Positions 1 through 64,000 are shown, counted from the first letter of the stretch. The stretch: 64,000 nt of DNA from TPA_inf: Saccharomyces (GCA_000146045.2 BK006948.2:608001-672000), one strand, 5' to 3'. Program-made: numbers and translations. Notes: generated by a model from the letters alone, not told the origin.

Positions 1-475
1 ATTATCGACAGGTGACAGTATTGTTTCATTGGATGAATTGAAACCTATAATAACATTTATTAACTCATATGAAGGGATGGCTAATCCTATATTGAAAGAT
101 TTCTCGGAAAACGAGAGATTGACCAATTCCATAATCTGGAACTCGCCAAATGTATCGATTAATAGGCAAAGGAAATCTTATCCTTTAACTACAAAAGTCA
201 CTTCCAATTCCACGAAGGAAATCATCAAGTTTCATAATCAACCAAATACTAATGCAAACGAAATTGTTTTACGCTGTAAGATGGTCAAAAACTTGTCAGA
301 TTTACAGCTTATTAACATTAATCAAATACTAGACCAAATTACCATGGAGCTATATGTTGATTTAACCAAAATAGTAGAAGATTGGGAGTTTAAAAACAAA
401 AATGATTGGATGAAACAATGGGGTACTACCTTTGCATCCCAATTATTGTTGTTTGGGTTTGGTGCCATGGTTTGA
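1..475 (+). CDS. MDM32: 3' portion of a CDS whose start lies upstream of the window. The frame is open from position 2, and the listed ORF start at 29 is a TTG codon. By synteny it is probably the C-terminus of the mitochondrial inner-membrane protein Mdm32.
   Basis: Open frame continuous from the window edge to a stop at 473-475. It sits immediately upstream of SPP2/SMP3/MRPL23/RPB2 in the YOR147W-YOR151C order. The symbol is by synteny only; I do not recognise the sequence itself. Confidence 0.5.
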   Translation, partial: LSTGDSIVSLDELKPIITFINSYEGMANPILKDFSENERLTNSIIWNSPNVSINRQRKSYPLTTKVTSNSTKEIIKFHNQPNTNANEIVLRCKMVKNLSDLQLININQILDQITMELYVDLTKIVEDWEFKNKNDWMKQWGTTFASQLLLFGFGAMV

Positions 476-639
476 CTATTGCTTATATAATATCAAACTG
501 AACTTCCTTGCATTTCATTTATCAAGTAAATTGAAGAAAAAATAAGAAAAAAAAGCCAAACTAAAAATACCTCCTTCGGAACATGCATAAAATATAATGT
601 GTATATACCAAGTACTTTAAATTATATATTCAAACTTTC

Positions 640-1197
640 TCATGACTTATTTTTTTTGTCGTCATCAACTTTAGTGCCCGTTATTTTATCGATTTTTACG
701 ACGGGCATAAATGAAGCCTCCTCCACGTTTATTGCCTTATTTAACTTGGCACCAATTCCCAGTCCATCAGGATGTATCTGTGAAACATTTGAAACGTCCT
801 TGTTTCGACTCTGTGTCTTGTCGCCTTTAGAATCTTGCTCGGAGTCACTTTCCCACCCCATACCCCGAAGTAAAGCATCTCCAAATTCCTCGACAGGTAC
901 CTCATTATATTCTTTTTCGGTGACATATTCCACCAGAGGAGCATCGTTTTTTTTGGTATCCGCATTTTCACTCAGCTTGATCACTAATTTCTTCTTAGAA
1001 GATGATTCTTCATCAAGATCGAATTTATCAATACTTTGAATCTTTATCTTACTTTGAGGTTTATGCGAAAGGCTTGCAGTTTCCGCATCATCCCAATCGA
1101 ATAAGTTGGCCTTCTGTAATGAGTTTTTTTTTTTCGTCTTCTTGGAAATATTTTTTTTCAAGGTCTTACTCCCCAACTTAAGTGAAAACTTGCTCAT
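640..1197 (-). CDS. SPP2: G-patch pre-mRNA splicing factor Spp2 (185 aa)
   Basis: 185-aa ORF with an ATG start checked at 1195-1197. G-patch-like motif GDALLRGMGWESD. Length and neighbourhood match YOR148C. Confidence 0.75.
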   Translation of the reverse strand: MSKFSLKLGSKTLKKNISKKTKKKNSLQKANLFDWDDAETASLSHKPQSKIKIQSIDKFDLDEESSSKKKLVIKLSENADTKKNDAPLVEYVTEKEYNEVPVEEFGDALLRGMGWESDSEQDSKGDKTQSRNKDVSNVSQIHPDGLGIGAKLNKAINVEEASFMPVVKIDKITGTKVDDDKKNKS

Positions 1198-1837
1198 TCT
1201 ACATCCTAGATATGCCTCTAGACATTTTACCTACCATCGCTCGACGTGCATTATTACCTTAATAACTTAAAACAGCTATTCCTATATTTTTACATTTTTT
1301 TCTACGCACGGTCGGGTAACAAATGATAGCGCCAGATCATTGAGAACCCAAGTGTTGCATGTTGAACCTGCAATGCATAAATATTAGAAGCATTAGAAGC
1401 ATAGTAGTATGAAGTGACTGTGACAAATGAAGCTCTGTAATTCTTAGTTTGAATAACTTGCACATGTACTATGGTCAGTATCATGTCAAGCTTGTAGTAC
1501 GTGTGAACACAGATTTGGTTATGGAGTAATATAATACTTAACAGCAAGAGAACATCAATGGAGCTTTACTTAGACTTCGGGAGGTTTTCATACAGTTGTG
1601 TACTATACATAGATTAATAAGATTGCATATCAGAACTAACAATCCTATCTTGAGCTGAGTACCGAGTTTGTATCAGCCTACAATTAGAGATTTCAATGGG
1701 AAAAAATGAGTATGCAACAAATAGTTAACCATTGCTCGATTAAAGCACTCTTCTTTTTTATAAGAATACCTAGGATAAGATCATTTAAACTTAAATTCAC
1801 AGCCATAATATATGCATAACTCCTCATATAGCTGGTC

Positions 1838-3388
1838 TTATAGTAGTTCGATGGAGTACACTGTTAGCCCTGGCTTAAAAGTCGTGAAATCATTGAAATC
1901 AAGATGATCCAAATCCAAATGGAACAAGTAATTTCTTTTGGGTATTAAGTTAATAGTGCCATCTCTCTTCAACTTTTTCAATTCTGATGTCATGGAATTG
2001 GGAGTTACTAAAGTTAGTGGAGTTATGGACCCGTTTAAACGCAGCCGCCTAATTGTTTCTGTTAAAAGTGGTAAATCACAGCCTTTAAGGTCTATTACAT
2101 GATGGTTACCTACACTGAATGCCACTTCATCTATCGACTCAATACCATCCTGTGTATTGATAAGAGAAGAAACGGTTAGGTTATTGCTCATATACATCCA
2201 GGTGGGTGGTGAGTATGTTTTCCACCATATGTGAACGCCCATTTGTTCGGTACGAAAGTGGAAGTAATCTCCCAAAAATTGGATAATTCCTGCTTGATGT
2301 GAAATTCCCATGATGAACGCCATGATTATGTTAAAAAGAAGCCAAGTTCCCTTGAAAATTTTCTTGTTTACTAACGTGGAACTCAGAGGTGTCCAGTTTA
2401 AGTTTGTCACGAGTAGTGGCACTAGCGGTACAAGGAATCTTAATTCTTGATGTTGAAAGAATGAAAGAAAAAGCAGGCCAGATATGATTGCGTAAGTAGA
2501 TAATTTATCGAGTTTGTAACCGGAAAAAATCGCTAGCAGCAATACTGGGCCAACTATTTGAGGTAAATTGACCAGCAGATGGGTGTATCTTGGATGTAAT
2601 CCATGTACTTGCAAATTTTGGACATTGAGGTTGTATTTCAGGTTATTCAAGGGCGTAATGACAAATCCCTTTCCGTTGTTATAAATATTTGTATCAATAA
2701 GAACAAATAGACACGAGGAAAATGAAAATGAAAGTAAAAGTAAAGAAAAGGATTTCCAATGGACCCGGTAAAACTTCCAGAATAATATCAAACATGGTAA
2801 GAAAATAAATGCAGGAAAAGTAACTCTATTAAAAACACCAAAACTAAATATAAGTCCCAATATAACCGAATTTTTGAAATTACTTCTTTGAATATTTTTT
2901 TCGTTTACCATATCTTCCATTACAGTTAAAGTTGAGATTAAAGCCAGCGTTTCTATGGAATTGGAAAACGTGTGTGTTTGGTACGTCCAGGTTACGTAAG
3001 AAGTTAAAAGTAGACTTTTTTTGATGAATTGTACGGCCTTTCTCTCATCCCTTATTAATTTAGGTATTAAAAAATGATAGCACAATAGGTACATCACATA
3101 GTTTTGTAGTCTCATCGAATACAGAATTAACGCTGGGTTGTCCTGAATTTCGGGAAAAGATTCTAAAATAGTGAACAAAGGCCCGTAAACCAATAATAGG
3201 GGGCCGTAACTCCTAGCAGCAAATTTTGATTTAAATTCCCATGGGATGGTACCTTTGACCTTCATGAACTGCATAGCCAAAATCTCGATGCATTGGAAAT
3301 GTTCATCTGGATGAATATACGACGGGCCTAGGCATAGCATTAGGCCGATGGCATATACTAAATAAAGCCACCATTGATACCTCATCAT
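1838..3388 (-). CDS. SMP3: GPI alpha-1,2-mannosyltransferase IV (516 aa), a polytopic membrane protein
   Basis: 516-aa ORF, ATG checked. Multiple hydrophobic segments consistent with the GPI mannosyltransferase family. Length and synteny match YOR149C. Confidence 0.75.
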   Translation of the reverse strand: MMRYQWWLYLVYAIGLMLCLGPSYIHPDEHFQCIEILAMQFMKVKGTIPWEFKSKFAARSYGPLLLVYGPLFTILESFPEIQDNPALILYSMRLQNYVMYLLCYHFLIPKLIRDERKAVQFIKKSLLLTSYVTWTYQTHTFSNSIETLALISTLTVMEDMVNEKNIQRSNFKNSVILGLIFSFGVFNRVTFPAFIFLPCLILFWKFYRVHWKSFSLLLLSFSFSSCLFVLIDTNIYNNGKGFVITPLNNLKYNLNVQNLQVHGLHPRYTHLLVNLPQIVGPVLLLAIFSGYKLDKLSTYAIISGLLFLSFFQHQELRFLVPLVPLLVTNLNWTPLSSTLVNKKIFKGTWLLFNIIMAFIMGISHQAGIIQFLGDYFHFRTEQMGVHIWWKTYSPPTWMYMSNNLTVSSLINTQDGIESIDEVAFSVGNHHVIDLKGCDLPLLTETIRRLRLNGSITPLTLVTPNSMTSELKKLKRDGTINLIPKRNYLFHLDLDHLDFNDFTTFKPGLTVYSIELL

Positions 3389-3950
3389 ACACTTCCAAGT
3401 ACCTGATGTGTGCTTGCGAGTAAGAATACTATGATATCTTATCGGACATATAGATTTTCAGGCCTTTTGTATTGTGTTTTCATCTTTATATTACTTCAGA
3501 TTGTGCGCATCTCGCGAAATCCTCAGAGCTTCAGATTTGAACTTGTTGCCGACATAGTAAGTCCTCTCAGCACCTTACTGTAGAAGCACCTTTATAAGTT
3601 ATATTAAATCAATACATCTTCTATGAGATACATAGATCGATAAGTTGACTTTTTTTCACTATATTAGTGACTGGTTTTACTTCTTACAAACATTACAGTC
3701 CGCACATAAAAAGCTATTACGATGTCTATATAATGTTTTGCTCTATATTGCACGTACCAAACACGCTACTAGTAAGACATGAGTTCCATCTAGCGAAGAA
3801 TCACCGCACGCTATGGTTACTTAGACGGTTATGGTTTAGTTAATTATCGTTATAATGTTGATTGTTACCCGCATGGAGCCTTCCTTGTAGTTTAGAGATC
3901 TTTAAAACGTTCTAAATAAGTAAAAGAGAAAGACCTTATGAATACACTGA

Positions 3951-4490
<540 letters not shown>

Positions 4491-4996
4491 CTTATTGAAA
4501 TTATTTGTCATTTTTTTATATATCCTTTTTGCAGTCTTCAATCCATGTATATATTTATCTGTTATGTAGTTTTAATCAAAACGCGTATTAAAATCTTCTT
4601 TCTTTTATGAATACTAAATATATTTAACAGTGTGTAACAGCAACATTGTTCCAAAATGAACACCGTATATTTTTCTTATAACTTTTTACATAAGTCATTA
4701 TTTATGACTTGGATATTTAAGGTTTTCCGCTAAAGTTCATTAATATGTCTTGATAAAATTAAATTTTAATTTGGTAAAATGCGAAACAAGGACTATAAAT
4801 AAACACTGTGAGTCCCATTTTATTCATCATTATTTTTGTGTTTTTTGAATGCTTGAAAGTTCTCTCTGCTTATTAAAAGAAATGCTTCATTCTTATTTTA
4901 TTACTATTGCCTACTTGTTTACCCTTTTTTTGGCAAGATCAGCACAAATGAAATGTTTTTTATTATTTTACTTTCTTAGAGTTACAACATTATTTC

Positions 4997-7900
4997 TTAA
5001 AAATCTCTCGAACGATCGGTATATAAACGTGGTGTAATGTTCATAGCCATAAGTTCTTGGAATAATAACTTCGCGGCGTATGGAATATGAATTTGGTAAA
5101 TATCAATCTTATTATCACATCCCTTACATTCAAATTGGTTATGATTTAATTTCGCGATAACTGTCATCAGCCCGCAAATACCACAAATATGGACTCTAAA
5201 GGCATCGGATGCTTCCATTAATCTCTCCTTCAAGAATGAGGCAGCACCATGAGCAATCATACAGTCACGTTCCATCTCACCGAATCTTAAACCACCGTCT
5301 CTCGATCTACCCTCTACAGGCTGTCTCGTCAATACTTGCATTGGACCACGTGCTCTGGCATGTATCTTGTCATCCACCATGTGTCTTAGTCGTTGATAAT
5401 ATGTAGGACCAAAGAAAATTTGAGCCATTAGTTTTTTACCTGTGTGACCATTATACATAACTTCAAACCCACGAGATTGATAACCATGCTCACGCAGTAG
5501 TTTGGATATACCTTCTACAGTAATGTCCGTGAAAGGAGAGGCGTCACCTTCATTACCAGATAGTGCCGCGACTTTACTCAACAAACATTCAATTAAATGG
5601 GCAACAGTCATACGAGATGGAATAGCATGAGGGTTAATAATCAAATCTGGAACAATACCTTCTGCGGTAAATGGCATATCTTCTCTACGATATGTGATAC
5701 CAATAGTACCCTTTTGACCGTGACGAGAAGCAAATTTGTCACCAATTTGAGGAATCTTTGTAGTTCTTACACGAACTTTGACAAACTTTAACCCATCTTG
5801 GTTTGTTGTGACTAAAACTTGATCAACAATACCGTTTTCAGTACTTCTCAATGGTGTGGAAGCATCACGTTTGGAATGGTATGCTGTTCTTTGACCGAGT
5901 TCCTCTTCATCTGGTGAGATTGGTGTGGTTTTACCGATAATCACATCTTCTCCTGAAACTCTAACACCAGGCGCAATTAGACCATCATCGTCCAACTTAT
6001 CGTATGTACCATGTTTCATTCTTAAGGTGTTTGTACGTTGTGGTTTCTCAAAAGTCTCCGTTATAGACATACCGTACTTCTTTTCCTGATCCATATAAGA
6101 TCTGAAAAACAGAGATCTGAATAGACCACGATCAATTGAAGACTGGTTCATAATCATAGAATCTTCTTGATTATAACCGGAGTAACATGCAATAGCAACA
6201 ATTGCATTTTGACCAGCGGGTAATTCTCTAAACTTCAAATATTCCATCGCACGTGTAGTACCCAATGGTTTTTGAGGATAATATAGAATATTGGCCATAG
6301 TATCCATACGCACATTATAGTTTGTTAAAAACACACCCATAGCTTGCTTACCCATCGCAGATTGGTAAGTGTTACGCGGAGATTGATTATGGTCAGGGAA
6401 TGGAATAATGGATGCTGCGACACCGAGAATCATAGAAGGATGAATCTCACAATGTGTAAATGTTGTAGCATGATGTGATACTCTTATACGTTTGGCAGGA
6501 TCAACATCGAGATCGTTTTCCTCATTTGCCTCTGCAGGCTCGAGATCTTCCGGTTGCATTGCGATCAATATAGATTCTTCTTCTTCAGCATCAATGTATT
6601 CCACTAAACCCTCATTCAATAATGATGACCATGTATATTCTTCTACATCTTCAAATCCACCTTCAATATCTTGATATTCGGTAGCCATCAGTTTGGCAAT
6701 ATGACCCTTTCTTACCTTTAATTCCTTATGGCCTAGTGATTCATCGTCTTCAACAATAAATAATGGTCTATAAACTCTACCGGCATCTGTAAAGATTTTT
6801 AGCTCCTTTTCACGAATATCTCTAATCATAGAAACTTCCGGATTGATATCACCCTTTCTTCTCAATGTTCTAAGGGTTTCCATTAATCTTGCTGGGTTTC
6901 TGTGAACACCGTGCCAAACACCATTGACGAAGACCCTTGTCGCGTCAGGTGATTGATGTGGTACGTAATCTTCCAGTGGTTCCATACCCCATTCACTCAA
7001 AAAAGTGATGATAGGCATCGGATCTGTACCAACAGAAATACAAGACATCAGTGACAGATTCTTAACTAAACCACACGCTTGGCCTTCAGGAGTTTCTGCA
7101 GGACAGACCAACCCCCAATGTGTATTATGCAATTGACGTGGTTTGGCTAATTTACCATCACGACCAATAGGGGTATTTGTTCTTCTTAAATGTGATAAGG
7201 TGGATGAATAAGTGTAACGGTTCAAAACCTGAGAAACACCTGCCCTAGAAGACATGGCTTTTTTTTGTTCACCCCAGTTACCAGTAGCCAAAGCGTACTT
7301 AAGACCCGATGTTATGGTTTTTGCGTTAATCGCTAATTTCATGTTAAAGTCATGGGCTTCCTCTACAGTTCTTTGCATATAACGGAAAATATCTTTAGTT
7401 AATTTTTTGAACAATGTCTTGAAAAGTTGGGCCAATAATGGACCTGCCAAATCTAATCTTTTTTTCCCGAAATGATCACGATCATCTTGGTCTTTACGAT
7501 CTAAAGCACACAGTAATAATCTGTTTATCATATAACCTAAGAAAAATGCCTTTCTACTTTCAAAACCTTCTAATTGAGTAATATGAGGTAGGAATTCTTT
7601 TTGTAAAATGTCTTTTGCATATTGGATTCTTTTTTCTTTCTTAATACCAAGGGCAGTACCACGACGACCAATAAAGTCTAATGCAGTTTCACGATCTTGA
7701 ATAACAAACCCGTCTTCAACACAAGGCTTAAGCATTTCCAGCATTTGCCAATCATTTACGTCGTAGCAGATATGTTCTAAAATTTCACCGTCTGGAATAA
7801 TACCTAAAGCTCTGAATATGATTACAATAGGAATATCCTGTTTGATATATGGTAATGTGGCTTTAATAGTACGAGCTGAACTACCCTCACGACCATAAAG

Positions 7901-8671
7901 CTTGACTTGAAGGGTACTGATAAACCTAGAACCTTTTTCAAGGGCAGATCTAATTTCTGCTACATGAGAAATTGGAGATGGGGCGGCTTTTTTAAACACT
8001 TGAACAATATTACCTGCAGAACGCTCCTGTGCAATCAAAACTTTTTCAGAACCATTAATGATGAAATAACCACCCATATCAAAGGGACATTCTTTCAGCT
8101 TATATAAATCTGATTCTGTAGCCTCACTTAGGTAACAATTCTTTGATCTTAACATAATCGGTAAACGGCCAATGAAAACTTTTCCGCTTTCGCTGTCATC
8201 TTCAGATTCTTCGGCAATTAATTCATATTTCAGTTCCCTACCTGGAACATCAATAGCTTCATATGTTCTCTTCTTAACATCAACAAATAAACCAGACGAA
8301 TATGTCAAATTACGTAAACGTGCTTCTTGTGGATACAACGCATGGGTAACACCATCAGATTCATTTACCATTGGCTTTGTAACATAGATTTTACCAAAAC
8401 TAATCTCATACTTTCTACTGATGTTGTCTGATTCGGTAGTATGTTGAGCCAACTGCTCTAAAATCAAGGTGGAATCCTCGCAAATAATGTCTTGTAAAGT
8501 ATAATCAACGAATTGATTGAAAGAGTCAAGTTGTTGTGAAACTAGCCCCTTCTCGCGAAAAAAAGCGGATATAACAGCCCACGAATCTTCTGCAGTAATT
8601 GGTGCACTTTCATCCTCGAATCCATATGGGTCCTCATCATAATACTTTTCTGAGTTTGCAAGGTCTGACAT
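4997..8671 (-). CDS. RPB2: RNA polymerase II second-largest subunit (1224 aa)
   Basis: 1224-aa ORF, ATG checked at 8669-8671. Unmistakable RPB2 motifs, e.g. [13 protein letters not shown] and the C-terminal zinc ribbon CGICGL...CKGC. Confidence 0.97.
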
Positions 8672-9517
8672 CCTTATAATTATTTTTCTATACTTGTTTG
8701 TGTTCTTTTTCTGGTCCTAATTTTTATAATACGGAGCTTCTACAGTGTCTTATTCCGCTGTCGTGTTCCTTATGTTTGTTCCTTACTGTTGGGTTCTTCT
8801 TTAAGAAATATACGATAAGCAAAAATTATTCGAACTATCTGTAAACCTGAGGAGAAGGAATGAGTGCAATATCCAAGTACCCTAACTTTATAAAGCTGCT
8901 CCCTACTTAGACAAATCACTAGCTTTTATGGTTGCTAAAAGTAGTGGTCAGTTCCTTATTGCATGAATTACAACTCACTTCTTGTTTGTTCGCCACTTTT
9001 TCAAAAGCTACTACGAAAGTGAGAGGATGAAAAAAAATAGAAAAGTGAAAAATCATTTTGAACGCCAAGCAGGGTAACAAATTATTTTAAGATGGCCGCT
9101 ATTTTGTCAACTCAGAATTATTTGGGATTATGCTTTTAAAACAGAGAAACCTCAATTATAGTGCAGTTATGAAATGCTATATGCTATGTTCAGCCTATAA
9201 ACTCATAGTAGCAGCTCGAAGTAGCATTTTTTTAAATTCTTCACCATTTGGACAACTTTATTTCATTCTTTTATGTATACTTTCTTTCCTTAATAGCCGA
9301 TACAGCATGTTTAACCATGCCGACGATTATGCGGCGGGTTGGAGAGGAAGTCACAAGAAGGAACTATATTATTTATTTTTTTCTGTTTCCTAGAATGCAT
9401 ACATATGCGTAAATATATATGGCGATTTTTGTGTTTCGTCGCCTGAACTTTGTTTTGTGTCTATGAAAAATTAGGTACCTTCATAGACTACCATTATGGT
9501 AAAATGGAAAAACTATT

Positions 9518-10288
9518 CTAATCCAATTCAGTTGTCTCATCTAGAATATCCTCCATAAAATCATAATCATTCGGGAACTCAGTGCTGGTAAAATTTTGTT
9601 CGAAAGACGATGATTGTTGTGAAGACTTCTGATAAGCAGCTCCATTCTTTGTAGATTCACGGTCACCGTTTTGATAGCGATTTTTGTCGCCTTGGGGTTG
9701 CTCCGTTACAAAGGGTCTCAATCTCGTTAGAATGAGATTTTGTAGGAAATCAGAAACTTTTGCTAAGTAGAATGTTCTTGGAAATTCGTACCTTTTTGTT
9801 ACAGATATTAAAATCTGAGTTAATTTACCGAATAAGAATTTGTCATTGGTGTCATCTGCAAACCAAATGTTATAAATTGAAGAAAACAGTAAATAACTGT
9901 TAAAATTCGGTTCTGTTATCTTATTAAGGAATCCGGTAAGCTTGTTTTGAGATTCCATAAAGGCAATGAAGTCATATACCAGCTCTCTTGTCAAGCAAAT
10001 ACTTCCAAACGACATAAGTAAAGAGGTAAATGGTAAGAAATTCAGAAAGGCATCAATAGGAGTATAGAGGTAAATAAAATGTATGAACTCGTAAAGACTC
10101 CAATATTTTAACAGTGATTTATAAATGGTGATGACAACTGGGGACTGACCCAAAGAAGTAGCGGTTTTAGCAGCACTTGCCTTTGAGAAGTCAACGGAAG
10201 ACGTCAGATAGACCACTTCTAATGTCAGCTGCAAAGGAATGGCAACTGAGGTAAGCAAAAATAAGGGCCATAAAATTAAATTAAACAT
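9518..10288 (-). CDS. ATG40: 256-aa reticulon-like membrane protein, the ER-phagy receptor Atg40 (YOR152C)
   Basis: 256-aa ORF with ATG start. Hydrophobic reticulon-like N-terminal half and an acidic C-terminus. Position between RPB2 and PDR5 matches YOR152C. The symbol is by synteny and length. Confidence 0.6.
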   Translation of the reverse strand: MFNLILWPLFLLTSVAIPLQLTLEVVYLTSSVDFSKASAAKTATSLGQSPVVITIYKSLLKYWSLYEFIHFIYLYTPIDAFLNFLPFTSLLMSFGSICLTRELVYDFIAFMESQNKLTGFLNKITEPNFNSYLLFSSIYNIWFADDTNDKFLFGKLTQILISVTKRYEFPRTFYLAKVSDFLQNLILTRLRPFVTEQPQGDKNRYQNGDRESTKNGAAYQKSSQQSSSFEQNFTSTEFPNDYDFMEDILDETTELD

Positions 10289-11276
10289 TAGTTTTCTATG
10301 GTGGAGTGAAGCACAGCAGAAAGAACGTTAGGAACCTTAGCTAAAAGATAGAAAAAAAGAGCACTACAAAAATCTTATCCTCGATTTGAAATACTAATGT
10401 CGAGCCAGATCAAATTAAATGAAATCGAAATGATATAACGTTGCTCTTGCACGTGTATTTCGCTGCTTAGGAAAGTTGTTTCCACATATTATCTTTTGTA
10501 CGATTTTAAACAGTAAAATCGATGCATATTAAGGGAGGCCCAATACCCGCGGGCAGTAACCGCATCTTTGGAAATACCGGGTAATAATAAATGCCCGGGA
10601 AAAAAGAGCATAAAACAGAGAGGCGATATAGGAATGAATATGTGCTATTTACGGAAGGGAAAAACACTTATTGTTTTTCTGAAATGTGACACAGTAAAGT
10701 CCGTCATATACGGTTCTCCGTTGGGCGCTACCACACACATATATATAAGCCTGAATGCAGTAGACAAATTTCAGATATCATACAAAGGAAGCGTTCTCTG
10801 GGACCCCTTTCTATGTTTAGATGGTTCACTGAACTTGTTCGTTAACGTAAATATGTCTTCCTCTTTGATTCCAACAATGATATTATAAGGAAATTATCGT
10901 CACAATCTAATCAACAAGGACAAAGAAAAGAAAAAGTTGAGAGAGAGAACAAAAGTTCAAATCAAAGAAAAAAAAGAACATCAAATTACCTATTACAATA
11001 AACAATTAAGCCATACTCGCAACAATTTGCCATAATAGAAAGCAGCACCTCGTTGGCGCAGTCCCTTACATAGTACACAACATTTATCACTTCACACAAT
11101 CAGGAGTGGAACTCAATGGAAAACAACACCACACGTATGATCTTACTAATAAAAGAACATGAACGTTCCTCAGCGCGAACGTTCGCATTCTGCGCCTTCG
11201 AGCACAGGATAAGTTGCAGGAAGCCATCACATCTATGCAACGATTATCACGACACAACCTTGCCGCCGAGAAAACG

Positions 11277-11284
11277 TCCGTGGA
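11277..11284. promoter_or_regulatory. PDRE variant TCCGTGGA (Pdr1/Pdr3 response element) in the PDR5 promoter
   Basis: Exact 8-mer TCCGTGGA, about 560 bp upstream of the PDR5 ATG. One of four PDRE-type sites clustered at 11277-11534. Confidence 0.7.
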
Positions 11285-11348
11285 GAACCATTCGGTCGAT
11301 TGCTTCCCACGGAACGAGTGGACTGAAACTTAAGACTGCCCCTCTCTT

Positions 11349-11356
11349 TCCGCGGA
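11349..11356. promoter_or_regulatory. Perfect palindromic PDRE TCCGCGGA in the PDR5 promoter
   Basis: Exact TCCGCGGA in the context ctctttccgcggaatc. PDR5 is the classic Pdr1/Pdr3 target with several PDREs. Confidence 0.8.
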
Positions 11357-11464
11357 ATCGCTCATGCCGCGGTGCCACAACATTTTCAGATTTACTAAGA
11401 CTCCGGTGAGTGTGGGCTCACCCGCGGGTCGTGATCACGATTCAGCACCCTTTGGACTCGTGAT

Positions 11465-11472
11465 TCCGTGGA
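11465..11472. promoter_or_regulatory. PDRE variant TCCGTGGA in the PDR5 promoter
   Basis: Exact TCCGTGGA. A CCCGCGGG core lies between it and the previous PDRE at 11421-11428. Confidence 0.65.
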
Positions 11473-11526
11473 AAGGTCAGATCTGTATTCCTACTTATGG
11501 TAATGTGCTAAAAAAAGAGAAATGTC

Positions 11527-11534
11527 TCCGCGGA
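11527..11534. promoter_or_regulatory. Perfect PDRE TCCGCGGA in the PDR5 promoter, about 310 bp upstream of the ATG
   Basis: Exact TCCGCGGA in the context tgtctccgcggaactc. Confidence 0.8.
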
Positions 11535-11839
11535 ACTCTTCTACGCCGTGGTACGATATCTGTTGAACGTAATCTGAGCAATACAAACAAGGCCTCTCCT
11601 ATACATATATAATTGTGATGTGCATAACCTTATGGCTGTTCGCTTTTATTATCATACCTTAGAATGAAATCCAAAAGAAAAAAGTCACGCAAAGTTGCAA
11701 ACATATAACAACTGTGTTAGTTATCACTCGACTTTGTTATTCTAATTATAAATAAATTGGCAACTAGGAACTTTCGAAAAAGAAATTAAAGACCCTTTTA
11801 AGTTTTCGTATCCGCTCGTTCGAAAGACTTTAGACAAAA

Positions 11840-14800
11840 ATGCCCGAGGCCAAGCTTAACAATAACGTCAACGACGTTACTAGCTACTCCTCCGCGTCTT
11901 CTTCTACTGAAAACGCTGCTGATCTACACAATTATAATGGGTTCGATGAGCATACAGAAGCTCGAATCCAAAAACTGGCAAGGACTCTGACCGCACAGAG
12001 TATGCAAAACTCCACTCAATCGGCACCCAACAAAAGTGATGCTCAGTCTATATTTTCTAGCGGTGTGGAAGGTGTAAACCCGATATTCTCTGATCCTGAA
12101 GCTCCAGGCTATGACCCAAAATTGGACCCCAACTCCGAAAATTTTTCTAGTGCCGCCTGGGTTAAGAATATGGCTCACCTAAGTGCGGCAGACCCTGACT
12201 TTTATAAGCCTTATTCCTTAGGTTGCGCTTGGAAGAACTTAAGTGCTTCTGGTGCTTCCGCAGATGTCGCCTATCAGTCAACTGTGGTTAATATTCCATA
12301 CAAAATCCTAAAAAGTGGGCTGAGAAAGTTTCAACGTTCTAAAGAAACCAATACTTTCCAAATCTTGAAACCAATGGATGGTTGCCTAAACCCAGGTGAA
12401 TTGCTAGTCGTTTTAGGTAGACCAGGCTCTGGCTGTACTACTTTATTAAAATCCATCTCTTCAAATACTCATGGTTTTGATCTTGGTGCAGATACTAAAA
12501 TTTCTTACAGCGGCTACTCAGGTGATGATATTAAGAAACATTTTCGTGGTGAAGTTGTTTACAACGCAGAAGCTGATGTACATCTGCCTCATTTAACAGT
12601 CTTCGAAACTTTGGTTACAGTAGCGAGGTTGAAAACCCCACAGAACCGTATCAAGGGTGTCGATAGGGAAAGTTATGCGAATCATTTGGCGGAAGTAGCA
12701 ATGGCAACGTACGGTTTATCGCATACAAGGAATACAAAAGTTGGTAACGACATCGTCAGAGGTGTTTCCGGTGGTGAAAGGAAGCGTGTCTCCATTGCTG
12801 AAGTCTCCATCTGTGGATCCAAATTTCAATGCTGGGATAATGCTACAAGGGGTTTGGATTCCGCTACCGCTTTGGAATTTATTCGTGCCTTAAAGACTCA
12901 AGCTGATATTTCCAATACATCTGCCACAGTGGCCATCTATCAATGTTCTCAAGATGCGTACGACTTGTTCAATAAAGTCTGTGTTTTGGATGATGGTTAT
13001 CAGATCTACTATGGCCCCGCCGATAAGGCCAAGAAGTACTTTGAAGATATGGGGTATGTTTGTCCAAGCAGACAAACCACCGCAGATTTTTTGACCTCAG
13101 TTACAAGTCCCTCTGAGAGAACCCTGAACAAAGATATGCTAAAAAAAGGTATTCATATACCACAGACCCCGAAGGAAATGAACGATTACTGGGTAAAATC
13201 TCCAAATTACAAAGAGCTAATGAAAGAAGTCGACCAACGATTATTGAATGACGATGAAGCAAGCCGTGAAGCTATTAAGGAAGCCCACATTGCTAAGCAG
13301 TCCAAGAGAGCAAGACCTTCCTCTCCTTATACTGTCAGCTACATGATGCAAGTTAAATACCTATTAATCAGAAATATGTGGAGACTGCGAAATAATATCG
13401 GGTTTACATTATTTATGATTTTGGGTAACTGTAGTATGGCTTTAATCTTGGGTTCAATGTTTTTCAAGATCATGAAAAAGGGTGATACTTCTACATTCTA
13501 TTTCCGTGGTTCTGCTATGTTTTTTGCAATTCTATTCAATGCATTTTCTTCTCTGTTAGAAATCTTTTCGTTATATGAGGCCAGACCAATCACTGAAAAA
13601 CATAGAACATATTCGTTATACCATCCAAGTGCTGACGCTTTTGCATCAGTTCTATCAGAAATACCCTCAAAGTTAATCATCGCTGTTTGCTTCAATATAA
13701 TCTTCTATTTCTTAGTAGACTTTAGAAGAAATGGTGGTGTATTCTTTTTCTACTTATTAATAAACATTGTCGCGGTTTTCTCCATGTCTCACTTGTTTAG
13801 ATGTGTTGGTTCCTTAACAAAGACATTGTCAGAAGCTATGGTTCCCGCTTCTATGTTATTGTTGGCTCTATCCATGTATACCGGTTTTGCTATTCCTAAG
13901 AAGAAGATCCTACGTTGGTCTAAATGGATTTGGTATATCAATCCGTTGGCTTACTTATTCGAATCTTTGTTAATTAACGAGTTTCATGGTATAAAATTCC
14001 CCTGCGCTGAATATGTTCCTCGTGGTCCTGCGTATGCAAACATTTCTAGTACAGAATCTGTTTGTACCGTGGTTGGAGCTGTTCCAGGCCAAGACTATGT
14101 TCTGGGTGATGATTTCATTAGAGGAACTTATCAATACTACCACAAAGACAAATGGCGTGGTTTCGGTATTGGTATGGCTTATGTCGTCTTCTTTTTCTTT
14201 GTCTATCTATTCTTATGTGAATACAACGAGGGTGCTAAACAAAAAGGTGAAATATTAGTTTTCCCACGCAGTATAGTTAAAAGAATGAAGAAAAGAGGTG
14301 TACTAACTGAAAAGAATGCAAATGACCCCGAAAACGTTGGGGAACGTAGTGACTTATCCAGCGATAGGAAAATGCTACAAGAAAGCTCTGAAGAGGAATC
14401 CGATACTTACGGAGAAATTGGTTTATCCAAGTCAGAGGCTATATTTCACTGGAGAAACCTTTGTTACGAAGTTCAGATTAAGGCCGAAACAAGACGTATT
14501 TTGAACAATGTTGATGGTTGGGTTAAACCAGGTACTTTAACAGCTTTAATGGGTGCTTCAGGTGCTGGTAAAACCACACTTCTGGATTGTTTGGCCGAAA
14601 GGGTTACCATGGGTGTTATAACTGGTGATATCTTGGTCAATGGTATTCCCCGTGATAAATCTTTCCCAAGATCCATTGGTTATTGTCAGCAACAAGATTT
14701 GCATTTGAAAACTGCCACTGTGAGGGAGTCATTGAGATTTTCTGCTTACCTACGTCAACCAGCTGAAGTTTCCATTGAAGAAAAGAACAGATATGTTGAA

Positions 14801-16375
14801 GAAGTTATTAAAATTCTTGAAATGGAAAAATATGCTGATGCTGTTGTTGGTGTTGCTGGTGAAGGTTTAAACGTTGAACAAAGAAAAAGATTAACCATTG
14901 GTGTTGAATTAACTGCCAAACCAAAACTGTTGGTCTTTTTAGATGAACCTACTTCTGGTTTGGATTCTCAAACTGCTTGGTCTATTTGTCAGCTAATGAA
15001 AAAGTTGGCAAATCATGGTCAAGCAATTCTATGTACTATTCACCAACCCTCTGCTATTTTGATGCAAGAATTCGATCGTTTACTATTTATGCAACGTGGT
15101 GGTAAGACTGTCTACTTTGGCGACTTGGGCGAAGGTTGTAAAACTATGATCGATTATTTTGAAAGCCATGGTGCTCATAAATGCCCTGCTGACGCCAACC
15201 CAGCTGAATGGATGCTAGAAGTTGTTGGTGCAGCTCCAGGCTCTCATGCAAATCAAGATTATTACGAAGTTTGGAGGAATTCTGAAGAGTACAGGGCCGT
15301 TCAATCTGAATTAGATTGGATGGAAAGAGAATTACCAAAGAAAGGTTCGATAACTGCAGCTGAGGACAAACACGAATTTTCACAATCAATTATTTATCAA
15401 ACAAAATTGGTCAGTATTCGTCTATTCCAGCAATATTGGAGATCTCCAGATTATTTATGGTCGAAGTTTATTTTAACTATTTTCAATCAATTGTTCATCG
15501 GTTTCACTTTCTTCAAAGCAGGAACCTCGCTACAGGGTTTACAAAATCAAATGTTGGCTGTGTTCATGTTTACGGTTATTTTCAATCCTATTCTACAACA
15601 ATACCTACCATCTTTTGTCCAGCAAAGAGATTTGTATGAGGCCAGGGAACGCCCCTCAAGGACTTTTTCTTGGATTTCATTTATCTTCGCTCAAATATTC
15701 GTGGAAGTTCCATGGAATATATTGGCAGGTACTATTGCTTATTTTATCTACTATTATCCAATTGGATTTTACTCCAACGCGTCTGCAGCTGGCCAGTTGC
15801 ATGAAAGGGGTGCTTTATTTTGGTTGTTCTCTTGTGCTTTCTACGTTTATGTTGGTTCTATGGGTCTGCTTGTCATTTCATTCAACCAAGTTGCAGAAAG
15901 TGCAGCTAACTTAGCCTCTTTGTTGTTTACAATGTCTTTGTCTTTTTGTGGTGTTATGACTACCCCAAGTGCCATGCCTAGATTTTGGATATTCATGTAC
16001 AGGGTTTCACCTTTGACTTATTTCATTCAGGCTCTGTTGGCTGTTGGTGTTGCTAACGTAGACGTCAAATGCGCTGATTACGAATTGCTAGAATTCACAC
16101 CACCATCCGGTATGACATGTGGGCAGTACATGGAACCATATTTACAACTAGCAAAGACTGGTTACTTAACTGATGAAAATGCCACTGACACCTGTAGTTT
16201 CTGTCAAATATCTACAACCAATGATTACTTAGCTAATGTCAATTCTTTCTACAGTGAGAGATGGAGAAATTATGGTATCTTCATCTGTTATATTGCATTC
16301 AATTATATCGCTGGTGTCTTTTTCTACTGGTTAGCAAGAGTGCCTAAAAAGAACGGTAAACTCTCCAAGAAATAA
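11840..16375 (+). CDS. PDR5: Plasma-membrane ABC multidrug efflux pump of the PDR subfamily (1511 aa)
   Basis: 1511-aa ORF with ATG at 11840. Two nucleotide-binding domains with Walker A motifs GRPGSGCTT and GASGAGKTT, and ABC signatures VSGGERKRVSIAE and LNVEQRKRLTIG. Arranged as NBD-TMD twice. PDRE cluster upstream. Confidence 0.97.
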   Translation: MPEAKLNNNVNDVTSYSSASSSTENAADLHNYNGFDEHTEARIQKLARTLTAQSMQNSTQSAPNKSDAQSIFSSGVEGVNPIFSDPEAPGYDPKLDPNSENFSSAAWVKNMAHLSAADPDFYKPYSLGCAWKNLSASGASADVAYQSTVVNIPYKILKSGLRKFQRSKETNTFQILKPMDGCLNPGELLVVLGRPGSGCTTLLKSISSNTHGFDLGADTKISYSGYSGDDIKKHFRGEVVYNAEADVHLPHLTVFETLVTVARLKTPQNRIKGVDRESYANHLAEVAMATYGLSHTRNTKVGNDIVRGVSGGERKRVSIAEVSICGSKFQCWDNATRGLDSATALEFIRALKTQADISNTSATVAIYQCSQDAYDLFNKVCVLDDGYQIYYGPADKAKKYFEDMGYVCPSRQTTADFLTSVTSPSERTLNKDMLKKGIHIPQTPKEMNDYWVKSPNYKELMKEVDQRLLNDDEASREAIKEAHIAKQSKRARPSSPYTVSYMMQVKYLLIRNMWRLRNNIGFTLFMILGNCSMALILGSMFFKIMKKGDTSTFYFRGSAMFFAILFNAFSSLLEIFSLYEARPITEKHRTYSLYHPSADAFASVLSEIPSKLIIAVCFNIIFYFLVDFRRNGGVFFFYLLINIVAVFSMSHLFRCVGSLTKTLSEAMVPASMLLLALSMYTGFAIPKKKILRWSKWIWYINPLAYLFESLLINEFHGIKFPCAEYVPRGPAYANISSTESVCTVVGAVPGQDYVLGDDFIRGTYQYYHKDKWRGFGIGMAYVVFFFFVYLFLCEYNEGAKQKGEILVFPRSIVKRMKKRGVLTEKNANDPENVGERSDLSSDRKMLQESSEEESDTYGEIGLSKSEAIFHWRNLCYEVQIKAETRRILNNVDGWVKPGTLTALMGASGAGKTTLLDCLAERVTMGVITGDILVNGIPRDKSFPRSIGYCQQQDLHLKTATVRESLRFSAYLRQPAEVSIEEKNRYVEEVIKILEMEKYADAVVGVAGEGLNVEQRKRLTIGVELTAKPKLLVFLDEPTSGLDSQTAWSICQLMKKLANHGQAILCTIHQPSAILMQEFDRLLFMQRGGKTVYFGDLGEGCKTMIDYFESHGAHKCPADANPAEWMLEVVGAAPGSHANQDYYEVWRNSEEYRAVQSELDWMERELPKKGSITAAEDKHEFSQSIIYQTKLVSIRLFQQYWRSPDYLWSKFILTIFNQLFIGFTFFKAGTSLQGLQNQMLAVFMFTVIFNPILQQYLPSFVQQRDLYEARERPSRTFSWISFIFAQIFVEVPWNILAGTIAYFIYYYPIGFYSNASAAGQLHERGALFWLFSCAFYVYVGSMGLLVISFNQVAESAANLASLLFTMSLSFCGVMTTPSAMPRFWIFMYRVSPLTYFIQALLAVGVANVDVKCADYELLEFTPPSGMTCGQYMEPYLQLAKTGYLTDENATDTCSFCQISTTNDYLANVNSFYSERWRNYGIFICYIAFNYIAGVFFYWLARVPKKNGKLSKK

Positions 16376-16728
16376 TAGAATTTTGAATTTGGTTAAGAAA
16401 AGAAACTTACCAAGATGGACTTTTTTAATAAACATACATAATCACTACATATAGGTGCGTAATAATAAGTTTTTATTTTTTTTTTCTTAATTCAGCGAGC
16501 TTTCTACATTTCAATTTTCTTGAATTTACCAGCTCTGATAAATCAAAGTTCAATGTCCGAAAGAATTCCGAGAATTTTATTCCTAGGTTATCTCATCGGT
16601 ACTTTTTTTTTATAGGCATCAGCATTTAGTGTGAAAACATTATTTCTTAACTGTGCCTTACGGTTAAAAAGAAAGGACGCAATGGATATAGTTAAAATAT
16701 AAGATATATTATATCATTATCTGTCCGA

Positions 16729-18492
16729 ATGGCGAACCGTCTTCTCATATACGGCCTTATTTTGTGGGTAAGTATAATCGGATCTTTTGCATTAGATAGG
16801 AACAAAACTGCTCAAAATGCGAAGATTGGTCTACATGATACCACTGTGATCACGACTGGAAGTACAACGAACGTGCAGAAAGAACATTCCTCACCACTAT
16901 CCACCGGTTCTTTAAGAACCCATGATTTTAGACAGGCCTCTAAAGTTGACATACGGCAGGCTGACATACGGGAAAACGGTGAGAGGAAAGAGCAAGATGC
17001 ACTAACACAGCCTGCAACACCAAGGAATCCGGGCGATTCGAGTAATTCATTTTTATCGTTCGACGAATGGAAGAAGGTCAAGTCGAAGGAGCACTCATCA
17101 GGCCCTGAACGTCATCTTAGTCGAGTGAGGGAGCCAGTCGATCCCTCTTGCTATAAAGAGAAAGAATGCATAGGAGAAGAGTTGGAAATCGATTTGGGGT
17201 TTTTGACAAACAAAAACGAGTGGAGTGAAAGAGAAGAAAATCAAAAAGGATTCAATGAGGAAAAGGACATAGAGAAAGTTTACAAAAAAAAATTCAACTA
17301 TGCATCCTTGGATTGCGCTGCAACAATTGTCAAAAGCAATCCAGAAGCGATTGGAGCGACTTCTACGTTAATTGAGAGCAAAGACAAGTATTTACTGAAT
17401 CCCTGTTCAGCTCCGCAGCAATTCATTGTTATAGAGCTTTGTGAAGATATCCTGGTGGAGGAAATTGAAATTGCTAATTACGAATTCTTTTCCTCGACCT
17501 TCAAGAGATTTAGGGTGTCAGTTTCTGATAGAATACCGATGGTTAAAAATGAATGGACAATATTAGGAGAATTCGAGGCAAGAAATTCAAGAGAACTACA
17601 AAAGTTTCAAATACATAATCCCCAAATCTGGGCAAGTTATTTGAAAATCGAAATTCTATCCCATTATGAGGACGAATTTTATTGTCCCATATCCTTAATC
17701 AAAGTATATGGTAAATCAATGATGGATGAGTTTAAGATCGATCAACTAAAGGCTCAAGAGGATAAAGAACAATCCATAGGAACTAACAATATAAACAATT
17801 TGAATGAACAAAATATCCAAGACAGATGTAACAATATAGAAACGCGTTTAGAGACTCCAAACACAAGCAATCTCTCAGACTTAGCTGGTGCATTATCATG
17901 TACTTCAAAGCTCATCCCTTTGAAGTTCGATGAATTTTTCAAGGTGCTTAATGCATCCTTTTGTCCTTCCAAGCAAATGATATCTTCTTCTTCTTCTTCG
18001 GCTGTTCCTGTAATTCCAGAAGAATCCATTTTTAAGAACATCATGAAAAGGCTGTCACAACTGGAGACAAATTCTAGTTTGACAGTTTCTTACATTGAGG
18101 AACAGAGCAAACTGCTATCTAAATCGTTTGAACAACTTGAAATGGCGCACGAAGCAAAGTTCAGTCATCTTGTCACGATATTCAACGAAACAATGATGAG
18201 TAATCTAGATCTGCTGAATAACTTTGCCAATCAATTGAAAGATCAATCTTTACGTATATTAGAAGAACAGAAACTGGAGAATGACAAATTTACTAACCGT
18301 CATTTATTGCATTTGGAAAGATTGGAAAAAGAAGTCAGTTTTCAAAGAAGAATTGTTTATGCGTCATTTTTCGCCTTCGTAGGGTTGATATCCTATCTAT
18401 TAATAACGAGAGAGCTTTACTTTGAAGATTTCGAAGAGAGCAAAAATGGCGCTATTGAAAAGGCAGACATTGTTCAACAAGCAATCAGATGA
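16729..18492 (+). CDS. SLP1: 587-aa type-II membrane protein with a SUN-like lumenal domain (YOR154W)
   Basis: 587-aa ORF with ATG at 16729. N-terminal signal-anchor, coiled-coil C-terminal half, C-terminal TM segment. Length and position match YOR154W. Confidence 0.65.
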   Translation: MANRLLIYGLILWVSIIGSFALDRNKTAQNAKIGLHDTTVITTGSTTNVQKEHSSPLSTGSLRTHDFRQASKVDIRQADIRENGERKEQDALTQPATPRNPGDSSNSFLSFDEWKKVKSKEHSSGPERHLSRVREPVDPSCYKEKECIGEELEIDLGFLTNKNEWSEREENQKGFNEEKDIEKVYKKKFNYASLDCAATIVKSNPEAIGATSTLIESKDKYLLNPCSAPQQFIVIELCEDILVEEIEIANYEFFSSTFKRFRVSVSDRIPMVKNEWTILGEFEARNSRELQKFQIHNPQIWASYLKIEILSHYEDEFYCPISLIKVYGKSMMDEFKIDQLKAQEDKEQSIGTNNINNLNEQNIQDRCNNIETRLETPNTSNLSDLAGALSCTSKLIPLKFDEFFKVLNASFCPSKQMISSSSSSAVPVIPEESIFKNIMKRLSQLETNSSLTVSYIEEQSKLLSKSFEQLEMAHEAKFSHLVTIFNETMMSNLDLLNNFANQLKDQSLRILEEQKLENDKFTNRHLLHLERLEKEVSFQRRIVYASFFAFVGLISYLLITRELYFEDFEESKNGAIEKADIVQQAIR

Positions 18493-18627
18493 ATCCTAGA
18501 GGGCCCATAATCATAATTCTAAGCATAATTCATTCAAGATGAAAAAATCCACCGCCATATATGAGGTGTTTCTATAGGAAATATCTATATACTTTTATAG
18601 TCCTAATTTCATTTTACATAAACTGTT

Positions 18628-19980
18628 TTAATCAGTTTCTAATAATCTATGAAGATAATTCACTGTTTCTTGAGGGGATGCTATCCAGAGGGTACATCCA
18701 GCTAGCCTTGCCTTAAAATCATTTGCTGATCCCACCGGTGCAAACTGATCGCCTACGTGTAAGGTTTCAGAGGGTTGGATAGGAGATTCAGGGTTATAAA
18801 ATTGTTGCAATGAACGAACACCAAGATCTTTCCCCCCAATATCACACCAGACATCACTACCACCATCAAAACAACTAAATTGAATTCTTCTAGATGGGGC
18901 AAAAGACTCTAAAGTGTTTTGAAGGGTTAAAACTATTTCCTCCAGTTGTTCCCTATCAAGCTTAACAGGAACTTGTCTTTTAGAAGCTTCATCGTACCGT
19001 TCGCCTGGGACGATACCCACTGCCCTGACTTTACGGATAATAGAAATCTCTGAAGGTAGGTTTAGTCTTTTTCTTAACCTGTTAAGAGTTCTCTCGGCAA
19101 AGTCCAAAGTCTTTTCCACGTCCTCGAGGGACCAAGCCTTCATTCTAGGCAATAGCCATTCCTCTTTGTCAATTTGTCTAAAGCCAAAGTTATCTTCCTC
19201 CGGGTCTTCATAGTAACGGAAAAGGTAACTCGACTCACCACCCATTATTGTTAAATTCTGCTTTTGAGAAACTGGTATATCAGTTGAATCATGTAATGCA
19301 ACAATTAATCCTTTCAATCTGTTCTCATAGGTTCCAGCTTCATCATATCCGGCCGCAGTGACTATTCCCACATTGATACCGCACCGCAACAGCTTGAGAA
19401 TATAAGGAATTACAGGATTAGTGTAAACCAGGGAGCCACCATCTTCATACAGCGTCACATCTCCATCAAAAGTCACTAATCTCAAAACCTTACCATTATG
19501 TAAGTTCTCCTGTTTCTTAAAGTGAAATATCTGTGCAGTATTCAGGATATGCCTGATATCATTAAAACTGGGTGCTACCATTCTACGCGCCGAAATGGCC
19601 CGTTGTGAGTCTTCCCATAGAAAAGCTTGTTCCAATGGAAGTTCCGTAAAGAATGTTCCAATTGATGGAACCAAAAGATTTAAACGCGATTGTCCTAATA
19701 TATTCAGAGATTGAGAAGAGGCGCCATCTTCAATTTCGTCTTGGCTCATGTTTCTTGAGTCAAATTCTATTTTATCTTTAATCAGCCCTTCAATGTCTTT
19801 AAAGATATCAGCATACTGCGACCTTACACGTTGAGTTGTTGCTAAGTCGTCATTGTAGTCACCTTCATGAGAGACGGCATGTAGAACAAAAGGTGAGGCC
19901 AGTAGCCCCTTTACCCAATCTATAAACTCATCCTTGCGGTGGCTCTTCAAATGATATTCCACTCTATATCTTGAGGACAT
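18628..19980 (-). CDS. ISN1: IMP-specific 5'-nucleotidase (450 aa)
   Basis: 450-aa ORF, ATG checked at 19978-19980. Matches YOR155C in length and synteny, convergent with SLP1. Confidence 0.8.
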   Translation of the reverse strand: MSSRYRVEYHLKSHRKDEFIDWVKGLLASPFVLHAVSHEGDYNDDLATTQRVRSQYADIFKDIEGLIKDKIEFDSRNMSQDEIEDGASSQSLNILGQSRLNLLVPSIGTFFTELPLEQAFLWEDSQRAISARRMVAPSFNDIRHILNTAQIFHFKKQENLHNGKVLRLVTFDGDVTLYEDGGSLVYTNPVIPYILKLLRCGINVGIVTAAGYDEAGTYENRLKGLIVALHDSTDIPVSQKQNLTIMGGESSYLFRYYEDPEEDNFGFRQIDKEEWLLPRMKAWSLEDVEKTLDFAERTLNRLRKRLNLPSEISIIRKVRAVGIVPGERYDEASKRQVPVKLDREQLEEIVLTLQNTLESFAPSRRIQFSCFDGGSDVWCDIGGKDLGVRSLQQFYNPESPIQPSETLHVGDQFAPVGSANDFKARLAGCTLWIASPQETVNYLHRLLETD

Positions 19981-20359
19981 TGCTATTATAAGTTAACTCA
20001 CGATCTTTTGTTACTTTCTTTGAATAGTTTTCTTTTCTTAGTACATTCCTTTACCTTTTAAATTTTGTTAATTTAAGGGCGGCCTGTCCCGCTAAACGTG
20101 GGAAGTGAAAGGACATGAAATATTATAGTGTAATACAGGAAGTATACAGAGAAATCTATAGAAACCTATCACTGCAGATTCGCACACTACACCCATGAAG
20201 TAACCACAGTAGTAAAAAAACATAACAAAAGTCGTAATATTTATCAAAACAAAAACATCATTTACGCCCAAAAGTGGAAGTCAATATTAAGAGCGAAATG
20301 AAACAATAGAAATAAAAATAGAATACAATCGGAAAGGAAAGAAATCAAAAGACGGTTAA

Positions 20360-22491
20360 TCAATCTGATGTTAAATCGACCACTTCCGAGTTATCTTGAG
20401 CCGATGTGTTAAAGTCATTAGTTTGGGCCAGAGTTTTATTCATTATGGCGTGATTTGCCTGTGGTCTCCGTTTCATAAGGGTGGCGTATGGATTCTTCGG
20501 AATGTAGATAGAAACATTAGAATGCCTTCTCTTCCTAATTTTTCCATCATCCCCATGGCCGCTGGTGCTCACGTGTATATATGGAGGGAGATGTGCCGCC
20601 GATGTGGTCCTTGTTGGTAGTTCAGTTTCTGCTTCTGAATTTGGGTCCACAGGGGGGATTGGAGGCAAATCACCTTCGATTCCCAAAAGATTACGATCTT
20701 GAGCTGTGGTATTGTAATTAGGTCCGTAGGGGTTTCTCTGCGCTTCCGTTTGATTAGTCAAATTTTGTAGAACAGCCGGTAATAGTGGCGTTGATGGCCC
20801 TCTATTGTAGAATATTCTGCTGTCACCATTCGTCGCCGTAACGAAAGAATTAATACTGCTATTGTTCGTCGGTGTGTCATTTATATTTGTAGTAGCGCCT
20901 TGGTTCAAAAATGACCTCATTTGAAAAGCATCTTGATAATTATCTTGGTCCATAGTTGGAGAACCTTTCGGCGTTGATGTATGATTGGGGTTGTAGTCAC
21001 TGGATCCTTCCGATTCTGAGGGAAATATATCTGCTCTTAATTGGTCATTACGGGGGTTCACGTGCGTTGGGAAGCTTTTACTAGCCGGAATAAAGGCTTC
21101 ATCATCTGAGCTATCCAGAGATATTATTTCGGGTTCGTTGTGGTTTGAACCATTACGCAAATTAGTATCGAAGGCATTTCGGCTGTCATAATCTTGCTCT
21201 TGTTTGACAGTGCCTTGGTTCTCGTTTTTCACACTGTGATTTTGGTTAACAGTATCCGTTATAACGGCCGAACTATTATGAATCGGTTTCCATGAGCCAT
21301 CAACAGATATCTCAACTTGCTCAACATCTTCATTGCAATTTTGAATAATATTATCTACAAATTCGGAAATCTTCAACTGGTCGAATTTTATAGGGTGTTG
21401 ACAAATCGGACACTGCCATGTAGGGACTTGTGACTGAGAGTGAAGAAACCAGAGAGCATCAAAACATTGGATATGCTTACATTGGTCAGTCTTCGCCGGA
21501 TACTTCATCCTTGTACAAGATATAGGACATTGCAAACTCAGCACCGTGGAGGTTGTAATAATATCGTCATCATCTTGCTCATTCAAGGTTCTTTTGATGT
21601 ATGCTGTGGTGGCTTGCTTGATAATTTTGGGCCTTTTCAGAATTTTCCCCAGAAGAGCTTCAGGTGAAAAAACTTCCACTATAAAGCAACTTATAGAGTA
21701 CTCTTTATCAATATTGAGATAATGTAAGTCTAGGTGATTCATCTCGGTCGGTACTTTAAGATAAGGCGTTAAATTTGCAGGATTACCTGTCCCATTTTGT
21801 TTCTTTAAACCTTTCACGTTGTCCTCTAGTTTGGTGCCATTAAACACTAGTTCACAGGGATACGGGAAATCTATTGCCTCATGGCCCACAGTTTCATATA
21901 TAAACGGTATTGAAAAGCCAGAAAACAAATACAGTTTATAACTCTTGTTAGATTTCAAAAGATCATGATTAGATTTACTTACCTTGAACTTCATTTTTGT
22001 ACAACCTCTTCCTGCAGATTGCTTCAATTTTTTATTGGCATCCGGTATTTGTACTATTGGTTTGTAAAACGGTGAGGTAAAAGAATATGCTAAGGCCTGT
22101 TGTTGGGAATAAGGTGGCAATGCAGTACTCTGGAGAGCTGTCACGGGTAGTTGCCCCGATGCTACAGGATGCTTGAACGCACCCGTCTTTAAAGTTTCCC
22201 AAAGGGTAGAGTATTTTGGTAATGATGAGTTTATCCTTACTTTCGCGATAAGAATCTTAATAGCCTTAGGCCTCCACGGATCTATATGTCCAATATCACA
22301 GGATTTTCTTAAGAATTGTTTTATTCGGTCTTGTAAGACAGCCTTTTTGCCCGTTATGGATAAATCCAGAGATTTGCATATTTGCTTTAACTCTAGAACC
22401 TTTAATTGTTCCATTTCATTTATTGCATCTTTTATTTCATTTATGAGTCCACCACCTGTGTTGGACAAAGGGTTCGTAAACATATAACTGG

Positions 22492-22522
<31 letters not shown>

Positions 22523-22540
22523 TGACATGACACTTGCCAT
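20360..22540 (-). CDS. NFI1: SUMO E3 ligase of the Siz/PIAS family with SAP and SP-RING domains (726 aa)
   Basis: 726-aa ORF, ATG checked at 22538-22540. N-terminal poly-Asn, SAP-like region, and the SP-RING CPISCTRMKYPAKTDQCKHIQCFDALWFLHSQSQVPTWQCPICQ. Confidence 0.85.
22493..22522. repeat. (ATT)10 trinucleotide microsatellite encoding the N-terminal poly-Asn tract of Nfi1
   Basis: Ten perfect ATT units on the + strand (AAT codons on the - strand), directly after codons 1-6 of NFI1. Confidence 0.9.
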
Positions 22541-22965
22541 CGTGCTCTTTTCCCTTATACGTTTCTTGATTATCAGTGTATCGTTTGTGGTATTCTTAGT
22601 TCCTTGATATTTGCCTCAGTAATAGCCCTTTAAAGACCAACAAACGGATGACTATAGAAATGTTAATTTTAGTGTTATGTTATATGTGTGGTACTGAGCT
22701 GTGTTTGTTATATTATGCTCTGTGTGATAAAATAGCTAAAATGGATGGATAAATTAACACGAAAATTAACGAACAAAAATCAACTAACACACTTCAAAGC
22801 ATAAAAAAAAGAAAAAAGAAAAAGAATCAAGAACAAATAATAAGCTCTGCTATAAGAAAATATATTATGTAAATAGTTTTGCGGTTAGTTTTTGACTTCC
22901 TTTATCACATTTTGTTGAACAATGATTTACTATACTAAAATATACTTAAGTTCTATGTTTTACTT

Positions 22966-23751
22966 TCAAGCCGTTATATCGACTTGTTCTTCTTGTATGT
23001 CACAAATATTGACAATACTCTCCTTCAGCACAGCAGTTGTACCCCTGGGGAATTTGTAGCTTTTCTGCTTTTCTTCTCTAACATTTGGAGTCAAGTAATT
23101 CCTCAAGTATTCTGCATCTTTACCTATTTCCATGACACACACATCCACATTAGAACCAGACCCCAAATCATTCCAGATACCAGCCTGGATTGCATCAGAG
23201 GCCAACTTTATGGCTTCCTCCTTCGTAAGGTCTTGCTTCCAGTGTGATTCCAACACAGCCATTGCCGCTAGAGAACCAGATCCTAGAGAAAGGTAGTAGC
23301 CCACGTCAGTAGAACCATGCGCATGAATGGAGAACAAATGAGATCCCGTAGGGTCTACACCTGCAACAATCAAATAAGCACCAATATGACCTTGGTACTT
23401 AAATAGGTGCTGCTTTAGCATTTGTAAAGCTGAGACCACTCTTGGTTCTCTCGAGGTATATAAGGAATGTAATTCAATGTTAGACCCGATCAACTGCGTA
23501 ACTGCCTCAGTATCGGCGGCGGTACCGGCACCAGCACACCATATTTTGGGGGAAATTCTATGCAATTTTGCGCAATTCTTATCTGCGACAATTGGACCTT
23601 GTGTTGATCTTGTATCTGCTGCAATCACCACTCCGTTATTGAATTTTACGCCTACAATGGTGGTACCCGTGGAAGTTGCCTTAGGTTGTGTGTGCGAGTT
23701 TTCCGCTAAGAAATTATTTCTTTGATAATTGTCGAACGATAAACCTGCCAT
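22966..23751 (-). CDS. PUP1: 20S proteasome beta2 subunit, trypsin-like (261 aa from the first ATG)
   Basis: The track ORF starts at a GTG at 23757; the first ATG is at 23749-23751, giving 261 aa. Beta-type proteasome sequence with the mature N-terminal TTIVG after a propeptide. Confidence 0.9.
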   Translation of the reverse strand: MAGLSFDNYQRNNFLAENSHTQPKATSTGTTIVGVKFNNGVVIAADTRSTQGPIVADKNCAKLHRISPKIWCAGAGTAADTEAVTQLIGSNIELHSLYTSREPRVVSALQMLKQHLFKYQGHIGAYLIVAGVDPTGSHLFSIHAHGSTDVGYYLSLGSGSLAAMAVLESHWKQDLTKEEAIKLASDAIQAGIWNDLGSGSNVDVCVMEIGKDAEYLRNYLTPNVREEKQKSYKFPRGTTAVLKESIVNICDIQEEQVDITA

Positions 23752-24160
23752 GCTCACTCAATTCTATTTTCTACAATCAGGTTTATGTGGGGGGAGTATT
23801 CCTGAAAAAATTTAACGCTTTACTATACAAACTCTCCACCTCAACTGATCACCCTTCTGCTGAATTATTAGTTTATCCTTTTCATCTTTCTTTTTGGTAT
23901 TTTGCCACTCGGCCGGGTTATAAAATACGAAACATGGCCCTAATTTACCCGCTTTTACAATAAAGGGTTTGTAATGAGGGTAAAAATATTGGCCCTAATG
24001 AAAAATCACTAGCAACGGAAGTGCAAGTAGAACCCTGAAGTCGCCGAGTAGGAAAGTGATTCCCAAGAGGAGTAGAATAAAGAAGAGAATCTACATATGG
24101 ATTATTTAGGTAATAGTTTCATTGCTGATTGTCAACAACAATAATAACAAGGATAATTGA

Positions 24161-25120
<960 letters not shown>

Positions 25121-25281
25121 ATAACTAATATATATACTACTTCAACATGTCATGTATTCGAAAGTGCCTTAGACGCATTACAACTAAAGAAAAGAAGAAA
25201 AAAAAATCAAATCGAGAATAAATATGCCCATGTATATACGTCACTTGCGAATTGTCTATTTCTCTCGTTCCCCTTTTTCTT

Positions 25282-25566
25282 TCAGTCCGCTGATGTTATC
25301 AATGTGATATTATCGCCTTTCAACAGGATCTTCCCCAAGGGCGTGCCCTTCTCCACATCTTCTTTACCATCGGCACTATTCACAGGAATTTCCACGGCTT
25401 CATCGATGACAACATTCATGAACTCATCAAATCCAACTATTTTACCCTTGATTCTTATGCCGATTTGCTCGAATAACCATATCGTTACTGGTGTTTGCTG
25501 TTGTAAGAAGTTAAATATGCAATTTATTGGTGGCACCATGGCCTTGGTTTTAACTTTGTTCGACAT
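25282..25566 (-). CDS. SME1: Sm core protein E of the snRNPs (94 aa)
   Basis: 94-aa ORF with ATG at 25564-25566. Sm fold sequence (IWLFEQIGIRIKGKIVGFDEFMNVVIDEAVEI). Confidence 0.85.
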   Translation of the reverse strand: MSNKVKTKAMVPPINCIFNFLQQQTPVTIWLFEQIGIRIKGKIVGFDEFMNVVIDEAVEIPVNSADGKEDVEKGTPLGKILLKGDNITLITSAD

Positions 25567-25838
25567 TCCAAGCCTCTTGTTTTTCGCTCTATATCCTTCC
25601 TGTGTTCCTTAATCTCCTTTCCTTAGTATTATCTCTTACCTTTACCATCTATTATTGTTATTTCACTTCAATTTTCTATTTCTCTGTTAGATGCTCAGGC
25701 TTTCGGTATAATTGAAAAAAATTTTCGAACATAAGGGATATTGACAAAAAAATAAATGAAGGAAAAAGGCATGAAAATACTCGTTGACAGATCAGTATCA
25801 AGGATTTATTGAGGATATACTAAGGATTAACTTGCGTT

Positions 25839-28757
25839 ATGGACAACTTACAGGTATCTGATATAGAAACTGCTTTACAATGCATATCGTCTACTGCATC
25901 TCAAGATGATAAAAACAAAGCGCTTCAATTTTTAGAACAATTCCAAAGATCAACTGTTGCCTGGTCTATTTGCAATGAAATATTGTCTAAAGAAGATCCT
26001 ACAAACGCTCTTCTAGAATTAAATATTTTTGCTGCGCAAACTTTAAGGAATAAAGTCACATATGATCTATCACAATTAGAAAATAATCTACCACAATTCA
26101 AGGATTCTTTGTTGACGCTTTTATTATCGCATAACCAAAAATTGATTATTACACAACTGAATGTCGCGTTAGCACGTTTGGCGATCCAATTTTTAGAATG
26201 GCAGAATCCAATTTTCGAGATCATTTCATTGTTGAATTCTTCACCATCTATATTATTAAACTTTTTAAGAATTTTACCTGAGGAAACCTTAGACATTGCA
26301 TCTACTTCCTTGACAGAAGTGGAATTCAATTCCAGAATTCATGAACTAATTGATCCGATAGCAGAAGATGTATTGAAATTCCTTGTATCATGCATAGACC
26401 TATTACAAAATACAGACGGGAATTCCAGCTCATCTATTTCATTAGAACAAATTTTACGGTGTTTGAACTCTTGGTCGTATGAATTCCCTGTTGAACAGTT
26501 GCTAACCGTACAACCCTTAATAAATCTCGTGTTTGAAACTATTTCCAATGGTAATGAAAGTGACATGGAGGCATTCGATTCCGCTATTGATTGTCTCTGC
26601 GTTATCCTCAGAGAAAGCAGAGATACTACTAATGAGCAGTTGATTTCTGCTTTATTTCATCAGTTAATGCTTTTACAAGAAAAACTATTGCCTACTCTGT
26701 TCACAGACCATCCTTTGAACGATGAATATGATGACGATCTCCTAGAAGGTATGACACGATTATTCGTAGAAGCTGGCGAGGCTTGGTCAGTTGTCATTTC
26801 TAAAAACCCCGATTTTTTTAAACCAATGGTTTTGGTATTATTGATGTTGACCTGCAAAAATGAAGACTTAGATGTCGTTTCCTATACTTTCCCCTTTTGG
26901 TTTAACTTCAAACAAAGTTTAGTTTTGCCAAGATATCAAGAATCAAGAAAAGCTTACTCTGATATTTTTGTTAAATTAATAAATGGTATAATTACTCATT
27001 TACAATATCCATCAGGCCAGTTTTCATCTAAAGAGGAAGAAGATAAATTTAAAGATTTCAGGTATCATATGGGCGATGTGTTAAAAGACTGTACTGCAGT
27101 GGTGGGAACTTCTGAGGCTTTATCGCAACCACTAATAAGAATTAAGTCCGCAATAGAAAACAACAATAGCTGGCAAATAATGGAAGCCCCATTATTTTCC
27201 CTGAGGACTATGGCTAAAGAAATTTCGTTGACTGAAAACACTATATTGCCAGAAATCATTAAAATCATTTGTAACCTTCCAGAGCAGGCCAAGATTAGGT
27301 ATGCATCAACATTAGTTCTTGGTAGATATACCGAATGGACAGCCAAGCATCCAGAACTACTAGAAGTTCAATTGCAATATATTTTTAACGGTTTTCAACT
27401 GCATGAGGGTTCATCGGATATGCAAAGTATAATCACTGCATCATCACATGCATTAATGTTCTTCTGTTCGGACTGCTCTAAACTATTAGTTGGGTATATT
27501 GATCAGTTGATTAATTTCTTCCTCAACGTGCAGAGTTCGATTGATATTGAGTCACAATTTGAACTATGTCAAGGATTAAGTGCAGTAATAAATAATCAGC
27601 CAGAGGCCAAAGTTTCAGTAATATTTCAAAAGCTCGTAGATGATAATTTGCGACAAATCGAGGCTTTGATTCCTCAATGGAAAGCAAATCCAACGCTCTT
27701 GGCTCCACAGATTGCTGATAAGATTGATTTGCTATATGCGCTTTTTGAAGAATTGAAACCGAGATACAATTATCCTCAGCAAGGATCGGAACCTTTACTC
27801 CCCAGGATAGAATTTATTTGGAAGGCATTAAGAACTCTGCTAGTTGATGCAGGTGCAATGACTGATAGTATTATCGTAGAAAGAGTAGCTAAATTGCTAC
27901 GCAGAATTTTTGAGAGATTTCATGTATTTTGCGAGCCAATATTACCTTCTGTTGCCGAATTTCTAATCCAAGGTTATTTAACGACTGGATTCGGTTCCTA
28001 TCTGTGGTGTTCTGGTTCCCTTATTGTTATATTTGGTGACGATGAATCATTCCCCATATCCCCGAGTCTGAAAGATGCTGTCTGGAAATTTGCCCTCTCC
28101 CAATGCGAGACGTTCATACTGAATTTCAACAAGTTTGATAAACTTCAATTAAACGATTATCATGAGGCAATAATCGATTTTTTCTCATTAATTTCAGACT
28201 TGATAATGTTTTATCCTGGCGCATTTTTGAATTCAACAGAGCTTCTAGGCCCCGTACTGAATGTTGCCCTCGAGTGTGTTAATAAGCTTGATAACTACGA
28301 TGCTTACATATGTATCTTGCGTTGCTTAGATGATATCATATCCTGGGGGTTCAAGACTCCACCGATCTCAACAGTGTCCATCGAGATTGTTCCAGATGAA
28401 TGGAGGAAGCAAGTTATTAACGAAGTCGTGATAGCCCACGGTAACCAATTGATATTAGTGTTATTCATCGGGCTGGTTACTACTTTTGAAAACACCGCTC
28501 ATTCAGATGCCATCAGTTGTATTGTAAAATGTTTAAGGATATTGACAGAGGCAAACAACAACGATGCCACTATTTGCATCGATTGGATTTACAAAGTGGT
28601 GGAACAACTTGGCCAAGTAACCCTTAATGAAAGAGATAATTTGGCGAAGGCCGTGGTTGAGGGGTTGAATTCAAAGGATTACAGAAAGGTGAGGGAAGGA
28701 ATTAGGGCGTTTGTTGGATGGTATTCAAGAAAGAATATCAATTCGAGGTTTGAATAG
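25839..28757 (+). CDS. MTR10: Importin-beta family nuclear import receptor, transportin-SR-like (972 aa)
   Basis: 972-aa ORF with ATG at 25839. HEAT/ARM-repeat character and an importin-N-like N-terminus. Matches YOR160W. Confidence 0.85.
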   Translation: MDNLQVSDIETALQCISSTASQDDKNKALQFLEQFQRSTVAWSICNEILSKEDPTNALLELNIFAAQTLRNKVTYDLSQLENNLPQFKDSLLTLLLSHNQKLIITQLNVALARLAIQFLEWQNPIFEIISLLNSSPSILLNFLRILPEETLDIASTSLTEVEFNSRIHELIDPIAEDVLKFLVSCIDLLQNTDGNSSSSISLEQILRCLNSWSYEFPVEQLLTVQPLINLVFETISNGNESDMEAFDSAIDCLCVILRESRDTTNEQLISALFHQLMLLQEKLLPTLFTDHPLNDEYDDDLLEGMTRLFVEAGEAWSVVISKNPDFFKPMVLVLLMLTCKNEDLDVVSYTFPFWFNFKQSLVLPRYQESRKAYSDIFVKLINGIITHLQYPSGQFSSKEEEDKFKDFRYHMGDVLKDCTAVVGTSEALSQPLIRIKSAIENNNSWQIMEAPLFSLRTMAKEISLTENTILPEIIKIICNLPEQAKIRYASTLVLGRYTEWTAKHPELLEVQLQYIFNGFQLHEGSSDMQSIITASSHALMFFCSDCSKLLVGYIDQLINFFLNVQSSIDIESQFELCQGLSAVINNQPEAKVSVIFQKLVDDNLRQIEALIPQWKANPTLLAPQIADKIDLLYALFEELKPRYNYPQQGSEPLLPRIEFIWKALRTLLVDAGAMTDSIIVERVAKLLRRIFERFHVFCEPILPSVAEFLIQGYLTTGFGSYLWCSGSLIVIFGDDESFPISPSLKDAVWKFALSQCETFILNFNKFDKLQLNDYHEAIIDFFSLISDLIMFYPGAFLNSTELLGPVLNVALECVNKLDNYDAYICILRCLDDIISWGFKTPPISTVSIEIVPDEWRKQVINEVVIAHGNQLILVLFIGLVTTFENTAHSDAISCIVKCLRILTEANNNDATICIDWIYKVVEQLGQVTLNERDNLAKAVVEGLNSKDYRKVREGIRAFVGWYSRKNINSRFE

Positions 28758-28938
28758 TCATTTAATAAATAGCATATTGTTAATCTGCACAGAATGTATA
28801 AAAACAAAATAAACAATTTAATAAAGATAGAACTTAAAGGTAATTGAAGTAGAAAAAATTAAGTATTAAAATATTGTAATTAAATATAGAATTGTTAAGA
28901 AGAACAAGGAGAAATAGTGACATATGATAAACATCTCT

Positions 28939-30558
28939 TCACACATTCTGGTGACTCAATTTTCTGAGTACATCAGGATATGCCCTAAAAATCTCATCAA
29001 ACCTATGAGGGTAAGAATGATGGAAGACCTCCGGGTCATTACCAAGAGCAACAAAGAAAGTTGCAGTACCGGATCTAATGGCTTCTGTTGCAATGTTGCA
29101 AATCTGTAAAGCAATAACAAATGAGAATGCCATTAGGGCGCCGTTGTAAGCGCCGTTCGAATTGTATTGAGGCGAGGTAAACCTTAGATACAAGAACGTG
29201 AACAAAGCGGTCATATAACTAGCAAACATTGAAAATAGACCCAGTGCAATGTTAATTAAATTATCATTGATTAGGGCGTCCATTCCCTTTTCTCTTAACA
29301 TATACCAGGTTTCTTTGGCCGCTCTTAAATACGGTTTACCATAAAGAGCGATGAACGAGTATGCATAATGATTGAAATACTCGGCGAGCCACTTCAGAAA
29401 GCCGATAATCCAGTCAAACACCATAAACAAAATCTGGATGGCAATTTGACCGCCACCGCTGGAGGTAACATCGTGTCTGATCATTTGCAATATTTGTCTC
29501 AACAGGTCGATCAAAGCGACTAGCAAGGACCCAAAGCAAATGGAACCGAACGAGTAAGTCATGGCTCTCTTCAATGCTCCAAATGCGGGCCACCTTGGCA
29601 TTCCTTGGTCAGACTTTGACATATAATACCAGCTGCCAAAGACGCCAGAAATAACACAATGTATGACGTTTCTTATTACTTCAGAGATATAATAGCCGCA
29701 GAAAAAAACCACAACCAAAACACCAATCAATTTGGAATGCGAACAGCTGCCACCAGAAACGTCACAGCCGCCATTCGAGCTATTAGGATCGTACTTTATG
29801 TACGTAGCCACAATGACTGCTGAGAAGAGAAACCCAAACGCACTAGCAACTAGCGCTCCAACAAATGAAACAAAGAAGATCTGTGGGCATTTCTTCATGG
29901 CATCGACGACGACTTTCAATACCGCCACAGAAAGGGGAATTCTAGACCTCATACCCCAGTAGCACCACGCGGTCATGAACGTGAAGACTAAAAACACAAT
30001 ACCTGCAGACCAGTACCTCAAAGACATGTACATGATGGCAGTCCCAAGAGAAGCCACTAGGTTGATGACCATACCGCAATATATAAACTGCTTCGGAAAA
30101 ATTCGACAAAGTGTGAGGCCCAAAACGGAGAATACTAGGGCAATAATGCACACGAAAACTAGCAGGATGGCAGCATTGGTGTTCAGCGTACCAGTATTCA
30201 CACCATCGTATATTCCGGAACCCGTACTGCTATAGGTTTGGGACCACGCTCTTAAGGTTATGGCAGCAATGGCGATGAATCCGCCTACCGTGCATAGGAA
30301 AAAAATGGTAAATGGCCAATCGTTCCACCTGGGCTTGTTGTCATTTTCAGTAGGAAAGGCCTCGTCGAAGCTCCCTATAGGAGCCCCACTCGTTTTGGAA
30401 TTTAGATTGTAATATTGATCCTGTCTAAAATGGTACGGCGTCTGGCCATCGTTGACATTCGCCGCGGCAGAGTTCTCGGAAGAACTGGGCGGCCTATGGT
30501 TGGGATCATATGCTGGAGGAGGTTGCGGAGGCCTCTCGTATTTTTCATTCAATGGCAT
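28939..30558 (-). CDS. PNS1: Choline-transporter-like (CTL/SLC44) plasma-membrane protein (539 aa)
   Basis: 539-aa polytopic ORF with ATG at 30556-30558. Pro/Tyr-rich N-terminus and about 10 TM segments. Matches YOR161C. Confidence 0.85.
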   Translation of the reverse strand: MPLNEKYERPPQPPPAYDPNHRPPSSSENSAAANVNDGQTPYHFRQDQYYNLNSKTSGAPIGSFDEAFPTENDNKPRWNDWPFTIFFLCTVGGFIAIAAITLRAWSQTYSSTGSGIYDGVNTGTLNTNAAILLVFVCIIALVFSVLGLTLCRIFPKQFIYCGMVINLVASLGTAIMYMSLRYWSAGIVFLVFTFMTAWCYWGMRSRIPLSVAVLKVVVDAMKKCPQIFFVSFVGALVASAFGFLFSAVIVATYIKYDPNSSNGGCDVSGGSCSHSKLIGVLVVVFFCGYYISEVIRNVIHCVISGVFGSWYYMSKSDQGMPRWPAFGALKRAMTYSFGSICFGSLLVALIDLLRQILQMIRHDVTSSGGGQIAIQILFMVFDWIIGFLKWLAEYFNHYAYSFIALYGKPYLRAAKETWYMLREKGMDALINDNLINIALGLFSMFASYMTALFTFLYLRFTSPQYNSNGAYNGALMAFSFVIALQICNIATEAIRSGTATFFVALGNDPEVFHHSYPHRFDEIFRAYPDVLRKLSHQNV

Positions 30559-31559
30559 GACGTATTAATGTACCGATAATTATGGTCACTATTGATGGCC
30601 CTAATCGGAAATATGCACCTTCAAGTTTTTTATAATGCGCAATTAAAAAAAGTAAGAAAGGAATATAGAAGCATTCAATTGCTATGATTACCAATAAGTA
30701 GCGATTACGACTGAACTACATTCAACGAATATCCGCATATCAATATATATATAAGGGCAAGCTACGTATAAGGATATATATGTGATGATAATGTTATATA
30801 TAGCTGGCAATTACGCCATTACGCAAACAGAAAACCCCTTAAACCCCTCAAGGATCTACCGAAGGAAGAATCCTGTTAGAAGGGAACATACCAACCACAA
30901 AAAAAAAGAAAAAAAAGCATTCTGCAGTAATTAGCCGTAGTGGACTTTGTTTTTCTTTCTGCAAATGGCCGTGCGGTGTCGGGCGGGGTCTCTCACTCAG
31001 TACCATTACGTGTGATAACTCCGCTGGCGAGGTGCGCCGCTCCCTGCAGGCTCTCCGAGAGGAAATCTCTTCGCGTATGCTTATCCTTCATCAAGACGTC
31101 TTGGTAAGGACAACATTGCTCTACAGGATGTCGCCGCGTATGTCGCTCGAAGGGTAGTGAATGGCTGCATGTAGTACATAATTTGCGAAAAACAGTGGGC
31201 TTGCCAAAATCTGCCTCAGGTGACAAGCCATTTTTCCAGTGGGATGATCTACTCGTGTGTAAGACATGTCGAAACGCACGCTGTTGCATGAAAAGTAGTC
31301 GTACGGTTGTATGTGTGGTGTACGGGTGTAAAAGTAGTCAAGCGTATGGCGGTAAGCAGCGATTCAGCAATTCTATATCTGAATAAAGTGAACTTTTGTA
31401 CCATCTTTAGTAGCCAGTTGATTCATTTTTTTCTGTCAGGTGCGGCCCATCATCGAAGTGGGTTGATAATCTGGGTAATTATATAAACATTTTGATCATA
31501 AAAAAGAACTAAAAAAAGGCTTCAAAGTAGTCGCGCCGCGAGATTGCCTCGACTTAGCA

Positions 31560-33992
31560 TTAATTGTCTTTGTAATCATCGAAAAGAGTGGAAAATTCAG
31601 ATTGATTAATCAACTCTTCCCAGCCTGAGTTATAATTTGCCCAAAATTCATCTGTCAGCATCTGAATGATCTCTGATTGACTCTTTGCATGGTTCTTAGT
31701 TTCACCAGGCGAGGGTAACATTGGAATTATTGAGGGCGTGGGCGTTGGAACTGCAAGGCTGAGATCCCGCTGCCTATCACTCACAATTTTAGCTTCTGAT
31801 GATGGATTATCGCTCTGCGGATCTAGTTCTTGTTTGATTTGTGCTAGCCATGTTTCCTCGGTCAACTTTCTGAATTCAATAACGTTGCCAAGAATAGTCC
31901 TATAGGTCCTTTCAATAGCTAGCTCTATCACAAATTGTGATGATCTATGCATTGTGCGTATTAATTCTTTATTTCCGACCGTGAACAAGCGATCGAAGAT
32001 TGACGAGTACAAGCTCATTGCTGTACCTAAAGATAGATCCTTGTCTAAAGGAACAGTCAATTTCGTCAAATCCGACCATCCAACTTCCATATCGTTGGAT
32101 AGACATAGTCCATTTTCGAAAAGCGTCAACTTAAAGTAGATCAGAGAACAAAAAAACACCAATGTTTTGGAAAAAAGCCCTGCCGTGAGGCTCATTGATA
32201 ACGCCATATGTGGCGGTAAGTGCGGGTTGGAGGCTTCGAATTTCTCTGGGTAAAGTGCTTTGTCGATACGATAGCATCGAATTGTGGTATTCACAATGAT
32301 GGAAAAATTGATCAAAACCAATTGAAACGTATTATTTTTGGATTCTATGTTTCTGACTTTCAGCACAGAATGTATTAGTGCATAAAACGACAATAATAGT
32401 CCGACTGCCATACTTAAAATTCTACTTTCCCTTAATGGAACTTCTTCCGATATATTTTCACCTGTGTAATGTCCAAGTGGACCAAGTTCTTCTTCTACAA
32501 AATTGATAATTCGCTTGGAATAAGCTTTCAAATCCGGGAATTTATCTCTATCATAAAGAGTTAACAACATTGGCCTTGTAAGTTTTAAATATCTTTTCAG
32601 CTTCCCCTCATATGTTTTACTTTTACTATTCAATATGCAATGATCTTGGTTTTCGTCTAGATAAAATTTGTTAATCAATAAGGGTCTACCAACGTTACAA
32701 GATATGTTATAATCGATAAATATTGCCATTAACCAGACATTTTCTAAACTTTCGATGCTACCCATAAAAACCTCATGTTCCTTGAAAGTTTCTCTAATGT
32801 TTAAATGCAACCCTATTGTAGTAACCGTAGTAACTAAACATTCATTTATATTAACCAAATCGGAGCCATCTCCACCGAATGAATATGTTTCACGATGGTA
32901 GTAGAAAAGTATTAACATTTGTGCACGCTCAATGTAGAACACCTTAGCGGTGGAGGCCCCCTTTAGTAAAGTAAAGAACTTCTCAATTGGGGTTGGGACA
33001 TCTGTATGGAAGTATTTCAGACATAGGATTAATAGTATCACAGCAGCTTTGTAATAATTTTTCTTTGGATTGGATAAAATATAAACTATGGATCTGTCAC
33101 CTTCCGCCTTTACCTCTTTTTCGGGCATGAAATAATCTAAAAAGTCTCTTCTAACTTTTGCCTTATCAAGAATCACGTTGATCTCATTGCATGCTCCATC
33201 ATTAAAGAAATCATCTAAAATAGACAAAGCTTTGTTATATGATGGTAGGAAACGACATATCTGTTTGATTAATGGATCTGGCTGCCAATCCGACTCATCC
33301 AAAAGGCCTAGTTCCCTGCACATCGTTTTTTGGTTGTTTTGCTTCCATTTATTTCTTTCTACTTTAACCTTCGCCCATAATTGTTTATATTTTTCAATGA
33401 ACCCCCAATTACTATTTGCAATTTGGGTTCTCATAGAAGTGGGGCCGTATAGTGTTGATCTTCCGGAATGTTTACTTTGTAGGTAGTACCGGTCGGCATA
33501 TGGATTTATTACACCATCGGGTAATGGAGATGAAGTTTCAGTAGAACCTCTACCTACACTAGTGCCTAAAGGAGGGAAATTTGGCGAAGTGTACATGGAG
33601 CTCGCAGACGAATTAGTGTTTTTTTCAGCTTCTAGAATACGTATTTTGTTTTCTAGTTCTTCAACTTTCTTAAGTAAATCGGCGTTAGGATAGGGACCAT
33701 AGGTAGCTTTCTTTTCGATGTTTTTGTTGAATTCTTCAGCATATTGACAGGTTGTTAAGTTTCTAGAAATGCATGTAGAACACATAGGTTTTTGCTGATC
33801 ACAACGAAGTTTTCTCCTTCTGCAAAAGCCACAAGATTTTATAAGCTTGTTTCTCTTCTTACCGCTAGTAGAAGTTGGTGTTCCTGAGTTACTTCCATTG
33901 GCTCCACCGGCCGTACTATTACTATTATCGCTTGGCGGCGTAACGTTGGTGGCCTGGAAACTTCCCAACAAAGCATCGCTTCTTCTTTTCAT
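31560..33992 (-). CDS. YRR1: Zn2Cys6 zinc-cluster transcription factor for multidrug resistance (810 aa from the first ATG)
   Basis: The track ORF (852 aa) starts at a TTG at 34116-34118; the first ATG is at 33990-33992, giving 810 aa. Zn2Cys6 motif CGFCRRRKLRCDQQKPMCSTCISRNLTTC. Confidence 0.85.
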   Translation of the reverse strand: MKRRSDALLGSFQATNVTPPSDNSNSTAGGANGSNSGTPTSTSGKKRNKLIKSCGFCRRRKLRCDQQKPMCSTCISRNLTTCQYAEEFNKNIEKKATYGPYPNADLLKKVEELENKIRILEAEKNTNSSASSMYTSPNFPPLGTSVGRGSTETSSPLPDGVINPYADRYYLQSKHSGRSTLYGPTSMRTQIANSNWGFIEKYKQLWAKVKVERNKWKQNNQKTMCRELGLLDESDWQPDPLIKQICRFLPSYNKALSILDDFFNDGACNEINVILDKAKVRRDFLDYFMPEKEVKAEGDRSIVYILSNPKKNYYKAAVILLILCLKYFHTDVPTPIEKFFTLLKGASTAKVFYIERAQMLILFYYHRETYSFGGDGSDLVNINECLVTTVTTIGLHLNIRETFKEHEVFMGSIESLENVWLMAIFIDYNISCNVGRPLLINKFYLDENQDHCILNSKSKTYEGKLKRYLKLTRPMLLTLYDRDKFPDLKAYSKRIINFVEEELGPLGHYTGENISEEVPLRESRILSMAVGLLLSFYALIHSVLKVRNIESKNNTFQLVLINFSIIVNTTIRCYRIDKALYPEKFEASNPHLPPHMALSMSLTAGLFSKTLVFFCSLIYFKLTLFENGLCLSNDMEVGWSDLTKLTVPLDKDLSLGTAMSLYSSIFDRLFTVGNKELIRTMHRSSQFVIELAIERTYRTILGNVIEFRKLTEETWLAQIKQELDPQSDNPSSEAKIVSDRQRDLSLAVPTPTPSIIPMLPSPGETKNHAKSQSEIIQMLTDEFWANYNSGWEELINQSEFSTLFDDYKDN

Positions 33993-34252
33993 TGTGACGC
34001 TATTCTTATTGGCACGGCTGAGGGCAATAAACTTTCCCACTTTCTCGTTGATCTTGTTGTTCCTTTGATCTAACTTTTCTCTTGTAATTCCGAATTTTTG
34101 GCGTTTTGGTAATTCCAAGGGGAAGTTGTCTATTACATACGTCTAGTGATGTGGAATACTATAAATGTCTTGGTATTGTTATCCTTTTCCCCGTATATCA
34201 GCCTCTACCCCATTAGTAATATGGCATGGAACCTTTTAACGTTTTTCTAATT

Positions 34253-34260
34253 TCCGCGGA
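34253..34260. promoter_or_regulatory. Perfect PDRE TCCGCGGA in the divergent YRR1-DDP1 promoter, 261 bp upstream of the YRR1 ATG
   Basis: Exact TCCGCGGA in the context taatttccgcggattt. YRR1 is reported to be a Pdr1 target and autoregulated. Confidence 0.65.
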
Positions 34261-34713
34261 TTTAACTCCGTTCACTATGATTTCTGCCAGTATGATACTG
34301 GCAGAAATCTACATTCGCTATATATAAAGAGGATATACTGGTAATAACTACAGCTTCCATGTGAGCTTAAAACGATCATGCTCATCTTTCTTCATCTTGA
34401 TAGAGATTGGTAATGCTGTCATACTCCCGTGATTATAAAGCAGAATGAGAAATATTGAGACAACCGTAAAAACAGCTACTGCCCAGAATTTAAACCTTCA
34501 AACTTCATCATCAGAAAGGTATACTGTGTAAATAATGCGTAAATAGTAGGAGCATGGTGTTCTCTTGTCGTTGAAAGAACATCTGCGGCGAGCACGTGCG
34601 GCTTAATTCTCAAACGTCTCGCGGAGGTAAATAGTGTAAAGGGAAGCCTCAACTTTAAGACATGAAATCACACTGAAATAACGCCTGAAAGGTCAGGAAC
34701 AGTGAGTACGTAG

Positions 34714-35307
<594 letters not shown>

Positions 35308-35393
35308 CTAGCACATACATATATATGTATATACGTCATGGTCGTCAAGCCACCGCAAACATATTTATCTATTCCTTCGCAAATATGCTCTTT

Positions 35394-36338
<945 letters not shown>

Positions 36339-36565
36339 TTATTATTATTTATGTCCCTTTATGATGTTTACTTGGTTGTTTTACCGCACATGTTATTATT
36401 TCATTTTTTTGACTTTCCTTTCACTTTTTTTCCCATTGTTTGTTACCTTAACGAAGAGCGACAAAACGAACAAAATACTGAAAGGTGTATTTTGATGGTA
36501 AATAATTATTGACTTATTTCAACAAACGGGCTACTAACTCACTCGACGGTTGACATACTTTAGTC

Positions 36566-38896
36566 ATGGCTGATAGACCTGCTATTCAGTTGATAGATGA
36601 AGAGAAGGAATTTCATCAAAGTGCATTACAATATTTTCAACAATGTATTGGAAATCGTGATGTTGGTCTAGATTACCATGTCATCTCAGTTTTCGGTTCT
36701 CAATCGAGTGGTAAATCGACTTTACTTAACGTCTTGTTTAACACCAACTTTGATACCATGGATGCTCAGGTGAAAAGGCAGCAGACTACTAAAGGCATTT
36801 GGTTGGCTCACACTAAACAGGTTAATACAACTATTGAAATCGATAATGATCGTCCAGATATTTTTGTGCTAGATGTTGAGGGCTCCGATGGTTCAGAAAG
36901 AGGTGAAGACCAAGATTTTGAGAGAAAAGCCGCTTTATTTGCCATTGCAGTATCTGAAGTTCTTATAGTTAATATGTGGGAGCAGCAAATTGGGCTATAT
37001 CAAGGTAATAATATGGCTTTATTAAAAACAGTTTTTGAGGTCAACCTTTCCCTATTTGGCAAGAATGATAATGACCACAAGGTGCTGTTACTTTTTGTAA
37101 TTAGAGATCATGTAGGTGTGACTCCACTCTCGAGTTTGAGTGATTCCGTTACGAGAGAATTGGAAAAAATATGGACAGAGTTAAGTAAACCTGCTGGTTG
37201 TGAGGGTTCTAGCCTGTATGATTATTTCGATTTAAAGTTTGTCGGGCTAGCTCATAAGTTGTTGCAAGAAGACAAATTTACCCAGGATGTCAAGAAATTA
37301 GGTGATTCGTTTGTGATGAAAGGTACGGAAAACTATTATTTCAAACCTCAATATCACCATAGGTTGCCATTAGATGGTTGGACTATGTACGCAGAAAATT
37401 GTTGGGATCAAATTGAACGTAACAAGGATTTAGATCTTCCAACTCAGCAAATTCTGGTTGCTAGATTTAAAACTGAAGAAATATCTAATGAAGCTCTAGA
37501 AGAGTTCATTTCAAAATATGATGAATCGATTGCTCCTTTAAAGGGTAACTTGGGATCTTTAACATCTCAGCTAGTGAAGCTAAAAGAAGAATGTCTGACA
37601 AAATATGATGAACAAGCATCGCGCTATGCAAGAAACGTTTATATGGAGAAACGAGAAGCTTTAAATACAAAGCTGAATTCACATATTTCAGGTACAATTA
37701 ATGAGTTCTTGGAATCATTAATGGAAAAGTTATGGGACGATTTAAAATTGGAGGTGTCTTCTAGAGACAAAGCTACTACCTCTTTTGTAGAAAGTGTGGC
37801 GGCAGGTAAGAGTAAGATTGAGAAAGAATTTAACGAATCAATGGAGACCTTCAAAAAGTTAGGGCTACTAATATCAAACGAAGAGATTACCTGCAAATTT
37901 TCCGACGATATTGAAGAAAGAATCAAGCAACTACGTGATGCTGAATTGAAAGCAAAAATCGGTCGTATTAAAAAAAATCTGGTTCCCGAATTAAAGGATC
38001 ATGTGATTCATTTACTATCACATCCATCCAAAAAGGTTTGGGATGATATAATGAACGATTTTGAATCTACTATCAAAGACAATATATCTGCGTATCAAGT
38101 GGAAAAAGATAAATATGATTTTAAAATTGGACTTTCAGAGAGCGAAAACGCGAAGATTTACAAAAATATTAGAATATTGGCGTGGAGAACCTTGGATACC
38201 ACAGTACATGACTACCTGAAAATAGATACGATTGTTAGTATATTGAGAGACAGGTTTGAAGATGTATTCAGATATGATGCTGAAGGTTCTCCAAGATTGT
38301 GGAAAACAGAAGAAGAGATTGATGGGGCATTCCGTGTTGCAAAAGAACATGCCCTGGAAGTTTTTGAGGTTCTTTCACTTGCTGTAACCTCAGATAACGT
38401 TGAAATTATTCCTGATGTACCAATGGCTGAAGAGGAAAGCGGCGAGGACAACGAAATATATCGGGACAACGAAGGTGTGTTTCATTCCCGTCGTTTCGCA
38501 CACATCTTGACTGAATTGCAAAAGGAGAATGTTTTAGATCAATTCCGCAGGCAGATTAACATTACTGTTCTGGATTCGAAAAGGTCTATCATCACTACTA
38601 GAACGCATATTCCACCTTGGATTTACGTTTTGCTAGCCGTATTAGGGTGGAACGAATTCGTGGCTGTCATAAGAAACCCCTTATTTGTAACCCTTACCTT
38701 GATCTTAGGTGCAACCTTTTTTGTTATTCATAAGTTCGGCCTCTGGGGCCCTGTTGTTAATGTTGTTCAAAGTGCAGTTGGTGAAACAAGAACTGCAATA
38801 AAGGATAAACTAAGGCAATTTGTCGTTGAAGATCATGAAGTGAAGGAATCTTTTGAAATGAAAGATTTCTCAAAAAACGAGCAAAAAGAAAAATGA
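36566..38896 (+). CDS. SEY1: Dynamin-like ER-fusion GTPase, atlastin/RHD3 orthologue (776 aa)
   Basis: 776-aa ORF with ATG at 36566. GTPase P-loop GSQSSGKSTLLN near the N-terminus, long helical middle, two C-terminal TM segments. Confidence 0.9.
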   Translation: MADRPAIQLIDEEKEFHQSALQYFQQCIGNRDVGLDYHVISVFGSQSSGKSTLLNVLFNTNFDTMDAQVKRQQTTKGIWLAHTKQVNTTIEIDNDRPDIFVLDVEGSDGSERGEDQDFERKAALFAIAVSEVLIVNMWEQQIGLYQGNNMALLKTVFEVNLSLFGKNDNDHKVLLLFVIRDHVGVTPLSSLSDSVTRELEKIWTELSKPAGCEGSSLYDYFDLKFVGLAHKLLQEDKFTQDVKKLGDSFVMKGTENYYFKPQYHHRLPLDGWTMYAENCWDQIERNKDLDLPTQQILVARFKTEEISNEALEEFISKYDESIAPLKGNLGSLTSQLVKLKEECLTKYDEQASRYARNVYMEKREALNTKLNSHISGTINEFLESLMEKLWDDLKLEVSSRDKATTSFVESVAAGKSKIEKEFNESMETFKKLGLLISNEEITCKFSDDIEERIKQLRDAELKAKIGRIKKNLVPELKDHVIHLLSHPSKKVWDDIMNDFESTIKDNISAYQVEKDKYDFKIGLSESENAKIYKNIRILAWRTLDTTVHDYLKIDTIVSILRDRFEDVFRYDAEGSPRLWKTEEEIDGAFRVAKEHALEVFEVLSLAVTSDNVEIIPDVPMAEEESGEDNEIYRDNEGVFHSRRFAHILTELQKENVLDQFRRQINITVLDSKRSIITTRTHIPPWIYVLLAVLGWNEFVAVIRNPLFVTLTLILGATFFVIHKFGLWGPVVNVVQSAVGETRTAIKDKLRQFVVEDHEVKESFEMKDFSKNEQKEK

Positions 38897-39125
38897 TATG
38901 AAAATATTTTTTGATCGAATAATTTATTTCAATTTACCGTGTTTACTTTTTTGTTATTATAGTTATTATTATAATTACTGTTCTCCTAACGTGTCTGTGT
39001 GTTTGTATATAACTATAGGGAACTATTTATATGACATTAAAAATATATGCAAATGCATATCGCAAGCTTATGAGTTGTGTGAGTGGCTTCAATAAATCTG
39101 ATAGATTTACACTAAGCAAAACATT

Positions 39126-40502
39126 TCAGGTTGATATAGCATTGATAGATGTTTTCCATTCATGAATCTGTTTCTCTAAAGATTGTTTCTCCTCATTTGT
39201 GAATTTGCTGAATAAAAAATGCAATACAGTCTCCCAAAATTGTTCAAATGTTCTTAAGTCATTCAGATTTGTCGGTTTTGATTTCAAAACTGTTGGTAAG
39301 CTCTTCCACTCATTCTTCTTTATCTTTGAACAAGTGAAAAGTTCCGAAAATACAGACACCCAAAACAAATAAATGTAATTCGAAGCGTTTTCTATGGTAG
39401 TTAATTTATCTGGGTTGTAATCTATGAATCCAATATCTTCACCATATTCCTTTCTTAAAGTGTGGTCAATAGCAAAGAAAATAGTTTCTTTTACTTGCTC
39501 AAACACATTTTGTGAGACTTTATCGAATTGCAAAGGGGGCGTTTCTATTCCAGGAATATGAGCATATGATGTGACATTCTGATCGAAATTATTTACTGTA
39601 GAGTCACGCAGATTAGCAAATCTCAGTTGGTTTTCTTCATATGCTCTCATTGCAATTATTTTCGCATCCATGTTCTTCCTAAATGAAACAGTTAATATAT
39701 CTTCAGTTAATGCCTTTGTACAAAGATTCTTATCATTCGAAAGCAAAATAACAAAACAATTTAAAATCTCTTTGAAGTACAAGCAACAGTCCAATATCGA
39801 GTCATCCTTTAAACTGCCTGGATTCAAGCTTTGTTTCAATTTTTGACCTATTAAACCGGAATCTAAATTGGCTAGATTCTTATAAATCCAGTCGTTCCCC
39901 CATCTGGCCAATGTGCCTATTGTCCTATCATGTTCCTGATTAGTTGTATCGTCATTGTCCCTAGCAATATCAGGGCTCTTTTTTAGTCCGTCCAGTTCTT
40001 GGATTACGGTGGTTGGTACAATAATCAAATGATGATAAGTGCTGGACAGTGATCTCAATTTTTCTAAAGTGTTTAGATGCGAAATAATAAAGTTGGTGTC
40101 GACTACAAAGGCAGTTTTCAAAGTAGGTGGATTTAACAGCGGTAAATCGTCATTGATTTTTGGCATATAATTAGCGACAGATTGTGCTTCCATCTCCCTC
40201 TGGCTAGAAAGATATTCAGAAATCATTTCAACGTCGCTTTCATCATTCAAGTCACACATCGGAATATCGCCTTCTTCGTCGTGATTTATACAGCCATTAC
40301 TATCGCCTGATTGGCCTCTATTTTCATGTGAAGATGTGGATGCTATGATGTTGTCGATGTCTTGTACCGTATATTTACCGTGTGGTCTTAAGCTAGCGAT
40401 ATCTTTAATCGATTCGGAGATTTTGTGAGATACCGAACCATTGAAAGTTTCTGATCTTATATGGTTGTTACCTTTTGGAAAAGCTCGTTTCTCATCGGTC
40501 AT
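39126..40502 (-). CDS. SWT1: PIN-domain endoribonuclease for nuclear mRNP surveillance (458 aa)
   Basis: 458-aa ORF with ATG at 40500-40502. Matches YOR166C in length and position. Confidence 0.7.
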   Translation of the reverse strand: MTDEKRAFPKGNNHIRSETFNGSVSHKISESIKDIASLRPHGKYTVQDIDNIIASTSSHENRGQSGDSNGCINHDEEGDIPMCDLNDESDVEMISEYLSSQREMEAQSVANYMPKINDDLPLLNPPTLKTAFVVDTNFIISHLNTLEKLRSLSSTYHHLIIVPTTVIQELDGLKKSPDIARDNDDTTNQEHDRTIGTLARWGNDWIYKNLANLDSGLIGQKLKQSLNPGSLKDDSILDCCLYFKEILNCFVILLSNDKNLCTKALTEDILTVSFRKNMDAKIIAMRAYEENQLRFANLRDSTVNNFDQNVTSYAHIPGIETPPLQFDKVSQNVFEQVKETIFFAIDHTLRKEYGEDIGFIDYNPDKLTTIENASNYIYLFWVSVFSELFTCSKIKKNEWKSLPTVLKSKPTNLNDLRTFEQFWETVLHFLFSKFTNEEKQSLEKQIHEWKTSINAIST

Positions 40503-40803
40503 GGATTTGGTAAGCAGCTGGAGCCACTAATGTTAGGCCTACGTATATAAAATTCTTGTCTACCATAGAAGGCCCATAACAACTAACGCGGAAGAACTCA
40601 ATATACCCAAAAAGTATATCAATGCGGGTATGGTTTTTCGCACCTAAATAATTAGTGAATATATCACGAGTTACAATAGAGTTATTAGTATTATTGTATT
40701 ATAGTGATGTACTATTTAAAGAAGACATATATAAGAAACAAAAGGCACAAATATATAAGATAGATTTTGTATAGCTGCAACCTTCAATCTGCAAATAAGC
40801 TTC

Positions 40804-41007
40804 CTAACGCAAACGACGAGCTTCACGTTCAGATTCCATTAGAACCAAAATGTCGTTTTCTCTAACTGGGCCCTTCACGTTTCTGACAATAGTTCTGGAA
40901 GTGTCTTCCAAGAATTCGACACGGACTTGGGTGACACCACCACGAGAACCGGTTCTTCCTAAAACTTTGATGACCTTGGCTAAAGTGACTGGGGTTTTGT
41001 TATCCAT
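40804..41007 (-). CDS. RPS28A: 40S ribosomal protein S28 (67 aa from the first ATG)
   Basis: The track ORF (83 aa) has a non-ATG start; the first ATG is at 41005-41007, giving [38 protein letters not shown]..., the canonical eS28. No intron. Confidence 0.9.
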
Positions 41008-41158
41008 GATTGCTAGCTTGGTTTTCTGCTTTTGAGAAGAATCGAAAACGAACACAACTGTAATTTACAATAAATCATCTATTAGACTGAAATTTCATTT
41101 TCTTTATTCCAAGTAGTTCAACGACCAAGAAAAAAAAAATTTATCAAAAAAGTGCGTG

Positions 41159-41171
41159 GTCACTCTAGACG
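41159..41171 (+). promoter_or_regulatory. Abf1-type site GTCACTCTAGACG (RTCRYN5ACG) in the RPS28A/GLN4 divergent promoter
   Basis: Exact match to the Abf1 consensus RTCRYNNNNNACG, about 150 bp upstream of the RPS28A ATG. Ribosomal protein promoters that lack Rap1 sites commonly use Abf1. A T-rich tract follows. Confidence 0.5.
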
Positions 41172-41302
41172 GCCGCGTCTGTACAAATGAAAAATTTGAC
41201 ATCGCAGGGTATAAAGATTGGGATTGATATGCTTAAAAGGGATTTGATGCTTGTTTTAATGAGAAAAAAATATCAGGAGTATAATAACGTCAATATATTA
41301 AA

Positions 41303-43732
41303 ATGTCTTCTGTAGAAGAATTGACTCAGCTGTTTTCACAGGTTGGGTTTGAAGATAAAAAGGTGAAGGAGATTGTCAAGAATAAAAAGGTTTCTGATTC
41401 ACTTTACAAATTGATTAAGGAGACTCCTTCGGACTATCAATGGAACAAATCTACTAGAGCGCTAGTACACAACCTGGCATCTTTTGTCAAAGGTACAGAT
41501 CTACCCAAGTCTGAATTAATTGTTAACGGCATCATTAATGGTGATTTGAAGACATCTCTGCAAGTCGATGCCGCATTTAAATATGTAAAGGCTAATGGCG
41601 AGGCATCCACCAAAATGGGTATGAATGAAAACTCTGGTGTTGGTATTGAGATTACAGAGGATCAGGTTAGAAATTACGTCATGCAGTACATTCAAGAAAA
41701 CAAGGAAAGAATTTTAACTGAACGCTATAAACTGGTGCCAGGTATTTTTGCCGATGTTAAAAACTTAAAGGAGCTGAAGTGGGCCGATCCACGTAGTTTC
41801 AAGCCAATTATCGACCAAGAAGTCTTAAAACTTTTGGGTCCAAAGGATGAGAGAGACTTAATCAAGAAGAAGACCAAGAATAATGAAAAGAAGAAAACCA
41901 ATTCTGCCAAGAAGAGTTCTGATAATTCTGCATCATCCGGTCCAAAGAGGACTATGTTCAATGAAGGTTTCCTAGGTGATTTGCATAAAGTGGGTGAAAA
42001 CCCACAAGCTTACCCAGAATTAATGAAGGAACACCTTGAGGTTACTGGTGGCAAAGTTCGTACAAGGTTCCCTCCGGAGCCCAATGGATATTTGCATATT
42101 GGTCATTCTAAAGCTATTATGGTTAATTTTGGCTATGCTAAATATCACAATGGTACCTGTTATTTAAGATTTGACGATACCAACCCCGAAAAGGAAGCTC
42201 CTGAATATTTTGAATCCATTAAGAGAATGGTTTCTTGGTTAGGTTTTAAACCATGGAAAATTACTTACTCAAGTGATTATTTTGACGAGCTTTATCGCCT
42301 CGCTGAAGTGTTGATCAAAAACGGCAAAGCTTACGTTTGTCATTGTACCGCCGAAGAAATTAAAAGAGGTCGTGGTATTAAAGAAGACGGTACTCCAGGT
42401 GGGGAGAGATATGCTTGTAAGCATCGTGATCAGTCGATAGAACAAAACCTGCAAGAATTCAGAGATATGAGAGATGGCAAGTACAAACCTGGTGAAGCTA
42501 TCTTAAGAATGAAACAGGATCTAAATTCACCAAGCCCACAAATGTGGGACTTGATTGCGTATAGAGTTTTAAATGCTCCACATCCAAGAACGGGAACAAA
42601 ATGGAGAATTTATCCTACTTACGATTTTACACATTGTTTGGTCGATTCAATGGAAAATATTACACATTCTTTATGTACTACTGAATTCTACCTATCTAGA
42701 GAAAGCTATGAATGGTTATGTGATCAGGTTCATGTGTTCAGACCCGCTCAAAGAGAATATGGTCGTTTGAATATCACCGGTACAGTTTTATCCAAAAGAA
42801 AAATTGCGCAATTGGTGGATGAAAAATTCGTTAGAGGCTGGGACGATCCTAGACTATTCACGCTTGAAGCTATACGCAGACGTGGTGTTCCTCCTGGTGC
42901 CATTTTATCCTTTATCAACACATTAGGTGTTACCACAAGTACCACAAACATTCAAGTTGTGAGGTTTGAGAGCGCTGTTAGAAAGTACCTAGAAGATACC
43001 ACACCGAGATTAATGTTTGTGTTGGATCCTGTTGAAGTTGTTGTCGATAATTTATCTGACGATTATGAAGAATTGGCAACTATTCCTTACAGACCTGGTA
43101 CTCCAGAATTTGGTGAAAGAACTGTACCATTTACAAACAAATTCTACATTGAAAGGTCAGATTTCTCAGAAAACGTTGATGATAAGGAATTTTTCAGATT
43201 AACACCAAACCAACCAGTTGGTTTAATTAAAGTCTCACACACAGTTTCTTTCAAAAGTTTGGAAAAAGATGAAGCTGGTAAAATTATAAGAATTCATGTC
43301 AACTATGATAACAAGGTTGAAGAAGGTTCGAAACCAAAGAAACCAAAAACTTATATTCAATGGGTTCCTATCTCTTCAAAATATAATTCTCCATTGAGAG
43401 TTACTGAAACTAGGGTTTACAACCAATTGTTCAAATCTGAAAATCCATCTTCTCATCCTGAAGGCTTCTTGAAGGACATCAACCCAGAAAGTGAAGTCGT
43501 TTATAAAGAATCTGTCATGGAACATAACTTCGGGGACGTTGTCAAGAACAGTCCATGGGTCGTTGATTCTGTTAAAAACTCGGAATTTTATGTTGAAGAA
43601 GATAAGGATTCCAAAGAAGTGTGTAGATTCCAAGCTATGAGAGTAGGTTATTTCACTCTGGATAAAGAGAGTACGACTTCTAAGGTTATTTTGAATAGAA
43701 TAGTTAGCTTGAAGGACGCAACTTCCAAGTGA
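41303..43732 (+). CDS. GLN4: Glutaminyl-tRNA synthetase, class I (809 aa)
   Basis: 809-aa ORF with ATG at 41303. HIGH motif PEPNGYLHIGH and a KMSKS-like VLSKR. N-terminal appended domain typical of eukaryotic GlnRS. Confidence 0.92.
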   Translation: MSSVEELTQLFSQVGFEDKKVKEIVKNKKVSDSLYKLIKETPSDYQWNKSTRALVHNLASFVKGTDLPKSELIVNGIINGDLKTSLQVDAAFKYVKANGEASTKMGMNENSGVGIEITEDQVRNYVMQYIQENKERILTERYKLVPGIFADVKNLKELKWADPRSFKPIIDQEVLKLLGPKDERDLIKKKTKNNEKKKTNSAKKSSDNSASSGPKRTMFNEGFLGDLHKVGENPQAYPELMKEHLEVTGGKVRTRFPPEPNGYLHIGHSKAIMVNFGYAKYHNGTCYLRFDDTNPEKEAPEYFESIKRMVSWLGFKPWKITYSSDYFDELYRLAEVLIKNGKAYVCHCTAEEIKRGRGIKEDGTPGGERYACKHRDQSIEQNLQEFRDMRDGKYKPGEAILRMKQDLNSPSPQMWDLIAYRVLNAPHPRTGTKWRIYPTYDFTHCLVDSMENITHSLCTTEFYLSRESYEWLCDQVHVFRPAQREYGRLNITGTVLSKRKIAQLVDEKFVRGWDDPRLFTLEAIRRRGVPPGAILSFINTLGVTTSTTNIQVVRFESAVRKYLEDTTPRLMFVLDPVEVVVDNLSDDYEELATIPYRPGTPEFGERTVPFTNKFYIERSDFSENVDDKEFFRLTPNQPVGLIKVSHTVSFKSLEKDEAGKIIRIHVNYDNKVEEGSKPKKPKTYIQWVPISSKYNSPLRVTETRVYNQLFKSENPSSHPEGFLKDINPESEVVYKESVMEHNFGDVVKNSPWVVDSVKNSEFYVEEDKDSKEVCRFQAMRVGYFTLDKESTTSKVILNRIVSLKDATSK

Positions 43733-44009
43733 ATGATTTAATGTGCATATATGTATATATTTATATATATATCCTATTGGTTGAAAATGATGTAATAGTG
43801 TAAATTTTTTAATTATATTAGATAATAAAGACCAACTCATAATATTGTTACGTATTAATGATATATAACTGGGGATGTATAATTATAATGAAAACAAAAA
43901 TGGAATATAAACCATACTCCGATGATAGAAACATTATATCGCCTTTTCTTTTCGATGTAGTATTTCTTTTTACAAAAAAATCATTTTTGAAGGAAAATAT
44001 AACGTTAAT

Positions 44010-45884
44010 CTACATGGATTCAAACTCTGTATCGATATATCTACCATTCCTTAGCAACGTCTTGCATAACATGGGCATTATTTCCACTTGCAAGGGTTCC
44101 AAAGGAAACTTTTCACCATCCACTGAAAATAAACCTGACTCCACTTTTGGTATAATCTTATAAGCCAATATTTTTGAGTGAATAACTTCTGGCTCTAATA
44201 CATGAGAACCTTTATCCAAGGATAATAAAATTGGTGTCATTCTTGTCACTGGGATTCTTGCATCCGTTATGACTAAATCAATGGTACCATCCGCTGGTAA
44301 AGCAGCGGGAAAAAATTTGGTGTCCTTAGCAATATACGGCATTTTCCCTGTGTAAAAGATTGTTAAGTTATCAGTTAGCTCTGAATCCATTTTCTCCCAG
44401 TCTCTAGGTACTGGTTCCGTCATCGGATACTTTAATTTAAAGTTGTCCTCGTTGAGAAAATTCGGTGAAAGTTCATCTTTTGTACTGTTGTTGATATTGT
44501 TTTTAGATAGTAAATCCGGCGAAGAGTTTGGGCTAGGATTTGGTTCGAAGGTTAAACATCCTTTGTTTTTATCTTTATTTTCTAAGAAATGAACTTTTAA
44601 TTCCTTTTTAGATTTGGCAGCATATTTGACGAAAACTTCGCAGGGATATTTCTTACCTTGGATAATGTTGAATGCTACACCCAAATTAAACCTAACGGGA
44701 CCCATCCATCTGATGAATTCAGTGTTAATATCAGATTCTGCAATAACGCCGTACGTCTGACTCAAAAAGGATAATCTTGGCCATTCGTTCATATAAGAAG
44801 GTTGGGAACAACACATTAAGTCTATTCTTGTTTCAATGGATTTGACAAGGCACAGAGCGGCGTACGATGGGTTATTTGTCCAATGACATGAAATGCTCAT
44901 AGCATTTCCTGAACCGCAAGGTAGCTGAGTTACGGCTAGTTTATTGAACGCATCCACTCTGTCGGGTCTTCTATAAAGCCCATTAATTACTTCGTATGGA
45001 ATACCATCACCCGAGGCACATGCAATGGTATCGTATTTGCTGATATCTAAATCTTTGGCAATATCGATGGCGTGACGGGCATATTTTGTGTATGCAATTT
45101 CTATTTTGCAGCCACTTTCCACTAGTATTGGCCTTGCTTTTGTCAGGAATAAATTTTTAGCAGTACCTTTACCACCGTGGGGATTAATAATGACTAATAT
45201 CGATCTGTTTCTCTTGGAATTTTCATAACTTTTTTCCAGGATTTCTTCCACAGTACCAGAAGAAATGTTCTCCTCTCCGGTATTTGCTCTCGATTTCCTA
45301 GAAACGTGATCTATTAACAAGGTTAATTTTTGTGGTATAACATCATGGCCCTTGGGTACAGCAAAAGTTAACTCAATTAACTGTTGATTATCTTTTATCC
45401 CTAAAGATGGTGAGTTATCCTGTGAATCATCGGGAGACACCTTCACAGTGTTCGTTTTTGTATCCCACTTGTCTTTTTTGGGAAATGACTGTGATTCGCT
45501 TACAGGAGCCTTATCATTGCTCAAACTATGATTCTCAACGTCGTCATTTTCAGACGAAGAACTCAGATTTTCCGTTTGAAAAGGATTCGAAGAAATTTTG
45601 CCATTATTGAAGCCTTTCTGACCGACATTCACATATTTTGCGTTCAAAATTCTGTTGAACGGAATGGTAGTATTAAGAGGCAACAGTTCCAGGGAATCAT
45701 CCTCATCAAAAGAACCTCCATCAGAGCTCAAAGTTCCATCATCCAGACAGGACAAGCAGCTCAACAAGGATAAAGAATCTCCGCTTCTGAGTTGACCATG
45801 CTTATTGAACATATGGTGTGATTGCGATTTGATCAATACACCTTCATCGGTCAAGATAGCCCTAAGTTTTTTCTGCACCACCAT
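44010..45884 (-). CDS. LCB4: Sphingoid long-chain base kinase with a DAG-kinase-like catalytic domain (624 aa)
   Basis: 624-aa ORF with ATG at 45882-45884. Motifs of the DAGK catalytic domain ([28 protein letters not shown]). Confidence 0.85.
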
Positions 45885-46209
45885 TATCTATAGTAGATTC
45901 TTCGCGTACTTTTCGCTGCTAGACTTTTGTGTTCTTGATAACCTCCAGGATCAGTACGTTAGACAAGGGAAAGTATCAGATGGGTTAAACACGAATTTTC
46001 ACCTTCTTGTATGCCTTTCTTCCGTTAAATCATCTTTTTGCTTCAAGACCCTTGCAGCACGTTTTTTTCAGGCTCGGCAGTAGGGTGACACCCATGGTTT
46101 ACAAGGCGATAAAATGACAAATGCCAGGTGGTATTGTAATAATAACGGCAAGAGTATAGAAAGTCAGAGGGGAAAGCACATTGAATGGTCCTGGTAAAGG
46201 GAGTTGTTA

Positions 46210-48570
46210 ATGAGTAAGCGGGGTAGTTTACAGGATAGAGCTTCCCCATCGGAGGAAACTGTAAAGAAGGCGCAGAAGAGACGGAAACCAATAAAGTCAT
46301 GCGCTTTTTGTAGGAAAAGGAAATTACGTTGCGACCAGCAGAAGCCAATGTGCTCAACTTGTAAGACGAGGGGTCGTTCTGGTTGCCTGTATACAGAGAA
46401 ATTCACCCACAAAATAGAAACAAAAGAGTTATTTGGCAGTACTCCGAACATTGAACTGTTGAAAAGGATTGAGGATTTAGAGAAAAGACTAGATGACAAA
46501 GAGTTGACGGAGAAGGATGTAGCGCTTAGTACGAGCCCATTTAGGAACCCTTACGCTAATTTTTACTATTTACAATGTAAAGGCTCGGGAAGAAGAATAG
46601 TATATGGTCCTACATCTTTGAGAACGCATCTCTCAAACGATGATAATCGGTTTGTAAACACGTATAATCAGCTCTGGTCCAAAGTGAAAATCGAGAGAAA
46701 CAGATGGAAGGCTAGGCATAAATGGACAATGAAGCCAGAAACTCAACTCCTAGAGGGACCGCCGTTAGAAAAGACAGGCTCTGACATCTTGCAACAGGTT
46801 TGTAACGTTTTGCCATCTTTTGAACAATCGTCAAAGATTATAACAGACTTTTTCAATACTGAACTGGAAACTAATGAAGTTAGTGAAGTATTAGATAAAA
46901 CCAAAATAATAAACGATTTCACTTCCTCGTTTCTTCCAAGTGACGAACTGTTACCCAACGGTGAAAGGCGGATTGAAAAGTTATTACCATCGACAAAGAA
47001 AAACTATTATAAGATTGGAGTTATTTTGATGATACTGTGTATTCGCCATTTCTACAAAAATACTCCGGAAGAGATAGAGAAATTTCTCATCATGCTGACG
47101 GGACTGTCAACAGCTAAAGTATATTTCATTGAACGCGCTCAATTTCTCTTATTGAAATACTATCATCGAGAACTAATTTGGGCGTGTGGAGACGATTCGC
47201 ATATGATTAGTCTAGTTGACTTATTATGCAGCACGGCAATTATGCTGGGTTTACACTTGAATATAAGAGAAATATACAAAAATCAAGAAAATATTGTGGG
47301 GAGTATGGAAAGTTTGGAAAATTTGTGGGTTTGGATTATATTATCAGATTTCAATGTTTCTTTAAATATTGGGAGATGTTTGGCGATTAACTCATCCTAT
47401 TTTCAAGTCGATGAATGCGAGAATGGTGAGAGGTTGCCTAAAAATACAAACAATTATTCATCGACGGTTTTTTTCGATCAGTCAAATTCCTGCATGGGCA
47501 AGCTTAAAAGGTTTTTAAGATTAGCTCGACCAATGCTAGATCAAATTTATGATAGAAGCGCATTTCCAGACTTAGCCGAAAATTGTAAAAAACTAAGAAA
47601 CTTTGTAGAGACTGAATTCCACCCAATATCATATTACACTGACAGTGAGTTAATATCTAAAGTTCCTTTGTGCGAGATTAAAGTGCTTGCGCAGGTTTTG
47701 AATTTGTTGTTGACGTTTTATTCCTTGAGGTATTTGATTTACAAGGAAAAAAGCGTTGTTTTAGAGAACAACATCCTGCAAACCATTTTGGTCTCTTTTT
47801 CCCTTGTCATCAATACGACCATACTGTGTTTTAACCTAGATGAGAAGCATTTTCCTGAGTTTTTTGATCATAATTGCGTTCATTTACCGCCATTTATGGC
47901 CTTGTCTTTAGTATACACAAATTTCCTTTTTCCTAGGGCCTCTACTGGCTTTTGTGCGTTTTTGTATCATAAGTTAACTCTTTTTGAGAAGGGCTATTAT
48001 CTATCATCCAACATCAAAGATCAAGAAGTCACAGATTGGGATTTGTCAACCTTGAATATCCCGTTGGATAAAGCTATGAACTTACTTACTGCTTTCAAAA
48101 TACATTCAGATATATTTGCTAAATGGTCTAATGATAACAACAAGCAGTTAAGAATTATTATGGCTCGCTCTTATACATTTGTTATCAACATCGCCCTGGA
48201 AAGCATATATAGAGCTGTTTTGGAAAAAGTAATCAAATATAGAACCGAGGTCGAAAACACATGGTTACAACAACTCCAAGACGAATTGAATGGGTCCTAT
48301 TCGCTCACTGACAATGTAAATACTCCAATCGATCCCAGTTTAAGTGACCTGGGCGTCACAAGCGCCAGTCCATTGGCGGGAAATTCTCCAGGATTACCCC
48401 CGGAGGAAGTGCGAAATAACAGCGAAAACGCTTCGCATAACAATGAAACTGGGCCAATTGAGACTGAACTGGCACAGACAATATCCAACGAATTTTGGAC
48501 GGCGTACAACCTTGGCTGGGAGGAACTAATGAGTCAGCCAGATTATAAATATTTATTTGATACGCAGTAG
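46210..48570 (+). CDS. YRM1: Zn2Cys6 zinc-cluster transcription factor, paralogue of Yrr1 (786 aa from the first ATG)
   Basis: The track ORF begins at a TTG at 46204; the first ATG is at 46210, giving 786 aa. Zn2Cys6 motif CAFCRKRKLRCDQQKPMCSTCKTRGRSGC. Similar to YRR1 along its whole length. Confidence 0.85.
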   Translation: MSKRGSLQDRASPSEETVKKAQKRRKPIKSCAFCRKRKLRCDQQKPMCSTCKTRGRSGCLYTEKFTHKIETKELFGSTPNIELLKRIEDLEKRLDDKELTEKDVALSTSPFRNPYANFYYLQCKGSGRRIVYGPTSLRTHLSNDDNRFVNTYNQLWSKVKIERNRWKARHKWTMKPETQLLEGPPLEKTGSDILQQVCNVLPSFEQSSKIITDFFNTELETNEVSEVLDKTKIINDFTSSFLPSDELLPNGERRIEKLLPSTKKNYYKIGVILMILCIRHFYKNTPEEIEKFLIMLTGLSTAKVYFIERAQFLLLKYYHRELIWACGDDSHMISLVDLLCSTAIMLGLHLNIREIYKNQENIVGSMESLENLWVWIILSDFNVSLNIGRCLAINSSYFQVDECENGERLPKNTNNYSSTVFFDQSNSCMGKLKRFLRLARPMLDQIYDRSAFPDLAENCKKLRNFVETEFHPISYYTDSELISKVPLCEIKVLAQVLNLLLTFYSLRYLIYKEKSVVLENNILQTILVSFSLVINTTILCFNLDEKHFPEFFDHNCVHLPPFMALSLVYTNFLFPRASTGFCAFLYHKLTLFEKGYYLSSNIKDQEVTDWDLSTLNIPLDKAMNLLTAFKIHSDIFAKWSNDNNKQLRIIMARSYTFVINIALESIYRAVLEKVIKYRTEVENTWLQQLQDELNGSYSLTDNVNTPIDPSLSDLGVTSASPLAGNSPGLPPEEVRNNSENASHNNETGPIETELAQTISNEFWTAYNLGWEELMSQPDYKYLFDTQ

Positions 48571-49103
48571 AGGAGAAGTTCTTTTACAAAAAAACATGCT
48601 TGCGACAGCAGCTAGATAGAAAACTTGCATATTGTAATGGAAGACAGTCGAGAGCAAGCCATTGGCTTGGACTTGCGCTTGGACCTATCTTTCGGACCAA
48701 CTATTTAATGATTAGTAAGACAAAAATGACATTTAAGCATCTATAAAATAAGAAAAATAAAAAAATGAAGGGAAAAAGCTAAACACTAACTTCTTGACCA
48801 AACAAACAAGGAAAAGCCAGTAATTGCGTGAACAAAAGGCACCTGCAATTGTTCTGATGGATGTACTTTGTCCAACCTATTCTGCAAGAAAAAGAAATCA
48901 ACTCCAAAGAAGTATGGAGCTTACTGGCACTCTAGCCTCCAAAAGCTGTTAAAGTGTTCATTCGATTGTCAAAAATCTTCCCCATAATAATCACCCACCT
49001 CAACAAAATACTTCCACTTAATTATTGATCGATTAGAGCTAGCGTCAGTGATTATATGCTAGTCCGAAAGGACAGCCCCATGACAGCGGCCGCGCAGACG
49101 CCT

Positions 49104-50325
<1,222 letters not shown>

Positions 50326-50746
50326 AGGTAGAAGAGCAGCACTATTTTTTCATGTGCTGAACTTCAGGAAGCGCCGGCTTATATAAATGTCTTATTTAAA
50401 TGTTTGTGTATACATCTCAATGGATTTTGAATTTTAACATAGAATGCGAATGCACAGTAACATAGTACATTCAGTTGCTATTTTCCGTATAAGCTTTCTT
50501 TCCCTTATAGCATACATAGCCTTTGACGTATTGCCAGCCTTTTCAAAGAAATGCGAAAAAATAGTGCATTACCACCTACGTAAGGTAGGCTGGAGAAAAA
50601 GATAAACTTTTGCATTCTCTGCTCACCATACCGCGAAGGAAAGTAGTTATAACGTGTCCCGTTTTCAACAAGGTTTTCTGGTATATTGTTAACGGTGGAG
50701 AAAGCATCTAGTATCAATTACTTCCAGAGTACACACAACGAATGTT

Positions 50747-51601
50747 ATGTCTGTCCAAGATACTAAAGCGGTAGAGTTTTCTATGGGTCACATCAGATCA
50801 TCCTCTGTATCCCTGGTAGCAGAGGCTACTTCAAACACGAATAGTGAAGACAAATTATCTAAGGTCCAACTCTACGAAGATTTGTGCCGGTACGAGGATA
50901 CATTGAGTAAGTTGGTGGAATCTGTAGATCGTTTCAAACCAAACCTTGATATTGCCAAGGATTTGATCAGAACTGATGAGGCCTTGTTTGAAAACGTCAA
51001 ACTGTTAGCTGAATATGACAATATCTACCGCAACTTACAGAAGATTGACAAAGACTCTGAAGAACTAGATTCTAAAACCAGGAAGATATTGGAAATTCTA
51101 AATGAATGTCATGACGAGTTAAAAGCACTACCGATGCTTGAACAAGTAGAGTTCGAGAAAAACACAATTTTACAGCAAAGATCGAAAATCAATTCGACAG
51201 AGTTGTTGGATTATGCCACCAAACTCTCCAAGTTTACCAAAATACCACCAACGTTCGACAAGGGAGCTGTGGGACCCAACAATTTTATATGGCCCGCAGA
51301 GGATGCCCTACGAAGAGGAATGCTTGCTATGGCCTCATTACATAGTAAAGAGCTAACTAGAATACCCGGTGAAGAAGTAGAAGAAACAGAAGTACCGACC
51401 GTACCGCCATCTCAAAGTGAAGAACAAAAAGGGCAGATGGCCAAGAAAGAAGGTACACCAAAGACAGACTCGTTTATATTTGATGGTACTGCTAAAGAAG
51501 TTGGTGATGAGGCAGACAATACCAAAGATAAAGAAAAGGAAGAAAATAATGATGATGCCCTAGATCTTGATCTTGATCTGTTTGATCCGGACGACTTCTA
51601 G
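50747..51601 (+). CDS. MED4: Mediator complex subunit 4 (284 aa)
   Basis: 284-aa ORF with ATG at 50747. Coiled-coil N-terminal half and an acidic C-terminal tail (DLDLDLFDPDDF). Matches YOR174W. Confidence 0.8.
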   Translation: MSVQDTKAVEFSMGHIRSSSVSLVAEATSNTNSEDKLSKVQLYEDLCRYEDTLSKLVESVDRFKPNLDIAKDLIRTDEALFENVKLLAEYDNIYRNLQKIDKDSEELDSKTRKILEILNECHDELKALPMLEQVEFEKNTILQQRSKINSTELLDYATKLSKFTKIPPTFDKGAVGPNNFIWPAEDALRRGMLAMASLHSKELTRIPGEEVEETEVPTVPPSQSEEQKGQMAKKEGTPKTDSFIFDGTAKEVGDEADNTKDKEKEENNDDALDLDLDLFDPDDF

Positions 51602-51814
51602 TTGCAGTGTCTTGAATCTCTTCCTCGTTAGGAATGAAGAAAAAAAAAAGTTAGACAATAATTCGTGTAGGTAAAAGCGTATATAAAATTACATATATAA
51701 TTTACTGCAATATGTCAAAGTGTATGAAAAACATTTGAAAGTAAGTTCCCACAGGAACTGGAAAATAAGACAACAAGACTGTGACTTCCACACGCATCTG
51801 TCGTTTTTGGCCAT

Positions 51815-53674
51815 CTACTCTTCCTTTTTTGAAATAGGCTTTGGTGAGTAACCACTAAAACTCATTTTTCTCACACGTTCACCTGATCCACTTGCAGCGT
51901 TAGAAAATTCCTGCTTGAATCTTTCAAAAGCTTTAGAAAGGTTTTCCTCTTCTATTTCAAGACCATTTTTATTTCTCCATTCTTTGTAATCTTTGCAGAA
52001 ATCTTCCCAATCTTCCTTAGCATTGTCCCACTTTTCTAACTCAATTGGTGGAATACCTAAGTTCATTTCTTCTTCTTCTGCTGTCTTTCCCTTTTCATGT
52101 TCAATCTTTGCCTTCAATATACCACCCAAGTTTGGAGAGCTTGCAGAAATATCTTTTTCCAACTTCTTTTGTTTTCTAATGAATATTTCTTTAGGTTGTT
52201 TGGATTTAAAAAATTCAGTAACTTGTTTAGCATATGGTCCTCTGAATAGGAAAAATGAGAAAGCAACAATAATATGAACATAGAAATAAACAGAGCCCCA
52301 TACCATTAAAGATGGCTTCAAATCAAGGATAATAAATGGTTGCACCATGTAACCAAATGCTAGTTTAATTGCATATATGCCAACTAAATCGTAGATTTTT
52401 TTAGAAGGCAAAGGAGTGACACCATCTTCTCGCAAGAAAATTGGTCTAAAATTGCGTCTGTAGATTTTACCACATGTTTGGTACAAAGCCCCTGTCGCAA
52501 AAGTCAGATAGTACCCAGGTCTGGTACCATGCCAAAATGCGGAAGTTAGGAAAGTAAACAAAGTTGAGCGGAAACCAGGTTTTTTGCCCTTCTTTGTGAC
52601 ACGTAAATAAACAGAGTATTTTAGCCACTTGTTAGTATTCATATTCCATGCTTCCAACATTTCACGCGTATTCTGCGCCGTTTCTACGGTCCAAATGTCA
52701 ATATTTCTGACACGATCCCATCTGATCTTTTGTGTCTTTGAATCATAACCATTATAACCCAAACCGCACAAAATACAAGATCCTTCCGAAATAGTCCAGG
52801 CAGCGTAGTACTTGAATCTATGGATGAAACCAAGCAAGAATAAGTAATGGATTCTGAATATAAAAGATCTCGTTGGGAAGCCATCTTTGTCCAAAACGTA
52901 TTTTACGGGGAAGTGCTTCATTCCTAGTGTACTTAAAATCATCCAAGCAAGACCTTGAACAACTTTCCATAATGCAAGTTTACCATTCTTTGGAATCTGT
53001 CTTCTTTCACCAGGGTGGTGTCTTCTCATAGGCTTTTTGCTTTCAGGCAAGTCACGGAACATCTCACAATTCAACCAGCTGTCAAAATCGGCATAATCGA
53101 AACTTGGGCCAGTTAGCAACGTTGAATAGAAAAATGCATATGCCAGGAACTTTAATAAGGGTGGATGACCTCTGACAGCACGAGATTTTTGATGCTCAGT
53201 CAAATCTTTGAAATCGCTTTCGCTAGTGCATGAACCATCATAGTACGACCATGCAAAAGAAGTTAGTTTCATGGCTAAAACCATTTGTGAACTTGTAATG
53301 TCAACGGTAGTTTGAGTCTGTTCGTTAAGGAATTGGGCGTGTATATGATTTATTGCCAAATGACCCATAACAAACATGAAATTCAAGTGTGGCATAAACT
53401 TGGAACGGTAAAATCTTGAGATCAAGTAAGTAAACATGGTACTAATAAACAGGGTCCTGAATCCACTTACTAGATTCAGCACACCGAATAAGTAAAACAT
53501 CGACATAGAAATGATAAAACAACATTTTAAACCTATACGCTTCTCGGGAATTCTCTTCAAAATAGCATTCAGTGGGAACGATCCCAATAAGCAGATAGCA
53601 TATCGCAGTGTAAAACTATCAATCCCATAGTTGGTAATTATCTTTGTTAAAACAGCGTCCACAGGATTGTACAT
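51815..53674 (-). CDS. ALE1: MBOAT-family lysophospholipid acyltransferase (619 aa)
   Basis: 619-aa polytopic ORF with ATG at 53672-53674. MBOAT signature region including the conserved His (FWHGTRPGYY). Lys/Glu-rich C-terminal tail. Confidence 0.85.
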   Translation of the reverse strand: MYNPVDAVLTKIITNYGIDSFTLRYAICLLGSFPLNAILKRIPEKRIGLKCCFIISMSMFYLFGVLNLVSGFRTLFISTMFTYLISRFYRSKFMPHLNFMFVMGHLAINHIHAQFLNEQTQTTVDITSSQMVLAMKLTSFAWSYYDGSCTSESDFKDLTEHQKSRAVRGHPPLLKFLAYAFFYSTLLTGPSFDYADFDSWLNCEMFRDLPESKKPMRRHHPGERRQIPKNGKLALWKVVQGLAWMILSTLGMKHFPVKYVLDKDGFPTRSFIFRIHYLFLLGFIHRFKYYAAWTISEGSCILCGLGYNGYDSKTQKIRWDRVRNIDIWTVETAQNTREMLEAWNMNTNKWLKYSVYLRVTKKGKKPGFRSTLFTFLTSAFWHGTRPGYYLTFATGALYQTCGKIYRRNFRPIFLREDGVTPLPSKKIYDLVGIYAIKLAFGYMVQPFIILDLKPSLMVWGSVYFYVHIIVAFSFFLFRGPYAKQVTEFFKSKQPKEIFIRKQKKLEKDISASSPNLGGILKAKIEHEKGKTAEEEEMNLGIPPIELEKWDNAKEDWEDFCKDYKEWRNKNGLEIEEENLSKAFERFKQEFSNAASGSGERVRKMSFSGYSPKPISKKEE

Positions 53675-54397
53675 GTTGGAAGCGATCAGCAGCAGAATTA
53701 AATCACCACGGTTTGTCTTGGCGTATGCGGTTTGTCTTCTTGCTTGACCTGTGCCTGTATTTTGTCCTTGGCTTTAAATCTGTTTAATAAGAACCCTTTA
53801 TTTAGATGACCATTGTTTTCGACGGTTTGTGGTTTCGACGCGCAATGTGAAAGATCTTCAATGTTTTGTTGAACAGTAAAGCAAAACAGCTCAACAGCAG
53901 GACAAAAAAAGCTAAAAAAGAACTCTTCGCACTTTTAACAAGCAGTTTTACTGAACAATTTTAGAAGTAAATTTCAGGAAGGTTCAACAGCTTTACATGA
54001 AAGAGGATGCTGGCCATTTTTTTTTTTTAAAAAAGTTTTTTATATACACAAACTCAGTAAAATAATTACAAATATGTAGCATGTGTAGGATGCCTTGAAA
54101 CATCTCCGCTGGCAATAGCCGTTAGACATGCCCAATCTTCAATGGTCACCGTAAGCCTTATATGACGAAGGAGTTGCTGCCCTTCGTTTTCTCATGCTGC
54201 TTTTTTTCGTAGGGGATATGGGATTGAAGAAGGAGGACGCGAAGGAATACTTTTGGTCGGTCAAGGTCACTCTTGGCTTGACACCAAACAAGCGTAAATT
54301 CTCGTGTTCCACTTGAGTCGGTTTACAAGAAGTACAGAAATATTTAACACATACCTGCTATTTGGACAAATTTAGCAGTAAAAAAAAGAACGTTTAA

Positions 54398-55582
<1,185 letters not shown>

Positions 55583-55811
55583 TAAGGGCCATTCATCCCA
55601 CAATCTCAATATCAGTATATTCTCTTATTTATTAATTGAGGTTGCGTATTTATGTTTTCTTTGTGGTATATAATATATCATTATTTATTGCATTTTAAAA
55701 CTTTTTTTTTCATTATTTTTCTCTGTTGAATGCAGTCAACATCTCCCTTAATATTCGATACTCATCTTTAATACTATCAGCAAAAAGTTTAAGATAAAAT
55801 ATTCTTAAAAA

Positions 55812-55885
55812 CGATTTCGCCCAGGATCGAACTGGGGACGTTCTGCGTGTTAAGCAGATGCCATAACCGACTAGACCACGAAACC
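55812..55885 (-). tRNA. tV(AAC): tRNA-Val, anticodon AAC
   Basis: Minus-strand read GGTTTCGTGGTCTAGTCGGTTATGGCATCTGCTTAACACGCAGAACGTCCCCAGTTCGATCCTGGGCGAAATCG, followed by TTTT as the Pol III terminator. Cloverleaf with anticodon loop CTTAACAC (AAC), an A-box in the D arm and a B-box GTTCGATCC. No intron. Confidence 0.93.
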
Positions 55886-55994
55886 ACTATTTGTTGAAAT
55901 CTTTAACAAGCGAGGAAACTTTAGTGAAATATTAAAAGGACTAAACCGGACCGGTTCTTCTATTTCTACATATCTAATCACCCAATGTAGTTTT

Positions 55995-56325
55995 TGAATA
56001 TTTGTGAATAGTTGGATAATTGTTGGGATCCCATTGTGCACAAAGGCCATAATATTATGTCTACAGAATATACTAGATGTCCTCCCTATAGGATATAGTA
56101 ATCCTCTAAATGGAACCGATATTTCTACATAATAATATTACGATTATTCCTCCTTCCGTTTTATATGTTTCATTATCCTAGCACACTATCAATCTTTGCA
56201 TTTCAGCTTCCATTAGATTTGATGACTATTTCTCAATCTTTATGTTATCTCCTTACGCCGCATGTGATAATATACTGCTAGTATGACTACTAGTTGATAG
56301 AAGATAGTTGATTTTTACTCCAACA
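55995..56325 (-). mobile_element. Solo Ty1/Ty2 delta LTR in minus orientation, diverged, about 330 bp
   Basis: The reverse complement aligns along its full length to the delta consensus, from TGTTGGAGTAAAAATCAACTATCTTCTATCAACTAGTAG at the 5' end to the 3' end at 55995. About 110 bp upstream of the 5' end of the tRNA gene. Confidence 0.8.
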
Positions 56326-56329
56326 AAAG

Positions 56330-56475
56330 TAACAATATTATTTAGAACTATAGATTCCATTTTGTGCATTCCCATATTCTCGAGGAAAACTTTTAGTATA
56401 TTCTGTAGACATAATATTATCGCCTTTGTGAACAATAGAATCCCAACAATTGTCGCAAATTTACCAATTTTCTAG
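56330..56475 (+). mobile_element. 5'-truncated delta LTR fragment (3' ~145 bp) in plus orientation, abutting the previous LTR head-to-head
   Basis: Matches the 3' half of delta (tagattccattttg...cctcgaggaaaactt..tagtatattctgtagacataatattatcgcctt...ggaatcccaacaatt). Confidence 0.7.
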
Positions 56476-56813
56476 ATTGCAGTCACCTTTTCAATTAATC
56501 ACTAGTGTTTCACTTGTAACATTGTCGTTGTTGTTTAACGTATTCTGTCCCGTGCCAACTATGACAAAAATGCAATGATTTCAGCGGTTAAATACGAAGC
56601 GCAACAAGAGTTAGCGAAAAATAAGTACCACCATTCTACGCTACCATTACTTACTGAAATTAGAGACAACTGTTATCTATTGGCAGATGTTCATACGGGG
56701 CTTTCAAATATTGATGAAATTATGTGATGTTTAGAAGAAGATTCGAACTGTTTTCAGTAGATTTGGTAACTGTGCAACCATAACTCATGCCATCTTTTGA
56801 CGTCATACATAGT

Positions 56814-57146
56814 TGTTGGAATAAAAATCAACTATCATCTACTAACTAGTATTTACGTTACTAGTATATTATCATATACGGTGTTAGAAGATGACGCAAA
56901 TGATGAGAAATAGTCATCTAAATTAGTGGAAGCTGAAACGCAAGGATTGATAATGTAATAGGACCAATGAATATTAACATATAAAATGATGATAATAATA
57001 TTTATAGAATTGTGTAGAATTGCAGATTCCCTTTTACGGATTCCTAAATCCTCGAGGAGAACTTCTAGTACATTCTACATACCTAATATTATTGCCTTAT
57101 TAAAAATGGAATCCCAACAATTATCTCAAAATTCACCCACTCTTCA
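56814..57146 (+). mobile_element. Intact solo Ty1 delta LTR (333 bp) with a 5-bp target-site duplication
   Basis: TGTTGGAATAAAAATCAACTATCATCTACTAACTAGTATTTACGTTACTAGTATATTATCATATACGG ... AATCCCAACAATTATCTCAAAATTCACCCACTCTTCA. Flanked on both sides by ATAGT (56809-56813 and 57147-57151). Confidence 0.92.
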
Positions 57147-57784
57147 ATAGTAATTCTATAACAACATCAATACTAGTCAATATACAGTAGTTGATTCTTA
57201 TTTCCCACCAGTGTAATCATTTTATTTTATTAAATCGTCCCCAACAAAAGTGGGCTCTCAAAATTCATCACATTTAAATGCATATAGGAAGAGCAACAGT
57301 TGGTTTGCATCTGATGTTCCTTAAAGATTTCGACATAATGTGCGAAGTAGATAAAATGGGTCATTTATTAATAGTTATTTCATTATTAACCAGTTGTGGT
57401 ACAAATGCAACTAAAGAAAAAAACTACTAAACTATCCGGGAAATGCGCCTTAGATTGCACTTCTTAATTCTTATTTTCGATTTTTATTTTTCCTTTGATA
57501 ATCATAAAGAGAAACGACGATCATTTCTAAAGCCATTTCTGCTAGTATACCGTTAAATAAGAAAAATAAAGCCAAATATTATAATTTTTCTAATGTGAAT
57601 CCATAAATATCAAAGCATGCAAAAAGGGAAAGAAGTAATGTCTTGGATTTATATAGCGTATTTGTCTAAGGGGAGCCAGCTTTAAGAAAAAAAAAAAGTA
57701 AAAAAAAATTCTTAAACATAATGTCTTTTTAATGTTTGTAGGTTAGGTTATAAACCTTAATTGTTTGGTAAGTGAACGAAATGC

Positions 57785-59179
57785 TCAATTTGTAACGTGT
57801 TCATTTTCTTTAAGTCTTGGTGAGTCAGTAACATACTTTATGCACTTTTTTGTCGCAATTGGATAACATTTACTATTTTTGTCCAGTGTTTTCATACTGC
57901 TTTCGATTAAGCAAAGTACATTATCAAGTGCCTCTGCCTCAGAACAAGAGGGGTCATTAATTTTGGAAGTCTGCAACTTTTGTTCCATAAACTCTTTGAC
58001 TTTGTGATAGCGATCCTTCAAATGGGCATCTTTCGGGCCTTCCTCTTGGATCATTGCAGTTGAGAAGCTGTTTTGAGCGGTAAATTGAGTCTGAAGCGAC
58101 CTCTCCAAATGTTCTATTTTTTTCATGCTCTTGTCAATAATAAAGTTCAATTTTTTGCATTCGTCCTCTTTTCTATTATACTCTTCCTTGACATGATTCA
58201 TGTATTTCTCTATATAGGTATATTTTTGAAAATATTGTTTCTCTTTCTGAGAGTAATGGGCCTTCTCTGCCTTTAAGTTATCGTTCATGTTTAATAAAAC
58301 TTTAATTTCATTCTTGAGTTTTTGCACCTCATATTCCTTTTGTTTCATTTGTTTGGAATAATCATCTTGCAACTCCTGAAACTCGTGACATAAACGCCTT
58401 CCACGTTCCTGGAGTTTATAATAATCCCTTCGCAAAATGTTGTTTGCCGTTTTTTCTTCAAGCAACTGTTGTTGTAAACTGTTGATGGAAATCTTATTAT
58501 CGTCAACTTCCTCTATTTCCTCAATGAAACTTTTGAGTGCTTCTGTTTCTTTCAGTTTGTTTCCATCGTCAGCTTGTCTCAAATTTTGCTTTGTGACCTT
58601 CAGCAAGTGATCGATTGCCATTTGAAGGCTTTTTTCATTAAGTTCTTTTTTTTCTAGCTGTTCATGGTAGTAAAGTGAATCTATTGCATTCTTGCTCCGT
58701 TCACACTCAGCTTTTCTGTTCGTTTCATGGGTTATCCCTACAGCAAGCGTTTCGAACGTCTGCGCCAAATCAGAAATACTATTTATGGATACATGCTTAG
58801 TTGGAATGTTACAAAGCGCATAGCAACGGTTAACCGCGTCATTGACCTCTTTCAGAGTTTCATTTTTCGATTCTAACTTAGTTTCATTATCAAAAGAATT
58901 CTTCGAAGCCCTTTTTCCCCTTGGTGACTTTAAGCTAGACTTGTTGGGGGTAATAGTGGTGCTTATCGATGATGGGATCGACCTTTTGACGGTGTTATTC
59001 TTGTTGATTTCATTTACTTTTTTTCTTTGATCAAAAATGTTAACATCATCATCACCAAACCTTACATTTGGCTTAGATGGTGTCATTTCTTTGTAAAATG
59101 AATCCTTGTAAGGGGAAATCGCGTGAGAATTGTTGTAATAATCCTCGAAGGAGTTGCTATAGCTTGTATCTTCTGGCAT
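57785..59179 (-). CDS. MPC54: Meiotic spindle-pole-body outer plaque component, coiled-coil (464 aa)
   Basis: 464-aa ORF with ATG at 59177-59179. Extended coiled-coil central region. Matches YOR177C. Confidence 0.7.
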   Translation of the reverse strand: MPEDTSYSNSFEDYYNNSHAISPYKDSFYKEMTPSKPNVRFGDDDVNIFDQRKKVNEINKNNTVKRSIPSSISTTITPNKSSLKSPRGKRASKNSFDNETKLESKNETLKEVNDAVNRCYALCNIPTKHVSINSISDLAQTFETLAVGITHETNRKAECERSKNAIDSLYYHEQLEKKELNEKSLQMAIDHLLKVTKQNLRQADDGNKLKETEALKSFIEEIEEVDDNKISINSLQQQLLEEKTANNILRRDYYKLQERGRRLCHEFQELQDDYSKQMKQKEYEVQKLKNEIKVLLNMNDNLKAEKAHYSQKEKQYFQKYTYIEKYMNHVKEEYNRKEDECKKLNFIIDKSMKKIEHLERSLQTQFTAQNSFSTAMIQEEGPKDAHLKDRYHKVKEFMEQKLQTSKINDPSCSEAEALDNVLCLIESSMKTLDKNSKCYPIATKKCIKYVTDSPRLKENEHVTN

Positions 59180-59554
59180 GGCCTTATACGAGAAGTTACA
59201 GAGACTAACAACTTATCTTAGTCAGTTCAGTCGTAAAATTAGAATAATGTTTATTAATTTGAAAAAAAAGCATTTTTATCACTCTTTAAATTGGCTGCTT
59301 TTATAGTAAGTTTCTCCTCTTTCGACAACTTATTTACTGGCACAATATGATAGAGCCGAGGGCGGCTAGAGATCAGGCGAAAATGTGTGGCTGGGCTTAC
59401 GTACACAAAAAATATTGGGGCCGCTCAAGAGCCCAAAAGTAATTACAGTCATGTTTTTTTATCAAAATAGCATCGAAAAAAAATTTAGGTAAGGCTTTAC
59501 AAAACACAACACTTGTAATTGTAGATAATCAATGTTATTTATTAATGATGAAAT

Positions 59555-59587
59555 GTATATATAGATATATATATATATATATATATA
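59555..59587. repeat. (TA)n dinucleotide microsatellite, about 12 perfect units plus imperfect flanks
   Basis: tatatatagatatatatatatatatatatatata, in the MPC54-GAC1 intergenic region. Confidence 0.9.
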
Positions 59588-59859
59588 AGTTAAACGCCAA
59601 ACTTGCTTCAATGTAATATAGTACCGATTCTTGGCTGAACTGAAGTGTGTGGTCGGTAAAACAACAGCGTAGATGCTTTTAAAAAAATTGTAGTATCACA
59701 GTTATATGTATAGCAAAGAAAAAGAGTCGCCTCTAAAAAAAAAAAAAAACTCCATAAAAACAACAAAAAGAGACGGACGCGGTTAACGAAGTAGTAACTT
59801 GATGAAAATGAATAAAAAAGAATAAAATTAACAAATAGAAAAGTTGAATCTTTTAAAAC

Positions 59860-62241
59860 TCAAAGTCGCCATCGATCAACCTCTTGGGAAAGGATGGGTG
59901 GAGATGAACTGAAAGTATTTATAAATGGGTTGGTATTTCTGTGATGATCAATCAAAGCGTCATCACTGAGACATGCAGATTTATCATCCTCATCTAAGTA
60001 AAAGTGAGGAGGAAACGAATTATTGTCTATTTCTCCCGCAATCTGATTACTATCACTATCTTCGTTTTCATAGTCAAAAATATCAGAAGCTTGGGAAATT
60101 CCCGAGAAAGGAGCTGCGCTCGAGAATGAAGTAGATTGAAGATTCGGCGACGAGGGATGATTGTAGAAACAATGGGAATCCAATAATGATTGATAGTTGA
60201 CATATTTGAGATCACTCTTCCCATTCGAATGATCGTTTAGTATTGTACTGGCCCGGTTCTGAGATGAAGATGGTGCACTGGTGCTGTTTGCAGATGATTT
60301 ATTCTCCTTAACTGTTCCATTTTCTTTTGAGGGTTTGATTAACGTGTCTGTGGAATTGTTGATAGTCGAAGTTTTATTATTTTCGTCCATAGTAGTATCT
60401 GTAATAACACTTTGTTTGTCCTCATATGAATCCTCCAAAGAGGTAACCAAATTTTTACTATCGTTGTTATTAATAGTATTCTCATTTCTAAAGCCTCCGA
60501 AGAATGATGGAGTAGAAATCTCCGGCATTAGGGAATTTAATGAATGATTAAACAAATTGGCCGTTGTGAAGGTATCATTAGGTTCATATAGGTTCGCATA
60601 ATCAAAATTATCGAGCTCAGTAAGTGGGAAACTACAAGAGGCGGAAGAAGAATTTGTGGAGGAATTGTTTGAAGAAGCAAAGGATAATGAAGAGGAAATG
60701 GAGGAAGATGATGAAGAATATGACGATGAACCAGAATATAGTGATTGATGTTGAGATCCTAATATTGGTAGGTCAATACTATTACTGGCCGTTGGTGGGG
60801 CGAGCACATTGTTCTTATCTTTAGTTATTTTACCAGTTCTGGCGGTGTCGTTAGCCAAAGCAGAAGAAGGAGGAGGAGGGGTAGCATTTTCAAGTTTATC
60901 TAAAACAACGTTCAATCTCTTGGGCTTAACCCAGCTTGTCGTATCATTATGATAAAGATGTTTCAATGGAGATGTATTATAGTAATCTGTATCCTCGCTG
61001 AACTTTCTTGATTGAGGTAAAAACCTTGAAAGAGTGGGATTCGAGGAGACGAACCTTGCTTTCATTTCCTTCGGCGACATGGCTGCATCTGTTTGAGAAG
61101 CAGGCTCGACGACAACTGGAATCTTTTCCTTCGTTTCACCGCCCTTCTTGAAGGTAGTCATGAAAAGGTGATAATTTTTACCATTATTATTATCATAATA
61201 TGTTTCATTATTAACGTCATACCTGCAGCATAATTCAATGTTGAGTGGACAGCTGCTTGTATTCTTTTCCATAGTAATGATTCTTTTGATGAGTAAAATG
61301 TACTTCAAACTATTCAAATCAATTGTAAATTTAAACTCATCAACATTCGAATTTATCGTTCTATTAAAGTTGGCGGTAACGTAATGAATATCTCTCCAAG
61401 AGTTGAACGTAAATTTAATTTCCAAATACTTTTCAAAACTCAAGTTTTTGACGTACACTAGACCTGTAATTTTGCTTGAATCATCGCCTAATTGAGTGAG
61501 AGAATGCAGTTTTACATTTTGGCCATTTAAGTACTTTGTGAGCTGACCTTGCAAATCGGAGGCCGATAATGTTTTGGTAAATAGTGGAGGGGCTATCTTG
61601 AAGGGAACCAAGTCTGTGCAGTGAAGTTTCCAATCACATATATTTGTTGCCTGAGTAGCCAGTGAAGAGGTAGCAGATTTATTTTCAGAAGTTTTTCCTC
61701 GGGTAGATAAAGAATTATAGGTATACCCATACTCGGCCTGGCTATTGATGTGCTCGTCAATATCATCCTCATCTTCTGAATCATAAAGGTCCAACTTGAA
61801 CATGTTGTTTAAGGAATTCATATAACGAAACTTCTTTTCATTTTTCAGCAAGTTTGTGACCAACGAAGAATCATTGAACCAGCAGTCCTCATTGTTGAAA
61901 AGCTGGACGTCATCAGCAGCGGTATTGCTATCAACAGGGGATAATGTGGGTGAGTTTTCATTTGAGATAGAACTTGGCTCCGCGTTTTTATCAAATCTCT
62001 TAACAGTTGTTAATTCAATAGCAAAACGTACATTTTTCTCAGGTGATGTGCAGAAAATTTCTGACTTTGATCTTGAAATAGGTTCAGGGTGTGATATTTT
62101 CAAGGATGACTTTAATTTCCTAATCGGAGGGTGAGTGGGGCGACTTATAAGGCTGTCTGACATACTTTTAATCAAATCGTTATGAGGGAAAGAAGGTCTC
62201 GCCTTAGCTGGCGATAACGTAGTAGCAGTTTGTATTACCAT
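59860..62241 (-). CDS. GAC1: Glc7/PP1 glycogen-targeting regulatory subunit with a CBM21 starch-binding domain (793 aa)
   Basis: 793-aa ORF with ATG at 62239-62241. Central CBM21-like block (VYVKNLSFEKYLEIKFTFNSWRDIHYVTA), N-terminal PP1-docking region, long Ser/Asn-rich C-terminal low-complexity tail. Confidence 0.85.
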   Translation of the reverse strand: MVIQTATTLSPAKARPSFPHNDLIKSMSDSLISRPTHPPIRKLKSSLKISHPEPISRSKSEIFCTSPEKNVRFAIELTTVKRFDKNAEPSSISNENSPTLSPVDSNTAADDVQLFNNEDCWFNDSSLVTNLLKNEKKFRYMNSLNNMFKLDLYDSEDEDDIDEHINSQAEYGYTYNSLSTRGKTSENKSATSSLATQATNICDWKLHCTDLVPFKIAPPLFTKTLSASDLQGQLTKYLNGQNVKLHSLTQLGDDSSKITGLVYVKNLSFEKYLEIKFTFNSWRDIHYVTANFNRTINSNVDEFKFTIDLNSLKYILLIKRIITMEKNTSSCPLNIELCCRYDVNNETYYDNNNGKNYHLFMTTFKKGGETKEKIPVVVEPASQTDAAMSPKEMKARFVSSNPTLSRFLPQSRKFSEDTDYYNTSPLKHLYHNDTTSWVKPKRLNVVLDKLENATPPPPSSALANDTARTGKITKDKNNVLAPPTASNSIDLPILGSQHQSLYSGSSSYSSSSSSISSSLSFASSNNSSTNSSSASCSFPLTELDNFDYANLYEPNDTFTTANLFNHSLNSLMPEISTPSFFGGFRNENTINNNDSKNLVTSLEDSYEDKQSVITDTTMDENNKTSTINNSTDTLIKPSKENGTVKENKSSANSTSAPSSSQNRASTILNDHSNGKSDLKYVNYQSLLDSHCFYNHPSSPNLQSTSFSSAAPFSGISQASDIFDYENEDSDSNQIAGEIDNNSFPPHFYLDEDDKSACLSDDALIDHHRNTNPFINTFSSSPPILSQEVDRWRL

Positions 62242-62767
62242 GGTTTAAGCTCTTGTTCTATAGTAAGTTCCAGTTCCAACTTGTTTACAAAAATGAAGTT
62301 AAAATACAAAAATAAAAAATTCTCACCATCTACTAAGTACCAGCCTCTTATAGACAGTTAATGTGATGTATTATTATATCGATGATTAGCTGTAGCAATA
62401 ACTGTGTTTAATGCCAGAGGAGAGAAAAGAAAAAAAATATAGTTTTGGTAATGGATCAAAAAAGTTACAGAAGTAATCTTAAATCTCTCTTTTTGTTTTA
62501 TCGTTATCCGTTCCTTAACAAAAGTAAGAAAAAAGATGTAAGATAGACTATGGAAATAGTATATTATGCGTTATGTAATGGAAGGAAACTACAGATACGT
62601 ATATATATATATCAAATGCAGTGAAACTAAGGATACAAAAGGAGGTGAATGATGCCTGAAATAGCAATCCCTTATATAACAAATCACGTATAAGCATGAG
62701 AAAAGCTTTCCCCAGATTGCGAGAAAAAAAAAAAGATAGGGAGGGAAGGGAATCTAAGATATCAAAG

Positions 62768-62787
62768 AAAAAAAAAAAAAAAAAAAG
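62768..62787. repeat. 20-nt poly(dA:dT) tract in the GAC1 upstream region
   Basis: Uninterrupted run of 20 A. Probably nucleosome-excluding promoter architecture. A second 15-A run lies at 59735-59749 and a 12-T run at 54017-54028. Confidence 0.85.
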
Positions 62788-63137
62788 TAAAATTAGAGAG
62801 GAAAGACTGCGACAAATAGAGAAAAACTGTTGATTCGGGTTGTATTCGTTTCTTTTAGCAGTAGTTTTCTGTTGATTTGACGTACGTTGATTCACCCCCT
62901 GATGTTTTTTAGGCCACTGCCCCACTCTGCTGCAGATAACCGCCCATAACCCAGTGAGTATTTTTTTCGCCGCGTCCTCCTTGATTGTCTGTCTGGTGTT
63001 CTTTTAGCTTGGCTGTTACCAGCCTGCAGATCCACGCCACGCCATCTCACTTACGGACGAGGACGCTCTTCATTTGCTGCATTCATAAGAAGGGGCAAAA
63101 AAAAGAGGTTTGTCGCCGCTTTGGAGCAGCGCGTCTT

Positions 63138-63145
63138 TCCGCGGA
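63138..63145. promoter_or_regulatory. Orphan perfect PDRE TCCGCGGA in a GC-rich island about 900 bp upstream of GAC1
   Basis: Exact palindromic TCCGCGGA with the same T-rich 5' flank (gtctttccgcggaag) as the PDR5 PDRE at 11349 (ctctttccgcggaat) and the YRR1 PDRE (aatttccgcggatt). Function unverified. Confidence 0.35.
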
Positions 63146-64000
63146 AGAAATATAGTTTTCGGACCGAGAAGAAGCCACCACATCCCACTACTCGCTCAAT
63201 ACGATGTGTGGAGAATGCATGGTCTCTACGCATTTTGTATGACGGAGCTTACGTAAGCCGTTTCCTGCGGGGTGCGTCAATAGACCTTGACACTGCTGTG
63301 GTACTCCCGCCTTTCCTTTGTTTGCGTAACAGATCTCGGAAATTACATGGTGCGTGCTCGGGCTTTTTGTGATAAGAGTACTCCAGCACCGATTATTGGT
63401 GTTTACGGAGGCGCTTCGTAGCATTGCAGATACACACAAAACTAAGAGTAATAAAAATAGCTACGTAAAACAAGATTGGTTAAACTTTATTGTGCCGCTT
63501 GTGTACATTCGTATTCCGAAAAAGTAAGGTGAAATCACCGTCACCGATGCTCATGCAGCTACTCCTCACCTTTTAAGGTTGAAATCCGCTTGTCCTTGAG
63601 TAATATTCCTACGTATTATGGAAATAATGTACGAATCTGTGTCTATGTATGCCTCATAATTACAACAGTGTTGTTGCTTCTTCCTTATTTAGCCATAGAT
63701 ACGCTGGTTTGCGTTCTCCGCCCCCGCACCTACCATTTCCTTGGCGAAGTAGTTATATGGGGAAAACTCAACAACTTGTTACATAATCCACCAATAATTC
63801 AGATGAAAGCACATACAAGAAAATAAAAAGGTAAGTAATGACGTTCAGCACAATGGAGTTGTTAATTTCTGGCCAATGCTTAGTATGCTCTCCACTCTTC
63901 CCTTTAGTGGGTTCGAATTACAATCAATCAGCTTCATGGTGGAGAAATCGATCGTGGCTTTACTCTTGCCTATGGTGACGCTACCATTCTTTACATTTTC

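Follow-up and report, generated by a model that had tools for sequence, protein, structure and literature searches.

A probable Pdr1 response element in the distal upstream regulatory region of Saccharomyces cerevisiae GAC1

A perfect copy of the palindromic 8-mer TCCGCGGA lies at 63138-63145 of a 64-kb window (the whole stretch of DNA analysed here, 64,000 nucleotides) that spans the Saccharomyces cerevisiae chromosome from PDR5 to GAC1. Other copies of the same 8-mer in this window are found in the promoters of the drug-resistance genes PDR5 and YRR1. The copy at 63138 was described in a first-pass annotation as an orphan element, sitting in an unannotated GC-rich block and controlling either GAC1 or an unannotated short transcript. 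The question raised by this locus is whether the site is a Pdr1 response element at all and, if so, for which transcript and with what effect. In this report, we address these points using the sequence of the window, alignments with the other sensu stricto species and published maps of Pdr1p and Pdr3p occupancy.

The element and its neighbours

The genes that frame the question can be readily recognised. Pdr5 is encoded by a 1511 amino acid ORF at 11840-16375 (+ strand) that gives a full-length match to PDB 7p03. An 810 amino acid ORF at 31560-33992 (- strand) possesses a Zn2Cys6 domain, consistent with Yrr1, and is divergent from a gene encoding a 188 amino acid NUDIX protein, the pattern expected for YRR1/DDP1. 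The presumed target gene, GAC1, is the ORF at 59860-62241 (- strand), encoding a 793 amino acid protein with a CBM21 domain whose nearest database relatives are the Gac1 proteins of other Saccharomyces species. On the far side of the element, the SYC1 stop codon is located at 63845 and SYC1 itself continues beyond the window edge, leaving a SYC1-GAC1 intergenic region of 1603 bp (62242-63844). The PDRE is inside this region. It is separated from the SYC1 stop codon by 700 bp and from the GAC1 ATG, which it precedes, by 897 bp, in good agreement with the ~900 bp given in the first-pass annotation, and the upstream regulatory sequence in which it lies is that of an RNA polymerase II gene.

The core at 63138-63145 is an exact match to the type A PDRE TCCGCGGA, a palindromic zero-gap everted CGG repeat, and the ten nucleotides at 63137-63146 match the extended consensus TTCCGCGGAA perfectly. 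With a perfect type A core and a perfect extended consensus, the site is a bona fide Pdr1-type element, as had been proposed. Exact matching confirms that TCCGCGGA is present in the 64-kb window exactly four times, at 11349, 11527, 34253 and 63138. The expectation of about one chance occurrence per 64 kb against which this count was originally set proves too high, however, as dinucleotide-preserving shuffles of the window give a value of 0.21, with none of 100 shuffles reaching four copies. The excess comes from the three known functional sites (11349, 11527 and 34253), and a single extra copy of the 8-mer per 64 kb has a p value of ~0.19. The TTCCGCGGAA 10-mer is a stronger test than the bare 8-mer: two matches are found in the window (at 11348 and 63137) against an expectation of 0.04.

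The sequences flanking the core have also been considered. A T-rich flank common to all four sites had been claimed. This is seen at 11349, 34253 and 63138, the three sites that carry TTTCCGCGGA, but not at 11527, which reads GTCTCCGCGGAA. The longer sequence CTTTCCGCGGAA is common to 11349 and 63138 only and all 13 nt of the flanked element at 63134-63146 (TCTTTCCGCGGAA) recur in the PDR5_3 site, at 11345-11357. Biochemical work has shown that Pdr1p binds with higher affinity when the core is flanked by T on the 5' side and by A on the 3' side, and its affinity is mainly set by 12 bp comprising the core and 2-bp flanks. Lone 18-mer type A PDREs are able to direct Pdr1-dependent transcription of a reporter.

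Two further short sequences are found close by. On the - strand, 11 bp from the PDRE, GTCCGAAAA at 63156-63164 contains a single CGG triplet and is a possible Pdr1 half site; both the half-site concept and the preference for TTCCGAAA come from published work on Pdr1 binding. The TCCG core of this sequence is kept in the alignment only in S. cerevisiae, S. paradoxus and S. kudriavzevii, and it is possible, judging from the sequence, that Pdr1 makes use of it. Adjoining the PDRE, ACGCG within GACGCG (63130-63134, - strand) is invariant in all six species.

Conservation of the GC-rich island and of the motif

Composition, conservation and the presence of invariant blocks identify the GC-rich island in which the PDRE is embedded (62880-63440, - strand; ~0.50 GC) as a distal regulatory region of GAC1 that is itself conserved and lies ~200-800 bp further upstream than a conserved TATA box. 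The unusual composition noted initially is borne out: the segment 63040-63440 has a GC content of 0.494, whereas that of the window as a whole is 0.375, and it ranks within the upper 0.7% when compared with every 400-bp segment and within the upper 5% when the comparison is restricted to non-coding segments. Only two other non-coding stretches in the window exceed 0.5 GC, one of which is the PDRE-bearing PDR5 promoter.

To follow the region across the genus, the orthologous SYC1-GAC1 regions of two S. paradoxus strains, two S. mikatae assemblies, S. eubayanus and S. uvarum were aligned, together with the S. kudriavzevii sub-genome of strain VIN7 and a second S. cerevisiae assembly that is identical to the window. 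The alignments reveal short invariant blocks of 8-14 bp with variable spacers between them. This is the pattern of factor-binding sites and therefore counts against the island being coding sequence or a transcript. The small overlapping ORFs that had been reported here (63051-63233, - strand; 63121-63372, + strand; 63188-63439, - strand) do exist in a mechanical table-11 listing, but two of the three begin with TTG, a start accepted by the bacterial-code ORF lister, and they are not conserved. Projection of these three ORFs, and of two others nearby, onto the five other species revealed stops or frameshifts already in S. paradoxus, and none of the ORFs was kept in the other Saccharomyces species. 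A hidden small protein was rejected on this basis; the small ORFs of the island are chance ORFs. A hidden structured RNA gene was rejected also: Rfam gave no match at E<=1 on 61500-64000 and, in a search of the whole window at gathering score, none in the island, and the only ARAGORN prediction is a tRNA-Val far from the island. Since the ORFs are unconserved, Rfam is without a match and the alignments contain invariant blocks, the island is an ordinary conserved distal regulatory region of GAC1 rather than a hidden or unannotated gene, and the proposal that an unannotated short transcript is the target of the PDRE is not upheld.

The conserved sequences of the region can be followed from the SYC1 side towards GAC1. 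The invariant block GAGATCTG (63330-63337, - strand) is followed by a second, TATTGACGCAC (63272-63282, - strand), that adjoins CCCCGC at 63267-63272 (GCGGGG on the + strand, presumably a Mig-type sequence), and then by the palindrome TTACGTAA (63249-63256), which is kept in five of the six species and which we take to be recognised by bZIP (Yap/ATF-type) factors. Beyond the PDRE, GCCAAG (63008-63013, - strand), presumably a Rim101/PacC-type core, is kept in all six species. The most conserved stretch of the island, at 62920-62943 (- strand), lies in a bin that is 0.70 invariant and comprises GCGGTTATCTGCA followed by GTGGGG, again assumed to be Mig type; GCGGTTATCTGCA itself (62931-62943) is an invariant 13-mer with GATAA and CTGCAG inside it. 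Two conserved motifs come next, AGGGG (62896-62900, - strand) and ACGTCA (62878-62883, - strand), which we take to be an STRE and a CRE half site, respectively, and then the invariant blocks GAATCAAC (62829-62836) and CGCAATCTGGGGAA (62708-62721, - strand), the latter including CTGGGG, also presumed to be Mig type. Between the island and the TATA box is an A19 tract (62768-62786, + strand; T19 in the GAC1 sense) that probably functions as a nucleosome-excluding spacer, and a second tract, A11, is found at 62724-62734. Finally, the invariant TATATAAGGGA (62668-62678, - strand) contains the TATA box at -437 relative to the ATG and overlaps the PDS-type sequence TAAGGGAT; the PDRE is 460 bp upstream of this TATA box. 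Of the motif-factor assignments made in the island, literature support was found for Mig alone, GAC1 being among the genes redundantly repressed by Mig1 and Mig2 (PMC2631581).

Conservation of the motif as well as the island, to which the first-pass annotation had looked for support, is found in part. The island is conserved and the perfect 8-mer is present in four of the six sensu stricto species, namely S. cerevisiae (-904), S. paradoxus (-901 in one strain and -891 in the other), S. mikatae (-919) and S. eubayanus (-914), in the last of which it lies in an apparent 13-bp insertion beside the aligned position. It has been lost from S. kudriavzevii and S. uvarum, which read TCTTGGAA and TCCGTGAG, respectively. 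Scoring by strict alignment column under-calls the PDRE, which is shifted by 1-2 nt in S. mikatae and by 13 bp in S. eubayanus, and this was replaced by a benchmark in which the exact 8-mer is found within +/-25 aligned columns. Intergenic 8-mers survive at a rate of 15% in S. mikatae and 12% in S. eubayanus; 12.8% of S. cerevisiae intergenic 8-mers, the PDRE among them, are found in at least three other species, and the particular pattern of presence in S. paradoxus, S. mikatae and S. eubayanus is shown by only 4.4%. The PDRE is better kept than ~87% of intergenic 8-mers, therefore, but falls clearly short of the invariant blocks: the 50-bp bins that contain it are 0.24-0.38 invariant, which is among the lowest values in the island, versus 0.60-0.70 at the peaks.

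Upstream of the GAC1 homologues of three more distant yeasts, no consistent PDRE of types A-D was seen, with none in N. bracarensis or N. castellii and a single type D element at -564 in N. dairenensis. Deep conservation of a Pdr1-GAC1 link was rejected, as the PDRE matches in these distant yeasts are not above chance. Upstream of SYC1, a neighbouring PDRE shows similar gain and loss from species to species.

Occupancy by Pdr1p and possible consequences for GAC1

Occupancy by Pdr1p in vivo, which the first-pass annotation proposed to look up, is found in published target lists obtained by two methods, CUT&RUN and ChIP-exo. The supplementary table of Pdr1p CUT&RUN targets (Sup. Table 1) lists GAC1 with PDR5, YRR1, DDP1 and SNQ2 and places it in the class whose peak contains a type A PDRE (Buechel & Pinkett, bioRxiv 10.1101/2023.08.11.553033). 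[quoted passage not shown] As the 63138 copy is the sole TCCGCGGA within 5 kb of GAC1, the type A peak must include the 63138 site. A PDRE is present in only 12% of the 792 Pdr1p CUT&RUN peaks and, in those that do contain one, the median distance between peak centre and motif is 29 bp (Buechel & Pinkett). In ChIP-exo, GAC1 is a Pdr1 target only in 40 mM acetic acid (Lenitz et al. 2025, PMC12016514). The signal, measured as the mean count over TSS +/-1 kb rather than at a summit, is 38.8 for GAC1, compared to ~35.7 for the lowest listed target, 451 for PDR5 and 419 for SNQ2. Highly expressed genes abound in the acetic-acid Pdr1 target list, and 54 of the 90 acid-only Pdr1 targets are in the Yap1 lists of the same study. 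GAC1 is not in the Yap1 lists, which argues against a generic hyper-ChIPable artefact. According to Table S5 of that study, GAC1 had not previously been recorded in YEASTRACT as a Pdr1 target (PMC12016514). For Pdr3p, CUT&RUN in log phase gave only seven peaks genome-wide, a small number that the authors attribute to low Pdr3p abundance; five of these are named and GAC1 is not among the five.

Taken together, these results make it very probable that Pdr1p binds the site at 63138-63145. The label of orphan does not fit an element that lies in the GAC1 upstream region and is assigned to GAC1 in Pdr1p occupancy data; the Pdr1 site at GAC1 is already catalogued in published maps, as a minor target.

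Several observations in the literature bear on the expression of GAC1. Only seven genes are shared by every nonylphenol data set, and these include GAC1 as well as PDR5, RSB1 and GRE2, which are classical targets of Pdr1. GAC1 is up 2.45 in the nonylphenol RNA-seq table, whilst mycotoxin treatments induce it ~6-fold within a broad stress response. Induction by nonylphenol and by mycotoxins is in both cases part of a broad stress response and is circumstantial as regards a link to Pdr1, and the same can be said of the trichothecene sensitivity that results from gac1 deletion. In the literature searched, no change in GAC1 mRNA is reported in PDR1/PDR3 gain-of-function or null strains. The site is also solitary and ~460 bp from the TATA box, whereas strong Pdr1 targets carry clusters of sites, a difference that speaks against regulation.

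Our best overall explanation, to which we would give a probability of about 0.6, is that 63138-63145 is a genuine high-affinity type A Pdr1 response element in the distal regulatory region of GAC1. A Pdr1p dimer would contact both everted CGG triplets of CCGCGG via its Zn2Cys6 domains, with the T-rich 5' flank and the A 3' flank predicted to contribute affinity, and the published occupancy maps suggest that Pdr1p sits on 63138-63145 in vivo. Xenobiotic-bound Pdr1 recruits Mediator through Med15/Gal11. At GAC1, Pdr1p activated in this way may recruit Mediator to provide a modest drug or stress input to transcription, layered on what would be the dominant nutrient and stress control exerted by the neighbouring, better-conserved elements. 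That Pdr1p measurably regulates GAC1 we consider a little short of an even bet, and the Pdr1 input to GAC1 is probably modest at most.

The main rival to this explanation is opportunistic binding, in which a consensus exposed in an open, factor-dense region is occupied by Pdr1p with nothing measurable resulting for any transcript. Such binding would account for the lack of expression evidence tying GAC1 to Pdr1/Pdr3 in the literature searched, for a ChIP-exo signal near the threshold and for the loss of the motif twice within the genus whilst neighbouring blocks are invariant; the PDRE near SYC1, too, has been gained and lost across species. The authors of the CUT&RUN study emphasise that neither occupancy nor affinity is a good guide to transcription and that the Pdr1 target lists in the literature do not agree. 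Against this stand the retention of the exact 8-mer in S. mikatae and S. eubayanus in the face of low 8-mer survival (15% and 12%), flanks at the site that favour activity as well as affinity and the co-induction of GAC1 with PDR5, RSB1 and GRE2 by nonylphenol. On balance, inert binding appears somewhat unlikely.

The remaining three rivals are minor. [quoted passage not shown] Direct occupancy evidence was found for Pdr1p alone, however, with none placing the other factors at GAC1, and far fewer genes are regulated by these factors, making their use of the site highly improbable. Less probable still is that the motif arose by chance in a stretch rich in CpG and GC and is not specifically bound, in which case the published assignments would be artefacts of matching peaks to genes. 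The frequency of the bare 8-mer (p ~0.19 for one extra copy per 64 kb), the higher local chance in a GC-rich context and a ChIP-exo metric averaged over TSS +/-1 kb would all permit this, but GAC1 is flagged by two independent methods, one of which classes genes by the PDRE within the peak, the 10-mer has an expectation of only 0.04 and the motif is conserved in four species. The least probable of all is that the target of the PDRE is a short transcript missing from the annotation, or a small protein, encoded within the island. Mechanical ORFs of 60-83 codons do overlap the site and the island is conserved, but it is conserved as short invariant blocks and variable spacers, as in factor-binding sites; the ORFs are interrupted already in S. 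paradoxus, two of them have TTG starts, Rfam is without a match and the only conserved TATA box is directed at GAC1.

If regulation of GAC1 through a genuine Pdr1 response element were to be confirmed, a carbohydrate-storage and PP1 branch would be added to the pleiotropic drug response, and the presence of the site in four species and its loss in two would provide a natural experiment in binding-site turnover. A confirmed link would represent an incremental advance rather than a changed understanding, the GAC1 site being one of the many minor targets of Pdr1p with a single PDRE that genome-wide occupancy studies have listed. A more ambitious proposal, which we think unlikely, is that Pdr1 provides a direct, lineage-specific connection between the xenobiotic response and the targeting of PP1. 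Drug-activated Pdr1 would raise Gac1 and thereby redirect Glc7 to glycogen synthase as part of drug tolerance, and possibly also towards Hsf1-linked functions, with PDREs appearing and disappearing between the upstream regions of GAC1 and SYC1 in the different Saccharomyces species. Were this the case, S. kudriavzevii and S. uvarum would be natural 'unwired' controls without the GAC1 site.

Comparison with known Pdr1 targets and related factors

The closest relative of the GAC1 site in the window is found at PDR5. The PDR5 elements are numbered outwards from the gene and PDR5_4 corresponds to AAACGTCCGTGGAGAACC at 11272-11289, from which it follows that the twin at 11349 (11349-11356) is PDR5_3, the tightest binder of the Pdr1p DNA-binding domain among the four PDR5 elements. 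PDR5_3 and the GAC1 site have the same 13 nt, and hence the same type A core and favourable flanks, and PDR5_3 is likewise occupied by Pdr1p in vivo. The settings of the two sites are different, however. PDR5_3 is one of four clustered PDREs at 310-560 bp from the ATG, whereas the GAC1 site is solitary and ~900 bp away. The PDR5 PDREs are bound by both Pdr1p and Pdr3p and direct strong, proven Pdr1/Pdr3-dependent transcription, whilst the GAC1 site gives a weak signal at 460 bp from its TATA box and has a putative output only.

The PDRE of the YRR1/DDP1 divergent promoter (34253-34260) is also a solitary perfect TCCGCGGA and belongs to the same CUT&RUN type A class. It is much closer to its gene, 261 bp from the YRR1 ATG, and has T rather than A as its 3' flank. 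Regulation of YRR1 by Pdr1 is stated in the literature, whereas that of GAC1 is putative; the YRR1 PDRE, unlike the GAC1 site, is not called in the acetic-acid ChIP-exo lists. The sites of Yrr1, Pdr8 and Rdr1, factors whose flank preferences are poorly defined, have the same CCGCGG core geometry as the GAC1 site.

The GAC1 site also resembles those of the peripheral single-PDRE targets among metabolic and stress genes. ALD6, YGP1, MIG2, XBP1, HXT3 and SGA1 all have CUT&RUN type A peaks, as does GAC1, and like GAC1 these peripheral targets are outside the classical transporter and lipid regulon. YGP1 and HXT3, together with CMC4, ICY1, LAC1 and CAP1, recur in the acetic-acid ChIP-exo set, as does GAC1. 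GAC1 differs from the peripheral targets only in having the full 10-bp consensus and in the unusually distal place of its element within a long conserved region.

PDREs upstream of SYC1

Upstream of SYC1, S. paradoxus, S. eubayanus and S. uvarum each carry a second perfect PDRE, 110-120 bp from the ATG and within the sequence context TTCTTCCGCGGAAAG (L010:1710-1717, L001:202-209, L005:1707-1714 and L008:1665-1672 in the fetched SYC1-GAC1 regions). The S. cerevisiae counterpart, which lies outside the window (near L011:2710-2725), is degenerate (TCTTCGGGA). Of the two sites, S. uvarum thus carries only the one at SYC1, and S. cerevisiae only the one at GAC1. The distribution of the two sites across species looks like binding-site turnover within a single neighbourhood.

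The SYC1-upstream element is also degenerate in S. mikatae (TCCGTAGA), a species that carries an additional perfect TCCGCGGA approximately 1.3 kb upstream of SYC1 (L012:505-512 and L003:427-434, both orthologous loci), directly 3' of a DCI1-like enoyl-CoA hydratase gene. Across the whole 10.4-kb locus from the S. kudriavzevii sub-genome of strain VIN7 (L004), no perfect PDREs are seen within ~4 kb either side of GAC1; the SYC1 gene call at this locus is truncated, at only 103 amino acids.

Surroundings of GAC1 in Saccharomyces and Naumovozyma

Two long homopolymer tracts on the + strand, A19 (62768-62786) and A11 (62724-62734), separate the conserved island from the GAC1 TATA box. Alignment reveals that these tracts differ in length among species, with the adjoining blocks being invariant.

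SYC1 is not the direct upstream neighbour of the GAC1 homologue in Naumovozyma dairenensis or N. castellii; that place is taken by a gene for a large Zn2Cys6 fungal transcription factor (L014:1-913 and L015:1-2425 in the two homologue loci). A type D PDRE, GTTCCGCGGGAAA, lies at -564 of the N. dairenensis GAC1 homologue.

Other features of the window

PDRE-like sequences elsewhere in the window include a type B sequence, TCCACGGA, at 22273-22280 inside a 726 amino acid ORF (20360-22540, - strand) and a one-mismatch variant, ACCGCGGA, at 34750-34757, just within the start of a NUDIX (DDP1-like) ORF. One-mismatch variants as a class barely exceed chance (12 observed, 7.8 expected).

ARAGORN predicts a tRNA-Val (AAC) at 55811-55886 (- strand), whereas an Rfam search of the entire window at the gathering threshold returned no matches, tRNA family included. 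This probably reflects a filter or tool discrepancy.

A further non-coding GC-rich island (0.515 GC) is located at 30961-31360, flanked by a 539 amino acid ORF (28939-30558, - strand) and the 3' end of YRR1. This island, which contains neither a perfect PDRE nor an Rfam match, is similar in composition to the islands found upstream of GAC1 and PDR5.
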